From Methanothrix sp. (GTDB lineage Archaea > Halobacteriota > Methanosarcinia > Methanotrichales > Methanotrichaceae): a DNA stretch of 64,000 nt. Below are positions 1 to 64,000 of the stretch, one piece after another. The notes beneath the pieces were generated by a model. The model was given only the letters and a program-made list of their open reading frames with translations. It was not told the origin of the DNA and did not search any database. The DNA is taken from NCBI GenBank assembly GCA_963682135.1, contig OY821645.1, forward strand, positions 192,001-256,000, in the 5' to 3' direction. Every line of letters begins with the position of its first letter. The first letter of the stretch is position 1. Made by a program: the position numbers and the translations under genes.

Positions 1-1
1 T

Positions 2-344
2 CTTTTGGAATTCGCGAACGAACTGGTAGAAATATATCTACCTCCAGAAGTTGACAAAAACCGAGACAATACAGCCAATAGAATTGAAGCAGTTCTAGCT
101 CAGCAATATCATCAGTTGGGGATCGACTGAGATTCCGTTCCTTGAAGCACTATTACGCTATTGGAGAACTGTTAGTGATATCGTTCAACGCCAAGAGCAT
201 GGTGCTCAGAGGGATGGAGCATTATTAACTGGAGAAGACGGACGCAGAGTGGTTTTTCAGACAGCTGTCGTGATGTTTGAAATTGATAGGGCATTATCGA
301 GAACTAGAACAAAGGGTAAGAGAAAAGGCCAATCTGATCTATGA
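2..344 (+). pseudogene. 3' part of a frameshifted gene, possibly Abi_C/HEPN-like
   Basis: LLEFANELVEIYLPP...QYHQLG continues as STEIPFLEALLRYWRTVSDIVQRQEHG...RRVVFQTAVVMFEIDRAL if one G is removed from the G4 run at 118-121. Confidence 0.5.
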
Positions 345-517
345 TGCATTTTTTGCCATCCGCACGGCAAACGAGATCGATGAGCTTTTCGCGAAGATCG
401 ATGCAAGAGTCCGCTCTGGCAGGAAGCAGGCTTGCGCTGCGAAGGCGGCCTCCGGCCATTTCAGGATAAGCGAGTGTAGCCACCGGGAAAAGCCCAGGAT
501 ATCGCAGCGATCCTGAA

Positions 518-2165
518 CCTAAGCTCCCCGAAATTTAGGCATATCTGATCAATTTTCGCCATCGATGACCAAAAACTATAAATAGTATGCTGTGCCTAAA
601 TACAACATGAAATCTTTTATTCGAACCAAAAAGATAAATGGCCTGGAATACATATATGAAATTACACCTTATTACGATAAGGAAAAGAAGCAAATTCGGC
701 AGAAAAGCAAATACTTGGGAAAGAATGTCAATGGAGTTCCCGTGAAGGTTCGCGCCAAAGACCAAATCCCCAAGAAAGTGCTATCGCATGGCGAATTCGT
801 TCCACTCAAGAAGATCACAGAGGACCTTAAGCTAGAAAAGATCCTCTCTGATGTTCTTCCTGGTAAAGAAGTCCGGCCGATTTTGACACTGGCAATGAAC
901 TATGCCACACACCCCCGAGCACTAACCCATATCCAGAGCTGGTATGAAGGTACGGTCATGTCTGAAGACCATCCGAATCTTCCCTTATCATCACAGAGCC
1001 TTTCACGAATGCTAAGCAGTATCGGTGAAGGTACTGTGAATCTGGAATTCTCTCGCAAACTCATTGAGCAAGTATCCACAGCCAGCACGCTAGTCTACGA
1101 TATAACCTCCTTTTCGTCTTACTCTCAGAGCATCAGCCTCCTTGAATACGGCTATAATCGAGATGGCCTCGACCTGCCTCAAATCAATCTGTCTCTAGTC
1201 GTGGACAAAGATCTGGGCATACCGTTGATGTATGATCTCTACCCAGGAAGCATCGCAGATGTATCTACGCTTAAGAATACTATCAAGAAAATGAATGCAC
1301 AGGGCGTCAGAAATTATACTCTGATCATGGATAGAGGCTTCTTTTCAACCGACAATATCGAGGAGATGATATCTGCAGATCTGTCGTTCATTATTCCGCC
1401 AACGAGTAATCTCAAGAACGTCAAAGAAGCGATATCTGCTATCCACAAAAGCATTGACGATCCAGAGCATCTAAAACTCTATGAAAAAGAGCCGCTGTTT
1501 GTGATGCCTGTAGAGATCGATGTTGGTGAAAACAAGCTGAACGGATATGCATATTACGATCAGAAAAGAGAGCAGCAGGAAAGAAATACGTTTTATAAGC
1601 GACTCTACGATTTGATGGAAGTGCTCAAGTCCAAGAACCTGAAACCCTGGATGAATCCTGGAGAAGTTTTCAGGGCGACTGCGAAAAGAGATGCCAAGTT
1701 TATAGAATGGAAAGCAATAGACGGTAAGTTTCAGGTATCACTTAGAAAAAATGCGGTCTCCCAGGCTATTAATAAAATGGGAAAGTTTATCTTGCTTTAT
1801 CGAGGCGAGTTCACGTGGGTGGAATGTCTTGCGCTTTATAGAAGCAAGGATATCGTTGAAAAGGGATTCGATGTTCTGAAGAACGACATCGATTTGATGC
1901 CCGCGAACCTGAGGACCAACAGTAGTCTAAGGGGCTACCTATTCATTTCATTCCTTGCTCTGATCTTGAGGATGAAGCTCATGCGAATGATGATCGATGC
2001 CGAGCTGAATAAAAGATACTCGGTTGAGGGATTGTTCACTGAACTCGAAAAAATCAAGATCATGGTCTTGCCGGATGGAGAAAGAATCACGACCGAGATC
2101 ACTAAGAAACAGCGTCAAATTCTGGATGCCATTCATATGTGTGCCTAAAAAATGGGGAGGTCAGG
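518..2165 (+). mobile_element. IS1634-family insertion sequence
   Basis: Imperfect 24-bp TIRs (cctaagctccccgaaatttaggca vs reverse complement of right end cctgacctccccattttttaggca); 6-bp TSD cctgaa at 512-517 and 2166-2171. Confidence 0.93.
592..2148 (+). CDS. IS1634-family DDE transposase
   Basis: 518 aa; YDITSFSSY, YGYNRDG, MDRGF and YRSKDIVEKGF motifs. Confidence 0.93.
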   Translation: MPKYNMKSFIRTKKINGLEYIYEITPYYDKEKKQIRQKSKYLGKNVNGVPVKVRAKDQIPKKVLSHGEFVPLKKITEDLKLEKILSDVLPGKEVRPILTLAMNYATHPRALTHIQSWYEGTVMSEDHPNLPLSSQSLSRMLSSIGEGTVNLEFSRKLIEQVSTASTLVYDITSFSSYSQSISLLEYGYNRDGLDLPQINLSLVVDKDLGIPLMYDLYPGSIADVSTLKNTIKKMNAQGVRNYTLIMDRGFFSTDNIEEMISADLSFIIPPTSNLKNVKEAISAIHKSIDDPEHLKLYEKEPLFVMPVEIDVGENKLNGYAYYDQKREQQERNTFYKRLYDLMEVLKSKNLKPWMNPGEVFRATAKRDAKFIEWKAIDGKFQVSLRKNAVSQAINKMGKFILLYRGEFTWVECLALYRSKDIVEKGFDVLKNDIDLMPANLRTNSSLRGYLFISFLALILRMKLMRMMIDAELNKRYSVEGLFTELEKIKIMVLPDGERITTEITKKQRQILDAIHMCA

Positions 2166-2303
2166 CCTGAACGAGGTGCGGCCTTCCCGAGAACTTCACC
2201 ATCGACTGGAGGGATGGTACTGAAGGCCGGTCGTTGCCCCTCAATACGCGAAACCACCAAAACCTCTTTCGCTAGATCTCCTAATAAAGGAATAGGAGAT
2301 CAT

Positions 2304-2798
2304 ATGATAGACATACCGACTTGCCTAAACGAGGACGATAAAAATGTTTTAAAGACCATATATGAAACAACTCTAACGACAGGGAAGACGTTTATCAATT
2401 TGAGCGAAATATCCGATCGATTTGGCAGGCTTGGAATAACGAAAGAAGTAATACAAGAATCACTCGAAATGTTAAGCGGACTCGGGTACATAAGGGCGGA
2501 CTCTTGTCAGATAGGGATAATAGCTCTTCATGCCACAGGAAGAGGCTTTGCCTATTACGTCGATGAGTTTGAAAACAAATATCTTCCTGACTTCGTGTCT
2601 GTTGGTGAGCAAATTGTCAATTCTGGTGTGAAGTCAAATCTCGATATAATGAACTCACTAAATCAACCTTTAGTCATTATCGACATGATTCTCGATTATT
2701 ACAAAGAATTGGGCCACCTAAAATTATCAAATACATTTGGTTCTACTTTTATAGGAAGCTCATCAATATCATTCAAGCGCAGGTTTAGAAATAAATAG
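2304..2798 (+). CDS. hypothetical protein, winged-helix-like
   Basis: ATG after AGGAG; 164 aa; ESLEMLSGLGYI and DMILDYYKELGHL resemble wHTH helices. Confidence 0.6.
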   Translation: MIDIPTCLNEDDKNVLKTIYETTLTTGKTFINLSEISDRFGRLGITKEVIQESLEMLSGLGYIRADSCQIGIIALHATGRGFAYYVDEFENKYLPDFVSVGEQIVNSGVKSNLDIMNSLNQPLVIIDMILDYYKELGHLKLSNTFGSTFIGSSSISFKRRFRNK

Positions 2799-3039
2799 GC
2801 ATTTGTATTGAATTGAGGAGAGAGGATGCTAAAGTTGTTGGCGAAGGCCAAGCATCTAGTCAACTGGTGCAAATAGGTCCTGGGTGTGAGTGGGCCTTCC
2901 CAAGAGCAGATTTCAGTCTAGAATGGCGGATGATGTCGTTTTCTAGTTTGGCATAGGCAATTTGATTCACGCCCATCATCGGATAAAACCAGCATCAATC
3001 AAGCTATTCACAGGAACTAAACACATACTAAATCTTTAG

Positions 3040-4062
3040 TTAAATCAAACTGGACGTTAGCGATTTGCGTTCTTTCTCGGATTTGCATAAGGTTAGGCTC
3101 GCTAATTTGACCGAATTAATTGGAACGGCATATACTTGTGTATAATTATGATTGGACTCATTAAAGTCCGGCCCCTGTTTCTCAATAAAATAATAGATTC
3201 CATCTTGGTGCATAAAAAAGATTAGAGACTTATTAGAGAGATTTATACGTGAATCGTTCATCAATAATTTTAACTCATATCTGCCTGGGTCGCCCTCATA
3301 TAGCAAGGGTTTGCCTTGTACCAAGCGAATTGCGTCTTCAGTGCCCATTTTAACAACCAACGAATCGTTAAAAAATATAAACATTATAAAGAATAATAAA
3401 AGAAATAGATAGATAAAAAATTCAGATTTTTGTCCATTCTGCGAAGGCTTGGAAGACCCAAATGGTCGCCTACGAATAGTTAATAAGTTCTTTGCAGCAT
3501 CAATATAACGATCTCTCCTGAGGCTAAATGCAAAACAAAGAAAAATATAGAGCGATATGAGAATATACAATCCAAACTCATCATTTTCCGCCAGGACATA
3601 GTTTTCCTCAATAATGCTATTTAAAATATAATTCTTATATTCGTAAGCAAGGAGCATAATTGTGTAGGTTATAATTGAAGAAATCGATAGCACCAACAAT
3701 TTGTTCGATCTATAAAATAGTACTATCGATTGCCAGTTTAAACGTGGCCAATTGGATTTGCCTATCATGGCAGTAATAATTTGTGTAATAAATTCAAATA
3801 GTATTATTATAAAAACAATCGCAAAAGGCATAAAAAGGAAAAACGAAAAATTCCAAAACAAAAGATCCAACATATTAAGGAGATAAAAATTAATAGGCAA
3901 AGCTGTACGTTCATCGGGAAATGAAAAGATGCTGAAGAAAGCTTCATTGTAACATATAATAAAAAGATAAAGGAAAATTGAAAATAATAATAATAATAAT
4001 TTAACTACATCATGGCTATTTTGCTTCATCTTTGAGTCATCATGTTTTCTCTGATTGTACAT
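3040..4062 (-). CDS. AT-rich multi-pass membrane protein
   Basis: 340-aa ORF with about 5 hydrophobic segments; very low GC. Confidence 0.7.
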   Translation of the reverse strand: MYNQRKHDDSKMKQNSHDVVKLLLLLFSIFLYLFIICYNEAFFSIFSFPDERTALPINFYLLNMLDLLFWNFSFFLFMPFAIVFIIILFEFITQIITAMIGKSNWPRLNWQSIVLFYRSNKLLVLSISSIITYTIMLLAYEYKNYILNSIIEENYVLAENDEFGLYILISLYIFLCFAFSLRRDRYIDAAKNLLTIRRRPFGSSKPSQNGQKSEFFIYLFLLLFFIMFIFFNDSLVVKMGTEDAIRLVQGKPLLYEGDPGRYELKLLMNDSRINLSNKSLIFFMHQDGIYYFIEKQGPDFNESNHNYTQVYAVPINSVKLASLTLCKSEKERKSLTSSLI

Positions 4063-4142
4063 TACAATGTAGCACTATGTGACTCTGTTATTATTTAATG
4101 TTACCCCGAAATTTGCATTACAGGCGATATAGAGCAATAACC

Positions 4143-4468
4143 GCATTGGACCTCGCGGCCATATGGCTGAGGTGAAGAGTATGCAATCTGAATTCGAAGA
4201 CTACCGCGCCCGTGCGGCAAAAGAACAGGCCTTCGGTCGCAGGAGAATCGCAGCTTTCGAAAAGGGCAAAATCCAGCCTGCGCAGAAGGATCGAGGCGAA
4301 GTGCTGAAAGCCCTCTTGGCCGCGAACGGTGGCAAAATGTTCGCAAAGGATGCCCGTCATCAGATGCGACTGCCTGAAAACATATTCTCAGAACTTCTGA
4401 AGACTCAGAAAGATTCTATCCATGCAAGGCATTTTCACCTTGACAGGAGGCGGATAGTACTTGAGTAA
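4143..4468 (+). pseudogene. coiled-coil/HTH-like protein with 5' frameshift
   Basis: ORF 4163-4468 (LKALLAANGGKMFAKDARHQMRL...FSELL); upstream ALDLAAI joins it after a 1-nt insertion. Confidence 0.5.
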
Positions 4469-4563
4469 ATATAATTCCCTTCTTATTACTTCAGCTGAAG
4501 TAATTCGCGAGAGACCAAAAGGTTTTTCGCTAAAACCTCTGATTATCCGAAAGGCGAAAGATA

Positions 4564-4965
4564 ATGATGGGGCAGATATTATCAGTGTTAGCAACACTAA
4601 TTCTTTTAGTGTCTGGTACTTACGGCACGGAACCAGTGCCTTATAAAGACACGCTTGACTTGATGCTGCGTGTATATCTCCCTGGAACGGGTGCACAGGC
4701 CATAACGCAGGGTGATGAAGTTGTTATTTGTCTTACCAATCCAGAAGAAGATGCGACCGTATCTGGGGTCAATGATTTGCAGGACCATATAGGAAGCCTG
4801 GCTAAAGAGTTGGGCAAATCCTTCCATGTCAAGAAAGTTATCGCACATATTCAATTTGCGTCGGGAAATGAGACCATACATTACACGTTCGAAGTGACGC
4901 TTAATTTGGTCGGGGATAGTGCAACTGCTGACCTGAGCAAAACCTCCAAAAAATCGATATCATAA
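4564..4965 (+). CDS. secreted hypothetical protein
   Basis: 133 aa with N-terminal signal peptide. Confidence 0.6.
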   Translation: MMGQILSVLATLILLVSGTYGTEPVPYKDTLDLMLRVYLPGTGAQAITQGDEVVICLTNPEEDATVSGVNDLQDHIGSLAKELGKSFHVKKVIAHIQFASGNETIHYTFEVTLNLVGDSATADLSKTSKKSIS

Positions 4966-5200
4966 AAATATCCAGTATCTTTGCTATATGGCAGAAATGC
5001 CTTGGTCTGCTATTACTTTGCCTCGGACTTCACGGGATGCTGTCATAGGTACTAATAGGTACTTGTAGCGGTGACGTTGCCAGAAGATGCGAGGATATTT
5101 TTAGAACAGGAATCTGAAGAAACCGGAGTGCAGCTAAGCAATTTGCTGAGTTATATTGCAGTTAATTATGTGAGAGGATAGAAAAGAAGAGATCTATTAA

Positions 5201-5623
5201 TTAAAATCCGCCCCGTTCAATATGCGAGATCACACGTTTCGATCTCCTAATAACATCAGCAGTTGCATCGTCTAGGTTGCCTATTTTTCTAACATCGTCA
5301 TCATAATCGACGTTGCCTCTAAAAACGCGCATAATATTCAGATCTTTTCCAATTATCAATCTTGTGCCTTCCACATCGGATTTACTTTCATCCAAATCCC
5401 CTTTATAATACTTGACTAAGTATTTGTGATGATCGTGTCTAAGAGGAAACGGATTATTATCTTTAGTTAGCATATAATTTCTGGCATTACAAAAGGCAGC
5501 ATAGTACGCTCTGCTTATTGAAGCCCGTAGTTTAGCTTCATCCGTTCTTGACTCGGCCAAATGCTCTGCTAAGTCTAAATAGTGTTTCCAGCAAAATTCT
5601 ACTGGTACTGCAGTTTCACACAT
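5201..5623 (-). CDS. HEPN-domain protein
   Basis: RASISRAYYAAF and RGNVDY motifs. Confidence 0.8.
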   Translation of the reverse strand: MCETAVPVEFCWKHYLDLAEHLAESRTDEAKLRASISRAYYAAFCNARNYMLTKDNNPFPLRHDHHKYLVKYYKGDLDESKSDVEGTRLIIGKDLNIMRVFRGNVDYDDDVRKIGNLDDATADVIRRSKRVISHIERGGF

Positions 5624-6186
5624 ATATTTACATAAGGATCATTCGAATCCTTATTCCATCTGACATCTTCAACTCTATCTAATAGTTCAATCGCATCATG
5701 CACTGGGAGAGACGTTTCTACAGAAACCACGATATCCCTTTCGCTAGAATGCGGGGGGTCTGAGAACACTTCAAGGGTTATTTTTTCAGATGGAAACTCC
5801 TTCCGTATTTTCGAGTATATAGTGGATAACATCCCTCTTAGAGTATTGTTACCACTCAGAAACGATTTAACTTGTATGGGTTCTCGAAATTCATATTGCT
5901 CACCGAGCCATTCAACCGCGCCACGAACCACATCATCGATCTCGGCATTTATACTAGCATCTGCAATTGAATGGATCGCGTTCACCACCGGGTTGGAATA
6001 GGTTCCTATCGATCTGTCTTCTTGAAAATTGTTATATATATCTGGTTCATTGGGTCTGTACATAAATCTGTTCTGGTTCGAAGTCCCGGCAGCGCTCTGC
6101 TTTGAGACCGGCCCTCCGATTGAGACAATCGGTGTGCGGATTCTTGCAAACCGCTCACCTACATTGATTCCCGTACCATATTTCAT
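5599..6186 (-). CDS. hypothetical protein, putative HEPN partner/antitoxin
   Basis: 195 aa; overlaps both neighbours; C-terminal KIRKEFP-LEVFSDP-ELLDRVEDVRW domain. Confidence 0.6.
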   Translation of the reverse strand: MKYGTGINVGERFARIRTPIVSIGGPVSKQSAAGTSNQNRFMYRPNEPDIYNNFQEDRSIGTYSNPVVNAIHSIADASINAEIDDVVRGAVEWLGEQYEFREPIQVKSFLSGNNTLRGMLSTIYSKIRKEFPSEKITLEVFSDPPHSSERDIVVSVETSLPVHDAIELLDRVEDVRWNKDSNDPYVNICVKLQYQ

Positions 6187-6560
6187 TTATGTGCATCCTT
6201 CTTTGCGCGCGCAGAAATAGCTTCTTCAGCCTCTGTTATTTTCCCATTGAGTAACACAACGAGATCTCTCGCAAAGGTCGCATTCATGACTATACCAAAT
6301 TTAACATCTCGCGTATAGTCCCCCGCTTCCACAAAAACCGATTCCATCACAAGTCCTTCATCTTCGGAAACCGCAATCTTTTGCTCAGCGGGTCTATCTC
6401 TCGATTCAAGATGGAAATCGCACACGATTTCCCCGCGCGCTGTTATATTGCATATTGCTCCATTGATGAACGCTAAATTGTAATTGGGTGATCTCTGTGA
6501 GAAGATGCTGAATCTACGTAGATTCTCTGCTGGCTTTCCGTTCTCAACGATTTCATCCAT
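6183..6560 (-). CDS. DUF3467-like small protein
   Basis: FINGA...GEIVCDF...IVMNATFARDLVVLL pattern; GAGGTGA SD; 4-nt overlap with next gene. Confidence 0.55.
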   Translation of the reverse strand: MDEIVENGKPAENLRRFSIFSQRSPNYNLAFINGAICNITARGEIVCDFHLESRDRPAEQKIAVSEDEGLVMESVFVEAGDYTRDVKFGIVMNATFARDLVVLLNGKITEAEEAISARAKKDAHK

Positions 6561-6699
6561 GTGATCACCTCAGTTTGCTTGCCGATGGATTTGCATGTAT
6601 TTACCTCTTGTGATATCGAGGTATAAAAAAATTTCTACTAAAGTTCTATGAAAATGGTTGCTGATTTGTATTACCAATTTACTGCATATCTATGTCACC

Positions 6700-6745
6700 T
6701 TACGTGCAAGCTCGCGACTTTACGTGCAGAAGGGGATTACGTGCA
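6700..6745. repeat. three direct repeats of ttacgtgca
   Basis: Copies at 6700, 6720 and 6737 in a divergent intergenic region. Confidence 0.8.
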
Positions 6746-6804
6746 AAGCCGTTCATCCAAAAGACTTTTCCTCAGAGACGGACCACTTGTAACAAGGTGA
6801 TTTA

Positions 6805-7298
6805 ATGGGATCCGAAATACCACAGAGCATCTCAAGACTTTTTAGTGGAGATGAGGTAGTAAGCATGGTGGTCGAGCCGTCAAGTTTCAAGCCTAAGATC
6901 CACCCCACCAAACTTATCATAACAAACCATAGAATCGTGATCTATAAGCCGGATTCGTAGGATCTGAGACGGAAGAGTATCCCTTCGAGTCAATAGATAA
7001 AATTGATCACAAAAAAGGCTTCATGCGCTCTGAAATTGAAATTCATACACATGGCAAGAAGATTGAGCTGGACAATATTTCTAATGACGATGCAGTTAAG
7101 GCCATCAGCATTATTCGTCAGAATATGCAGACCCACAAGACTGCCCAGAAAACCGTGATTTTGCAGGCACCCACGGCCCCCTCTACACAAGAAGATCCTG
7201 TTGCTAAGCTCAAGCAGCTCAAGGAAATGCTTGATGCCGGCCTGGTCAGTCAAGAAGAGTACGACAAGACCAAAGCGGCAGTTCTTGCCAGGATGTGA
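6805..7298 (+). pseudogene. PH-like + SHOCT domain protein, frameshifted
   Basis: AAGGTGA SD; LIITNHRIVIYKP[fs ~6951]FVGSETEEYPF...; C-terminal SHOCT KLKQLKEMLDAGLVSQEEYDKTK. Confidence 0.75.
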
Positions 7299-7618
7299 CG
7301 ATACAAACCCGGTAGGCTCCGCCTATCCGGTATTTTCGCCATAACATTCATTTAGGTAAGATTCGGCGCACCTTTCGCCGATCCTCATTTCGTACCGTAC
7401 ATAAATTATATCCTGTGGGGCATGCCGCTGTAGTAAAGGTACGTCTCATCAACCCTATTTTTATAAACCACCCATTTTTACCAGCCAAGCTCTTTTCATT
7501 TTCGCGAGACCGCAACAAGAGCTAGCCGAGCTAGCATCTGCCCCCTGGCGTGCGTCCATCCGTGCTCCTGCCTGCCCAAGACCACGCGGCGATCCACGCA
7601 TAGTCACTACTACGAATT

Positions 7619-7756
7619 ATGGGCCAATGGAAGAGGTTCTTTATCCAAGAAGACCCAGTTGCCAAGCTCAAGCAACTCAAAGAGGTGCTGGACGCCGGGC
7701 TGGTCAGCCAAGATGAGTATGACAAGACCAAGGCCGCGGTTCTGGCGAGGATGTAG
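7619..7756 (+). CDS. SHOCT-only fragment, duplicate of 7188-7298
   Basis: 45 aa: MGQWKRFFIQEDPVAKLKQLKEVLDAGLVSQDEYDKTKAAVLARM. Confidence 0.55.
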   Translation: MGQWKRFFIQEDPVAKLKQLKEVLDAGLVSQDEYDKTKAAVLARM

Positions 7757-7764
7757 GCCAGCTT

Positions 7765-7950
7765 ATGCCAAATCCTTTTATCTCTGCAATTCCAGGTATT
7801 GGTATGCACAGGTATCACGTAATTGGAGAAAGAATACCAGAAGAAGATAGGAAGAAGGCCTTAAGTGCCCTTCCACCTGAAGTACGGGATGCCTATCTGG
7901 ATGTCACCAGAAGTCATCGCCGGTTGCTAGAGCGCCTGGCTCAGAGGTAA
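7765..7950 (+). CDS. small hypothetical protein
   Basis: 61 aa; C-terminal HRRLLERLAQR amphipathic helix. Confidence 0.4.
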   Translation: MPNPFISAIPGIGMHRYHVIGERIPEEDRKKALSALPPEVRDAYLDVTRSHRRLLERLAQR

Positions 7951-8073
7951 TCGAATATATTTCTCTGCCGGGCTTTGAACCAGGTCTTACTCTTCTTCTT
8001 CAGCCATCCCTCGATGCACACTATCTCACATTCTTTCTCAGTATCGGAGATCTGTTGAAGGGCGTTGATGATT

Positions 8074-8382
8074 ATGAAGTTGGCATATATTCTACTCGCC
8101 TTGGCTTTACTGGTGCCCCTGGCTTTATCGGCACCAGCAAACGACGGCGACATAAATCTTGCAAGAGAAGCAATTGATGTAACACATTCTGACCACTCCC
8201 TGGGCGAACCCCTTACAGCATCCGAAAAGGTATTTGTGGGCTCTACTAAATCCGATAAATATCATTATCCGAGTTGTAGCTCAGCCAAGAACATCCGCCC
8301 GGAGAACGAGATTTGGTTCTCCAGCTCGGCGGATGCGAGATCACACGGCTACGTGCCATGCGGTCGATGCAATCCACCATGA
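8074..8382 (+). CDS. secreted protein with Ada-type metal-binding domain
   Basis: Signal peptide; FVGSTKSDKYHYPSC...GYVPCGRCNPP. Confidence 0.8.
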   Translation: MKLAYILLALALLVPLALSAPANDGDINLAREAIDVTHSDHSLGEPLTASEKVFVGSTKSDKYHYPSCSSAKNIRPENEIWFSSSADARSHGYVPCGRCNPP

Positions 8383-8870
8383 ATCTTTGAGGGGAACACA
8401 TCGATCTATTTTTCTACCGCAGAGGAAAAAGAAGTATTTGGAGAATTCTGCCAGGGAGCGCGGCGCTACCCTGAGAAAGCACTTTCTTCAGGGATTGCTG
8501 GCGCTCAAGGATAAGAGCAACTCCTCTTCTCGTCCGGGCCTGCTAAAGGAGTCTGAGACAGACCCTGAAGGCGGACATGTCCAAAGCCCAACCGGCCAAG
8601 CTGAACTCAACCGGATTTCCGCTCTGCCATCCGCGCCGCCGAGAGGACCGCCCAGGTGGCTCCTGCCTGCCCGGCACCTCGCAGCGATCCTGGCCGGGGT
8701 GCTGGAGAATTTGCGGTCAGGCCAACGAATGAGAATGATAAGCTATCGGCATTGCCAAAATAAGTTCCTAGAATTGCGACGGGTTACACCAAGAATCTTT
8801 CAGATACCACAGCAAGCCATCGGCGCCTGCCTTAAATAGGTAAATCCACATGGAAGGTTAACGTGAAATA

Positions 8871-9380
8871 ATGCCATTAATTGATATTCAATTAGCTGTA
8901 TCCGGCTTGGATTCTAGAACTCTGGAGCAAGCGGGGATCATTGCGAACTTTTTCGCAGGCTTCCTTCTGGCCTCTGAGTATTTCCTTATTAATGATAAAA
9001 TCATTAAGATAAATACTTATCTAGAGCGTAATTTATCAAAAATCTACAATAGGTTTTCTAAAAGAGTTAAGATATATTCAAAATGGAATAGACGGTTGAT
9101 ATTAGTGGTCTTTTTGGTGATTGCTTTCCTGTCGGTTTATCAAACCCTATTTTATTCCTCGTCCAGCTTGCTGGATTACATCGCATACTACTACGGCCTG
9201 GCAAAACATATTCTTATACCTTTACGCAGAGCGCTCCTGGTATCATTAGCGATCTTAGCAGTTATGTTCATTATCCTGTTCGTGGCTCGATCCACACCAA
9301 AGAAGATGATTGGCGCATTCGCTATCCTGCTCTTTATATTTGGGAATATGTTGCTCTTTCTCAGTACTATCTTTGAGTAA
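8871..9380 (+). CDS. membrane protein
   Basis: 169 aa with 4 hydrophobic segments. Confidence 0.65.
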   Translation: MPLIDIQLAVSGLDSRTLEQAGIIANFFAGFLLASEYFLINDKIIKINTYLERNLSKIYNRFSKRVKIYSKWNRRLILVVFLVIAFLSVYQTLFYSSSSLLDYIAYYYGLAKHILIPLRRALLVSLAILAVMFIILFVARSTPKKMIGAFAILLFIFGNMLLFLSTIFE

Positions 9381-9712
9381 AATCAGATGCCTGCACAGAA
9401 GCGAAATATGCCTGGACCATATCGATCGCATTGTGCAGCCGTTCCTCCCTCAGCTACAATCCTGCAGGCACCCCGACCGGAAAAAGACTGCGTTACAGCC
9501 TGCCATGACCTCGCAGCTATACTGGCCAAGATAGCGCCGCCAGGAAGTGCAACTTCGAGAGAGATGAGGCTCGACAAACAACTCTCGGTCTTTCCTCTTA
9601 CTGGAACATAACTTAAATCAGAATCTTTGATAAGTACTTTGCTTGATAAATATGTATGATTCTGTATGGTATATAACTAATTAATGCAAGCGTCACATAA
9701 TAGCTTTGATCC

Positions 9713-9785
9713 CTGTTGATGAATGAAATAAGGCCCAAACGCCCCCGCCACCTGGGAGGGAGAGCAGGGAGGGTTTGAGCCGCTT
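9713..9785 (-). ncRNA. candidate hairpin sRNA (copy A)
   Basis: GGCUCAAAC...GUUUGGGCC stem with CU-rich loop; minus-strand BRE/TATA (aaaaggtttttatt) about 24 nt upstream. Confidence 0.45.
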
Positions 9786-10002
9786 CTCTTTTCCGCTGAT
9801 AGTGAATAAAAACCTTTTGGCCAAACGACCAAAACAAAATATAGGAGTTCCGGCCAATAGACTTTTTCTATGCGCCTCTGATCATGTATTTATCCTATGC
9901 AATTTATTTGTTCGAGGTATCATATGAACTTTTTTAAGAATGTATGTCGGCTGCATCTATGGGTCCATCCATCGCGCCAATGTACCACAGCCACCAAAAT
10001 CA

Positions 10003-10830
10003 TTATGGCAAATGCGTCTGTTCGGCTTCCGCCACCGGGAACTTGGCCCGAATCTCCCGGCTTCTCAGCACCGGCAAATCTATCTCAGCCAAAATGCCCT
10101 CAATTCTTTTTCTCTCAGCAGAGCGCAGAGACTTCCTATCAAGATAGGCATGGGTAGCATTCGACTTGCGGCAAGCCTCCTCCACTACCTCACGATTTAC
10201 TCCTGCTATCTGGTAATTGGAAAAGAGATGCCCAAAGGCTACATTTGCCTTGAACAACAACTCAGTCTGCCTGGCCACATAGTGCCCGCCGCCAAAGCCC
10301 AGGAATACAGGAAGCTGCTTGCACTCAATGGCCAGGATTGCCCGTGCTACCGTCTCCCCCGCCTGCCGATCCTGCCATTCTTTCAAAGTGCTGCCAATCT
10401 CCGCAAAAAAGCAGGGGGTCTTCAAGTCCACTGGCCCGTGATGAGTGGCCTCTGCTGATACTGCAAAGCCGGGAAGAGATATGTTATGCAAAAATGATCG
10501 CAGGCCGCAGGGTGAAGCCGTTGAAAGCTTACTCTGTCCGTCTTCCAGTATGCCTGTGAAGTGCCCACCCAGCCAGGGCAATCCAGCTTTCGCCTCGTGG
10601 CGGCTGGCAAAGACCACCATCTCCGTCTGCAATCCTAAATCAGACAGCCGATCATCCAGGCCGCTTAAACGTGTCTGCTTTTCGTCGTGAATTATCAGAC
10701 GCCACCGGCCATAGGACCTGTAGCCTTCCTCACACTGCCAGGAGCACAGCTCCCGTAGACGCTCACAAATATTGAAGCTTGCCGGATCTGCCCTAGAGCA
10801 GATTACGGCAATCTCGCGTTCCGATGCAAT
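10003..10830 (-). CDS. dtdA: D-aminoacyl-tRNA deacylase (archaeal DtdA/GEK1)
   Basis: ICSRADPASFNI, VFASRH, EATHHGP, EIGS and GFGGGHY motifs; frame open 66 codons upstream of the tracked TTG with no ATG/GTG/TTG. Confidence 0.88.
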   Translation of the reverse strand: MASEREIAVICSRADPASFNICERLRELCSWQCEEGYRSYGRWRLIIHDEKQTRLSGLDDRLSDLGLQTEMVVFASRHEAKAGLPWLGGHFTGILEDGQSKLSTASPCGLRSFLHNISLPGFAVSAEATHHGPVDLKTPCFFAEIGSTLKEWQDRQAGETVARAILAIECKQLPVFLGFGGGHYVARQTELLFKANVAFGHLFSNYQIAGVNREVVEEACRKSNATHAYLDRKSLRSAERKRIEGILAEIDLPVLRSREIRAKFPVAEAEQTHLP

Positions 10831-10832
10831 CT

Positions 10833-11900
10833 TCAGATCTCCTTGCTCACATCCAGCATTTTAGCTACCATGGGCGCGTAATCGATCTTGCTGGCCTTTA
10901 TCTCGGCAAGCGGCATGATAACGAGCATGGGTCTCTCAATGATCAGACCCTGAGCTGAGAGAGCACGAAGCTCCTTATCCATGCGGTTCTTTAGGTCCGG
11001 ATATCCTGTGGACAAAAAGGCGCCAAAGATCTCTCCCGGCTGCAAATAACTGAACAGAGGCGCTCCAATCCTGCGGAAGGCCTGGTAGACCTGAGCAAGA
11101 TCCTGGCGATCGTGACCATGCCTGATGCGCACATGATAAAAGGACATCAGTTCGCAGCAGATCTTCTGCCAATCCACATAGGCCTCGCGAGTCAGTAGCC
11201 CGCTCTGGAAGAACTTGGTTCGCTTTCCAGAGATGGTAGGCCGAGAGATGCCGGTTCTCCGGGAAAGCTCCAGGTCTGAGAGCATGGGATACTTTACAAA
11301 TGAGTAGAGCGTGAGCTTATCCTTCTCTGTGAGGCGCGAGTCCTCAGTTATAGCTGCTTTGGGCGTTATTACCTCATCAGATAGATCGGATCTTGTGAGA
11401 TCAAAAAGGCCGTCTACTGCGAGAGCCGCATCAGCCGAGTAGCTGGAGACCTGGAAAGGATAGTGGAAATAATGAATATCTTCCACAAACTCGCTGCGGT
11501 AGTACTCGTCGATTATAGGATCAAAGTTTACCCGAAAGTCAGTGAGGCTTCTAGAGTAGAACGTAGACACTGAATCGGTATCTGTGGCAATGTGCGAGAC
11601 ACAATTGGGGTAATTCACCCAATTCTGATACGAGGTGGATCCTTTCCTTACCTCAAAGGAAGCGGTCGGATTGTATTTCACGAAGACGGAGGTCAGGATT
11701 TCGGCACCTACAGCTTCACCGGAAGGCACATTCAAAAGTTTTATGAGTTTCCAATCTCTAAACTTTCTTTTGCTCTTGAATATTGTTGAGCGATCAACGC
11801 CTATATTAGAAGCGAGATCTATGTCACTGAGCCCCGGATATCTGGCAAGACCATAAAGAACTAACCTCTCCTTTGATGTCAATTTTAGCTGCATTCGCAT
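10833..11900 (-). CDS. tandem Lrp/AsnC-like HTH transcription regulator
   Basis: Two HTH modules (PGLSDIDLASNIGVDRSTI; PMLSDLELSRRTGISRPTI). Confidence 0.75.
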   Translation of the reverse strand: MRMQLKLTSKERLVLYGLARYPGLSDIDLASNIGVDRSTIFKSKRKFRDWKLIKLLNVPSGEAVGAEILTSVFVKYNPTASFEVRKGSTSYQNWVNYPNCVSHIATDTDSVSTFYSRSLTDFRVNFDPIIDEYYRSEFVEDIHYFHYPFQVSSYSADAALAVDGLFDLTRSDLSDEVITPKAAITEDSRLTEKDKLTLYSFVKYPMLSDLELSRRTGISRPTISGKRTKFFQSGLLTREAYVDWQKICCELMSFYHVRIRHGHDRQDLAQVYQAFRRIGAPLFSYLQPGEIFGAFLSTGYPDLKNRMDKELRALSAQGLIIERPMLVIMPLAEIKASKIDYAPMVAKMLDVSKEI

Positions 11901-12041
11901 AGCATATACATTTTATAAGTATTTATAGATTGCCTAATCTTAGATTTCCGGGTATATCTCTGCGTCATATACAAGGGATCGTAAGATCAATTTTGCCAGA
12001 ATTTAATTAAGGAGCCAAGAGCTTGCACTTCTCTTGCGAGA

Positions 12042-12626
12042 TCACATTCTAAATGGATGGGAGAGGTATTCTCTTCTCCTAATAGAAAACGGAAAATCAT
12101 GTCCTGGAACCACAATATCGCAAAGCGCTATTATTCTCTGCATACTGGCAATGGCCAGGTCACGATCGACGTGTAAGGCAGGAGGAACTTTTTTAAGAAA
12201 ATTTCCAAAGGTAGGAAGAGCATCACCGCATATTACTATTGTTGTTATTTGCGATTCTACATCACCCATATCAACTACTACGGAAATACTGTCCATGCTG
12301 TGGCCCGGAGTTGCCATGACCCAAACGCCGGGTGCTATTACATCTCCCTCCTTTGCCATCAGGATCTTCGCACGGGAAAAAAGATGATTGTTGCCACAGT
12401 GATCCGGATGGGAATGAGTATTGACAATGCTTTTGACCTCCTCCGGCTTTACGCATAGTTTTGCCAATTCCCCCAGGATCAGCTCCTCTTCACCCTGAAG
12501 ACCGCTGTCCACAATAATTATCTGCTGCCCGCTGATTATCAATGTCACCGAAGATCGAGCGTCCAGGATCCGACCATACTCGTCTCTCTCAATCGATCCG
12601 GGCTTGACAAGGAATACGGCGGGCAT
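12042..12626 (-). CDS. MBL-fold metallo-hydrolase
   Basis: THSHPDHCG, TPGHS, GDA and VPGH motifs. Confidence 0.9.
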   Translation of the reverse strand: MPAVFLVKPGSIERDEYGRILDARSSVTLIISGQQIIIVDSGLQGEEELILGELAKLCVKPEEVKSIVNTHSHPDHCGNNHLFSRAKILMAKEGDVIAPGVWVMATPGHSMDSISVVVDMGDVESQITTIVICGDALPTFGNFLKKVPPALHVDRDLAIASMQRIIALCDIVVPGHDFPFSIRRREYLSHPFRM

Positions 12627-12672
12627 TCTTTGCTATCCTCAAACAAGTCTTGCCATGTTCAACTTGCCTTGC

Positions 12673-14016
12673 TCAAGCAAGGTAGAGCTTTTGCAGCTTC
12701 TCGCAAACCCTCTCTACCTGAGCCACGGCGGTTCCGATATACCGGTGCGGATCAAGCAAGGCATCTATATCGTTGGCACTCAGGTGGCGCAAGACTGTCT
12801 CGTTCTCCAAAAGGACCTCTGCCAGCTCCCTCTTCTGCTCAAACGCAGTCATAGAACTCTGGCGCATGATCTCATGTGCCTGCTGGCGGCCCACGCCTTT
12901 CTTGGCCAGCTCCACCATCACGTTCTCGGCCATATTCAGTCCGTGCAGCATAATCAAATTCCGCTCGATATTCTCAGGCCGCAGCCGCATCCGGCTGAGC
13001 GTGCGCGTGGCCAGAGTGATAAGGTGGTCGGTGAAGATGAAGGCTTCCGGAAAAACGATGCGCTCGCAGCTACTATTGGTAAGATCGCGCTCATCCCAGA
13101 GGGGAATGTTCTCAAAGGCAGGCAGGATTTGTGCTCGCACGATTCTGGACAGGCCGCAGATCTGTTCCGACTTAATCGGATTTCTCTTGTGAGGCATGGT
13201 CGAGGAGCCAACCTGTTTTTTGCCGAACCCCTCTTCTACTTCAGCGATCTCTGTGCGCTGCAAAGTGCGCATCTCCACGAAAATCTTGTCCAGGGTGGCA
13301 GACACGAGCGCCATCCAGCAGACCATCTCAGCATGTCTATCACGCTGCACGACCTGATTGGAGACATCTACCTCGTTAAGACCGAGGTGCAACATGACGC
13401 GTGCCTGAATCTCCATTCCATTAAGCCCGTAAGCGGCCTGAGTGCCTACTGCACCACTCATCTTGCCAACCGCAGCGCGGGGCCGCATCTGTGCCAATCG
13501 TTCGATATGGCGCCCGATTTCTGAGGCCCAGATGGCGAATCGCAGGCCATAGGTGGTGGGCACAGCGATCTGGCCGTGCGTTCTGCCGGCGCAGACCAGG
13601 GCTTTATTCTTCATGGCCAGATCGAGCAGTAGCGCCAGGAGATCTTTCAATTTAGGCTCCAGTACATCCAGAGAAGCCTTGATCTGTAGGCCTGTGGCCG
13701 TATCCAGGATGTCGTTGGAGGTGGCGCCCAGGTGAATCCACTCCCCAAATTTCGGAGCGCACTCCGCCATGGCCAGGACGGTGGCCATCATGTCGTGGCC
13801 GATCTCGTCCTCAATCTGCTTGGCCCTTTCCGGAAGCGTCGACTTTGCAGCAGCGGCAATCTCCGCAGCTGCACCCTGGGGAATCATGCCCAGCTCTTCT
13901 TCGGCCTGAGAAAGGGCGGCTTCTACGCGAAATAGACAGCGCAGCCGATAGTCCTCTTCCCAGATATCCTTCATCTCTTTGGTGCCGTATCTAAATTCAA
14001 TAGGGTGAATAGACAT
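12673..14016 (-). CDS. purB: adenylosuccinate lyase
   Basis: HLGATSND, GRTHGQ and GSSTMPHKRNP motifs. Confidence 0.95.
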   Translation of the reverse strand: MSIHPIEFRYGTKEMKDIWEEDYRLRCLFRVEAALSQAEEELGMIPQGAAAEIAAAAKSTLPERAKQIEDEIGHDMMATVLAMAECAPKFGEWIHLGATSNDILDTATGLQIKASLDVLEPKLKDLLALLLDLAMKNKALVCAGRTHGQIAVPTTYGLRFAIWASEIGRHIERLAQMRPRAAVGKMSGAVGTQAAYGLNGMEIQARVMLHLGLNEVDVSNQVVQRDRHAEMVCWMALVSATLDKIFVEMRTLQRTEIAEVEEGFGKKQVGSSTMPHKRNPIKSEQICGLSRIVRAQILPAFENIPLWDERDLTNSSCERIVFPEAFIFTDHLITLATRTLSRMRLRPENIERNLIMLHGLNMAENVMVELAKKGVGRQQAHEIMRQSSMTAFEQKRELAEVLLENETVLRHLSANDIDALLDPHRYIGTAVAQVERVCEKLQKLYLA

Positions 14017-14213
14017 GTTGGGGTGAATAGTGCGGGGGGTTGATGGAACTTTTGGTTGCGCCTTCAAAGGCGGATGAAGAGACTGCAGGAGAATTCATTC
14101 TTCACTATTCCTCAATCGTATTTCTTCTTATTATTCCTGACAGATGCTGCAAAAAAATAATAAAGTATATGAAACAGTAAATCAATCAAACAATGGGTGA
14201 TGAATTGCCAAGG

Positions 14214-14540
14214 ATGAAATCTTTTGCAAGAGGCATAATCGTATTCATAACGGTCATGCTCTCTCTGGGGTCTATTGCGATCGGTGCGAGCACTGATAAG
14301 GGCGTAAGCCCTGACCAGAATGTGAAAGCCTCGTTTTCCGGGACGGTTCACTCAATTGGCGCAAGCCATGGCAGTGGCTTTTTCAGCGGTCAGATTGTGG
14401 CAATCGCCTTGAATCCACGGCCCGAGCCGCCGATATACAGGATCAGTGTGAACGTCGGCAAAGGCATTTTCAGCGGCCAGATTGTGTACGGGGCCATTAA
14501 TCCTCAGCCGGAGCCTCCTGGAGCAGGGACCAAACCTTAG
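14214..14540 (+). CDS. small secreted protein with two LNPQPEPP-type repeats
   Basis: Signal peptide; GxGxFSGQIVxxA(L/I)NPxPEPP occurs twice. Confidence 0.7.
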   Translation: MKSFARGIIVFITVMLSLGSIAIGASTDKGVSPDQNVKASFSGTVHSIGASHGSGFFSGQIVAIALNPRPEPPIYRISVNVGKGIFSGQIVYGAINPQPEPPGAGTKP

Positions 14541-14727
14541 AAACGATATTGAGAGTGCACCTCGCAAAGACACAAATGACAAACTATAATTTTTTTCTCG
14601 AATTGATTTAATCAATATTAAGGAAAAGAACCGATACATTCAAATTATAATTAATATATAATCGACTAAAAATATAATAAATTATTAATAGTTAAAGCTC
14701 AATAAGATTAAACGAAAGGAAGAGAGG

Positions 14728-15789
14728 ATGCTGATGTTTGCGCCGGAAAGAAGAAGCTTGATTTTGACATTTTTATTGGCATTTATAATCGTGATGGTAA
14801 GTCCTTCAAACAGTTCGATTTATCCATTCGGCAGCAAAGTCTTGCCAGGTGACCTGGATATCGGCAGACCCCTTTTCCGTCTTCCCGCAGAGACCACCAT
14901 TGCTTATTGGGATATTGGAACTCCGGGTTATGATGAAAGCGACCCGGTCTATCTGCACATCGGGCATTCTGCCAGCGGCACGACCAACGCCAACGATGTG
15001 AGACTGACTTTTATTGATAATGTATCTCCCGGATCGAAGGTGACATTTCAGGATTTCGACATGAATAAGCCTCTAAAGCAGCTTTATTCGATAATCAGCT
15101 TCCTAGATATTCATGGCAGTCGCGCATATGATCTCGATGATCCTGTTTACCTGCACCATATCGACTGCATGGACCATTCCGATCATCCTGACGATATTTG
15201 CGTTGAAGATTCTGAAAATCCTGCCGATATGATGACAGGCTTTAGTGAGCGCCTTCCATACCGTGGAAGAGAGGTCTCTTCACCGGGATTGGGATTCGCC
15301 CAGTTTACAGATAATTATAAATTGTTCATTTCAGATAAAATCCTCGATAAGAAACCAAGGAAAGTCGGCGAAATGCGGGGACTGGCCATTGAAATGGTTC
15401 ACGGCCTGAAGGCCAACTATTATCATGTTCTAGGAACCTGGCTTATCAAGATTCAAATCCCTAAGGATGATGAATCTTCTGGCAGAGGATGGGAAGATCT
15501 TTCTGATCAGTTTATCCAAACCAATGATATCCGATTAAGCTGCATGGGAAATCTGATAGCTGGGACAAAAGTCACGAATTTTGATGAGGATCAGAATAAA
15601 ATACTGGCTTGGCCACCTCTGGCAAGCTTACTCGGACCTGTCATAGATACCGTAAAGCTGGGCTTCTTCGATGTAAACGGCAATGGAGTTTACGACTACG
15701 AAGACGACGTATACTTGAATGTGCCTTCTGGTCTGTCCAAGGGTGTGGTCACGGCAAATAATGTGAGGCTCTCCGGGCCAATCCTGTAA
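14728..15789 (+). CDS. secreted Asp-rich repeat protein
   Basis: Signal peptide; three YDxxD(P/D)VYL and N(D/N)(V/I)RL repeats; DVNGNG Ca-loop-like motif. Confidence 0.7.
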   Translation: MLMFAPERRSLILTFLLAFIIVMVSPSNSSIYPFGSKVLPGDLDIGRPLFRLPAETTIAYWDIGTPGYDESDPVYLHIGHSASGTTNANDVRLTFIDNVSPGSKVTFQDFDMNKPLKQLYSIISFLDIHGSRAYDLDDPVYLHHIDCMDHSDHPDDICVEDSENPADMMTGFSERLPYRGREVSSPGLGFAQFTDNYKLFISDKILDKKPRKVGEMRGLAIEMVHGLKANYYHVLGTWLIKIQIPKDDESSGRGWEDLSDQFIQTNDIRLSCMGNLIAGTKVTNFDEDQNKILAWPPLASLLGPVIDTVKLGFFDVNGNGVYDYEDDVYLNVPSGLSKGVVTANNVRLSGPIL

Positions 15790-15896
15790 GTTAACGGGAT
15801 ATACTTCTCTTTTTGATTCGGCGAGGTTAAGCTGATTTTGGAATTATGGTGAAGCGGTAACGCTTCAGACCTTTTTTCTATTTGAATTTAAAATCA

Positions 15897-16616
15897 TCAG
15901 TTCTCCTCATAAATCGGCTTTTCCGGCACCAGGTAGATCGTCCAGAAGACCAGCGCGGTTACCAGTGCTTTAACGATGATATTGGTCCAGACCATCTGTT
16001 GCAAGCTCTCCACTCCCAAAACCCCGGCAAAAGCGATGATGGGAAACATCAGACTGTCCACGGGAATGGAGATGGAGTTGGAGGCGAATACTCTCGTCCA
16101 CTGCGGCCATTTTTCTCTGCCGCTCCGTGTCCAGATCTGGTAGACCTTGGTGTCGATCAGCTCGGCGACCAACGCCGTGAGGATGGATGCCAGCACGATC
16201 CTCATTTGCAGGGAAAAGAGAAATTCCCAGGCAACCTGGCCTCCGGCATTTGCCCAATCCGTCTGTGCCGGCAGCAGGACCACCAGTTGAAAATATAGAG
16301 CAGCAAGAAGGTTGACTGCTGCCGACAGCCAGATGGTGGTGATTGCCGCCTTCTGGCCGAGCTGCTTGTGTATGAGGTCGCGCCAGGTGAAGGTTAATGA
16401 GTAAATGAAGCCCGCGTCCATTACCAGGCCGCCGAAGTAGGTGACCTTGGTGGCAGCGATGTTTCCTGCCAGGGAGAAGAAGAGGTAAAGGCCGGATAAG
16501 ATTACGGCAGCCTGAGTCCTATCAATCTTCAATTTGCAGCCAGCAATCCGGTTGTTATCGGATTTCTGCGTTTTCTGGCCAACACATCCACTTTGGTCCT
16601 CTATCCTCATCGGCAT
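15897..16616 (-). CDS. queuosine precursor transporter (YhhQ/QPTR/VUT family)
   Basis: GNIAATK, DAGFIYSLTFTWRDL, RIVLASILTALVAELID and RVFASNSISIPVDSLMF motifs. Confidence 0.85.
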   Translation of the reverse strand: MPMRIEDQSGCVGQKTQKSDNNRIAGCKLKIDRTQAAVILSGLYLFFSLAGNIAATKVTYFGGLVMDAGFIYSLTFTWRDLIHKQLGQKAAITTIWLSAAVNLLAALYFQLVVLLPAQTDWANAGGQVAWEFLFSLQMRIVLASILTALVAELIDTKVYQIWTRSGREKWPQWTRVFASNSISIPVDSLMFPIIAFAGVLGVESLQQMVWTNIIVKALVTALVFWTIYLVPEKPIYEEN

Positions 16617-16617
16617 C

Positions 16618-17910
16618 CTAAATCGTTCTCAGCCATCGTTCTTTCATTTCCGCAAACGTACCCGTTCGTATGCTTTCTCTGATCTCTTCCATGAAGCTGA
16701 GTATAAAATGTAGATTATGAAGCGTGGCCAGCCGGAAGTAGGACAGCTCTCGTGAGACATAGAGATGGCGAAGGTAAGCTCGCGAGTAGGTGGCGCAGGT
16801 CGAACAGGTGCAATTGGAGTCGATTGGCGAGCCGTCCTCTTTGAATTTCGCCGATTTGATATTAATGTGGAACTTATTGTCCTGTGATCCACCTGCTTGA
16901 GGCGAGAGCAAGAGGCTTCCTCGCCTGGCGATTCTGGTGGGAGAGACGCAGTCAAAGGTATCGATTCCTCGGGCCACGCATTCAAATATATCGTCGATCT
17001 CGCCTATGCCCAGGAGGTGTCGTGGCCGGTCGTCATCCAATCTGGGAACAGTCCAGTCCAGGACCTGATGCATGTCTTGCTTGCTGTTCCCCAGAGAGCC
17101 CCCAATGGCAATGCCGTCAAAAGGCTGGGCAGAGATGGCCTGTGTGCTTTCCTGCCTCAAATCCTCAAACCACCCGCCCTGTATTATGCCATAGAGAGCC
17201 TGATCTTTATCATGATATGAAATGGACTCCTGCGCCCAATCATGGGTTCTTTGCATTGCCTTCTTGGTGTAATCGTAGTCTGAGAGAGGAGAAGTGCATT
17301 CGTCAAATGCCATGATGATATCAGACCCGAGGTTAGATTGAATCTTCATCGACTTTTCTGCATTTAAAAAATGCCAGGCTCCGTCGGCAAGGGACTTGAA
17401 AGAGATGCCCTCATCGGTGATCTTAGTCAAATTCTCCTTCTTGGCCACCTTATGCTTTGCTTTCTCGCGATCAACGGATCTTATGCAATTGTCATCATAT
17501 TTTTTCCGGTAGTCTTTATAAATCTCGGCATGATCACTTGATGCCATTTCTTCCGGGAAGATATTTCCGATTTTGCTGATGTTATGCTCTCTGGCAAAGC
17601 CTAAGGAAAATGCCTGAAATCCGCCGGAATCGGTGAACGTGGGCCGGTCAAATCCCATGAACCGGTGCAGTCCGCCTAGCCTCTTTATCAGCTCGTCGCC
17701 CGGCGACAAATGAAGATGGTAGGTATTGGCAAGGGTACACTCTGCGCCTAAACTGAGCAGGTCATCGGAGCCCAAAGCTCTTACGCTGCCCATTGTTGCC
17801 ACCGGGACCAGGTAGGGTGTCTGTATATCTCCCCGCCTGGTTTTTATCAGACCCAGTCTTGCTGAAGATTGCTTATCCTGCTTTAATATCTCAAAAGATA
17901 TCGCGCCCAT
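16618..17910 (-). CDS. tgt: bacterial-type tRNA-guanine(34) transglycosylase
   Basis: LANTYHL, TDSGGFQ, AFDEC, GIIQGG, GGSLG, HLLGIG, FDC and Zn site CTCSTC...H; no C-terminal PUA extension. Confidence 0.92.
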   Translation of the reverse strand: MGAISFEILKQDKQSSARLGLIKTRRGDIQTPYLVPVATMGSVRALGSDDLLSLGAECTLANTYHLHLSPGDELIKRLGGLHRFMGFDRPTFTDSGGFQAFSLGFAREHNISKIGNIFPEEMASSDHAEIYKDYRKKYDDNCIRSVDREKAKHKVAKKENLTKITDEGISFKSLADGAWHFLNAEKSMKIQSNLGSDIIMAFDECTSPLSDYDYTKKAMQRTHDWAQESISYHDKDQALYGIIQGGWFEDLRQESTQAISAQPFDGIAIGGSLGNSKQDMHQVLDWTVPRLDDDRPRHLLGIGEIDDIFECVARGIDTFDCVSPTRIARRGSLLLSPQAGGSQDNKFHINIKSAKFKEDGSPIDSNCTCSTCATYSRAYLRHLYVSRELSYFRLATLHNLHFILSFMEEIRESIRTGTFAEMKERWLRTI

Positions 17911-18108
17911 ATCCGATTACCTGAATGAAGCCATTATTTCCCAAATCCCGCCACATGAAAATTGCCCAATCTTGCTCTCATGCCTAGTTTCCCTTTGCAG
18001 TCAGCCGGCGGAAAAAGCTTTTGCATGAATAACGTATGAATGGAGTAGGCTACTCTATAAAATTGTGTATCCGAAATGAAAAAGTTTAAATGTTGTCGAG
18101 GATTGAAG

Positions 18109-18602
18109 ATGAGCGTGCATAGCGGCGGAATTCTCCTATTCAGGTTTAGAGCAAACAAGCTGGAAGTGCTGCTAGTCCATCCAGGTGGCCCTTTTTGGTC
18201 AGGGAAAGATGAGGGTGCCTGGTCGATACCCAAAGGCGTTTTTAGAGATCATGAGAGCCCACTGGACGCTGCGAAAAGGGAATTTAGAGAGGAGACGGGC
18301 TATGAAGTTGCAGGGCAGTTCACAAATCTTGGCACGATCCGGCAGCCCAGCAAAAAGATTGTGCATGTGTGGGCAAATCAATCTGATTTAGATGCCTCTC
18401 TGGCCAAGAGCAATAAATTTAGCATGGAATGGCCGAGAAAATCCGAATCATGAGAGAATTTCCCGAGGTCGACAAAGCCGAATGGTTCGAGGCTGGGAAA
18501 GCCAGAAAAAAAATCCTGAAAGGGCAGGCCGGTTTTATTGATAGACTCCTGAAGGCAGTCAATTATGATCTAAAAAAAGAAGCCATTACAGAGCCTTCTT
18601 GA
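18109..18602 (+). pseudogene. NUDIX hydrolase, frameshifted
   Basis: HPGGPFW and AAKREFREETG motifs; MEWPRKS[fs ~18445]IMREFPEVDKAEWF. Confidence 0.8.
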
Positions 18603-19284
18603 CCATTTCCACCAACTCCTTCTGTATTGCGCTCCTGCGATCTCCTCCACAGACGATGCCGCGCACGCCGATGATGTCCGGCTGCAACCTTCCCAGAAGC
18701 TCCAGATGGGCGAAGTTGATGCTTCCGGCAATTGCCACCTCTAGACCGGCGGCATGGCCCAGATCGATAAAGTCTCTTAGATCCTGCTCGCTCATGAAAT
18801 CAAAGGTAGGCTTTCCGTCTTTGACGGCTGTGTCTACCATTACAAGGTCTGCGCCGGCTTTGGCAGCAGCCGCGGGCAGGAGTTGGGGAGAGATGGATCC
18901 AACTCGGGCGTAGTCAGAGTAGGCTGATGCAACCACCTTCTTGCCGGCATCGTAGTCCTTGACGGCTCGTACGATACCCACCAGCATCTCTTCCGCTTGG
19001 GCTGGAGTCTTTACGCCTAAGAGGCCCGCCTTTACGTACTCGGCACCGGAGACCGCCGCACCTAGAGCCGCCAGGCTCGCGGTGCCCGGCTTGAATTCCA
19101 GGTCGCCGATTGTGGCGGAAACCGGCACCCTGCCTTGGGCCAGGTCTGCCACAGCCCGGATAGCCCAGGGAAAGTTCGCGCCAAGCGATCCTTCTTTGGG
19201 ATTTTTAACGTCTATTATGTCTGCACCGCCGGCCAGAGCCGCTCGTGCTTCATCAATATTCATGGGGCTAACCAACAATCTCAT
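18586..19284 (-). CDS. mfnB: (5-formylfuran-3-yl)methyl phosphate synthase
   Basis: MRLLVSP, DIIDVKNPKEGSLGA, SATIGD and MVDTAVKDG motifs. Confidence 0.92.
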   Translation of the reverse strand: MRLLVSPMNIDEARAALAGGADIIDVKNPKEGSLGANFPWAIRAVADLAQGRVPVSATIGDLEFKPGTASLAALGAAVSGAEYVKAGLLGVKTPAQAEEMLVGIVRAVKDYDAGKKVVASAYSDYARVGSISPQLLPAAAAKAGADLVMVDTAVKDGKPTFDFMSEQDLRDFIDLGHAAGLEVAIAGSINFAHLELLGRLQPDIIGVRGIVCGGDRRSAIQKELVEMVKKAL

Positions 19285-19311
19285 ATTCATCCAATCCCGA
19301 AAGGAGCAATC

Positions 19312-20001
19312 GTGCGATGCATCTTCGTCCTCGATATACTTAATGGTGCTGTTGTCCATGCCGTGCGCGGAGAGAGGAGTCATTATGAGCCTATTGCCGG
19401 CTTTTCTAGAATCGTGTCCACATCCGAGCCGCTGGGCATTTTGCATGAGCTTCGCCCCAGAGAGGTTTACGTCGCCGACCTTAACCTGCTGATGGGTCGA
19501 GGCGATAATTTGGCGGTCATAAGGCAGATTTCGTCTCTGACAAAGACCATGGCAGATACGGGGATTTCCAGGGCCAGCGATCTGGATCGGCTGCCTTCAT
19601 CCGTATCTACGGTACTGGGTACGGAAACCGCCTCGCTGCAGCTCATGCAAGCGGCTGCAAGCAAATACGGGATAATAGTAAGCATTGATATGAAGAAGAG
19701 GAAGGTATTGGCCCGCGATCCCCGGCTAGCCGGGCAGACGCCCTTGCAACTCTTGAAGAGTTTAAACGACCTGAACTTGGAAGGAGTTATCCTTCTAGAG
19801 CTGGATAGGGTGGGCACTTCTGCAGGACTTGATATACCGTTTCTGGAGGAAGCTGGGACAGCTGCCGAGCATCCACTCATACTGGGAGGAGGCGTAAAGG
19901 GGGAGGAAGATCTGTCGGCTTTGGAGGAGATGGGCTTTTCAGGAGCATTGCTGGCAACGGCACTGCACAATGGCCGAATACCAGTGGCGCGAGTGCAGTA
20001 A
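19312..20001 (+). CDS. HisA/HisF-related TIM-barrel protein (C1-cofactor associated)
   Basis: GTG after AAGGAG; VLDILNGAVVHAVRGER, YVADL and ILGGGV motifs. Confidence 0.85.
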   Translation: MRCIFVLDILNGAVVHAVRGERSHYEPIAGFSRIVSTSEPLGILHELRPREVYVADLNLLMGRGDNLAVIRQISSLTKTMADTGISRASDLDRLPSSVSTVLGTETASLQLMQAAASKYGIIVSIDMKKRKVLARDPRLAGQTPLQLLKSLNDLNLEGVILLELDRVGTSAGLDIPFLEEAGTAAEHPLILGGGVKGEEDLSALEEMGFSGALLATALHNGRIPVARVQ

Positions 20002-20013
20002 TTGGAGCGTCCG

Positions 20014-20262
20014 TCATTCCTGCAATAGCATATTATTAACTCTACTTATTGTCTCCTGCATATTTGCGCCTTCCTTAGTTGTTTTATATAATATGTGATT
20101 CTCTTGGCTGGCCTCTAATAGATTATTTTTAATGAGGGTATCCAGATAGGGATTTACGGTTCTGAAGTTGAGGTTGGCTTGGTATACGATTCTTGTCTTG
20201 CTGGCTCCGTTTAAGCATATTTCAAGAATTTTAGAAAATATCTCCTGTTTGCTTCTCTTCAT
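20014..20262 (-). CDS. small winged-helix regulator
   Basis: RSKQEI...KTRIVYQANLNF...YKTTKEG. Confidence 0.85.
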   Translation of the reverse strand: MKRSKQEIFSKILEICLNGASKTRIVYQANLNFRTVNPYLDTLIKNNLLEASQENHILYKTTKEGANMQETISRVNNMLLQE

Positions 20263-20507
20263 GACCTGACTTCCTGTATTTTTCCCTTCTTATTTAGAGA
20301 AGAGATCATCTATGATCATATAGACGATTATGTAAAGTCAGAAACTACAGATCTGACCAACACTATTCTCCTTAACAATGATACGTATCAATGATCACTA
20401 GTAATATCACTGTTCATATCACCGGTCATAGGTGAGAGCTTCAAAAAACTCGATGAGCCATAATTGGCTAATAACAGAATAAACAATATGGCATAGGAGG
20501 CTCCAGC

Positions 20508-21128
20508 TTGGATTACTATTCCCTATATGTGGCTCTTTATCTTGTCGGATTTGCAGCTTTGCATAGTCTTCTTGCCGGTCTGCCGGCAAAGAAGATGGCG
20601 AGAAGGCACTTCGGCTCCAAGGTAGATGCCTGGTACCCTGTATTCTTCAGCACTGTGGCGGTTATTACTATAATTCCTCTTGTGATTATGCTATTTCAGT
20701 CTCCCGGACCGGTGCTGTACACTGTCCCCTATCCCTGGATGTGGCTTTTCTTTCTGGTCCAGCTTCTCATGGGAATTGCCACGCTGAGGGCGTTCCTGGA
20801 TGCGCCGCACCGATTCCTGATTCATGCCCAGCTTGCCAAGCCTCATAGTCCGGATGCATTTGCTCTGGGCATAAAAGGGATCTATTGCTGGGTTCGGGAT
20901 CCTTTCCTGCTTTCCGGCCTTATCCTCATCTGGCTCACACCCATTATGACAGAAAATTTGTTGATGGTTTATATTATAGCCTCCGTCTACCTATTCGTGG
21001 GCTCGCTTCATTGGGAAAGCAGACTTGTCGTCCAGTTTGGCGAGGATTACACTGCCTACCAGGATCAAGTTCCTCGCATGATTCCCCGTGGATTTAAGAA
21101 GTGGCACAAATGTCGCAGCAGCAAATGA
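20508..21128 (+). CDS. ICMT/NnrU/MddA-like membrane methyltransferase
   Basis: FAALHSLLA, GIYCWVRDP and ESRLVVQFGEDY...VPRMIP motifs. Confidence 0.75.
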   Translation: MDYYSLYVALYLVGFAALHSLLAGLPAKKMARRHFGSKVDAWYPVFFSTVAVITIIPLVIMLFQSPGPVLYTVPYPWMWLFFLVQLLMGIATLRAFLDAPHRFLIHAQLAKPHSPDAFALGIKGIYCWVRDPFLLSGLILIWLTPIMTENLLMVYIIASVYLFVGSLHWESRLVVQFGEDYTAYQDQVPRMIPRGFKKWHKCRSSK

Positions 21129-21222
21129 TGGCATTTAATCCAGCCAATAAAATAGAGTCCAAACAGATCCATTAACTTTAAATCTTTCAAGCACATAATT
21201 AATGATAATTGATTAGGGATAG

Positions 21223-21513
21223 GTGGAAGAAATGACGAGCACAATTGATGAATATAAAAGGCTCTTTAGAGAGGCTCACGTCTCAGACCAGATGAAACTG
21301 TTCCAGCTTCACATTGCAATCTATCTGGTAGTGAATATAATTTGGCTGGCTCTAAACATGATGGGCACGATCACGATTACTCCTGCCTGGGCAATGTACT
21401 ACTCACCAGTTGGATGGGGCCTGCTGGTAATTGTGCACTACTGGTTCTATGTACGTGGCGCAGAGAACCTATGCAAACTTCGGGAAGAGATGGTGGAGGC
21501 AAAGATCAGATAG
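21223..21513 (+). CDS. 2TM domain protein
   Basis: FQLHIAIYLVVN...GWGLLVIVH. Confidence 0.8.
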   Translation: MEEMTSTIDEYKRLFREAHVSDQMKLFQLHIAIYLVVNIIWLALNMMGTITITPAWAMYYSPVGWGLLVIVHYWFYVRGAENLCKLREEMVEAKIR

Positions 21514-21801
21514 ATCTGCACCTCGCCTTTGCCGTTATTTTTTTCACATGGGTTGTGAAAAGCCATACGGTTGGCATTAAATATATTAGCTGCTTATGCT
21601 ATTTTGATTCCATTGCTACCCCATATCAATTATACAATGAGGTAGCATTAAAATATTTCAGTAAAAGAAGTACACAACCAAGATTAGTGGCAAATCATGA
21701 AAGGAGGCATATAAGAACGCGGGTCCCCAGATTAAAGATAGTCTCTCATGAATCGGGATTTGTGTAGGGCTACAAGGGCGAATCATAATGCTTCCGTCAC
21801 C

Positions 21802-22788
21802 TCACCCCTCCACCCTCGCCACCCCGTCTTCCACCCTGACCCAAACCGATCCGTATCCCTTCAGTGACGGCCTGAAGGCGGGCTCGGAGTTGGCCATTTG
21901 CGCCCTGACCAGTGGGTCGTAGTATTCAATGGTCCATGAACCGTTTTGCTGCGAGGTAGCATTAATAGCCACGGCATAAGCTCTCCAGTAAAAGAGCTTG
22001 ACTTGCGGCAGTCTCTCGCCCGCACCTATGGCAGCCTTCGCCTGGGTGAGGCTGGAGGCCACGGTTATCCTGGCAAAGGTCGAGCGGTTGGTGACTTTTC
22101 CCATGAGTGAGTCATACTTATAAACCTGGAACTGATGGCTGTCATTCTCCAAAACGACCCACGAGAAAGGATTGGAATCCGGGTAGACCCTTGCGTTCTG
22201 GCCATCGAAAAAGCTCTCTGCCGATGCTTTCCCCTCAATTCTTATCCCGCCCATGATCACGAAAAATAGCACAAATATTAATAGTATATTTTTATTAAAC
22301 TTTATTCTGTGCCGCTCTCTGATCAGCTCGGCTAAAACCAGCAGGCTGGCAATAAGGGCCGCCGGCTCTATTTGGGAGAAGATGTCAGCCGAATACCTGG
22401 CTGCCTGCCAGGGATAAAAGAGTGGAGCGCCTCTTGTGGTGGTATAGTCCACAAGGAGATGCATGAGGACTCCGGCATAGAGAAAGGCCAGGCTTTTTGC
22501 GGAAAATTCAAGATCATATTTAATGAACCGGCCAAGAAAGGCTTTGATCTGCTCACGGGATGCGAGATAGAAGATAAACAGAGCGAAGAAGAAGCCAAAG
22601 AAGAGAGTATGGGTGATTCCTCTGTGCACCAGGAGTAGAGTGGTCGGATAGACGTTATTGATCAAAGAGAGAGAGACATCCAGGTCGGGTGCGATCCCGC
22701 CCAGCACCAGGGCCGCAAGGAGCCTTTTATCAAGGCCGAGATAGCTGCCCAGCAGGTAGGGCAGCAATGCATGGGAAAAGAGGTCCAT
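21802..22788 (-). CDS. membrane metal-dependent hydrolase (YdjM family)
   Basis: SHAL, PDLD, HRGITHT and HLLVD motifs. Confidence 0.88.
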   Translation of the reverse strand: MDLFSHALLPYLLGSYLGLDKRLLAALVLGGIAPDLDVSLSLINNVYPTTLLLVHRGITHTLFFGFFFALFIFYLASREQIKAFLGRFIKYDLEFSAKSLAFLYAGVLMHLLVDYTTTRGAPLFYPWQAARYSADIFSQIEPAALIASLLVLAELIRERHRIKFNKNILLIFVLFFVIMGGIRIEGKASAESFFDGQNARVYPDSNPFSWVVLENDSHQFQVYKYDSLMGKVTNRSTFARITVASSLTQAKAAIGAGERLPQVKLFYWRAYAVAINATSQQNGSWTIEYYDPLVRAQMANSEPAFRPSLKGYGSVWVRVEDGVARVEG

Positions 22789-22900
22789 TCCGTTATTCCT
22801 TGATCATTGTCTTATTTTTCTCTTGCGGCCAGGCAATTTGTGCATATCATTTTTTATTTCGAAAAAATGAATAGCAAGAAACCTCAAATGGGTTAATTGC

Positions 22901-23728
22901 CTATTCAAGACTCTTGTTGCTCAGCAATCTGCCGGCCAGGAGGGCTGTTGTGCCGTCCGGGATTGTCTGCAGATCATCGGAAGTGTTTATCTGCAGTTTT
23001 GTCCTGCTCATATTTTCGGAAAGAGCCGTCGTCTGATCGGCAAGCAAGCTCGAATTGATCGTTAAATCGGGCTGCATAGCTGCCTCTGGCGAGAAAGCCG
23101 GATAGGGCATTATCATCAGGCAGGGCCCCTCGCCGCTCTCTCGTGGCAGGAATGATATTTGCGCGCTGCTGTTGCTGATGGCCTCCAGGAGGAAGGATAT
23201 CCTGTCCCCTTCATCTAAGGCATCTCTCAGCTTTTGGGAGACATCAAAGGCAAAGATGCGATCGCCATCGGTGTTGCTGCTCATGAGGGTGGCATCGTTC
23301 TTCTTGATGATATTCCAGGCGGGAAGGATATTGACCAGAAATGTGGTATAGTCCGAACTTTCATCCCAATCCGAGCCGATGGACATCAACGCCACCATGG
23401 CAGGATCGCCCTGGGTTTGCATGGATCTGGCTTTGAGCACCAGAACTGCAACATCGTTATCTGTGATATTAATGCCGGAAATGTTGAATTGAATTACAGG
23501 AGCGCCGGGATAGCTGGTCCTCTCTGTCTCTTTGCCATCCGTTACATCAACGGCACATAGAAGCGCCTCAGTTTGATTATAAACCGAGACCCGGTTTTCT
23601 CCCATGCTTATGTAAACATCCTGCGAAGCAGGAATGGCAGTCATATCGCTCTTTGCAGCATCCTCGCCCTGCGCGCTGCCGGCGAGAATTGCCGCCAGCA
23701 GCAATAGTATTAACCCCCTTCTCATCAT
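22901..23728 (-). CDS. secreted hypothetical protein (CBM96/DNRLRE-like)
   Basis: Signal peptide; ASQDVYI, FDVS and FLPRESGEGPCL motifs. Confidence 0.6.
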   Translation of the reverse strand: MMRRGLILLLLAAILAGSAQGEDAAKSDMTAIPASQDVYISMGENRVSVYNQTEALLCAVDVTDGKETERTSYPGAPVIQFNISGINITDNDVAVLVLKARSMQTQGDPAMVALMSIGSDWDESSDYTTFLVNILPAWNIIKKNDATLMSSNTDGDRIFAFDVSQKLRDALDEGDRISFLLEAISNSSAQISFLPRESGEGPCLMIMPYPAFSPEAAMQPDLTINSSLLADQTTALSENMSRTKLQINTSDDLQTIPDGTTALLAGRLLSNKSLE

Positions 23729-23809
23729 TATCTCATCCCCTTTTTTCAGTAATCTATCTATCTGATTCATATTTAAATTTTTAGATACAGATTGGAATTC
23801 CGATTCGGC

Positions 23810-26800
23810 TTACATGAAGTCTGCCAGCCCGGTCTGCTTGGCCTTATCGTTCTTGAAGAGGGAGTTGATCTCGATCTTCAGAAGCTGCAGTCTCTGCTTG
23901 GTGTAGCTGCTCACACCGTACTCCTCTGCCACCTTAATGGAGACCTCCAGATATTTCCTGACACTGCCCTCATGCACTGTGAGGATAATCCTGCCGCCGC
24001 ACTTGGGACAGGTCTCTTTCAAAGGAGGTCGCCGGAATTTGGCTCCGCACTTCACACACCTCACCTTCTGCTTGGAGAAGGCATGCAGATTGCCGATCAG
24101 ATCGGGAAGAAAGTGGGAGTTGATTACCCGTTCCGCTACATCCTGCTCATCCACCGCCCGGATCATGCGCCCCAGCTCCAGCTGGGCATCCATCTTGTCG
24201 ATCATGGTCTCCAGGGTCTTGTAGGCACTGTTCTTGGGGCCGGCGGCGATATCCGTTGTGGCGTGGCTGAAATTGAAGCCCACATACTGGGCATCAGATC
24301 CCAGCCTCTTGGATACCAGATCAAATTTTTTCTCCATGTCTTTGGGGTTGCCACCCAGGAGGGTGGCTTCATAAAACTCCAGAGGATAGACGGTTGTCAG
24401 ATCGAGGTTATGAGCCTCTTTATCAACTTCTGATGGATTGAGGATGGTGGTCATGACCAGGCAGGCATCCATCTTTCCTCCTCGCTTGGCAGGAAGGTAA
24501 GACATGGAGAAGTTGAGCAGCGCATCCATGAGCAGCATCACGCAGTCCTCATCCCCGTCGCAGTTGCGCCTCTTGGCGGCATGAAAGAAGGGATGGCCAA
24601 AGCCGGCTGAGGCAGGACTGTAACCGATGAGGCGGCAGAGCACTCCTGCTGAGGTGTGGGGAGCAAGGCCTATCATGAGGGTGCCGATCAGGTCAGCCGG
24701 AGTCAACGCATTGTAGTATGGCGCAAGGCCGTAGAACTTGACGAGAAGCTCATCCACGAATTTGGCCACTTTGACCAGGTATTCCCCGGCATCCACTGCC
24801 AAAATTATGTCCTGCACGCGAAGCTCGCAGACCTGATCCGATGTCGTCAGGGGAAGGTCGTGCATGTCCTCGGTGTAGCCCAAACCGCACAAGATTTCTG
24901 GGCTGGTGCCGATCTCATCCGGGCGGAAGTGAGTAAGGGGCAGATCGGTCAAATCGTATCGCACTGTGCCGTCTTTGAAGATGTTCACGCCATGTTTGGC
25001 ACGCAGTATGCCTTTCTCCAGAGGCTCGGGAGTTTTATCCCGAGAGGAGAGGCCCAGGACGCCCTTGAGCGACTCCGGTTCCCGCTCGCCCAAATTCTCC
25101 AGAGCCTGATGATACAGCTTCTTTACATCGATCTGCATCTTGGCCACGGCCGTTGTCTCTTTATCGCACTTGGGGCACTTATCCGGAGCGGGAATGTTGC
25201 ACTTGGGGCAGACCCTCTTTTTTTCTGTGTGGCTGCCGCATTCGCAGCGGAAGGAAAAGCCCTCTTTGCCGCAGGCTTTGCATACCCTCCGCTCGATCTC
25301 CACATTGATGATGCCGGTGGTATTGCTTGTGGAGTGCTTGGCGGCCTCTTGAATGGATCTTGATTTGCCGCCTTCTTCTCCTGCCGGAAAGAGCACATGC
25401 GGTGGTGGGCGCATCAATCGTTTATCCGATTTCTCGGGCCGGCCCATGCGAGCACCGATGCGCGTGGGAGCCCGAGCGCGAACGACCAGACCGGAAAGTT
25501 CATTGACCAGTTCTAATGCAGAGCCTTCTTTCTTTTCGCCTTCATTTCCTTCGTTATTACCTTCAGCCTTTTGAATGCTGCATTTCTTCAGGGCCTCGCC
25601 ATCAGGCTCCAATCCCAGGCAGAGCAAGAGCGGCAATGGATCTTCGATGATGATCTTTCCGGCTCTGACTTTGTGGAGTACCAGCAGCTTCTCCAGTGCT
25701 TGCTTGGCTGTTAGGGGGAGTCGGAGGGTTTTGGATTCAAGAACGCCTTCAGAGAATGCCAGAGTGGCAAGCTCCTCATACTCCTGCCGGGAAAGATCAT
25801 GCCACAGATAGGTATGAGCCGGATGGAGGGGCACGCCGTATTCCCGGCACAAAGCAATGGCTTCCTGTCCGTCGATCTTCTCTTTGCCGACGGGATCTCC
25901 GCCTGCCTTGAGCATCTCCTCCGCCCACCACTCAAAAGCATAGGAGGCGACAGCCAGAGGTCGATTGTTTTCCAGGAACTCGCCGTAGCTGATTAAAATT
26001 TCACCTATATCTAAAATGCTCGATATATGGGCTTTGAGCGCCGTATGAATGGTCCTGGGATCTTTGCAGCTCTTGGGCATCCATTGCAAAATATCCTGAT
26101 CGCAATCGATGCGAACCACGTCGCCGTTTAAGAGCCTCACCGTCGGCCCCTCTATGGAGTCGACGGGAGCCACAGCCGCAGCTTTTCCCGGCTGCTCCAC
26201 CTTGATCTGGGTTCCGGCAGCCATGAACTGGCCCAGGAGCATCATGGTAGCGGGGTTGATGCCGGCGGCTGCAAGGCCCGTATTTCTGGCCCGCCCGTAA
26301 CGCAATCGAAAGCCGCCTGCCCGGGAAGGATGGGAAAAGACGGGACGTCCTGCAATCAGATCCCGCAAGAACTTGGGGGTTGAGTCTCCTCCGTCTTTTT
26401 TGCCGCTGGAGAGTGTATCGAGCCACTCCCAGCCCGTGATGCCCAATTTGGTGACGTGCTTCTTGAGTTTGGGCCTCTTCAGGGCTATTCCCTCAGCTGA
26501 GACAAGAGCTATGCCGCCCCTCACGCGGTTGGTCTCGATCCTGGGAAGGTCGCGGTATCCTGATACCTCTTCTTCTTCGGTGGGCTCGCCCTCTATGCAG
26601 ATGGGGCAGTTGCGCACAATGATTCGAATCTCGTCATCGGAGGGAGAATACTGCAGTCCGGCTACGCGTTTGTATAGGCCGATCTCCTCTACATAGCGTT
26701 CCACCTCTTCGGGCCTCGGTTTCCAGGGAGCGATGCCCATGGCTCTTCTCACATAATCGGCCACGAGAACGGAGAGAGCCTGAGCGGTTCCGCCTGCAGA

Positions 26801-27229
26801 ACGAATGGGACCGGCATAGTAGACCTTGAGATATTCAGTTCCGTCATCATTCTTTCCCATATCCACGCGAGCTATTCCTTCTATGGGGGCAGCCACCACG
26901 CCCTCGGTCAGCAGGGCCACAGAAGTTCTGATAGCGTTTTCTACCGACTGAATCTTGCTGGCGCCCTTTCCCAGACGCCCTTCTGCAAAATCTATGCCTA
27001 TGGCTAAAGCCGCTTCTTCCCGGCTCAAGCCCTTCTCTTCCAGCTCCCGAACGCGCACCGCAATGCCGGGAATGCCAATCAGCTTCTCTACTCTTTCCGC
27101 CAGGTCTACTGCCAGCGGTATCTCAACATCGGTGGTGGGGTCCAGTCCACGGCTTCTTGCTGCCTGGGCTATCTGCATGGCGTTTTTAAGGCCCTGCTCT
27201 AGATGCTCGAAGTATTCGGAATTTTTCAT
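23810..27229 (-). CDS. polC: DNA polymerase D large subunit DP2
   Basis: 1139 aa; [19 protein letters not shown] and [13 protein letters not shown] motifs; Zn fingers; no intein. Confidence 0.98.
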
Positions 27230-27657
27230 TATTCTTTACCCCATAGATTCAGGCCCGTGACAGAATCAGGGACTCTTATCAGGGGCAGGCCGGAAAGCTC
27301 CTGCAAATATAGTTCGGCGGCAAAGATGGTGCCAAAGGTCAAATGGCCGCCCCACGCTCTTCCCGTCCTGTCCGATAGAACGGCGTGAGCATGCACGAAG
27401 GGCCGGCCGTCCTTCAAGGATATATTTCCAGAGCAAGATGCCAATTCCACTGGTTCTTCCAGGGAGACTTCGCCGTATTCATGAGAAATCTGATCGTAGC
27501 AAGCCAGCTTTGCCCGAGAGAGAGCACCTATAGCGCTCAGAATGCCGGTCTCAATTCCATTCTCTTCAGCCAGATGGGTGAACTGGCTGATAATATCCTC
27601 TTCGTGATCGAGCCTGGCACAGATGATGCGGCCTTGTCTGAAATTCCTGATAAGCAT
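27229..27657 (-). CDS. PPC/DUF296 domain protein
   Basis: SAIGA, HAHAVL and GGHL motifs. Confidence 0.9.
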
Positions 27658-28171
27658 TAATTATCCTCTATCTACCAACGATGCATGAGATCATAATGCT
27701 TTCGTAATATCTGCATGTTGGAAAGTGAGTTCTGCTTTTCTCCACTTTTATGGATAATATTAAAACGGGACCTCATTGATGGAAATTGGTCGCTTGATCT
27801 CTTTTTAAGCAAACTTTATAAAATATATTGCCCATCAACCCCTCAGCTTCGCGTGGGGTTATGCCATGACTTAGATCGGTTGCATGCAAGAAATTTACAT
27901 TTACTTATTATTATTTTTTATTAACTCACAGATTTCCTATAGCTGTAGGAACTATAAAAATTTTTTTGTGCCATTTTTCCTGTGGAATCCTTCCTGGCAG
28001 AGAATCTTCTCTCCCGAAGGCGGGACTTTCCATTCTCGGCCAGGAGTTTAAAAACTTTGCGCCATCTCGCCATCTCTCACTCAATGCCTCACTCAATGCC
28101 TCATTTAAAGTCCCACTAATAATATCTCTCAAAGCGTCATCTATTTTTGATGTGAGATCCAATAATCTGCG

Positions 28172-29134
28172 ATGAATCTGGAGTCTCTGGCATCCCAACT
28201 GCGAGGATTTGTAGGCATCACTCGCAAAAAGCAGATAGGCAGCCTCATGCAGTTCTTTCCCATAGAGTCTGAGCGCATCATCGCCTCCTTTGGTGAGGAT
28301 GCAGCCGTGATTGACGACGGGGAGGAGGTCATGCTCCTGGCGGCGGACGGCATCTGGTCCAAGCTCATGCAGGTCGATCCGGAGTGGTCCGGCTACTGTT
28401 CCGTCCTGGTCAATGTGCACGATATCGCGGCTATGGGCGGCTGGCCGGTGGCCATGGTGGATGTGCTCTCCGTGGACAACCAGGAGATAGCAGAGCAGGT
28501 CCTGCGAGGCATGAAGAAAGCAATAGAAAAATTTCAGGTGCCAATCGTCGGCGGGCATCTGCATCCGGACACGCCCTACAGTGCTCTGGACGTCTCCATT
28601 CTGGGCAAAGCAAAGAAGAGCGGTGTCATCCTGAGCAGCACTGCCCGAGAAGGTGAGGTGGTAGTGGCTGCCGCCGATATGGATGGCCATCCGCATGCCA
28701 AATTCTCCATAAACTTCGACTCCACCAGCTTCAAGGACAGCAAGACCCTGCTCACACAACTGGGATGTATGCAGGAGCTGGGCGAGAGGGGGCTGGTCAA
28801 GGCGGGCAAAGATATCAGCAATCCGGGACTGCTGGGAACCCTGGGTATGCTGCTAGAGACAAGCCGGGTGGGCGCAGTGGTGGATGTGGAGAAGATAGCC
28901 GTTCCCGCCGGCCTGGATCTGGCAAGCTGGCTGAAGATGTATCCGGGAATGGGATTTGTCGTGACTGCAAAACCCGAAAACGCGCCGGCCGTCCTGGAGG
29001 TATTCGAAAGGCGCGGCCTGACGGCAAGGGTGATTGGACGGGTCACCAAGCAGAGAAAGCTCGTCATTTCCCTGGGCGAGGAAGAGACTGTGCTCTTTGA
29101 TCTGGAAAAGGAGTGCGTAACCGGAATTCACTGA
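28172..29134 (+). CDS. methanogenesis marker 2 protein (PurM-like)
   Basis: GITRK, GEDAA, VNVHDIAAMGG and GKDISNPG motifs. Confidence 0.9.
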   Translation: MNLESLASQLRGFVGITRKKQIGSLMQFFPIESERIIASFGEDAAVIDDGEEVMLLAADGIWSKLMQVDPEWSGYCSVLVNVHDIAAMGGWPVAMVDVLSVDNQEIAEQVLRGMKKAIEKFQVPIVGGHLHPDTPYSALDVSILGKAKKSGVILSSTAREGEVVVAAADMDGHPHAKFSINFDSTSFKDSKTLLTQLGCMQELGERGLVKAGKDISNPGLLGTLGMLLETSRVGAVVDVEKIAVPAGLDLASWLKMYPGMGFVVTAKPENAPAVLEVFERRGLTARVIGRVTKQRKLVISLGEEETVLFDLEKECVTGIH

Positions 29135-29135
29135 T

Positions 29136-29957
29136 ATGGACGCAGACTTCGTAAGCTTACTGAAGCAAACGGCAAAAGCCAGGCGGGCTCGCATCGGCAT
29201 AGGCATCTGGAAGGCAGACGCAGAGCTTATCGCCTCTCTGCAGTCGGCCAGCGAATATGCCGATCTGGTCATGGTGGGCGACCCATGTTGCGACTGCTCA
29301 CTTGATTATATCGCCAGCAAAGAGCCCTGGAAGGAGCTGGTGCGTCTTTTGGCTGAGGGGGAAATTGATGGCGCCGTGAGGGGGAACCTTCCCGCGGGAA
29401 GGACCATGCGTGCCCTGGCGGAGCAGTTTAAGATCCGCGTGCGGCGTTTGGCTCTGCTGGAGGTCTCAGGATGGGCTTTCCTCTTGGGGCCGGTGGGCAT
29501 CGATGAGGGTGAGACTGCGGCTGATCGTCTGGAGCTATTGCTGGGCGGCGGTAGATTTCTGCAGGAGATGGGCCTGCAGGCGAAGGCGGCCGTGCTCTCC
29601 GGTGGCAGGATGGAGGACAGGGGCCGCTGCGAGCGCGTGGACCGAAGCCTTCTGGAAGGCGAGCTGATCGCCGCCCAGGCAGAAGAAGCCGGTCTCGTGG
29701 CGAAGCACAAAGGGATACTCATTGAAAGCTGCCGGGGGGATGATATTGTCATTGCGCCCGAGGGAGTATCCGGCAACCTCATCTTCCGCACGCTATTACT
29801 ATTATGCAAAGCTTCTTCCTACGGCGCGCCGGTGCTGATGGACCGGGTATTCGTGGATTCCAGCCGGGCCAGGGAGGGATTTGACGGGCCGGTGATGCTG
29901 GCAAGTGCCATGACAGGCATGAGAGAGAGGAATGGTACTAAAATCGAGTTCAAATGA
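29136..29957 (+). CDS. mtxX: methanogenesis marker 4 (MtxX) protein
   Basis: DGAVRG, PVGIDEG, SGGRMED, SGNLIFRT and VDSSR motifs. Confidence 0.85.
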   Translation: MDADFVSLLKQTAKARRARIGIGIWKADAELIASLQSASEYADLVMVGDPCCDCSLDYIASKEPWKELVRLLAEGEIDGAVRGNLPAGRTMRALAEQFKIRVRRLALLEVSGWAFLLGPVGIDEGETAADRLELLLGGGRFLQEMGLQAKAAVLSGGRMEDRGRCERVDRSLLEGELIAAQAEEAGLVAKHKGILIESCRGDDIVIAPEGVSGNLIFRTLLLLCKASSYGAPVLMDRVFVDSSRAREGFDGPVMLASAMTGMRERNGTKIEFK

Positions 29958-30005
29958 GATCTATTATTATGATGAATAACACATATATCTTCTAATATTT
30001 CCTTT

Positions 30006-31391
30006 TCAGTCCGATGATATATTGATTATCAGGGAACTGGACCATCCTGAAGTAGCTCCCTTATCATCCAGGGCCATGGCTTTGACCTGGTAGGTTCCAG
30101 CCTGACCCCATTTGTGAGATACGCTCTCATTCTTCCCCGAATCAATGAAGTCCAAGCCGGTCCAGGAAGTTGTCTTATCTCCCCAGTCGAAGACATACTT
30201 GACCGGGTCTCCATCCGGATCGTTTGCAGATGTGGCATATTTGTAAGTCATCATGCGTCTTCCACTGGTCGGTCCCGATGGAGGGATGGGAGAATTTGGC
30301 GGATCATTGTCGCGAATTGTCACATTCATTAGATTTATCCACCCAGATGATGCGCCTTTGCTGTCTGTAGCTTTGGCTAGGACCTGGTAGCATCCTGCTC
30401 TGACCCAGGTATGAGATGCGCTTTCCAAGCAGCCGGATTCGACCATCTTTGTTGAGGAGGACGCCCCATCACCCCAATCGTAGCTGTAGCTGATATTGTC
30501 ACCATCGACATCTTTGGCCATTGTAAAGTAGCTATGTGCGAGTCCTTTGTAACCGAAGCTCGGGCCGAATAGTTCCGTTGGCTTATTGGGTTTGTTGTTA
30601 GCAATGACGGTGACTGTCAGATCTTCTGACCAATTTGATGCGGCTCCCCATCGATCCCTGGCAATGACTCTGATCCGGTAGTCTCCAGCTCTGCTCCAAC
30701 TGTGCACCGCACTTGCATTGCCTGCGGAGCTGGTCAGATTGGTGCGGGATGTATTTTTATCTCCCCAGTCGAAGGTGTACTCCACTTCATCTCCGTCAGG
30801 ATCGGATGCGAATGAACTGTAAGCATATTCGGACCAGGCGTAGATCGATCCCGGTCCGGATGGTGCGGAGGGTTTATCGGGAGGCATATTTATGGTGATT
30901 TCAAGGGGCGCAGACCATGGAGATAGCGCACCCTTGCTATCAGTGGCCATGGCTGTGATCCTGTATCTCCCTGCCTTGCTCCAGTTGTGACTGGCATTTG
31001 CGGCTAGTCCCGAGTGCAAGAGCGGCGTGCTCGATTCAGTCTCGTCGCCCCAGTTGAACGTGTATCTCAGCTGATCGCCATCCGGATCGATGGCTTGGAC
31101 GAGAAAGCTATACGATGCTCCAGGAACGCCATTGGCTGATCCCTCTGGGATGAGGGGCATTTGCGGAGGATGGTTGCGAATTTCCGGGCAGATCAATGGT
31201 CCAGGACAGCAGGGCATGATGCCATAGTTCGCAGTCCAATGTAGCAGTCTGACTGCATCAAAGGCTGATTCACGAAAACCATTGCTCACATTTTCTGAGC
31301 AAAGAGATCCCTGTGAAAATATGATGGATGACCCGAGCAATGTCAAAACAATGAAAAGCCTTACTTTGCGGCCAAACTTCTTTTGGGACAC
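30006..31391 (-). CDS. secreted PKD-repeat protein
   Basis: Four DxDGD...YxFxWGD...SHxW repeats. Confidence 0.88.
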   Translation of the reverse strand: MSQKKFGRKVRLFIVLTLLGSSIIFSQGSLCSENVSNGFRESAFDAVRLLHWTANYGIMPCCPGPLICPEIRNHPPQMPLIPEGSANGVPGASYSFLVQAIDPDGDQLRYTFNWGDETESSTPLLHSGLAANASHNWSKAGRYRITAMATDSKGALSPWSAPLEITINMPPDKPSAPSGPGSIYAWSEYAYSSFASDPDGDEVEYTFDWGDKNTSRTNLTSSAGNASAVHSWSRAGDYRIRVIARDRWGAASNWSEDLTVTVIANNKPNKPTELFGPSFGYKGLAHSYFTMAKDVDGDNISYSYDWGDGASSSTKMVESGCLESASHTWVRAGCYQVLAKATDSKGASSGWINLMNVTIRDNDPPNSPIPPSGPTSGRRMMTYKYATSANDPDGDPVKYVFDWGDKTTSWTGLDFIDSGKNESVSHKWGQAGTYQVKAMALDDKGATSGWSSSLIINISSD

Positions 31392-31579
31392 ACAATAGAG
31401 AGTAATATGAATAGTATTTAAATTTTTCTACAGACATGAGTAAGATTTGTTTGTCCATGCTGGTGCGATCCAACCAGTCTTTCAACTTTGTCCCGGGCAC
31501 CCTCAATGCTGGGCCGGCTTTTCAATGATGGCAAACTCTAAATTCTTTCAGGATATTTTGATATGAAATACATCTTCGC

Positions 31580-32995
31580 ATGGGAGGTTACGTTATGAAT
31601 CAGTTCTGCCTGATTCCTGCAAACATGCTACTGGCATTTATGCTAATTCTGATGCCTATGACGGCATTGGCCTCAGATCGCATCTCTGAAGATCTTGTTC
31701 TCCAGAAAGATCTCAATCTAAAGAGCTTTGATTTCGAACCAAAACATGTCAAATTAGATGGCTCTGCAAAGACAGTGACCTTCCTGGCCACGATCCACGC
31801 TGATAAGGGCCTCCTGGATAAAAAAAATTTAACAGACTTTTCGACCTCGGCTACTTTCCTCGGGCCGCATTCCTTTTGGGACCCCTTCCACAGAGACAGA
31901 ATGAATGTGACTATCCTGCCATCTCCTATCTTGGGTGACGCGAAGAACGGATCCTACAAGGGAACTATGACACTCGAGAGCGGGACTGGGGAAGGGTTCT
32001 GGCAATTGGATTCAATCAAGCTGGTGGATGGCAACGGCTCTGTGAGAGAGCTTGTCGGTGATGATCTGGGCAATCTTCCCAAGGAACTGGAGGTAGAGGT
32101 AGGCTTAAAGAGATGGATACTATTTCTGCTGCTAATTCCGCTCCTGTTCATTGGACTTCTGTGCGTTATATACAGCAGGGGATCTAAAAAGATGCCTATC
32201 TCCATGATATGGAAGGGATATGATGGTGCGACCAGTACCTCAAAATTGCAGTTCCTCCTCTGGACAGTGGCTGTATTGTATGCATATATTATAATAATAA
32301 TTGATGCTTACTACAATCACAACATTGTCTCGATTGGTCTATCGATCCCTCAGAACCTTATCCTGGCTATGGGGCTTAGCGCAACTACTATGCTAGTGGC
32401 AAAAGGAATATCCACCAACTATGCGGATACAAATAAGATCGATAAGTCCGACACAAGCAAGGGCGGCCTTTTCTTTGACGACGACGGCTATCCCGACCTG
32501 GCAAAGATACAGCTCATGGCCTGGACGTTCGTTGGCATTGGCATCTTCCTCTTAAAGACCCTAAACGATGTCGTCGGATCAACCGGCGTATCTGCGCAGT
32601 TACCTGATATCGATGGTACTCTCCTGGCATTGATGGGAATCGGCCAGGGTTCATACGTCGGCAAGAAGATCATCACAAAAGATGATCAGAGTGCACCGAG
32701 TCTGGATTCGATCAGCAAGAGTGAGGGCAAACTTGATGATGATATAACAGTTACTGGTACGAATTTTGGAGATGAGCCCAGCAATTGTTTCATAACTATT
32801 GGTGGCAAAAAGGTCAAGTTCACCACGGCTCCAATATGGAAAAAGGGCGAGGTCTCTTTCCGACTGAAAAATATCGACACCTCGGATGAAGAGAGCAAAA
32901 AGGCTCTTCCTGATAAAGGAAAGATATTAATTGGCGTCATTGTCGGCAGCAAAGCCAGCGTGCAGGACAAGCCCTTCGAGATCACCTCTGCATGA
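31580..32995 (+). CDS. membrane protein with C-terminal IPT/TIG domain
   Basis: Signal peptide; SKLQFLLWT and DLAKIQLMAWT TM block; ITVTGTNFG. Confidence 0.75.
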   Translation: MGGYVMNQFCLIPANMLLAFMLILMPMTALASDRISEDLVLQKDLNLKSFDFEPKHVKLDGSAKTVTFLATIHADKGLLDKKNLTDFSTSATFLGPHSFWDPFHRDRMNVTILPSPILGDAKNGSYKGTMTLESGTGEGFWQLDSIKLVDGNGSVRELVGDDLGNLPKELEVEVGLKRWILFLLLIPLLFIGLLCVIYSRGSKKMPISMIWKGYDGATSTSKLQFLLWTVAVLYAYIIIIIDAYYNHNIVSIGLSIPQNLILAMGLSATTMLVAKGISTNYADTNKIDKSDTSKGGLFFDDDGYPDLAKIQLMAWTFVGIGIFLLKTLNDVVGSTGVSAQLPDIDGTLLALMGIGQGSYVGKKIITKDDQSAPSLDSISKSEGKLDDDITVTGTNFGDEPSNCFITIGGKKVKFTTAPIWKKGEVSFRLKNIDTSDEESKKALPDKGKILIGVIVGSKASVQDKPFEITSA

Positions 32996-33063
32996 TCTCT
33001 CAGAGATTAATATTTTTTATTAAAAAGAGGTTCGAGGAACTGTCGAATTGTGCCAGTCGCTAA

Positions 33064-33957
33064 TTAAATCATCTTGGTGACGATAAGCCTCCACTCCCTA
33101 CCATGAAGCTCAGCCGTTGTCCAGTAGCTCTCTTTGGTCACTGCTTTTCTATTGCCTTGCGTGACTATGAAGCTGTAGTACCCATGTCCCGATCTTGCGG
33201 CAATCATCTTCTCTCCTAAGGCCAAAAGGCTGGGGTACGGCTCGTAAAGGGGATCCTCGAATAGATACTTGCCAATCTGGCTGGCATCCCGGTCGTATGC
33301 TATTAGTCCATCTAAGTGCATTAACCAGAAGCTATAGTCGGTAATATTACTCCTATTATCGATATTGAAGTGTAGTTGGGGAGCTACCACGGCATTGAGC
33401 AACTTATCAGGTTCAATGATTGCGCTGATGCCTCCCAGGAACTCACCTTGTGGTGAGAATACCGGGTATGCCAGAGCTGTGCCGTTGTATCCTTCTGCCA
33501 GAAGGAACTGTTTGCTGAGCGTAGGGGTTTTGGTTTTCAGGACATGAGCTATATGTTCCTGGCTGCTTATATCTGCACCCTCACCGCCTTCGCATCCTCT
33601 GCACTCGGCTGCAATGATCTTCCCCTCTTTGTTGAAGGTCACTGCTTCGACCAGGTTCGAGTTGGTTTCCAATAGTCTGCGCAGGACCTCATCAGCTATG
33701 GCTCCCTCCAGGTCCGTTGCTGATAGATCACTGGATGCATTGGCTACGTCCAGGTCTACATCATTCAGGCTTCCCTGCACATCTGCCTGGATCTGGAGCA
33801 GCATGAAGAGCATATCTGCTGTAGTATTTAGGGCAGATACATTACCTTTTGTCGCATCCTGGCCAACAGCAAAGAACGTGCAAAAGAGCAGAGCAATGCC
33901 AAAAGCCAGACAGGCAAAACAAAATCTGCTTTTTACTGAATCTTTCTTTTTATTCAT
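33064..33957 (-). CDS. exported Cache-domain protein
   Basis: Signal/TM anchor; DISSQEH, YPVFSPQGEFLG, GHGYYSF and WRLIV motifs. Confidence 0.75.
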   Translation of the reverse strand: MNKKKDSVKSRFCFACLAFGIALLFCTFFAVGQDATKGNVSALNTTADMLFMLLQIQADVQGSLNDVDLDVANASSDLSATDLEGAIADEVLRRLLETNSNLVEAVTFNKEGKIIAAECRGCEGGEGADISSQEHIAHVLKTKTPTLSKQFLLAEGYNGTALAYPVFSPQGEFLGGISAIIEPDKLLNAVVAPQLHFNIDNRSNITDYSFWLMHLDGLIAYDRDASQIGKYLFEDPLYEPYPSLLALGEKMIAARSGHGYYSFIVTQGNRKAVTKESYWTTAELHGREWRLIVTKMI

Positions 33958-33971
33958 TTATCGTCCACCTT

Positions 33972-34436
33972 TCAAATAAGACAGATCTGCCTGATCCACT
34001 CCATTATCTCGTCTCTGACCCTTCGGAAAGCCTCAAGCTGCTCCTCCTCCGAGCCTGCGGCTGCGGCTGGATCGGCAAAGCTTCTGTGGATGACCTCTCT
34101 TGCTCGGGGAGATTGGCTGGGCTGCTGCAGATGTGTGCTGCAAATCGGGCATGCCTGTTTGGCCTTGTCGCAGACAGTGACCGCCAGGTCGAAAATCGTA
34201 TCCTGAAATTCCTGGGCGGTTTTGGATCGCTGAGCGGAAATATCAATGCCGATTTCCGCCATGGCCCGTACTGCACGAGGATCGACAAAGGTAGCGGCAA
34301 CCCCGGCGCTGTAGGCCTCATATCGATTCGGATACATGGCCCGCAAGAGGCCTTCCGCCATCTGGGAGCGAGCCGAGTTGTGGGTGCAGAGAAAGAGAAC
34401 CTTCTTCTTTTCCTGATCTCTTGAGGTTGAAGCCAT
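33972..34436 (-). CDS. arsC: thioredoxin-coupled arsenate reductase (LMWP family)
   Basis: FLCTHNSARSQMAE, TVC...ACP, DP and FRRVRDEI motifs. Confidence 0.88.
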   Translation of the reverse strand: MASTSRDQEKKKVLFLCTHNSARSQMAEGLLRAMYPNRYEAYSAGVAATFVDPRAVRAMAEIGIDISAQRSKTAQEFQDTIFDLAVTVCDKAKQACPICSTHLQQPSQSPRAREVIHRSFADPAAAAGSEEEQLEAFRRVRDEIMEWIRQICLI

Positions 34437-34527
34437 CTTCTGTCTCAATGATCATCATAATAGATCAGCATTTTGATTGTTTCTCTGTCTGGATTTTTGG
34501 TAATCTTGCGGAGGCGATAACCTTGAA

Positions 34528-34845
34528 ATGCTTCAATATCCTTTTTACTGGGGAATGGCCAGAGACGGGCAAAAAGCGAGAGAAATCTTGCAGGAGATCG
34601 AGGCGCTCTCTATGATGCACGAGAGGATCACGCAGTCCTCGGAGTGCCGGGAGTTCAACCGACGCGCTGCTCTGCTGCTGGAGAGGCTGGAAGACGCAGG
34701 ACTGTCTCGGATGGCGGACAGAGCCATGGATCTTTTGGCCGCCTGCAATCCTAAGGATCTCTCCCAATGCGACAGTGTGCAGCGGGCCAGGGATATCCTG
34801 GAGAGGCTGAGAGTGCTGGCTGGGGGGTTAGCAAATGATAAATAA
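34528..34845 (+). CDS. hypothetical helical protein
   Basis: 105 aa; host-like codon usage; three Cys. Confidence 0.55.
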   Translation: MLQYPFYWGMARDGQKAREILQEIEALSMMHERITQSSECREFNRRAALLLERLEDAGLSRMADRAMDLLAACNPKDLSQCDSVQRARDILERLRVLAGGLANDK

Positions 34846-34918
34846 GCATACGATAGGCAGCAGGGTTTTTATGACTTTAGAGATGAAGCCGAGGCGGAAA
34901 CGCTAAGCAGCCTCATCC

Positions 34919-36340
34919 TCACCACATCTTGTATCCCAGGTACCTCACTGCATAAATCAGCCCGATCACTATCACCGCCAGCCCGAAGATCTTGGTGACA
35001 TACTTTCCTGCCGAGATGTATTTCTCGCCGATCTGCCCGCCCACTGCTCGGGAAAAGGTGGCAATGGGAATTACAGGCACGCCATGTCCGACGCCGAAGA
35101 CGAAGAGCATCAGGCCGCCTGCCAGGGGCGTCACATTCTGAGAGATGAGCCAGATGAGCACGGGAAAGACCAGTGACACGGCACAGGGTGCCCAGCCCAG
35201 GGCAAAGAAGACCCCTAAAGCGAAAGCGCCGATGAAAGCCGAGTACTGGAAGAGGCCCATGGAGAAGTGAACCAGCCGCTCCATGATGCCCTTCTTCTCC
35301 ACCGCACAGTCTCCGGGAATAGCATCGGAATGGTCCTGATACACAGAGAGGCGGGAGCGCACCGGCTCGATTATCTCGCCAATGGGCTTGATGATATTGA
35401 TGCCCATGATTACCATCAGCAGCCCTGCGGCCAGGTCAAAGAAACGGGCCTGGCGGATGAAGACGCCGATGTCGGAGAGAAACAGCCCCACCAGGAAGAA
35501 GACCATGGCCATGCCCAGGGTGAAAGCCACCCCGATCATGAAGCCCTCCTTGGATGCGGAAGCGGACTTCTTGAGGTACTCCTCCTTCCTGCGGGCCGTC
35601 ATGACATAGGAGAACATGGCCAGGAGAAGGGCTACTGAGCAGGGAGAAAGAGAGGTTACAATGCCCAGGCCGAACATGCCCAGGTAGTTTACCCCCTGGC
35701 TACTGGCTGTGCCCGTGAATCCGGATGCAGAGGAGGAAGCTTCGCCTTGCTCCATGGAATACAGATCGCGGGATAGATTCTCTGCGCTCTGGATGCCGTC
35801 TATCTCTCCTTTGCCAAGCTGGTAGACGTGATAGAGGCCGGCCGCCTTTCCAGCTTTATCGATCAAAACAAGCGTGGGATTGGCAAAGCCGCCATCCAGG
35901 GTGGAGTAGTCGATATACTTGCCGCTTAGAGGGTAGGGCTCATAGTCTTCAATCCAGGGCCAGGTTACATTGATGTTCCACCAGGATTTGACCAGGGTGG
36001 GACCGTCTTTAGAGTAGGGATTCTTCCGGACATTGAGGGTTATGATATTTATGCCCGGATCATTTTGTGCCAGCAGGGAAAGCTGGTCGGTCTGAGCATT
36101 TAGAGCGTGCTCGCACTCCCTGCAGAGGGGGTTTTCAATGTTGGTGATATGCAAAAGGACGGCTTCTCCCCGAAAGTCGCTTAGAGATATACTCTTGCCA
36201 TTCTGGTCCACTGCCTGAAAGTTGGGAGCCGTCGCCTCCTGAGACAGGCAGGAGGGGGCGCACAAGAATAAGATCGAACAAAGGACAACAAAAAATTTGA
36301 CTGACCCTGATATCAGGGATTCTTTACATTTTATTGACAT
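34919..36340 (-). CDS. thioredoxin-like + CcdA/DsbD membrane protein
   Basis: APNFQAVD and CREC motifs; SLSPCS and GWAPCA TM cysteines. Confidence 0.88.
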   Translation of the reverse strand: MSIKCKESLISGSVKFFVVLCSILFLCAPSCLSQEATAPNFQAVDQNGKSISLSDFRGEAVLLHITNIENPLCRECEHALNAQTDQLSLLAQNDPGINIITLNVRKNPYSKDGPTLVKSWWNINVTWPWIEDYEPYPLSGKYIDYSTLDGGFANPTLVLIDKAGKAAGLYHVYQLGKGEIDGIQSAENLSRDLYSMEQGEASSSASGFTGTASSQGVNYLGMFGLGIVTSLSPCSVALLLAMFSYVMTARRKEEYLKKSASASKEGFMIGVAFTLGMAMVFFLVGLFLSDIGVFIRQARFFDLAAGLLMVIMGINIIKPIGEIIEPVRSRLSVYQDHSDAIPGDCAVEKKGIMERLVHFSMGLFQYSAFIGAFALGVFFALGWAPCAVSLVFPVLIWLISQNVTPLAGGLMLFVFGVGHGVPVIPIATFSRAVGGQIGEKYISAGKYVTKIFGLAVIVIGLIYAVRYLGYKMW

Positions 36341-36371
36341 GGAAGCGATCCTATTATCTTAAAGTCCAGCA

Positions 36372-36905
36372 TCAAGGATTCCAGTCAGCGGAGTTTTCAT
36401 CATATTGGACTATGGCATCCTCCACATAATTTTTAACCCAATCATCGCCCGTGACCTCATCGGTGCTGTGCCAGACCGGAACGACTTCGCCTTCGGAATT
36501 GGGTGCCAGAGTTAACACAACGGTCAGAGGCACATACGTTTTGCCGCCATTGGGATCATAGGCCTGCAGGGTTTCCTCTGACCTGGCATCACTGCCATCA
36601 CCCATTATCTCGAAAAATGCGATCTGGCCTTTGAATTTTTCAGTAATATTTTGCACGGCCAGGGTCTGAGGCGTACAATAACTGCATGATTTGTGCACAT
36701 AGATAAGAACGGGCTTGTCTTTCAGGGCATCCAAAACCCAGGAAGGATGATTCACATCGCCGCCGGCGCCTGGGGACTGGTCTGGATAAGCCGTCCACCA
36801 GTCATCATTTCCCGCTCCTACAGAAGAGACCGCTCCCATAGCGTTAATGCCGGATGCCAAAAGGAGGATCGCAACCAAAGATGATATCTTCGTGATTATG
36901 TCCAT
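36372..36905 (-). CDS. exported thioredoxin-family protein
   Basis: Signal peptide; CSYC; YVP cis-Pro motif. Confidence 0.8.
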   Translation of the reverse strand: MDIITKISSLVAILLLASGINAMGAVSSVGAGNDDWWTAYPDQSPGAGGDVNHPSWVLDALKDKPVLIYVHKSCSYCTPQTLAVQNITEKFKGQIAFFEIMGDGSDARSEETLQAYDPNGGKTYVPLTVVLTLAPNSEGEVVPVWHSTDEVTGDDWVKNYVEDAIVQYDENSADWNP

Positions 36906-37185
36906 TGAAATACACTCTCCACGTTGTTTATTATCTATTCCACACTCATTCCCAATGCCGGTAGAATCGACATTATTGGATATAAGTCTTTCGACTTTAT
37001 GATCTATATCGCCATACATCAAAAAATTATTGGACCAAATCCTAAAGGATTAACTATATTTCAGAGAGCTTATGTATTATCAATTGTTAATTCCAACTTG
37101 CCTGTTTTGTAAATGTATTATCGAATAAATTATATTAAATTAAAGACAGATGTCGTACTTGAGCTTAACAATATGACGGGAAAAT

Positions 37186-37211
37186 TTTATATATCGAAAT
37201 AACTGGATATG
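37186..37211 (+). promoter_or_regulatory. TATA box overlapped by putative ArsR operator
   Basis: ttttatatatcgaaataactggatatg; similar to 45339-45361. Confidence 0.5.
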
Positions 37212-37247
37212 GGTGTCCAAAGAGACCGGCCGTAAGGGCGGATTCAT

Positions 37248-37277
37248 GATGCATTAAGATGCATTAAATGCATTAAA
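37248..37277. repeat. tandem atgcattaa x3
   Basis: gatgcattaagatgcattaaatgcattaaa. Confidence 0.8.
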
Positions 37278-37466
37278 GGTGATCGCCAAAATGATTCCTG
37301 TGAAATGTGAAATTTGCAGCAGAGAAGTAGAATCCCTCTTCATTGTCAGTCATAAAGCGAGAGGAAGAATAAGGATATGCGAGGGTTGTTTGAAGCAAGA
37401 AGAGCATAACCTTCTCTCTAAAAAAAGCTGCGATTGCTGTTAAGTGAGGTAAGTGAGGATCGATCC

Positions 37467-37847
37467 ATGACATGCATACCAAAAGAGGCTGTGGGCAGGA
37501 TGGCACGGCTGATTGGAGATGCCGATAAGGCTCTGTGCAAAGTCAATAAGCTGCGCTCCATTACCAGCAAGCTGGACGAAAAGGAAATAGAAGTTGAGGC
37601 GGAAATTTTCAAGGCCATGGCTGATCCCTGCCGCCTCAAGATCCTATCGCTTCTGCGGGAAGGCGAGCTATGCGTCTGCGAGATCATGGTCGGCGTGGAC
37701 AGACCACAATCCAGCACTTCCCACCACCTCTCCATCCTCAGAGATGCCGGGCTCATCAGAGAACGCAAGGACGGAAGATGGTCAAGATACAGGCTGTCCG
37801 AAGGCGCGGTAATTGAAATGCTCAATTTGGTGAAGCTATTGAAATGA
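37467..37847 (+). CDS. arsR: ArsR/SmtB repressor
   Basis: FKAMADPCRL, ELCVCE and SHHL motifs; upstream of acr3. Confidence 0.88.
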   Translation: MTCIPKEAVGRMARLIGDADKALCKVNKLRSITSKLDEKEIEVEAEIFKAMADPCRLKILSLLREGELCVCEIMVGVDRPQSSTSHHLSILRDAGLIRERKDGRWSRYRLSEGAVIEMLNLVKLLK

Positions 37848-37894
37848 AAATAATGTCCGAAAGATGCAACAATGCTTAAAAGAGGCAACCATCA

Positions 37895-38950
37895 ATGACA
37901 AAATTCAATACCATCGGAATTATGATAATTTTCTTGACAGCTTTGGCTCCCGCGGTGGACGCAGGCTGCAGCTGCGGTGGGGGCAACTGGGACCCCAGTG
38001 CTTTTCTGAACTCAGAGGATGGCACCGGCCAGACTGTACAGCACGACAGCACTCATAATGGCGCGGCGGGAAATTCAGGCAGCAGCGCGCAAAAACCGAT
38101 AGATTCGAAAGATCCGATAGATCGAGTGGCATCCTTCCCCAATGGTGCGCTATTCAAGGCCATGAAGAGCGTTTCCAGCTCAGATGTGGTAATGGACGTG
38201 TCCAACGAAAACAGCTATTCTACATCCCACATTAAGAATGCCATTCACATTCCGAGCATTGATTTCCTCAATAGTGCTGGCAATCTCAAGACTGGTGAAG
38301 AACTTGCCAAGATCCTGGGCGATGCCGGCATCTCCAGAGATGACTCCGTAGTCCTTTACACCGGCAAAGAGAGCTCAGGCGAGGCTGAATTTGCCTTCCT
38401 GGTGCTGCGCTATCTGGGACAGAAGGATGTGAGGCTTCTGGATGGAAACCTGGCTGACTGGAAGGCTGCCGGCCTGCCGGAAGAGGCCTCTGAGAAGGTG
38501 CTGCCTGCTAAAGAATACAATCCTTCGCTCAGGTCAGACATAATAGCCGAGTACCAATATGTGAAGTCCGGCCAGGCCCAGATAATAGACGTTCGGCCGT
38601 TCGTCGATTTTGGCAAAGGCCGCATACCCGGCTCTATTGCACTGGACCCGTCCAATGTGATCAAAGGAGATAAGCTCAAGACCAAAGCGGATTTGAGCAA
38701 TGTCTTTAGCAGGCTGGACAAAGAAAAGCCGATTGTGGTCTATTCCGATGATTATAGCCGGTCTGCTCTGGCCACGTTTGCTCTGCAGCTCATGGGATAT
38801 AAGGCCAGCATTTATACCTGGGGGGATTGGAAGGCCCACGAAGCATCAACTGAGAAGGCAGAGGCTGCACAGGTGCAGGCAGAGGCCGGGACCGCTCCCG
38901 CCGGCGGGAATGATGCCGTGTCTAAGTACACAAAGCTGGGCATGACGTGA
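37895..38950 (+). CDS. exported tandem-rhodanese protein
   Basis: Signal peptide followed by GCSC; HIKNA, LLDG and GRIPGS motifs; catalytic Cys position is Ser/Thr. Confidence 0.8.
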   Translation: MTKFNTIGIMIIFLTALAPAVDAGCSCGGGNWDPSAFLNSEDGTGQTVQHDSTHNGAAGNSGSSAQKPIDSKDPIDRVASFPNGALFKAMKSVSSSDVVMDVSNENSYSTSHIKNAIHIPSIDFLNSAGNLKTGEELAKILGDAGISRDDSVVLYTGKESSGEAEFAFLVLRYLGQKDVRLLDGNLADWKAAGLPEEASEKVLPAKEYNPSLRSDIIAEYQYVKSGQAQIIDVRPFVDFGKGRIPGSIALDPSNVIKGDKLKTKADLSNVFSRLDKEKPIVVYSDDYSRSALATFALQLMGYKASIYTWGDWKAHEASTEKAEAAQVQAEAGTAPAGGNDAVSKYTKLGMT

Positions 38951-38987
38951 TTTCTTAAATTCTAATTGTTAATGGAGGGAAGATCAA

Positions 38988-40067
38988 ATGTCAAACAGTG
39001 TCAGCAAGGGCCTGGATTTCCTATCCCGCTACCTCACGATCTGGATCTTTGTGGCCATGTTTCTCGGCGTGGCCGTGGGCTACTATGCGCCGGAAATTAC
39101 CCGGTTCATCATAAGCTTACAGATCGGCACAACCTCAATTCCTATCGCCATCGGGCTAATTCTGATGATGTATCCGCCTCTGGCCAAGGTGAAGTATGAA
39201 GAGCTGGGAAGGGTCTTTCAAGACCGAAAGGTTCTCGGCCTTTCCCTGATACAGAACTGGATCATCGGCCCTATTCTGATGTTTGCGCTGGCGGTAATCT
39301 TCCTGAGGGATTATCCTCATCTCATGTACGGCATAATTCTCATCGGTCTGGCCCGCTGCATCGCCATGGTCATCGTCTGGAATGAGCTGGCTTGCGGCTG
39401 CACCGAGTACTGCGCCGCCCTGGTGGGGCTCAACTCCATCTTTCAGGTGCTCTTCTATTCCGTTTATGCTTATGTCTTCATCACAGTGCTGCCCGCTGCC
39501 CTGGGAATAGCTGAGGGAACGCTTGTCAATGTAACCATCTCCCAGATTGCCCAGAGCGTCTTCATCTATCTGGGCATACCCTTCCTGGCGGGCATAATCA
39601 CCAGATTCAGCCTGATCAAGGCCAGAGGAAGAGTCTGGTACGAGAAGGTCTTCATACCCAAAATCTCGCCCCTGACCCTCGTTGCCCTGCTCTTTACAAT
39701 TGTGGTGATGTTCTCACTGAAAGGCGACTACATCGTACAGCTTCCCCTGGATGTGGTGCGGGTGGCCGTGCCTCTGGCCATTTACTTCCTGGTCATGTTC
39801 TTTGTCAGCTTCTTCATGGCTTACAGGCTGGGGGTCAGCTACGAGAACACAGCCGCTCTATCGTTTACAGCGGCCAGCAACAACTTCGAACTGGCCATTG
39901 CCGTAGCTGTGGGCATCTTTGGCATCGCCTCCCAGGAGGCATTTGCTGCCGTCATCGGGCCGCTCATCGAGGTTCCCATGCTGATCATGCTGGTGAATGT
40001 GGCGTTGAAGCTGAAGGAGAGGTATTTTGTGGGGGATAGGGCGAGGTGCGAGAGCCGTAACGAATAG
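38988..40067 (+). CDS. acr3: ACR3 arsenite efflux transporter
   Basis: [24 protein letters not shown] and GPLIEVP motifs. Confidence 0.95.
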
Positions 40068-40077
40068 AAAAGGATAT

Positions 40078-40791
40078 CTATTTTTTATAGCCCATCCAGC
40101 CGCCATAGAGAAATCCTGAAAAGTATTTGGACACTCTTGTGAAGCCCGCCGTTTCCAGCAATTCCATTATACGCCACTCTGGAACAAATTGGACTGTCTT
40201 CATAATAACTTCATTGAATATGTTTTCCACCGTCTCGCTTGGCACACCGCTGATAACCGGATAATTCTTCCAGGCCACCTTGATTTCCTCGAAATTTGTG
40301 CTGCCCGGCTCTCCAAAGCCGTCTATCAATACCAAAGGTGCACCATGCTTCAAGCGTTTAGATATACTCTCAAGTAGATTCAACTTGGCTCCGTCGTCTT
40401 TCAGGAAATGCATTACCAGAATGCAGGTGGCAGCGTCGAAAACCTCCCCCTCTTTCAGGTCATCAACATATCCTTTTCTTAATTCGATTTCGCCGGCCAG
40501 ATTCATTTTAGAGATCTTTTTTCCTGCAAGAGCCAGCATATCCGCAGAAGGATCAACGCCGCAAAACGACCATCCGGGATTCAAAGGAGCAAATTCCAAA
40601 ATTTCCATACCTGTGCCTATGCCTGCTACAAGAATTCTGGCCTGCTTGGGAAGTATGGCTCGCAGATAGCAGTGAGTCAGTTTAAATATCTCCTCGTAAG
40701 CCCCGCAAAATTGCCTGATGAACTTATCATATTCTTCAACATTCATCGGCGGTTTTTCATCGAAATTTCCGGCTTTGGGTAAATTGGCCAT
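40078..40791 (-). CDS. class I SAM-dependent methyltransferase
   Basis: LVAGIGTG, GVDPSADML and ILVMHF motifs. Confidence 0.88.
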   Translation of the reverse strand: MANLPKAGNFDEKPPMNVEEYDKFIRQFCGAYEEIFKLTHCYLRAILPKQARILVAGIGTGMEILEFAPLNPGWSFCGVDPSADMLALAGKKISKMNLAGEIELRKGYVDDLKEGEVFDAATCILVMHFLKDDGAKLNLLESISKRLKHGAPLVLIDGFGEPGSTNFEEIKVAWKNYPVISGVPSETVENIFNEVIMKTVQFVPEWRIMELLETAGFTRVSKYFSGFLYGGWMGYKK

Positions 40792-40839
40792 AACTGAAAC
40801 CTCTTGAGCATGCAGAGCTTAAACTTTGCCGAAGCGACG

Positions 40840-40906
40840 GGCATCGCTTCCCAGGAGGACTTAGCTGCGGTGATCGGGTCGATTATCGAGGTGCTGTATG
40901 TTGATC
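40840..40906 (+). pseudogene. degenerate duplicate of acr3 3' segment
   Basis: ggcatcgcttcccaggagga...atcgaggt matches 39921-39987 (GIASQE...VIG..IEV). Confidence 0.75.
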
Positions 40907-40945
40907 GGGTGATGTGAGGTAGGCAGAGATTGAAAAATTAGAATT

Positions 40946-41203
40946 CTATCTTTGCTGCAACCGGGGCTTCCATTTCATGTTCATGTATAACCTTCCGCCC
41001 TCTAGCTCGTCGAGCATCTGATTGAGGCGCTTTGTCTTCGTGGCCTCAAGCTTTGCACGGGCAATCCAGCCGAGGTAATCGTTTTGCTGGTAGGGAGGAC
41101 GCATAAGATAAGCATCCATTAGCCCGCGCTCGTTAAGAGCATCTCGAACGAATTGTGTCATTGGATTCCTGGGACGTTTCAGTGTGCTTTTGGATTCGGA
41201 CAT
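40946..41203 (-). CDS. YdeI/OmpD-associated family protein
   Basis: RPPYQQNDYLGWIARAKLEATKTKRL. Confidence 0.85.
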   Translation of the reverse strand: MSESKSTLKRPRNPMTQFVRDALNERGLMDAYLMRPPYQQNDYLGWIARAKLEATKTKRLNQMLDELEGGRLYMNMKWKPRLQQR

Positions 41204-41415
41204 GGCCTACCTCCACGGAGCTGACTCTGTGTTTCGGTTTCGTTTTGATATCATCGCGCTGGTCACCAGCACGAGAAGCCCATCAGATGATGATAGAATA
41301 TCAGTGCAACAGAGATCGCAGTAAGCTATTCGCTTCTGATCCATATAATTCTACTTACTATTCGGAACGAAGGCTATGAATCCATCTCATGTCACTGTCC
41401 ATGGCCATCACCCTA

Positions 41416-42501
41416 TTAGCCCTTGGTCTTTCTCTTCTTCTGTTTGGCTGCTTCAGGAGGCTCCTTAACAACAACTGCTCGCTTAATCGCCCTGAGACGT
41501 GTCATGACATCATCTCCGTATGGAGTGAGTGTCCAATATGTGGCGTTGTCTTTGACGCTTCGCGCTTTTTCGCTCTTGGCAATTAGACCGAGTGCACGAA
41601 GCTGCACTTTTATGGTCTGGAAGTCTTGGCCATTCAACGAGAAATTACTCAGCATGCAATCCGTCAGATCCTTGTCTCTGGTAAGATTTTCGCGGTTCCT
41701 GTCCTCAGAGAAGCGATCAAGACCAGCCTTAAATGTGCGCTCGGACGCCTCGTTGATCATTAGAGGCGCCAAAACCGCGAATATTTCATTCCATGTTGCC
41801 TGAAATGTTCCCGTCCAGTCAGAGGTATCGTATATCTTGTTCTCTGATGAGAAGCTATATCTAAGTATGTGAAGTTCTTCGCCTTGTGCCAAATCCTCAG
41901 TTCCCTTTGGTGCTGCCGTCCGACTTCGTGCTAGTTCTGCCTGTAGTTCGTCGACGCGCTGCCGCAACTTTAGAAGCTCGAGCGTAGCATTCCGGTCGGG
42001 CAATTCGTCCGCTCTTACCCAGCCGATGGCTGGTGTTGTCTTCATCAATTGAATGAGACTGCGGCTAACCACAGAGCCAAGTTCTGAAGGGGATGCCCAT
42101 TGCTTGCACAACTTCTTCTCCACGAAGGATCGGAAAGCGACGAGTTTCTCCTTTCCTTCTTGTGTCGTCTCGCACTTGTTGGACTGAATTGTGCCGGGGT
42201 CTTTGTGGAGGAAAGCGATTGTGGGTTTCCCAATCTCAAGAGCATACCTGTATTCCATCTCAGTATAGCTCAACCCATCTGGACCACAGGAACCGTATCG
42301 TCCACCGAGGATTAGCACATAGTAGTCGCATTCTTCGATAACGCGCTTGATTAATGACCATTGGCTCTCGTCGGCTGCAGGGAATAACTCCATTCCTGCA
42401 GGGATACAGTCTAACTCCAAGAGCGCATGCATAACTTCTTGACGCTCCTCCTGAAGGTCTTGGTATGTGCTGCTCACAAAGATCTGGTACCGTTTTTCCA
42501 T
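41416..42501 (-). CDS. DUF4062 domain protein
   Basis: YQIFVSSTYQDL, GMELF, GGRYGS and SYTEMEY motifs. Confidence 0.9.
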   Translation of the reverse strand: MEKRYQIFVSSTYQDLQEERQEVMHALLELDCIPAGMELFPAADESQWSLIKRVIEECDYYVLILGGRYGSCGPDGLSYTEMEYRYALEIGKPTIAFLHKDPGTIQSNKCETTQEGKEKLVAFRSFVEKKLCKQWASPSELGSVVSRSLIQLMKTTPAIGWVRADELPDRNATLELLKLRQRVDELQAELARSRTAAPKGTEDLAQGEELHILRYSFSSENKIYDTSDWTGTFQATWNEIFAVLAPLMINEASERTFKAGLDRFSEDRNRENLTRDKDLTDCMLSNFSLNGQDFQTIKVQLRALGLIAKSEKARSVKDNATYWTLTPYGDDVMTRLRAIKRAVVVKEPPEAAKQKKRKTKG

Positions 42502-42602
42502 TGCTTAATCCTCTTGGGCTAATGACGTAAATCACCAGCGGCTAAAGGTCGTTCGAGGGATGGGCTTACTTTCGCTTTCCATAAGTTCTTTGACCATTTC
42601 TA

Positions 42603-42703
42603 CCGCTACAGTATGCTGACAATAAAGACAATGTGATCATGAACACAGAATATCTCTCTGCGTTTGGGCATCTCCAACATTTTTTTTCATTTCAGATGAA
42701 TTT
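42603..42703 (-). pseudogene. DUF3795 3'-end remnant 1
   Basis: FI*NEKKCWRCP...CVH...CLYCQH with indels. Confidence 0.7.
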
Positions 42704-42817
42704 TAATGAACAAGGCGGAAATGGCCTCCATTTGGTCTTACTTATTGCTGAATATGGCGCTCATCGCCACAGATCTGAGCCATAGCACCCTGTTCCTCCC
42801 CTCTGCCTCCTCCTCCA

Positions 42818-43324
42818 TTATCTGGTTGCAGCAAAGGCATCATTAAATGCCACAGTACCGCTGGCTTTGCTTTCAACGAATGGCAATGCCAGAACGTACT
42901 CTTTGGGAACCCCCTCAATTACCAGGTCTTTGGGACTTCTAAAGCCAAACCGCCCGTAGAATCCGGGATCTCCCACGAGGATGCAGCCCTTTGCGCCCAT
43001 TGACCTTAACCTGGCCAGGCCCTCCTGCATCAGAGTCTTTCCGATACCTTGCTTCTGCAATTCCGGCAGCACCGAGATGGGTCCCAGACCATACCAACCT
43101 GAGCTGCCATCGGAGATGGTCACTGGCGAGAAAGCTATGTGGCCGACCACCCGATTGCCAGCCACTGCCACCAGCGAGACGGAAAGCATATTGGCATCTC
43201 GCAGCGCATCAACAATGAACTGTTCTGTGTGTTGGCTGATAGCAAGACTTTCGAAAGCAGCTATCGTGATCTCTGATATTGTTTTGATGTCCGACTCGGT
43301 CTCATTGCGAATAATGATGTCCAT
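42818..43324 (-). CDS. GNAT N-acetyltransferase (YhbS-like), copy 1
   Basis: GPISVLPELQKQGIG and VGDPGFYGRFGF motifs. Confidence 0.92.
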   Translation of the reverse strand: MDIIIRNETESDIKTISEITIAAFESLAISQHTEQFIVDALRDANMLSVSLVAVAGNRVVGHIAFSPVTISDGSSGWYGLGPISVLPELQKQGIGKTLMQEGLARLRSMGAKGCILVGDPGFYGRFGFRSPKDLVIEGVPKEYVLALPFVESKASGTVAFNDAFAATR

Positions 43325-43350
43325 TTCTAAATCACATCTCCTGTTTTATC

Positions 43351-43405
43351 TATTGACAATAAAGACATTGCGGCTTACGAACGCGGATTATCTCACCGCA
43401 TCTGC
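43351..43405 (-). pseudogene. DUF3795 3'-end remnant 2
   Basis: CRCGEIIRVRKPQCLYCQ*. Confidence 0.7.
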
Positions 43406-43452
43406 AATAATTTTATATTCTAGTCCCTGCTGTTATATGCTGGTGAAAAGAT

Positions 43453-43668
43453 GTGAAGTTTGGAGAAAAGAATGTTGGCATGATTGATCGTGTGGTCAGG
43501 ATCGTTCTTGGAATTATCCTGCTCTATCTCTTCGTGGTAAATATGGTTGCAGCACCATGGTCGTATCTTGTTGCGCTTATCGGACTGATCCTGCTGGTGA
43601 CCGGAGTTGTCGGGAGCTGTCCTCTCTATTCGATGCTCGGCATGAATACGCTAGGCAAGAATGCGTAA
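43453..43668 (+). CDS. DUF2892 (YgaP-like) membrane protein
   Basis: NVGMIDRVVR...CPLYSMLG. Confidence 0.9.
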   Translation: MKFGEKNVGMIDRVVRIVLGIILLYLFVVNMVAAPWSYLVALIGLILLVTGVVGSCPLYSMLGMNTLGKNA

Positions 43669-43685
43669 GAAGAAAGATTCGACCT

Positions 43686-44144
43686 CTAGTCAGGCAACAC
43701 TAATTTGCCTTGCGCAAGTTCAATAAGCGGATTGTATGCCACTTCCCATGGATGGCCGTCAGGATCTGCGAAATATCCGGAATAACCTCCCCACTCGGTA
43801 TTGCCTGCCGCTTTAAGAAGTGTCCCGCCAGCCAGAACGGCCTGCGACAACGCTTTATCAACTTCCTCTTTAGACGAGACATTTTGCGCCAGAGTGATTC
43901 CACCGTAGCCTCCCAAGTCCTCAACACAGGCATCCTTGGCAAGCAGATGACGGGGATAAAGTGCCAATGCAGTCTCGGTACTGATCTTGAATATGGCAAA
44001 GTCACCTCCGCTGATGCTGGACAGCGGCCAGCCCAGGCCGTCCCTGTAAAACTGGATGGCTCTCTCGATATTCTTAACCCCAAGAGTGACGATATTTAGA
44101 CGCGGCTGCAATATTTTACCTCCTGTAGCTTGACTATTCTGCAT
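43686..44144 (-). CDS. VOC/glyoxalase family protein
   Basis: VTLGV and WGGYSGYFADPDGHPWEVA motifs. Confidence 0.9.
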   Translation of the reverse strand: MQNSQATGGKILQPRLNIVTLGVKNIERAIQFYRDGLGWPLSSISGGDFAIFKISTETALALYPRHLLAKDACVEDLGGYGGITLAQNVSSKEEVDKALSQAVLAGGTLLKAAGNTEWGGYSGYFADPDGHPWEVAYNPLIELAQGKLVLPD

Positions 44145-44184
44145 GCTGTTGTGCAATCCGATGACCTGGTGACTTTATCAAATC

Positions 44185-44616
44185 CTAACGCCAGGAGTGC
44201 TGGCAATAAAGACATTGTGGCTTGTGAACGCAGAGCATCTCACCGCATTTTGGGCAGACCCATCGTTCTTTTTCGGCTCTTATGAAATGCCTTATGCCGA
44301 ATTTTCGAATGTTCTCAAGATTACTGATCATGCTCATGCCGTACTTGGTTTTGTACCGCTTATCCAAATGCTTGAGCCTGTCACAAGGGAAGCTGTTACA
44401 GCCAAAGCAGTACCTGGCTTTGGAGTTTGCCATCTCCTCGCAGTTCTTGATTTTGCATTCTACACACGATTTGGATTTGAGGCTGTCGTCGTACCGGCAA
44501 CCTGAGCATGGTTTCCGCTCTCTTGTAAATGCGCGGCAGAGACGGCAATTCATTCCACAGGGAGCGAGCAGCTTCGTGGAAATTGCCATTGTCTTTGTCG
44601 ATCTTCTAGATGTCAT
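44185..44616 (-). CDS. DUF3795 Cys-rich protein
   Basis: APCGMNC, CSGC, CKIKNC, CFGCNSFPC and WVCPKCG...CLYC motifs. Confidence 0.85.
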   Translation of the reverse strand: MTSRRSTKTMAISTKLLAPCGMNCRLCRAFTRERKPCSGCRYDDSLKSKSCVECKIKNCEEMANSKARYCFGCNSFPCDRLKHLDKRYKTKYGMSMISNLENIRKFGIRHFIRAEKERWVCPKCGEMLCVHKPQCLYCQHSWR

Positions 44617-44672
44617 GTCAAGATCCTTAAGAGGCTGAGTTCTCTGTTCCGCCCTCGGCCCCAGCGCCATTG

Positions 44673-45179
44673 TTATCTGGTTGCAGCAAAGGCATCATGA
44701 AATGCCACAGTACCGCTGGCTTTGCTTTCAACGAATGGCAATGCCAGAACGTACTCTTGGGGAACGCCTTCAATAAACATGTCCGGGGGACTTCGAAAGC
44801 CGAACCGCTCGTAGTAGCCGGGATCTCCCACGAGAATACAACCCTTTGCACCCAATGACTTTAACCTGGCCAGCCCTTCTTGCATCATGGATTTTCCGAT
44901 GCCCTGCTTCTGCAATTCCGGCAAGACAGAGATAGGACCGAGACCATACCAATCCGGGCTGCCATCGGAGATCGTCACAGGCGAGAAAGCTAAATGGCCG
45001 ACCACCCGCTTCCCTGAAACTGCCACCATCGAGATTGTAAGCACATTAGCATCTCGCAGTGCATCAATAATGAACTGCTCCGTTTGGTTACTAACTGCAA
45101 GAGCCTCAAAAGCTGCTTTCGTGATCTCAGATATCGCTTTAATGTCCGACCTGGTCTCATTGCGGATAATGATATCCAT
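44673..45179 (-). CDS. GNAT N-acetyltransferase, copy 2
   Basis: 168 aa; close paralog of 42818-43324. Confidence 0.92.
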   Translation of the reverse strand: MDIIIRNETRSDIKAISEITKAAFEALAVSNQTEQFIIDALRDANVLTISMVAVSGKRVVGHLAFSPVTISDGSPDWYGLGPISVLPELQKQGIGKSMMQEGLARLKSLGAKGCILVGDPGYYERFGFRSPPDMFIEGVPQEYVLALPFVESKASGTVAFHDAFAATR

Positions 45180-45210
45180 GTCTAACTCACACCTCCTGCT
45201 TTTCCTTTGA

Positions 45211-45294
45211 TCATTTGTACCGCCATGTTTGTTGACAATAAAGACATTGCGGCTTGTGAACGCTGATTTTTTCATCGCATTTCGGGAAGCTGCA
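45211..45294 (-). pseudogene. DUF3795 3'-end remnant 3
   Basis: CSFPKCDEKISVHKPQCLYCQQTWRYK*. Confidence 0.75.
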
Positions 45295-45388
45295 TCTTTG
45301 ATATATGTTTAGGAAAAGAGAATCTAATCCAGAAATCCTTATATATGAATAGATTGATATGACTAGTAATAAATCACGTTGGTAGGCT

Positions 45389-45862
45389 ATGCTGATGCTG
45401 GATAAAGAACTCCCAATGCTCCCTAGAAAAAGATTGCTCCATTCTCTGCCTGGAATTGAGAAAGCCTCCTGTTGCGACGATAACGCTTGCTGCGAGGCAG
45501 AAAATACTCTCTTCCGGCTTTATGGAGATAGAAGCATAGCCAGAGAGCGATGTCTCCGGGTATGCGCTCAGGTAAAAAAGATAGACGAAGAGGATTTGAC
45601 TGTCGAGATGAAGGTCTTTAAGGCCGCAGCGGACGCCACCCGCCTCAAGATTCTCAAGCTTCTCAGCAGCGGAGAGCTTTGCATTGTTGAAATGATGCTG
45701 GCTCTGAAAAGACCGCAGTCTTCCATATCCCATAATCTCTCCATACTCGAGGACGCGGGGCTTGTAAAAGAGAGAAAGGAAGGAAAATGGTGTCGCTACA
45801 GGATCTCGGATGGGACTGTCACTGATATGCTCAACCTAGCCGGACGGTTCAAGCGAAAATGA
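45389..45862 (+). CDS. ArsR/SmtB repressor with Cys-rich N-terminus
   Basis: SCC...ACC; FKAAADATRL, ELCIVE and SHNL motifs. Confidence 0.8.
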   Translation: MLMLDKELPMLPRKRLLHSLPGIEKASCCDDNACCEAENTLFRLYGDRSIARERCLRVCAQVKKIDEEDLTVEMKVFKAAADATRLKILKLLSSGELCIVEMMLALKRPQSSISHNLSILEDAGLVKERKEGKWCRYRISDGTVTDMLNLAGRFKRK

Positions 45863-45898
45863 TATTTCAATTGTCTTGATTGTTAAAATGCCAATGGG

Positions 45899-46705
45899 GT
45901 GGATGATATGGTTGGAGGACAGACAGACGTTAAACTCGTGAGCAACGCTATGGCCAATGCCACGAGAAGAAAGATCATGACCATGTTGGTTGAGAAAGAG
46001 AGAACTAGAGCTGAGGTCGAGCAGACAGCCGGAGCCAGCATGCTCGACTACCACCTGCAAATGCTGCAGCAAGCGGGCCTCGTCGATATCAAGGACGAAG
46101 TGATCATCCTGACCGACTTCGGCAAGAACTTCATGGAAACGAAGGCCGAAAAGCCAGCCCAGGCCAGAAAGGACCTTTCCGGGACAGCGCCCCTGCAAAT
46201 TACACAGGTCCGGCAGCTTCTCCCTTGCATTGCCGATGTCTCCAAGTTTCGCATCATCGCCCGGTTGGAGCCAGAGCTCGGCGGCGCCCTGAAGCTGCTG
46301 GAGCCCTTATTTCCGCGGGCCAGATACTCGGAGAGGATCGGCGCCCTCATCATCCAGAAGGGCAACATCCTCATCACCCTTTATACCACTGGCAATGTGA
46401 CCATGACCATGATCAGCAGCGAGGCCGAAGCCCGGGCAGTTCTGGAAAGCCTGAAAGAGACCATCAATAATGCCATCGCCAGCGGCATTACGCCCGCGGC
46501 CAGGGAGAGGGTTATGGTGGATCATGCCGAGGTTTACAAATATCTGCCTAAAACAGACTGCAAGATCTGTGGAGAGCAGAGCTGCTATGCTTTCGCTATC
46601 CGGCTGGTAGGTGGAGAGACTACTCTGGAGAAGTGCACGCCGCTATTGGAGCCCAAGTTCGCCACCAGCCTGGAGACCCTGCGGGCCCTTCGAGAGTATC
46701 TGTGA
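45899..46705 (+). CDS. ArsR-type HTH fused to putative Fe-S domain
   Basis: N-terminal HTH; YLPKTDCKICGEQSCYAFA...CTPL. Confidence 0.8.
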   Translation: MDDMVGGQTDVKLVSNAMANATRRKIMTMLVEKERTRAEVEQTAGASMLDYHLQMLQQAGLVDIKDEVIILTDFGKNFMETKAEKPAQARKDLSGTAPLQITQVRQLLPCIADVSKFRIIARLEPELGGALKLLEPLFPRARYSERIGALIIQKGNILITLYTTGNVTMTMISSEAEARAVLESLKETINNAIASGITPAARERVMVDHAEVYKYLPKTDCKICGEQSCYAFAIRLVGGETTLEKCTPLLEPKFATSLETLRALREYL

Positions 46706-46723
46706 TGCGAGAGTATCTGTGAT
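46691..46723. repeat. 16-bp tandem duplication over the stop codon
   Basis: cgagagtatctgtgat g cgagagtatctgtgat. Confidence 0.85.
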
Positions 46724-46744
46724 ATGCATGAGGACAGGTAAGAA

Positions 46745-47113
46745 ATGGGCACCCTAACCATCATTCTCACGGACGGGCCTTACATCTCTCAATATGCCGA
46801 GATGGCCTGCAAGATTGCCGGAGCGGCGATTGGAAAAGCGCACAGGGTAAATATCTTCCTCTATCTGGATGCGGTCCATATTCCCAAAGCCCGCCAGAGT
46901 CCCGCCTTCTTTGCCAACGTGGGAGAGCTCTTTGCCGAGATGGCCCGGCTGGGGGTTAAGGTGGAGGCCTGTCCCAGGTGCGCTACGGCGCGCGGCTACG
47001 CTCTCCAGGGTGAAACGAGCGAGGATTACATCGAGAGGATAAGGATCACCAGCCTCTACCGCCTAGCAGAGATGCTGCAAGAGAGCGACAGGGTGGTGAC
47101 GCTGGCAAGATGA
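46745..47113 (+). CDS. DsrE/TusD-like sulfur relay protein
   Basis: GPY, FLYLDAV and ACPRCATARG motifs. Confidence 0.85.
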   Translation: MGTLTIILTDGPYISQYAEMACKIAGAAIGKAHRVNIFLYLDAVHIPKARQSPAFFANVGELFAEMARLGVKVEACPRCATARGYALQGETSEDYIERIRITSLYRLAEMLQESDRVVTLAR

Positions 47114-47451
47114 GATCTGTATTCTTTCTCCTGGACAGTGCCCCCTACGGCAGCGAGAAGGCATTCGGCCTGCTCAACGCCGCCGCGGTGAGCGGCGAGA
47201 TGGATGTAACTGTTGGCCTTTACGCAGACGGCGTCTACCTGGCCCTGGCCGGTCAGGACAGCCGGGATTTGCACCTGCCCAACCACTCTGACATCCTCTA
47301 CGCCTATCCGGAGATGAGGTTACTGGCCCATGAGCCATCTCTGGCGGATCGGGGCCTCATGAGCATGGGCCTGGTGGAGAGGGTGGAGCTAATGGATGAA
47401 GAGCAGTTCTTTGAGGAGATGCTGCAATCGGACGGCATCATACTATTATGA
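47110..47451 (+). CDS. DsrF/TusC-like protein
   Basis: APYGSE, DGVY and SLADRG motifs; ATGA overlap. Confidence 0.8.
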   Translation: MRSVFFLLDSAPYGSEKAFGLLNAAAVSGEMDVTVGLYADGVYLALAGQDSRDLHLPNHSDILYAYPEMRLLAHEPSLADRGLMSMGLVERVELMDEEQFFEEMLQSDGIILL

Positions 47452-47783
47452 TGATAATTCTCCTGACAAAAACGCCTCAAAGCGAGCGCGCAAGACTATG
47501 CCTGCGACTCCTGGAAGGCTCCTGTGATGCTGTGGTCTATCTGGCAGGAGATGGTGTCTACAATCTGCTCGGCCAGGACGAGCCGGATTGCACCAGCCAG
47601 GAGACCCGTCGTTTGGATAAGACTCTCGCGGCACTTCTGCCCAGGGATAAAATCATGGCCTGCCGAGAAGACCTGGCTGCTAGAGGCCTCTCTGCTGATG
47701 GCAAAGCAACGGTCCCCGTGAATTTCTATGAGTTGCTGGTTGATGACATGATGGAGGAAGGCAGCCGGTTCTATACTTTTTAG
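47448..47783 (+). CDS. DsrH/TusB-like protein
   Basis: GDGVY and EDLAARG motifs; ATGA overlap. Confidence 0.8.
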   Translation: MMIILLTKTPQSERARLCLRLLEGSCDAVVYLAGDGVYNLLGQDEPDCTSQETRRLDKTLAALLPRDKIMACREDLAARGLSADGKATVPVNFYELLVDDMMEEGSRFYTF

Positions 47784-47831
47784 CCTATTGGACGGAATGC
47801 GTTCCTGGGTTGCGGCAATCGGCAGAAAGTA

Positions 47832-47942
47832 GTGAACTACCGCCTCCTGAAGGATGGGGACTTCCCGCTCTGTCCTTCGCAATCCTACCAGTTAAAGATA
47901 TGAGCCGGAACGTGCGATACCTTTGTACCTATTCTTGAATAG
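47832..47942 (-). mobile_element. orphan IS200/IS605-type right end (omega-RNA-like remnant)
   Basis: Minus strand ...ggaagtccccatccttcaggaggcggtagttcac: hairpin plus TTCAC terminus; no tnpB nearby. Confidence 0.55.
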
Positions 47943-47949
47943 TGAAGTT

Positions 47950-48137
47950 CTGAATCAACAAAGGCGCGGCTCTTGCCAAGCAACACAGATACGATGAAGC
48001 ATTAGCGCATTTCGACCGGGTGCTTGAGACGATCCGCTGAATGCCGATGCCGGGGTCAGCCGGGGCGAGGCTTGTAGCGCATGAACCGGTACGCAGAAGC
48101 TATCGAAGATATCAATCGGGCAGATCATGTAAAATGA
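47950..48137 (+). pseudogene. TPR-repeat remnant
   Basis: NKGAALAKQHRYDEALAHFDRVLE/DPLNADA..RG../RYAEAIEDINRA across frameshifts and a stop. Confidence 0.6.
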
Positions 48138-48294
48138 GGAGGGTGGGCGAGAGAGAAGGAGCGCATGAGCCTGGAGATCTGATGTCCGCCGAATAGGAGG
48201 AAGGCAAAAGTCTTAGTGTAGGAGGGATTAAATGATGGTCTTCGACTTTTGCCGAATAGACTGTAATCGTTCGCCGATATTTAAGGATTTCGCC

Positions 48295-50454
<2,160 letters not shown>

Positions 50455-50548
50455 ATCGTATTCTTCCTGGAAATAGATGAATTTAAATGTATACCTGGAA
50501 ATGCAATCTGTAATCGATTATAGAAAAAGGAGATGGGGTAGCTGCTAT

Positions 50549-51373
50549 TCACACGCATGGTAGCCAGTCAACGCTGATGGCTCCGCATGTGGAATTTCCC
50601 CAAAGCTGGATGAACTTCTCGATGGAGAAGACGCCGGTCAGGTCCTCGACCGATCTGCCGTATTCAGCATGACGGCCCTTGAGCTGATCGTCAGCTTTGG
50701 GATCGCGGGAGATCCAGCCGATGTGGGCAACGCCAATGACGTTGCTGTTCAGGTTTGCTTCCAGGACACCGGTGCAGCAAGCTGGACAGCCACTATTTGA
50801 GAGATCATAGAAGCCCCTCTGACCGGAGATGGGTACAAAGGAAACGATTCCATATCCTCTTGTCTTGACCTCGGTGGTCTTTTGCAGGTGCTCAGCATGA
50901 GTGTACATCTCGGTCAGCACAGCGCCGATTCTGTAGTTTTGCACACACAACTTCTCAACCCACTTTTGATCGTAGGTGCCTGTTTGGTAAGAGACGGGCA
51001 TATACTCAAATTCAGCTTCCTTGGTGAAATTGATATAGTCCATCGGGCAGAACACACCAGTTGGCCACTGACACATAAAATCAACTCGAACGAGCTGGCC
51101 ATTATAATAAGTATATTTATCACCTATTGCGTAACCAGTCCTGTTGAGCTGCCTCTCAGCCTCAAGTTCGGTCTTCTCGGTAATTACGTTGCCGGATCCG
51201 GACTCCTTCTCTACCAGCTTCTGGCCGTTAAAGCCTGTCTGGGTGGACACGATCATCTCTACATTCTTGTAGCCGACACCCTTGACAGATGCCTTTTCGT
51301 ACATGTAGTTTGCAGCTGTAGCCATGCCGATCAATGCAATAGCTATCACTGCCAAAACAAGTATTCTCCTCGT
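50549..51373 (-). CDS. secreted beta-rich protein, candidate sheath (MspA-like) paralog
   Basis: Signal peptide (M)RRILVLAVIAIALIGMATA from an ACG after AAGGAGG; C-terminal DWLPC. Confidence 0.6.
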   Translation of the reverse strand, partial: TRRILVLAVIAIALIGMATAANYMYEKASVKGVGYKNVEMIVSTQTGFNGQKLVEKESGSGNVITEKTELEAERQLNRTGYAIGDKYTYYNGQLVRVDFMCQWPTGVFCPMDYINFTKEAEFEYMPVSYQTGTYDQKWVEKLCVQNYRIGAVLTEMYTHAEHLQKTTEVKTRGYGIVSFVPISGQRGFYDLSNSGCPACCTGVLEANLNSNVIGVAHIGWISRDPKADDQLKGRHAEYGRSVEDLTGVFSIEKFIQLWGNSTCGAISVDWLPCV

Positions 51374-51514
51374 TCGATTCCCTCCTTATTTGATCCCAAT
51401 CACTAACATGTACAATCATATTTAAACGTTAGGAACGGAAAAATCTAAGCATTTTCCGAAACACCTAAAGTAAGCGTATGCACCTTCTTTTAATGGATCT
51501 GCAAAGTAGATCCT

Positions 51515-53455
51515 TCAGTTGCCAGTCTTAACCAGCCTGGCATAGATCTTGGCGGCCTGGTCGGCGGCAATGCAGCCGCTGGCACATTTTTCGCAGTGAT
51601 TGCATAATTTTGCATCAATTGTCATGGTCTCTGCCACGGTAATTGCTCCTCGATTGCAGTTCTTCTCGCAGATCTTGCATCTCGTGCATAGCTGCACGCG
51701 CAGGACCGTCTGGCAGACATCTTGCAGCAGCTCCTCAGCCTCATCTTTGCCGGCAATGATCAGGATCTGTCCGTTGGCAAAGACGGTGACCCTTCCTTTT
51801 TCGGTCTTTATCACCGCTGCCCCCAGATCTTCCGCATATTTCACCTCGCCCAAGATATTGAGGGCCGAGGCCACAGAGGAAAACGGATGATTCTGGGGCG
51901 TGCATAAATTCGCTTCGATAGAGTATTCGAGACCGCAGGGCGATCTGCCCCGCACCGCCTGCAAAGTAATCTCTTTCTTCCCGGCATTGCCGGCTAAAAG
52001 AACGATATTGTGCTCCTTTGCCATCTCGAGCATCTTGGGGGGATGCCTCTTCCAGCGCCAAAAACCCCAATCAATGTATCTCTTATCCAGCTTATTCTCG
52101 TCCGCCCATTCTCCTAAAAAGGTCGTCCACCGGTCATAAAGCAGGGGATGCGTCACTCTCAGGCTGGCAAACTCAGATTGCAGCGCAGCCGGGCACAGCC
52201 AGCAGCCTATGCGCTCGAAATCCTCCTCATAAAGCGGATTGGGGAGCATCTTATTCCAGTAGATGTAGAGCATGACCTCCAGCGCCCGCCAGCTCCTGAT
52301 AGGCGCCAGCGTGGTTTGGCTGGGAACGTAAGGATTTCTCTCCACGGCCTTGATGGTAGAACGGTTGAAGGATTCATAGATGCGCCGCCCTTCGATGGTC
52401 ACGCAACCCCTGGGATAATGCTCTTTAAGAAAAGCAGTCATTGGCCCCAGCTTATTGGTCTTGCAGCACCAGCGAAAATCTTTGGCAGGGGGGCCGAAGC
52501 TCTTCACCTGCTCAAAAAAGTCGCTCTCTCCTTTGATCTCTTGCAACCGCAGCTTCTGGGCAGCGCACAGCTCTTGCACATATTCCACGGTCTCAGGAAA
52601 TTCCAGACCGGTATTGATAAAGAGGACCTCTGGCCGGGAGAGTATCTTCTGGGCAAGACAAAGGCAGGCCAGGCTGTCTTTTCCCCCGCTGAAGGATACG
52701 TTTACGGGAAGCCGGTTTTTGGAGAGATATTTCCGGATCTCATCTATTGCCGCTTTTTCCAGGCCTTTTAGAGATTGCTCATTGGCGGAGACAATATCCT
52801 TCAGGGACTGCCTATTTTCGCTCAGAGTAAAATCACTCTTTGTCACATCCTTGATGCGAATGGACTGCGTGCCGTCTGCCTTTCTGCGAACCACGCCCAC
52901 ACCGGAAAATTTCCCTATTTTCAGGGCGACGTTCTGGCCTTCTTCCAGGACGAGGGGGCCACTTATGATCTTCTCCTCTGCCAGCCATTTGCCCTTTATG
53001 TGGCCTCTTAATATTGAGTCGTCACATACAACCAGGCCACTCTTTGCTCTGCTGCAAAGCAGGGCTGCGCCGGCAGTCTCTAAATCCAGCTTGTGGTAGC
53101 CGTTTTTGACATCAAACCAGAGAGTTGCGATGTGGCAGCCTTCCAGGATCACCTGATCGCGACGATCCAATCCGGCAATCTTATTGAGCAGGATTATCCT
53201 GCCCTCCAGGAAATCAGCGCAGCCGTAATTTTGAGTGAAAAGCAAAGATAGAAGCTCCTTTGCCGCCCTGGAACAGAGACGGATGTCTCCTGGCGGCGCA
53301 AGCTCTATTTTGCGGCCAAGGCTATGGCAGGCTGAACATTTTTCGGCCAAAAGGGGAATGCTGCATTTCTCGCACCAGAATAGCTCGCTGTTGCCTGGAG
53401 AAAACGTCCTGCTGGAATATATCTTGGTGGAATATGCCTTGCTGGAATTATGCAT
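51515..53455 (-). CDS. PAPS-reductase family protein with ferredoxin domain
   Basis: SFSGGKDS, RWCCKTNK and RIGCWLCP motifs; C-terminal CxxCxxCxxxC x2. Confidence 0.9.
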   Translation of the reverse strand: MHNSSKAYSTKIYSSRTFSPGNSELFWCEKCSIPLLAEKCSACHSLGRKIELAPPGDIRLCSRAAKELLSLLFTQNYGCADFLEGRIILLNKIAGLDRRDQVILEGCHIATLWFDVKNGYHKLDLETAGAALLCSRAKSGLVVCDDSILRGHIKGKWLAEEKIISGPLVLEEGQNVALKIGKFSGVGVVRRKADGTQSIRIKDVTKSDFTLSENRQSLKDIVSANEQSLKGLEKAAIDEIRKYLSKNRLPVNVSFSGGKDSLACLCLAQKILSRPEVLFINTGLEFPETVEYVQELCAAQKLRLQEIKGESDFFEQVKSFGPPAKDFRWCCKTNKLGPMTAFLKEHYPRGCVTIEGRRIYESFNRSTIKAVERNPYVPSQTTLAPIRSWRALEVMLYIYWNKMLPNPLYEEDFERIGCWLCPAALQSEFASLRVTHPLLYDRWTTFLGEWADENKLDKRYIDWGFWRWKRHPPKMLEMAKEHNIVLLAGNAGKKEITLQAVRGRSPCGLEYSIEANLCTPQNHPFSSVASALNILGEVKYAEDLGAAVIKTEKGRVTVFANGQILIIAGKDEAEELLQDVCQTVLRVQLCTRCKICEKNCNRGAITVAETMTIDAKLCNHCEKCASGCIAADQAAKIYARLVKTGN

Positions 53456-53620
53456 GGATCTATTTGAGGTAAATCCAGGGTGTATTTAACGACTTTCATT
53501 GCTCCAAATCGGTACGCGTTATATTATGGAAAGATTACTGGATTAGAATATCGAAAGAGTTAAATACTATGATGATTACATTGTTATTATTAATATTATG
53601 TAAGAACAAAAACAAAACAA

Positions 53621-53692
53621 AGAAACGGCACAGGGGCTTTTCTGCTACCCTCAGCCATCCCCTCACCCTGGGCCGTTTTATTCCATCAACTC
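53621..53692 (+). ncRNA. candidate hairpin sRNA (copy B)
   Basis: AAACGGC-CAGGG...CCCUG-GCCGUUU stem with CU-rich loop; 3' tail like copy A. Confidence 0.4.
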
Positions 53693-53750
53693 ATTACACG
53701 ATTATTTTATAAATTAAAGAAAAAAGAAAAACGTTAGTTTTAATTCTCAA

Positions 53751-54143
53751 TCAAAATTGGGGCCACTTCGGCATATTGACATCTGTGTACCAGAAGGTGC
53801 CATACCAGGCGTCGACTCCCAGATGCATATCATCCCATGGATAACGTTTCTCCTTGTTTTCAGTTTTTTCCAGAGAATAGACGGAGTCAGAATTGACTGA
53901 GTCAGGACAGATATGCCTTGGGCATTTAGCAATCTTCTCAGGTGGTGAGATAGTTGTATTTAGTGCCTCGCTTCCGATGATCTCCAGATCCACTTTTTCC
54001 ATACCGGATGATGTGATCCTCGTATTATCGGTTGAGCTTCCCACGATATCCACAACGATTGATCCTGGACCGCCAAATGCATAGGCGCTGCAAGCCGACA
54101 GCATCAGCGCTAAAGCTAATAGAATTGATTTCCTCAACACCAT
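53751..54143 (-). CDS. small secreted repeat protein
   Basis: Signal peptide; VDIVGSSTDNTRI and LEIIGSEALNTTI repeats; PWDD. Confidence 0.7.
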   Translation of the reverse strand: MVLRKSILLALALMLSACSAYAFGGPGSIVVDIVGSSTDNTRITSSGMEKVDLEIIGSEALNTTISPPEKIAKCPRHICPDSVNSDSVYSLEKTENKEKRYPWDDMHLGVDAWYGTFWYTDVNMPKWPQF

Positions 54144-54351
54144 TCCCCTCCAGCAAATTTAACATTTAAACTGAACATATTTAACCTATGTTTTATATAT
54201 ACAGGAAGTAGAAATATCTTTCGGGCCGATCAGTCCGGATTACTTATACATTATTGGAAAATATTTTAAATAAAGATGACAATTACCGGGAATAAATTCG
54301 AGAATGCTATGGGTAAAGTATAAAAAGAAGATAAAAATAATACTTTTAAAC

Positions 54352-54774
54352 TTATGCTTTTGTCGTCACACTCCCCAGAGTGAGGATCTTTGGCGCAGTG
54401 CTTATGTATGCCTGATCTTTTCTGATGAGCGGACGGTTGTATCTGGTGGGAATATAGGAACTCCAGGGGTAGCATAGCGGCCTCTTAAAGTCGTCCCATG
54501 GGGTTTCATAGCACTTCTTCTCGCCGCAAGGAGCGCATCCCCCGCACTCATTTCCATGCCGGTCGATCACTTCTGCCGGGCGGCCTATCTGGATATTGCT
54601 GGCGGTACTGCCGATGATATTCACCTCGACGGGAGTGCCATCTTGCGCTATGATTGTAGTATTGTTCGCCTCGCTTCCCAGGATGTCCAGACCATTAGCC
54701 TCTGAGCCTGCGCCGCCATGCGCGGCTGATGCCCACAGGATAAATATACCGATCAGAAAAATGTTCTTTCTCAA
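54352..54774 (-). CDS. small secreted repeat protein, paralog
   Basis: Signal peptide; LDILGSEANNTTI and VNIIGSTASNIQI repeats; Cys cluster; PWDD. Confidence 0.7.
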   Translation of the reverse strand: MRKNIFLIGIFILWASAAHGGAGSEANGLDILGSEANNTTIIAQDGTPVEVNIIGSTASNIQIGRPAEVIDRHGNECGGCAPCGEKKCYETPWDDFKRPLCYPWSSYIPTRYNRPLIRKDQAYISTAPKILTLGSVTTKA

Positions 54775-54881
54775 ACCTTTCGCCCCCTTTTATAATTAAG
54801 TCTAATAAAATGTCTAGGAAGTAGAAAAACCTTTTGTTGCAGCGCAAAAACATTAAATCCCCCTGAGAAGATGGGAAAGCT

Positions 54882-55778
54882 ATGAAACTGATCTATGTGG
54901 CCGGCAAAGGAGGCGTGGGCAAAAGCGTCTGCTCGGCAGCATCCGGCATCTGGAAAGCGCATCAGGGCAAAGATACCCTGGTCTTCTCCATGGACCCGGC
55001 CCATTCGCTCTCGGACATCTTCGACATCGACCTGGGACGCCAGCCACGAAAGATCCGCGAGCATCTCTATGCTTATGAACCTGATCTGGCAGAGGAGGCC
55101 GGCAGCTTCTTTCGCAGATACAAGAACATCTTCACAGCTCTCTTCGGTCTCTTTGAGGTGGAGGTTAAGCCCGAAGACTTTGGGAACATGCCCGGAGTCT
55201 CCGAAATGATCTTCATGGACAAATTAAATGATATCTACACAGAAAAGAAGTACGACTTCGTGGTCATAGACTCGGCCCCGACTGCCATGGTCCTGCCTTT
55301 GCTGCAACTGCCTTCCATCACCACGGGATTTGTCACAAAAGTGCTGGGCATGAGAAACAGGTGGATGGGGATGCTCGACCTTCTGCAGCCGGGGTTTGCC
55401 GACCGCATTCTCTCGGAAGTCCGGACCATGCGCCTGAAGGCCGAGACCATGCGATCCGCCCTGATCGATCCGCAGGCATCCAGCATCACTATCGTCACCA
55501 TCCCTGAGAAAGCGGCAGTAGAGGAAAGCCGCCGCCTGATTGAGACGGTGGAGTCGCACGGAGTTACAGTCTCTTCTATTATCATTAACCATGTGATTCA
55601 GGACTGCGACTGCCGCTTTTGCCGGGATAAGAAGGCATCTCAAACAGCTTACATCCAGGAGCTAAAGGACCGCTACCGGGAAAAGCGCATTACAATACTG
55701 CCTGACTACGGAGGAGAGGTATTGGGAGAAGGCCTCATGCAGGTGGCTGAAGATCTCTATGCAAAAGAGGAGATGTAA
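54882..55778 (+). CDS. ArsA/GET3 family ATPase
   Basis: GKGGVGKS, DPAHSLSD, DSAPT and CRFC motifs; single domain. Confidence 0.9.
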   Translation: MKLIYVAGKGGVGKSVCSAASGIWKAHQGKDTLVFSMDPAHSLSDIFDIDLGRQPRKIREHLYAYEPDLAEEAGSFFRRYKNIFTALFGLFEVEVKPEDFGNMPGVSEMIFMDKLNDIYTEKKYDFVVIDSAPTAMVLPLLQLPSITTGFVTKVLGMRNRWMGMLDLLQPGFADRILSEVRTMRLKAETMRSALIDPQASSITIVTIPEKAAVEESRRLIETVESHGVTVSSIIINHVIQDCDCRFCRDKKASQTAYIQELKDRYREKRITILPDYGGEVLGEGLMQVAEDLYAKEEM

Positions 55779-55827
55779 ATTTGATAATATAATCAATTAG
55801 ATGTCGACTAAAGGAGATCGAAAGCAT

Positions 55828-57288
55828 TCACAACCAGCTCTCATTTGCTTTTTCTGGAAAGCCAAGATATTCGAGCGCAATATTTCGAATTCTGATCATA
55901 TCCCTTGTGTGCAATGAATTATCGTTATTATTTTGCTCAAGATAGTTCAGGGAAAATGTCACCCTGCCGCAGACACCTGCGCCGCCAAGGATCAGGGGAA
56001 TATCCTCCCCGGCTGATGGTATGAGAAATAGGCGATCGAGTCGAAGGTTTCCGTAGATCTCGGGATAGTCCTGATGCCCAAGGTTTGTGGTTATCAAACC
56101 TGGAAGCTTGGATACGGCATTATTGGATATCTTAAGTGCTACACTCTTTTTATCGCTGGCAAAAGCTGAAAGATTCTCAGTCTGGTTGAATGCATCCGGA
56201 ACTTTTTTTATATATGGAGCTAAGTTGAAAAATGCATCGATAAGCGTTGGATTGAATTGTTCCATATCCAGACCTGAATTGTCGAGCTTCTTCACTCGTC
56301 TTTGAATGATCTTATGCAGATCCTCAGCATTTCTCCAGAAGGATTTTTTCTGGTCATAGGCAAAAGGAAAATTAAATCCCCCTGATAAGAAGCAGAAGCC
56401 ATTGACGGTGCCTTTTTTAAGGTGCCTTCGGAGATCGAATGGTATAGAGATCACCCTCTTGTTTTTTGGAAGCGGGCCTATGACTTCGTAATATGCGGCA
56501 AGAAATGCGGCCGTTAGCGCAGATCCGATGGTCACACCATTCTCTCGGCATCGGGCTGCTAGGTCGTGGGTCTCTTCTGGTTCTAGCTGGAGGAGGGCGA
56601 TGTTATATCTGTATTTTTCCCAATATGCAGCGTGAATCTCATTAAAGTCCTCTTGAGTGATGTAATATGGTTTCTTCAGCCACTGATTGTTATAATGATT
56701 GATAAAGAAACTGCCGATAATCGTGGAGATGGAAAAACTATCCTTCTTTTGAAGGTAATCAGTGATCGCTGGCGGCGAGATGACCGAAACCTCTCTCTTG
56801 GGATCGGCATAGCAATCGAGAATGTCATGTATAAGGTTTGCAAGAGCTGTTCCATCGCAGATGCAATGCTCTGAAAACACCAATAGTTCTGAAACCTCTG
56901 ACGAATATACAAGCACAAACCGGATCAGAGGGCCAACTTCAGGCTCGAAAGGTACCTGGTATTCCCGTCTGATCTCGTCGAACCATTGCGAGTCTGAGGT
57001 CCTTGGAACTATACGCAATGCGTCTCTTGGAACGCAGTCCCCTGAAAACCAGGCATCGTGATGCTCATCAAAGGTTATCCTGCACCTGGTCAGCAGATGC
57101 ATGCGGCAAACTATATCAATAGCCTGCTCAAGTTTCTCTTCTTCTACGTCTCCCACAATCCGGGCTGCTACTGCTATATTGGTTTGGAAGCTCCATAAGA
57201 AGAGCCGTTCAACGTTGGAGAGGCGACGTATACAATTCGGCAGGTCGGTAGGAGGGGATTTTTGCATTATTTGCTTCATTTTGATCAT
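55828..57288 (-). CDS. stand-alone condensation-domain/PapA5-like acyltransferase
   Basis: RRLSNVER, GPLIRF, EHCICDG (HxxxDG), DLRR and TNLG motifs. Confidence 0.8.
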   Translation of the reverse strand: MIKMKQIMQKSPPTDLPNCIRRLSNVERLFLWSFQTNIAVAARIVGDVEEEKLEQAIDIVCRMHLLTRCRITFDEHHDAWFSGDCVPRDALRIVPRTSDSQWFDEIRREYQVPFEPEVGPLIRFVLVYSSEVSELLVFSEHCICDGTALANLIHDILDCYADPKREVSVISPPAITDYLQKKDSFSISTIIGSFFINHYNNQWLKKPYYITQEDFNEIHAAYWEKYRYNIALLQLEPEETHDLAARCRENGVTIGSALTAAFLAAYYEVIGPLPKNKRVISIPFDLRRHLKKGTVNGFCFLSGGFNFPFAYDQKKSFWRNAEDLHKIIQRRVKKLDNSGLDMEQFNPTLIDAFFNLAPYIKKVPDAFNQTENLSAFASDKKSVALKISNNAVSKLPGLITTNLGHQDYPEIYGNLRLDRLFLIPSAGEDIPLILGGAGVCGRVTFSLNYLEQNNNDNSLHTRDMIRIRNIALEYLGFPEKANESWL

Positions 57289-57318
57289 CTATTTCCAAAG
57301 ATTGTTCCTTGTCTGTCG

Positions 57319-57984
57319 TTAGCCTAATTTTCTGCACTCATTGTATTCCTCAGGACATCTTCTGATTGCTGGATCTATGAAACAGGAATAGCTATCTAGG
57401 AACTGGTGGAAACTAATTCCTGAGAGTGCAAACGCTTTTTTCCAGGTTGGCAGGGGAGATACTACAGATATGGTGATAAGCGTGATGTAGAATCCTATCA
57501 GGACAGCATCGATATCTTTCCTGATCGTTCCATCTTCTCTGCCCTCTTTGATTGCATCATAAAGAAGAGCATTGTACTCATTGGTTTTTTCCGCAAATGC
57601 TTTGTCATCATCCTCATCCATTCTCAACAAGATCACGGGCCCAAAGGTGCAGGCCATGTCGTTATACTCAGGATTTCTTTTGGTGAAATCGACAGAACAC
57701 TCAATGATGGCCCTCAATTTCTCTCTGCCAGTAGCCTTATCTTTTAAGCGCTCCGCCATAAGATCCACTAACTCCGTCTGCTTGCGGCTGACAATGGCGA
57801 AGAATAGAGCGTCTTTCTTTTTGAAATAGAAGTAGATAGCGCCCTTGCTCAATTCAGCCTCCTTAGCTATCTCATCCATGGAGACGTTATCATAGCCCCT
57901 GGCGTAAAACAGCCTCTCAGCGGCAGTGATGATGCTATTTCGCCTCTGCTCTTTCTCCCGCTGCTTTCTATCTGTGATTGCCAT
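57319..57984 (-). CDS. TetR/AcrR regulator
   Basis: SMDEIAKEAELSKGAIYFYF. Confidence 0.92.
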   Translation of the reverse strand: MAITDRKQREKEQRRNSIITAAERLFYARGYDNVSMDEIAKEAELSKGAIYFYFKKKDALFFAIVSRKQTELVDLMAERLKDKATGREKLRAIIECSVDFTKRNPEYNDMACTFGPVILLRMDEDDDKAFAEKTNEYNALLYDAIKEGREDGTIRKDIDAVLIGFYITLITISVVSPLPTWKKAFALSGISFHQFLDSYSCFIDPAIRRCPEEYNECRKLG

Positions 57985-58084
57985 GATCTCCTGCTGTCAT
58001 CGACTCAAAGTCGGATTTAGGCTACTGGCCTATCCGAGACCATAAAAGGATCATTCATGAATACTACTCGATCACTGCATGTGC

Positions 58085-58436
58085 AAAGGATAGAAGCTCG
58101 GAGACGATCTTATCCTTATCTGTTTCAATCCCTCTATCTTGTATGCACGGGGGTCGTATCCTGCGCCGAGGATGACTAGCTGCTCTATTCCCTCTCCTGG
58201 GACCTTTGTGTGAAGTCATCGAAATACCTGACTCTGGCGCTGATGGAATTCAGAAATCCCGGGTTTCTTCTTTCGTTCTCATCTCTCATGGCTATTACGT
58301 TATCCGGATGGAGAGCCCAATCCATCAGTTTCTTATCAATGAAGTAGGCCGCATATTGATCGTTGCAGATCCTTTCTCCTACAGTTTTCAGCGATTCTCC
58401 AAACCTGTTGAACAAGGCTGCTACAACAGTCTTGCA
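58085..58436 (-). pseudogene. LCM/TcmP-family SAM methyltransferase remnant
   Basis: ICNDQYAAYF, ARVRYFDD, fs ~58190, QLVILGAGYD.RAY; truncated. Confidence 0.8.
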
Positions 58437-58446
58437 GTCTAATTTA

Positions 58447-58493
58447 GACCTAGAGTCGATATTAGACTCATAGTCAAAATAGATATAAAAAGG
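58447..58493 (-). promoter_or_regulatory. TATA box with two GAC-N5-GTC palindromes (putative TetR operators)
   Basis: gacctagagtc at 58447, gactcatagtc at 58465, minus-strand ttttatat at about 58483-58490; third site cgactcaaagtcg at 58001. Confidence 0.55.
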
Positions 58494-59011
58494 TAATGCC
58501 TTAAATTAGAGGTAAATCTTGACCATATCAGTATGTATAACCTGAAACCCCGTCGATCCATTTTTCTAATCTTCAAAACGAGATCCCAATTTTATAAATA
58601 TCTTCTTTGACTGCAAAGCTCTGATGGTGCGCTCTGGCTTCCACGAAGTTTTCTAATCTCGATGATGCCGAAAACCCATTATCTGGCAATTGTCGATAAA
58701 TCATTCCATAGCTTACTGGAATTGGTATTCTTACAGAAGAGGATTTTAGAGTAGTTGAGATGACTCACGAAGTAAGTATGTATAACTTGAGATTTGCATG
58801 CGAAAAGGAGGGAGGGAAAGCCGAGATGGGTAAATGAGGGAGAAAACCGCTATCGACTTTCGCCGAATAGTATATAGTCAATTGCCGGGCTATATAGTTT
58901 TCGATCCCTGCGAAGATTTCTGCTTTTTTGTGAATCAGCTAATACTAGTACATCCAATTCATCATCAATTTGATATATTTGAGCGGTAGAAGACAGGAGA
59001 GAGGAAAGACT

Positions 59012-59947
59012 ATGTTCAAAAAAGTTCTGGTTCCAACCGACTTCTCCAGCTATGCCCACAAGATGCAAGAATGCCTGGCGCAGATGCCGGGCATAGAAGA
59101 GGTCGTACTTCTTAATGTCGTGGACGGCGGCAATCCCATGAACCTGGAGAGGAAGGGATGGAGCTATGACTCTCTTATCGACGAGGCAGAAACCAGGCTT
59201 GCCGAGCAGGCCGATCACCTATCCCATTTGGGCGAGAAGGTACTCTCTGTCCGGCCGATTTTGAAGATCATTGTGGAGCCGATGAGCGGCGCGGATGGGG
59301 TTGATATGAAGAGGCTGAAGCCTGCATCGGGGCAGATGATAGTAGAGGGGGGCAGTGTGGGCGAAGCCATCAGTAAGACGGCTGCAGAGGAGAAGGCCTC
59401 GCTCATCTGTATGGGAGCGCAGGGCAAAGGGCTGATAGAGGGCATGCTCCTGGGGTCTGTCTCTACTGAGGTACTCAGGCACGGCCATACAGATCTGCTC
59501 ATCATCCGCCACAAGATCCTGGATGAAGGCAAAGACGGAGATACGGAAAGATTCTGCCGGGACATGTTTTCCAGAGTGTTGCTTACCACCGACTTCTCCC
59601 CAGCTGCGCAGCGGGCAATATCTGCAGTAAAGGATCTGACAGGCGTTCGGGAGATCCTGCTGGTACATGTGATCTCAAAAGAGGACGATTTCGATGAGGC
59701 GGCAAAGAGACTTAACTTGCTGCGTGAAGAACTGGCGGGCCAGGACAGAAAGATCACGGTTCATGTCCTGATGGGCCATTCTGCGCAGGAGATCCTCTCT
59801 TTGGCCAAGAGCCAAGATGTCTCCCTGATTATGATGGGCTCTCAGGGAAAAAGCTGGAGCCGACAGATTCGCGTGGGGAGCACGACCTTTGATGTGGCCC
59901 GCCTGGCATTAAGCCCTGTTATGGTGATCCGTCCCATAACAAGCTAA
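59012..59947 (+). CDS. tandem universal stress protein
   Basis: PTDFS, MGAQG...LGSVS; TTDFS, MGSQG...VGST. Confidence 0.92.
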   Translation: MFKKVLVPTDFSSYAHKMQECLAQMPGIEEVVLLNVVDGGNPMNLERKGWSYDSLIDEAETRLAEQADHLSHLGEKVLSVRPILKIIVEPMSGADGVDMKRLKPASGQMIVEGGSVGEAISKTAAEEKASLICMGAQGKGLIEGMLLGSVSTEVLRHGHTDLLIIRHKILDEGKDGDTERFCRDMFSRVLLTTDFSPAAQRAISAVKDLTGVREILLVHVISKEDDFDEAAKRLNLLREELAGQDRKITVHVLMGHSAQEILSLAKSQDVSLIMMGSQGKSWSRQIRVGSTTFDVARLALSPVMVIRPITS

Positions 59948-60096
59948 AAAGGCAACGCATAGCCAAAACAACCGAAAAGGCCAGCAGAGTCGTTCTCTGC
60001 AGTTGATATTTCAATCAGCCGCAGAGAACGATCTAATTTGCCGACGATTAAGACGATTAATAAGCCTTTTATCTTGCCCGGCAGATCATCCTTCTC

Positions 60097-61002
60097 ATGC
60101 CATCCCTTTCCATTCATGCCGGCGGCCTGCAGCTCAATAATCCGATACTTCTGGCGGCAGGCATCCTGGGCACCACCGGTGCCTCTCTTTGTCGAGCCGC
60201 AAGAGCCGGCGCAGGCGGCGTGGTCACCAAATCGGTGGGATCGTTGCCGCGGGAGGGCCACCCAGGCCCCACCATTGTTCATGTAGACGGCGGCCTTCTC
60301 AATGCTATGGGCCTGCCCAATCCTTCTTACAAAGACTTTCAGGATGAGATCGATTCGGCGCGCGCCAGCGGGGTGCCGGTCATCGCCAGCATCTTCGGAT
60401 CTTTTGCCGCAGAATTCGCCCAGATCGCCCGCTGCCTGAAGGCCGACGCCTTTGAGCTTAACCTCTCCTGCCCCCATGCCGAAAAATACGGCAGCGAACT
60501 GGGTCGTTATCCCGATCTGGTGGAATCTGTCACCGGAGCCGTAAAGGCTGCCTCAAATGTGCCGGTCTGGGTCAAGCTGACCCCCAACACTGCCGATATC
60601 GTCGAGCTGGGCCTGGCAGCGCAGAGAGGCGGGGCAGACGCCATTGTGGCCATAAACACACTCAAGGCCATGGCCATCGATATCGAGACAGGCTATCCCA
60701 TCCTGGGCAACCGCTTTGGCGGCCTGTCCGGTCCGGCCGTTAAACCTGTGGCTGTGCGCTGCGTCTACGAGCTGGCCAGCCGCCTGGAGATTCCAGTGAT
60801 TGGCGTAGGCGGTGTCTCCACCTGGGAAGATGCCGTGGAGATGATCATGGCCGGTGCCTCGGCTGTGCAGGTGGGAACAGCTCTTCTCAGAGGTTACGGC
60901 GTCTTCGAGGAGATCACAACCGGCCTATCCCGCTATCTGGAAAGAAAATCGCTGACACTGGAGGAGCTGTGCGGCCTGGCCCAGAAGGAGAGGCTTCAAT
61001 GA
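60097..61002 (+). CDS. pyrD: dihydroorotate dehydrogenase
   Basis: NAMGLPNP, NLSCPH, VKLTPN and GGLSG motifs. Confidence 0.95.
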   Translation: MPSLSIHAGGLQLNNPILLAAGILGTTGASLCRAARAGAGGVVTKSVGSLPREGHPGPTIVHVDGGLLNAMGLPNPSYKDFQDEIDSARASGVPVIASIFGSFAAEFAQIARCLKADAFELNLSCPHAEKYGSELGRYPDLVESVTGAVKAASNVPVWVKLTPNTADIVELGLAAQRGGADAIVAINTLKAMAIDIETGYPILGNRFGGLSGPAVKPVAVRCVYELASRLEIPVIGVGGVSTWEDAVEMIMAGASAVQVGTALLRGYGVFEEITTGLSRYLERKSLTLEELCGLAQKERLQ

Positions 61003-61769
61003 GACCCATAAACTGCGTGATAGAAGAAGTGCGCTCGGAGGCTCCCCTCATCAGGACCTTCCGGCTGGATAGAAACCTTGACCCGGCACCCGGCCAGTAC
61101 GTCATGGTCTGGATCAGGGGAGTGGACGAGATTCCCATGAGCTTCTCGGGCCCTGATACCATAACGGTTCAGTCGGTAGGTGAAGCCTCAGCCGCGCTCT
61201 TTAGCCTGGGAGCAGGAAACACTGTGGGCCTGCGCGGCCCTCTGGGAAATGGCTTCGTCCTGCGGGGCAAGAGGATTCTGCTCATTGGAGGAGGCGTGGG
61301 CACTGCCCCTCTGGCTTTCCTGGGTGAGCAGGCTAAAGGGGCTGGCTATGAAGTAGCCTCCCTGCTCGGCTTTCGATCTATTGATGACTTAATCTTCCAG
61401 GACAGGTTTGAGGCTCTGGGAGATACAATTATCACCACAGATGACGGCTCCCTGGGCATACACGGTCGCGCTGCTGCCGGGCTAAAAGAGCTGAACCTGT
61501 ATGATTACGATCAGATCTACCTTTGCGGTCCGGAGATGATGATGTGGGACATAATCTCCAGAACACGAGAGCATGCCGAAAAGACACAGGCCTGCATCAA
61601 CCGTTACTTCAAATGTGCGGCAGGCATCTGCGGTTCTTGCTGCCTGGACCCGGATGGCATAAGGGTCTGTGTGGAAGGACCGGTGATCATGGCTGATCGA
61701 CTGCTGGAGAGCGAGTTTGGACGATACCGGCGCGGCCCGACCGGCGGAAAGGGTCCATGCCGGGGATGA
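60999..61769 (+). CDS. pyrK: dihydroorotate dehydrogenase electron transfer subunit
   Basis: RGPLG, GGGVG, CGP and CAAGICGSC...VC motifs. Confidence 0.92.
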   Translation: MRPINCVIEEVRSEAPLIRTFRLDRNLDPAPGQYVMVWIRGVDEIPMSFSGPDTITVQSVGEASAALFSLGAGNTVGLRGPLGNGFVLRGKRILLIGGGVGTAPLAFLGEQAKGAGYEVASLLGFRSIDDLIFQDRFEALGDTIITTDDGSLGIHGRAAAGLKELNLYDYDQIYLCGPEMMMWDIISRTREHAEKTQACINRYFKCAAGICGSCCLDPDGIRVCVEGPVIMADRLLESEFGRYRRGPTGGKGPCRG

Positions 61770-61806
61770 ATCAAGAGAAGATAAGAGATAGGAGAGAAGG
61801 GTGGAA

Positions 61807-62523
61807 ATGATAGTCCGTTTTATGAAGGATGGAGTAGTCCGAGGGGGATCGTACAGCAAGGAGAATGGCATAATCTCCGGAGGAGAGGTGCTGGAAGTGG
61901 AGGGACTATTCCTTCTGCCCCCCTGCCAGCCAACCAAGATCGTCTGCGTGGGCTTAAATTACACAAAACATGCCGAGGAGCTGAAGATGCCGCTTCCCGA
62001 GGAGCCCATTCTCTTCTTAAAGCCGCCTTCCTCTGTCCTGCACCCGGAAGGGCATATCATCTATCCCTCCACCAGCTCGCAGGTGGACTATGAAGGCGAA
62101 ATGGCGGTGGTCATTGGAAAACGCTGCAAGAATGTCACGGCAGCGGAGGCGGAACAGTACATCATGGGCTACACCTGCTTCAATGATGTGACGGCCCGAG
62201 ATCTACAGCGCAAAGACGGCCAGTGGACGCGCGCCAAGAGCTTTGACACCTTTGCGCCTTTCGGTCCCTGGATCGGCAGGATCGATCCCTCCAACGCAGA
62301 TATCCAGACGCGGGTCAATGGAAAGGTGGTGCAGAAGTCGAATACCTCTGACCTGATCTTCGATGTGCCGAAATTGGTGCAGTTCATAAGCGGCGTCATG
62401 ACCCTTGAGCCGGGCGATGTGATTGCCACAGGCACGCCTCCGGGAGTGGGGCCTCTGAAGAGAGGAGACGCGGTGGAAGTGGAGATCGAAGGAATTGGAG
62501 TGCTGAGGAACTTTGTGGTTTAG
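61807..62523 (+). CDS. fumarylacetoacetate hydrolase family protein
   Basis: VGLNY, DYEGE, NDVTARD and TGTP motifs. Confidence 0.92.
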
Positions 62524-62567
62524 TTGAGGGGCATTAGTGGGATGATGTACTTTGGAGGAGGGATCAA

Positions 62568-63149
62568 ATAATTAATTTAATAGAATTTTTTAATATCAAT
62601 AGTGGTGCTGTTACAGCAATATCGACCGTATTTCTAACGGTTGTAACAATTTTTTATGTTATTTTAACGTGGGGTATAAGCTCAGAGACTAAAATGATGA
62701 GAAAAGCTCAGACTGAGCCGCATATTTCTGCAATTATTCAATCAAAAGAAGAATACATAAATTGGATAGATATGATTATACAAAACATTGGATTAGGTCC
62801 CGCTTATAATGTGAAATTTGAAATTAATCCAGATTTCGAAGACGGGAATATTAAACTATCTGAGGTAGGATTTATAAAGAACGGCTTACCGTATTTTGCC
62901 CCAAATCAAAAGTTTGAATTTTTCTTGACAAATCTAGCGGAGAATTATCAAGATAAGATAAAAACAGCTTTCCAAGTGAAAATCACATACGAAAACACTA
63001 TCCATGAATTGCGAAGTAATACTTATTTGATAGATTTATCGCAACAAAGTAGCTTACCTAAACTTGGCGTGCCGCCAATTTATCAAATTTCTGAGAATTT
63101 AAAGAGCATAGATACTACCCTGAATGAAATCAGCGAGAAGCTCAAATAA
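62568..63149 (+). CDS. AT-rich membrane-anchored hypothetical protein
   Basis: Frame extends upstream of 62694 through a TM helix to an ATA after GGAGG; IQNIGLGPAYNV. Confidence 0.65.
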   Translation: MINLIEFFNINSGAVTAISTVFLTVVTIFYVILTWGISSETKMMRKAQTEPHISAIIQSKEEYINWIDMIIQNIGLGPAYNVKFEINPDFEDGNIKLSEVGFIKNGLPYFAPNQKFEFFLTNLAENYQDKIKTAFQVKITYENTIHELRSNTYLIDLSQQSSLPKLGVPPIYQISENLKSIDTTLNEISEKLK

Positions 63150-63358
63150 ATATTTTATAATTATAATCTGGTGAGGTATAAGCGAAAGAACAGGTAGCAG
63201 TCCTTGCAGAGAGATTAGTAAAGTTAAACAATGACCATGGAGGGACCACCGAGCTAATGCCCATGATTCCAAGCCACCCTCTCGCAAAAGGCTCATGTGC
63301 CGATTGAAGCGTTCTTGGAAAACAACCAAATAGCTTGCCGATGCATATTAATGGTGAC

Positions 63359-63679
63359 ATGAAGCAGCAAGCCAATATCACAGGTCCCAAAGTGCATGAT
63401 GTAGGCTATCGCATATTCCTGATGGAGGCTGCATTGGATTGCGGGGTGATGAGAATTTCTGCTTACTGGTGGGAGGAAGACAGCTCGCAAGCAGTCATCT
63501 GCCTGGTTGAGGCTGATGAGGAGAGAATCGCCGCCTTCCTGAAGTTCATAGAAAGCCATAAGCCTGAGCATGCTGATGTATCGGATATCACTTGGGAAGA
63601 TTACAATGGAGATGTGATGCGCATCGGCGAATTTGCGCAGATCTGCACGTGCAGAATCCTTCAAAAGCTATTTCAGTAG
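63359..63679 (+). CDS. acylphosphatase-like protein, possibly truncated
   Basis: GPKVHDVGYR motif. Confidence 0.7.
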   Translation: MKQQANITGPKVHDVGYRIFLMEAALDCGVMRISAYWWEEDSSQAVICLVEADEERIAAFLKFIESHKPEHADVSDITWEDYNGDVMRIGEFAQICTCRILQKLFQ

Positions 63680-63776
63680 ACGATCTATATCTCCCGGCTC
63701 AAGGACGAGAGCCGGGACGCCGGGCGGGATCGATTCCGGGGCATCGAGGACGAGCTGAAAGACTGATATCCATTCG

Positions 63777-63995
63777 TCAAAGAATATCGGAGAGCATCTG
63801 CCGGCGCGGACCTTCCGGGTCTCGCAGGAAGAATCTTGGCTTCAGCTTCCCTCTAACCCGCACTCTTGTGTAGACAATGACCTTATCCTTCTGCCCGGAC
63901 TTTTCCGCCAGCAGAGCCTCTAAAGTCTCTTTTTCCCTTTGAGATAACTCTATCTCGCCCTCTCTGCCGGTCGACCAATCAAATATCCTGACCAT
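63777..63995 (-). CDS. small hypothetical protein
   Basis: 72-aa ORF at the window edge. Confidence 0.35.
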   Translation of the reverse strand: MVRIFDWSTGREGEIELSQREKETLEALLAEKSGQKDKVIVYTRVRVRGKLKPRFFLRDPEGPRRQMLSDIL

Positions 63996-64000
63996 GTACT

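What the first reader, a model, noticed from the sequence alone, without database searches (positions are those of the whole stretch)
15897..17910. Two-gene queuine-salvage operon (bacterial-type tgt + YhhQ/QPTR) in a methanogen
Seen: tgt and a VUT/YhhQ transporter are 1 nt apart. The TGT has DSGGFQ, AFDEC, GGSLG and HLLGIG motifs and a Zn site, but no PUA tail. Known: archaea typically make archaeosine at G15 with PUA-containing arcTGT and are regarded as lacking queuosine at G34. preQ1-inserting bacterial TGTs read GGL(A/S)VGE at this site. As I recall, GGSLG/HLLGIG matches the Chlamydia TGT that inserts queuine directly and works with YhhQ. Inference: this archaeon may scavenge queuine from bacterial partners and Q-modify its GUN-anticodon tRNAs.
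Basis: partly seen in the sequence, partly recalled or inferred. Interest (0 to 1): 0.82.

Follow-up and report, generated by a model that had tools for sequence, protein, structure and literature searches.

The report
Archaeal queuosine-base salvage gene pair
A Methanothrix-type methanogen keeps a bacterial-style enzyme that swaps the wobble guanine of four tRNAs right next to an importer for queuosine-type bases, so it probably scavenges this tRNA base from bacterial neighbours, something never yet shown by experiment in archaea.

Summary
Window 16618-17910(-) encodes a 430-aa bacterial-type tRNA-guanine(34) transglycosylase (TIGR00430 467.8 bits, cut-off 306.75). One base downstream, 15897-16616(-) encodes a YhhQ/QPTR transporter.

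The complete genome also has its own arcTGT, ArcS and QueC. It has no QueA, QueF, QueG or QueH.

The pair is old and kept. 74 of 105 Methanotrichaceae genomes score over the TGT cut-off (76 at E<=1e-40). 70 of those 76 carry this transporter type, and 0 of 29 TGT-less genomes do. dN/dS is about 0.1.

The enzyme belongs to a distinct TGT clade. Its marks are HLLGIG, a pocket loop GG-SLG-N one residue shorter than GGLAVGE and without Glu235, and a 26-84 aa insert. The clade also occurs in Archaeoglobus, ANME-1-labelled MAGs, a Thermoplasmatales MAG, DPANN, Patescibacteria, predatory and intracellular bacteria, and Dictyostelium. In a phylum sample, all 58 genomes with this type lack QueA and have a QPTR. 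The 7 with a canonical TGT have QueA and no QPTR.

Salvage of an imported 7-deazaguanine into G34 is well supported. Queuine is the likeliest base but is unproven. The recalled match to Chlamydia TGT could not be checked.

Bacterial TGTs in archaea are already annotated and were partly reported by Castelle et al. 2021. This scan also found the same module before on other DNA.

The parts
16618..17910 (-). tgt: bacterial-type tRNA-guanine(34) transglycosylase, 430 aa, of the 'HLLGIG' clade
   Evidence: ORF. TIGR00430 467.8 bits (cut-off 306.75) and PF01702 433 bits. AlphaFold2 mean pLDDT 91.7. Foldseek best match is Z. mobilis TGT: target TM 0.94, rmsd 1.6-1.7 A.
17431..17598 (-). Clade-specific insert in TGT (residues about 105-160, rich in K/E/D), placed after the DSGGFQAFSLG strand
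   Evidence: The HMMER alignment to Z. mobilis TGT splits here. Insert lengths: 56 aa in the window, 39-84 aa in the genus, 26-32 aa in other Methanotrichaceae genera and in ANME-1-labelled MAGs, 28-33 aa in Archaeoglobaceae, 1 aa in E. coli. Model pLDDT is 48-79 over this stretch.
17083..17103 (-). Pocket loop G270-G-S-L-G-N-S276, which lines the 7-substituent pocket. It is one residue shorter than GGLAVGE and has no Glu235 equivalent.
   Evidence: Alignments. Residue numbers.
16617..16617 (-). Single base between the tgt stop (TAG) and the yhhQ start (ATG). This fits one transcript and coupled translation, which is inferred, not shown.
   Evidence: Sequence.
15897..16616 (-). yhhQ/QPTR: queuosine-precursor transporter (Vut_1 family), 239 aa, a divergent tgt-linked subtype
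   Evidence: PF02592 112 bits and TIGR00697 76.7 bits (cut-off 50.95). It is the only Vut_1 gene in the genome. It is lost together with tgt across the family.
17911..18075 (.). 165-bp intergenic region shared with a divergent NUDIX gene. It is the presumed promoter region. AT-rich TATA-like stretches are present, but no start site was mapped.
   Evidence: Sequence. No Rfam family, including preQ1 riboswitches, matches 14000-19500 at E<=1.

Best explanation
This is a two-gene salvage module.

How it most likely works:
1. The QPTR (YhhQ) imports a 7-deazaguanine base that the cell cannot make.
2. The co-translated HLLGIG-type bacterial TGT exchanges G34 of tRNA-Asp, -Asn, -His and -Tyr for that base.
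3. No further enzymatic maturation follows.

The most likely base is queuine released by neighbouring bacteria, which would give Q34 directly, as in Chlamydia and eukaryotes.

Shown here:
- family membership of both proteins
- intact catalytic, substrate-binding and zinc residues
- the bacterial TGT fold
- absence of QueA, QueF, QueG and QueH in a complete genome
- a separate archaeosine set
- long-term co-retention and co-loss of the two genes

Inferred only: the tRNA target, the direction of transport and the identity of the base.

My odds: about 0.75 that an imported 7-deazaguanine goes into tRNA position 34, and about 0.45-0.5 that the base is queuine.
For: (1) Enzyme integrity.
- TIGR00430 scores above its cut-off.
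- D94, F98, D203, C205, Q244 and D306 align with Z. mobilis D102, Y106, D156, C158, Q203 and D280. The zinc site C367/C369/C372/H398 is present.
- The model has pLDDT 91.7 and target TM 0.94 to Z. mobilis TGT.

(2) Own genome (one contig, 99.87% complete).
- Present: TgtA 595 bits, ArcS 598 bits, QueC 232 bits.
- Not found: QueA, QueH, QueF.
- QueG: only 64- and 42-bit Fe-S matches against a cut-off of 200.

(3) Retention.
- TGT scores over the cut-off in 74 of 105 Methanotrichaceae genomes.
- For pairs with dS<1, dN/dS is 0.09-0.13 for tgt and 0.14-0.17 for yhhQ.
- GC is 0.49 and 0.54 against 0.50 for the genome.

(4) Coupling.
- The linked yhhQ type (54% identity or more) is in 70 of the 76 genomes with TGT at E<=1e-40 and in 0 of 29 without.
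- In the three g15 genomes it is missing. In the two whose neighbourhood was compared, another Vut_1 type sits beside tgt.

(5) Phylum sample of 65 TGT-bearing genomes.
- HLLGIG type, 58 genomes including the window's own: QueA in 0, Vut_1 in 58.
- Canonical GGL[SC]IGE/YLMGVG type, 7 genomes: QueA in 7, Vut_1 in 0.

(6) Outside the phylum, among 50 named genomes.
- HLLG type: QueA in 2 of 27.
- Canonical type: QueA in 20 of 23.
- HLLG holders include Patescibacteria, DPANN, Bdellovibrionales, Micavibrio, a Paracaedibacteraceae MAG and Dictyostelium. These lifestyles live on other cells.

(7) Published rule. Organisms with tgt plus QPTR but no QueA/G/H are predicted queuine salvagers. C. trachomatis TGT and QPTR use queuine (PMC11570991 and PMC11130926, passages read).

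(8) tRNA substrates. All four GUN tRNA genes carry U33-G34-U35.
Against: - The pocket loop is neither GGLAVGE nor the published queuine-type GG[LS][AS]G. It is one residue shorter, has Leu where Ala/Ser is expected, and lacks Glu235.
- Cys158 keeps the bacterial identity.
- No member of this clade has a tested substrate, as far as my searches show.
- The cell makes preQ0 itself (QueC), and canonical bacterial TGTs accept preQ0.
- B. henselae shows that a tgt-only genome may insert preQ1 and stop there (abstract of PMC11570991).
- The authors of PMC5372724 read archaeal COG1738 proteins as preQ0 importers for archaeosine.
- Q has not been reported from archaeal tRNA. I recall that the 1991 nucleoside survey that included A. 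fulgidus lists none, but that paper is not held, so this is recall only.
- No queuosine hydrolase was found. The Qng1 search rang in no control genome and is therefore uninformative.
Confidence: 0.48

Rival explanations
1. preQ1 salvage without maturation. The QPTR imports preQ1 made by bacteria. The TGT inserts it at G34 and it stays as preQ1-tRNA, as proposed for Bartonella henselae.
For: - B. henselae has only bTGT and QPTR. It uses preQ1 and shows trace preQ1 in its tRNA (PMC11570991 abstract).
- The window genome has no QueF, so preQ1 would have to be imported. That fits the linked importer.
- Cys158 is of the bacterial type.
Against: - Bartonella keeps the canonical GGLAVG loop. This clade has rebuilt that loop and lost Glu235.
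- Archaea of the same phylum that do have QueA and QueH keep the canonical loop: 7 of 7.
- A clade-wide pocket change together with loss of QueA suggests a different base.
Confidence: 0.2
2. preQ0 at position 34. The TGT inserts preQ0, either made by the cell's own QueC pathway or imported by YhhQ, into G34. Alternatively, the transporter mainly feeds preQ0 to the archaeosine pathway.
For: - QueC, arcTGT and ArcS are present.
- E. coli YhhQ transports preQ0, and the authors suggested preQ0 salvage for archaeal homologues (PMC5372724).
- This is the only Vut_1 gene in the genome.
Against: - A cell that makes preQ0 needs no importer tied to tgt.
- The linked transporter type is absent from all 29 family genomes that lack the bacterial TGT, although those genomes still need archaeosine. 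19 of the 29 carry only a different, canonical Vut_1 type of 24-30% identity.
- Many genomes carry both types, which suggests different substrates.
Confidence: 0.15
3. A different target or no current role. The enzyme modifies another RNA or DNA, like DpdA, or is a retained relic.
For: - The 56-aa insert and the altered pocket are uncharacterised.
- No expression data were found for this organism.
Against: - DpdA scores 32 bits against a cut-off of 200, and no dpd genes lie nearby.
- Strong purifying selection on both genes.
- The genes are lost together rather than decaying singly.
- The catalytic and zinc residues are intact.
Confidence: 0.07

Closest known systems
Chlamydia trachomatis bTGT plus QPTR (YhhQ): direct queuine salvage (Yuan et al. 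2019, known to me only as summarised in PMC11570991 and PMC11130926)
   Same: - TGT and QPTR are the only Q-pathway genes; there is no QueA, QueG, QueH or QueF.
- The pocket loop is non-canonical.
- The transporter and the transglycosylase work as a pair.
   Different: - This one is archaeal, and the genes are adjacent and overlapping-style coupled.
- The loop GG-SLG-N is one residue shorter than GGLAVGE, breaks the published GG[LS][AS]G rule at position 4, and lacks Glu235.
- There is a 26-84 aa insert.
Bartonella henselae bTGT plus QPTR (PMC11570991)
   Same: A tgt-only genome with a QPTR and no maturation enzymes.
   Different: Bartonella keeps the canonical GGLAVG loop and prefers preQ1. 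The window enzyme has the rebuilt loop.
E. coli / Z. mobilis Tgt and E. coli YhhQ (canonical preQ1 pathway)
   Same: - Same fold (target TM 0.94).
- Same catalytic Asp pair, zinc site and family models.
- About 38% identity to Z. mobilis TGT.
   Different: - HLLGIG in place of YLMGVG (Tyr258 to His, Met260 to Leu).
- The 231-235 loop is shortened.
- An insert follows the Asp102 strand.
- There is no QueA, QueG or QueF in the genome.
Archaeal QueA-QueH-TGT sets reported by Castelle et al. 2021 (PMC8204110) in DPANN and some Methanosarcinales
   Same: A bacterial-type TGT in archaea, including the same class as the window organism.
   Different: - The sets I could examine are labelled Ca. Methanoperedens, ANME-2 and Methanocellales.
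- They have the canonical loop, an adjacent QueA, a QueH and no QPTR.
- The window module is the opposite type.
- Their Supplementary Table 5 could not be opened, so I cannot say whether Methanothrix is among their 34 genomes.
Archaeoglobus fulgidus 'putative queuine tRNA-ribosyltransferase' (database annotation, AAB89762.1)
   Same: - Same TGT clade: 52-54% identity, GG-SLG-K loop, HLLGIG, 28-33 aa insert.
- A QPTR is present in 37 of 37 sampled Archaeoglobaceae that carry the TGT, and lies within 2.5 kb of tgt in 15 of them.
   Different: - A different archaeal class and a thermophile.
- Its tgt-linked QPTR is a different subtype, 25-29% identical.
- It is known only as an annotation. My searches found no functional study.
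Archaeosine tRNA-guanine transglycosylase (arcTGT/TgtA)
   Same: Same superfamily and base-exchange chemistry with a 7-deazaguanine.
   Different: - The window protein scores 127.8 on TIGR00432 against a cut-off of 350.
- It has no C-terminal domains.
- The genome has its own TgtA (595 bits) and ArcS elsewhere.

Membership tests
Bacterial tRNA-guanine(34) transglycosylase (Tgt, TIGR00430) | Whole-protein score above the curated equivalog cut-off | tested here: met
   467.8 bits against 306.75, covering residues 6-427.
Bacterial tRNA-guanine(34) transglycosylase (Tgt, TIGR00430) | Catalytic Asp pair, guanine-binding Asp/Gln and the CxCxxC...H zinc site | tested here: met
   D94, D306, D203, Q244 and C367/C369/C372/H398 align with Z. 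mobilis D102, D280, D156, Q203 and C318/C320/C323/H349. The Z. mobilis residue numbers are from my own knowledge.
Bacterial tRNA-guanine(34) transglycosylase (Tgt, TIGR00430) | TIM-barrel TGT fold with zinc subdomain and no PUA domain | tested here: met
   AlphaFold2 pLDDT 91.7 and pTM 0.90. Foldseek to Z. mobilis and T. maritima TGT gives target TM 0.93-0.95. Pfam finds the TGT domain only.
Bacterial tRNA-guanine(34) transglycosylase (Tgt, TIGR00430) | Canonical preQ1 pocket loop GGL[AS]VGE and YLMGVG | tested here: not met
   The window has GG-SLG-N and HLLGIG.
Bacterial tRNA-guanine(34) transglycosylase (Tgt, TIGR00430) | Exchanges G34 of tRNAs with a U33-G34-U35 anticodon loop | not testable with these tools
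   The four GUN tRNA genes have UGU. Activity was not measured.
Queuine-type bacterial TGT (Chlamydia-type direct q salvage) | Pocket motif GG[LS][AS]G (rule stated in PMC11570991) | tested here: inconclusive
   GGSLG fits positions 1, 2, 3 and 5 if read without a gap, and Leu breaks position 4. The loop is one residue shorter, so the equivalence of Gly274 to Val233 is ambiguous.
Queuine-type bacterial TGT (Chlamydia-type direct q salvage) | Genome lacks QueA, QueG/QueH and QueF but has a Q-precursor transporter | tested here: met
   on a genome that is 99.87% complete and in one contig.
Queuine-type bacterial TGT (Chlamydia-type direct q salvage) | Sequence or phylogenetic grouping with C. 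trachomatis TGT | not tested
   No Chlamydia TGT sequence was reachable with the tools, and Yuan et al. 2019 is not held.
Queuine-type bacterial TGT (Chlamydia-type direct q salvage) | Uses queuine as substrate | not testable with these tools
   Needs enzymology or complementation.
QPTR / YhhQ (COG1738, PF02592, TIGR00697) | Scores above the curated cut-offs | tested here: met
   PF02592 112.1 bits against 27.2. TIGR00697 76.7 bits against 50.95.
QPTR / YhhQ (COG1738, PF02592, TIGR00697) | Transports a queuosine precursor, and which one | not testable with these tools
   Only genomic coupling to tgt is shown.
Archaeosine TGT (TgtA, TIGR00432) | Score above cut-off and the C-terminal extension | tested here: not met
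   127.8 bits against 350, with no C-terminal extension. The true TgtA lies elsewhere in the genome at 595 bits.
DpdA (DNA 7-deazaguanine transglycosylase, NF041059) | Score above cut-off and dpd gene neighbours | tested here: not met
   32.3 bits against 200. The neighbours are purB, an unknown ORF, a NUDIX gene and mfnB.

The most novel reading that the evidence does not exclude
The HLLGIG/GG-SLG TGTs are a third, uncharacterised specificity class of tRNA-guanine transglycosylase. With a dedicated QPTR, they install queuine, or another scavenged final-form 7-deazaguanine, directly at G34.

If so, Methanothrix, Archaeoglobus, ANME-1 and many DPANN and Patescibacteria would carry Q34 tRNAs. 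Queuosine would then exist in all three domains. Key acetoclastic methanogens would depend on bacterial neighbours for a translation micronutrient.
Probability: 0.4. Interest if true: 0.75.

Novelty: new variant of a known kind. Interest (0 to 1): 0.55.

Why it matters
Textbooks and reviews place queuosine in Bacteria and Eukarya and archaeosine in Archaea. PMC5372724 and PMC8204110 both state this.

Here a complete Methanothrix-type genome keeps both systems:
- its own archaeosine set
- a conserved bacterial-type G34 transglycosylase welded to an importer, with no maturation enzymes

If the base is queuine, several things follow:
- Q34 occurs in archaea.
- An abundant acetoclastic methanogen of digesters and sediments is auxotrophic for a bacterial micronutrient.
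- A large TGT clade with a rebuilt pocket, spanning archaea, Patescibacteria, predatory and intracellular bacteria and some protists, gets a function.

The question is directly testable in cultured Methanothrix soehngenii, or more easily in Archaeoglobus fulgidus.

Two things temper the interest. The genes are already annotated as Tgt in public records, and archaeal bacterial-type TGTs were noted in 2021.

Tried and rejected
- Expression. The look-up of sequencing runs (kind rna) listed no RNA holder, only 5 contig runs from 2 studies. Read laying was therefore not used and nothing can be said about transcription.
- Riboswitch. No Rfam match at E<=1 in 14000-19500.
- Qng1/DUF2419 in the own genome. 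No match, but the family rang in none of the 14 control genomes, so the result is uninformative.
- ESM Atlas. It returned only generic TGT clusters.
- Papers not held: Yuan et al. 2019 (PMC6754566) and Edmonds et al. 1991 (PMC207908). What I say about them is second-hand or recalled.
- Literature searches that found nothing on the subject:
  - Methanothrix + queuosine: 0 papers.
  - Methanosaeta + queuine: 0 papers.
  - Archaeoglobus + queuosine: 16 papers, none on this enzyme judging by titles and abstract openings. I opened only PMC6313347.
  - bTGT/archaea/DPANN terms: only Castelle 2021 was relevant.
- Supplements. Supplementary tables were not opened because supplements are closed. Castelle Table S5 and PMC11570991 Tables S1-S2 may list Methanothrix or this loop type.
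- arcTGT paralogue and DpdA readings were rejected on model scores.
- Recent transfer was rejected. Composition is native, and the gene is spread over 11 of 16 genera of the family.
- A count of QueA over all 80 named loci was not possible. See below.
Full report
**1. What is there**

- 16618-17910 encodes a 430-aa protein. It scores 467.8 bits on the equivalog model for bacterial tRNA guanosine(34) transglycosylase (TIGR00430, cut-off 306.75). It scores only 127.8 on the arcTGT model (cut-off 350) and 32.3 on DpdA (cut-off 200).
- 15897-16616 encodes a 239-aa Vut_1/YhhQ protein that passes the cut-off of the queuosine-precursor-transporter model (76.7 against 50.95).
- The tgt stop and the yhhQ ATG are one base apart.
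- The neighbours are purB, an ORF of no family, a divergent NUDIX gene and the methanofuran gene mfnB.
- Proteins 83-84% identical to the TGT are labelled Methanothrix sp. or Methanotrichaceae by NCBI, as 'tRNA guanosine(34) transglycosylase Tgt'.

**2. The rest of the genome**

The genome is one contig of 3.04 Mb, 99.87% complete.
- Elsewhere it encodes a genuine arcTGT (TgtA, 595 bits), ArcS (598 bits, with PUA) and QueC (232 bits). Archaeosine synthesis therefore does not depend on the window genes.
- It has no QueA, no QueH and no QueF.
- For QueG there are only 64- and 42-bit Fe-S matches against a cut-off of 200. Two archaeal control genomes also ring in that search, and only six bacterial-sized counts pass the cut-off.
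- The window yhhQ is the only Vut_1 gene.
- The tRNA genes for His, Asp, Tyr and Asn all have U33-G34-U35.

**3. The pair is old, selected and lost together**

In the GTDB family of the window, TGT scores above the cut-off in 74 of 105 genomes and matches at E<=1e-40 in 76. That covers 54 of 58 other genomes of the genus and 11 of 16 genera. One genus of 16 genomes has none.

yhhQ follows tgt in 9 of 9 fetched loci of the genus and in 6 of 8 loci from other genera.

Searching the family with the window YhhQ gives this split:
- The linked type (54-95% identity) is in 70 of the 76 TGT-positive genomes.
- It is in 0 of the 29 TGT-negative genomes.
- Of those 29, 19 carry only a different Vut_1 type of 24-30% identity, and 10 carry none.
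- All three genomes of one genus (g15) have TGT but lack the linked type. In the two whose coordinates I could compare, another Vut_1 type lies beside tgt, and one of them keeps a 28-residue remnant of the old type.

Kin are not independent, so these counts show a pattern, not a statistic.

For pairs with dS<1, dN/dS is 0.09-0.13 for tgt and 0.14-0.17 for yhhQ. Base composition is native.

**4. Two kinds of bacterial TGT in this archaeal phylum**

In an even sample of 401 genomes of the phylum, 64 score above the TGT cut-off and one more holds a fragment. They fall into two sets.

| Set | GTDB families | Labels from exact-match clusters | TGT features | QueA | Vut_1 |
|---|---|---|---|---|---|
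| A, 58 genomes with the window's own | f1, f7, f14, f33 | f7: Archaeoglobus fulgidus, A. sulfaticallidus and others. f14: Methanophagales ANME-1, 'Methanomicrobia archaeon', 'Bathyarchaeia archaeon' | HLLGIG, found inside the TGT gene in 57 of 57 other genomes by a pattern search checked against the coordinates. Loop GG-SLG-[NK]SK and a 26-84 aa insert in the 30 sequences that entered the motif table | 0 of 58 | 58 of 58 |
| B, 7 genomes | f4, f5, f8 | Ca. Methanoperedens, ANME-2, Methanocellales | GGL[SC]IGE, YLMGVG, no insert | 7 of 7, adjacent | 0 of 7 |

- In set A, the Vut_1 gene lies within 2.5 kb of tgt in 15 of the 37 Archaeoglobaceae.
- In set B, QueH was found in 3 of 3 genomes tested.
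- QueF is absent from all 11 family (f1) genomes, the window's own included, and from all 9 f14 genomes.

**5. The enzyme**

It has 38% identity to Z. mobilis TGT. The AlphaFold2 model is confident (pLDDT 91.7) and superposes on Z. mobilis and T. maritima TGT (target TM 0.93-0.95, rmsd about 1.6 A).

The residues that bind the deazaguanine core and carry out catalysis are kept. The part that faces the 7-substituent differs:
- L231-A232-V233 is replaced by two residues, S-L.
- Glu235 is Asn.
- Tyr258 and Met260 are His and Leu.
- Cys158 is kept.

HMMER offers both possible registers. MAFFT deletes Leu231. So 'Gly at position 233' is one reading of an ambiguous alignment. A shorter wall could enlarge the pocket, but that is inference.

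About 56 residues are inserted after the DSGGFQAFSLG strand. The model is uncertain there (pLDDT 48-79), and the insert length varies from 39 to 84 aa within the genus.

**6. The clade beyond this phylum**

- Among 150 representatives of 50%-identity clusters, 127 within 340-520 aa entered a 164-sequence FastTree. The HLLG sequences form a clade of 75 leaves with SH-like support 0.966.
- In a 91-sequence tree with named rows, Methanotrichaceae, with the ANME-1-labelled copies nested inside, are sister to one unnamed representative (0.98) and then to Archaeoglobaceae plus f33 (0.93).
- Around them lie an Aenigmatarchaeota MAG, a Thermoplasmatales MAG, Bipolaricaulota and many Patescibacteria. 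A further subclade holds Bdellovibrionales, Micavibrio, Paracaedibacteraceae, a MAG labelled Rickettsia, and Dictyostelium.
- The canonical archaeal TGTs of set B branch elsewhere, among ordinary bacterial enzymes.
- Of 50 named genomes searched for QueA, 2 of 27 with the HLLG type have it, against 20 of 23 with the canonical type. 30 further loci could not be included. Many HLLG holders are small, incomplete MAGs.

**7. How it most likely works**

The transporter brings in a base that the cell cannot make. The TGT puts it in place of G34 in four tRNAs. Nothing further is done to it.

- The published rule, from passages read in PMC11570991 and PMC11130926, is that organisms with TGT and QPTR but no QueA/G/H salvage queuine. 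C. trachomatis is the tested case.
- B. henselae is the tested exception. It inserts preQ1, and it has the canonical loop.
- The clade-wide rebuilt loop, the perfect split from QueA within one phylum, and the occurrence of the type in predators, endosymbionts, episymbionts and a bacterivorous amoeba all lean towards queuine.
- Against this: the loop does not match the published queuine motif, no member of the clade has been assayed, preQ0 is made in the cell, and Q has never been reported from archaeal tRNA.
- My odds: queuine about 0.48, preQ1 0.2, preQ0 0.15, something else 0.07, with the rest unassigned.

**8. What is known already**

- Castelle et al. 2021 (abstract and the passages found) reported the complete or partial bacterial queuosine pathway (QueA, QueH-like, Tgt) in 34 archaeal genomes, including some Methanosarcinales.
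- The A. fulgidus gene has long been annotated as a putative queuine tRNA-ribosyltransferase, and NCBI names the Methanothrix genes Tgt.
- In the held library I found nothing that names Methanothrix or Methanosaeta together with queuosine or queuine, and nothing functional for Archaeoglobus.
- PMC11130926 surveyed gene neighbours 'among bacteria' only.
- This scan has met the same module before on other DNA: a Methanothrix-family genome, Thermoplasmatota, a DPANN archaeon and a hot-spring archaeon. One of those notes says the operon is transcribed and another says the pocket matches Chlamydia. I could confirm neither.

**9. Verdict**

- It is a new variant of a known kind: a bTGT-QPTR salvage module in archaea, with a distinct TGT subtype.
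- The identity of the base and the presence of any G34 modification in these archaea remain to be shown at the bench.

Noticed in passing
window 17431-17598 (-); loci L004-L013: The TGT insert has grown in this genus to 39-84 aa, rich in K/E/D. It is a constant 26-32 aa in the other Methanotrichaceae genera and in ANME-1-labelled MAGs, and 28-33 aa in Archaeoglobaceae. The model is poorly confident there. Its role is unknown.
   Followed up: partly
G050:C35:12409-14578; L042 (G052:C17): In one Methanotrichaceae genus (g15) the usual tgt-linked YhhQ is missing in 3 of 3 genomes. In the two whose neighbourhood was compared, a different Vut_1 type (about 25% identity) lies beside tgt. One of them keeps a 28-residue remnant of the old type between the two genes.
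   Followed up: partly
G017:C2:23204-24525; G015:C43:10380-11622; G020:C1:95584-95874: Three genomes of the genus hold TGT in pieces or as a short remnant. G020 (93% complete) has only a 95-residue remnant and no YhhQ of any type. That looks like loss in progress.
   Followed up: no
L034-L036 (family f14): The tgt-yhhQ pairs of MAGs labelled ANME-1/Methanophagales are 64-67% identical to the window pair. In the tree they nest inside Methanotrichaceae. The ANME-1 group itself has support 0.99, while the nesting nodes have only 0.52-0.63. This suggests transfer between these archaea.
   Followed up: partly
L026-L032 (families f4, f5, f8): Genomes labelled Ca. Methanoperedens, ANME-2 and Methanocellales have a canonical TGT with QueA next to it, and QueH in 3 of 3 tested. 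None of the 7 has QueF or any Vut_1 transporter. Where their preQ1 comes from is open.
   Followed up: partly
P0260, P0152, P0184: HLLG/GG-SLG-type TGTs also occur in eukaryotes: the Dictyostelium discoideum hypothetical protein DDB_G0275613, a Euglena gracilis transcript with a long N-terminal extension, and an MMETSP protist transcript. None is annotated as QTRT1 or QTRT2.
   Followed up: no
P0138: One representative TGT of 542 aa is interrupted by a DUF559 (endonuclease-like) domain at residues 238-340. This looks like a domain or mobile-element insertion inside the enzyme.
   Followed up: no
window 14728-15789 (+): A 353-aa ORF convergent with yhhQ has no Pfam or NCBIfam match and begins with a hydrophobic N-terminus.
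   Followed up: no
G000:C1:831985-833502 (L002:1426-2943): The genome's arcTGT is 505 aa, and its match to the TgtA model ends at residue 452. The PUA-type match is found on ArcS. I did not check whether this arcTGT carries a PUA domain.
   Followed up: no
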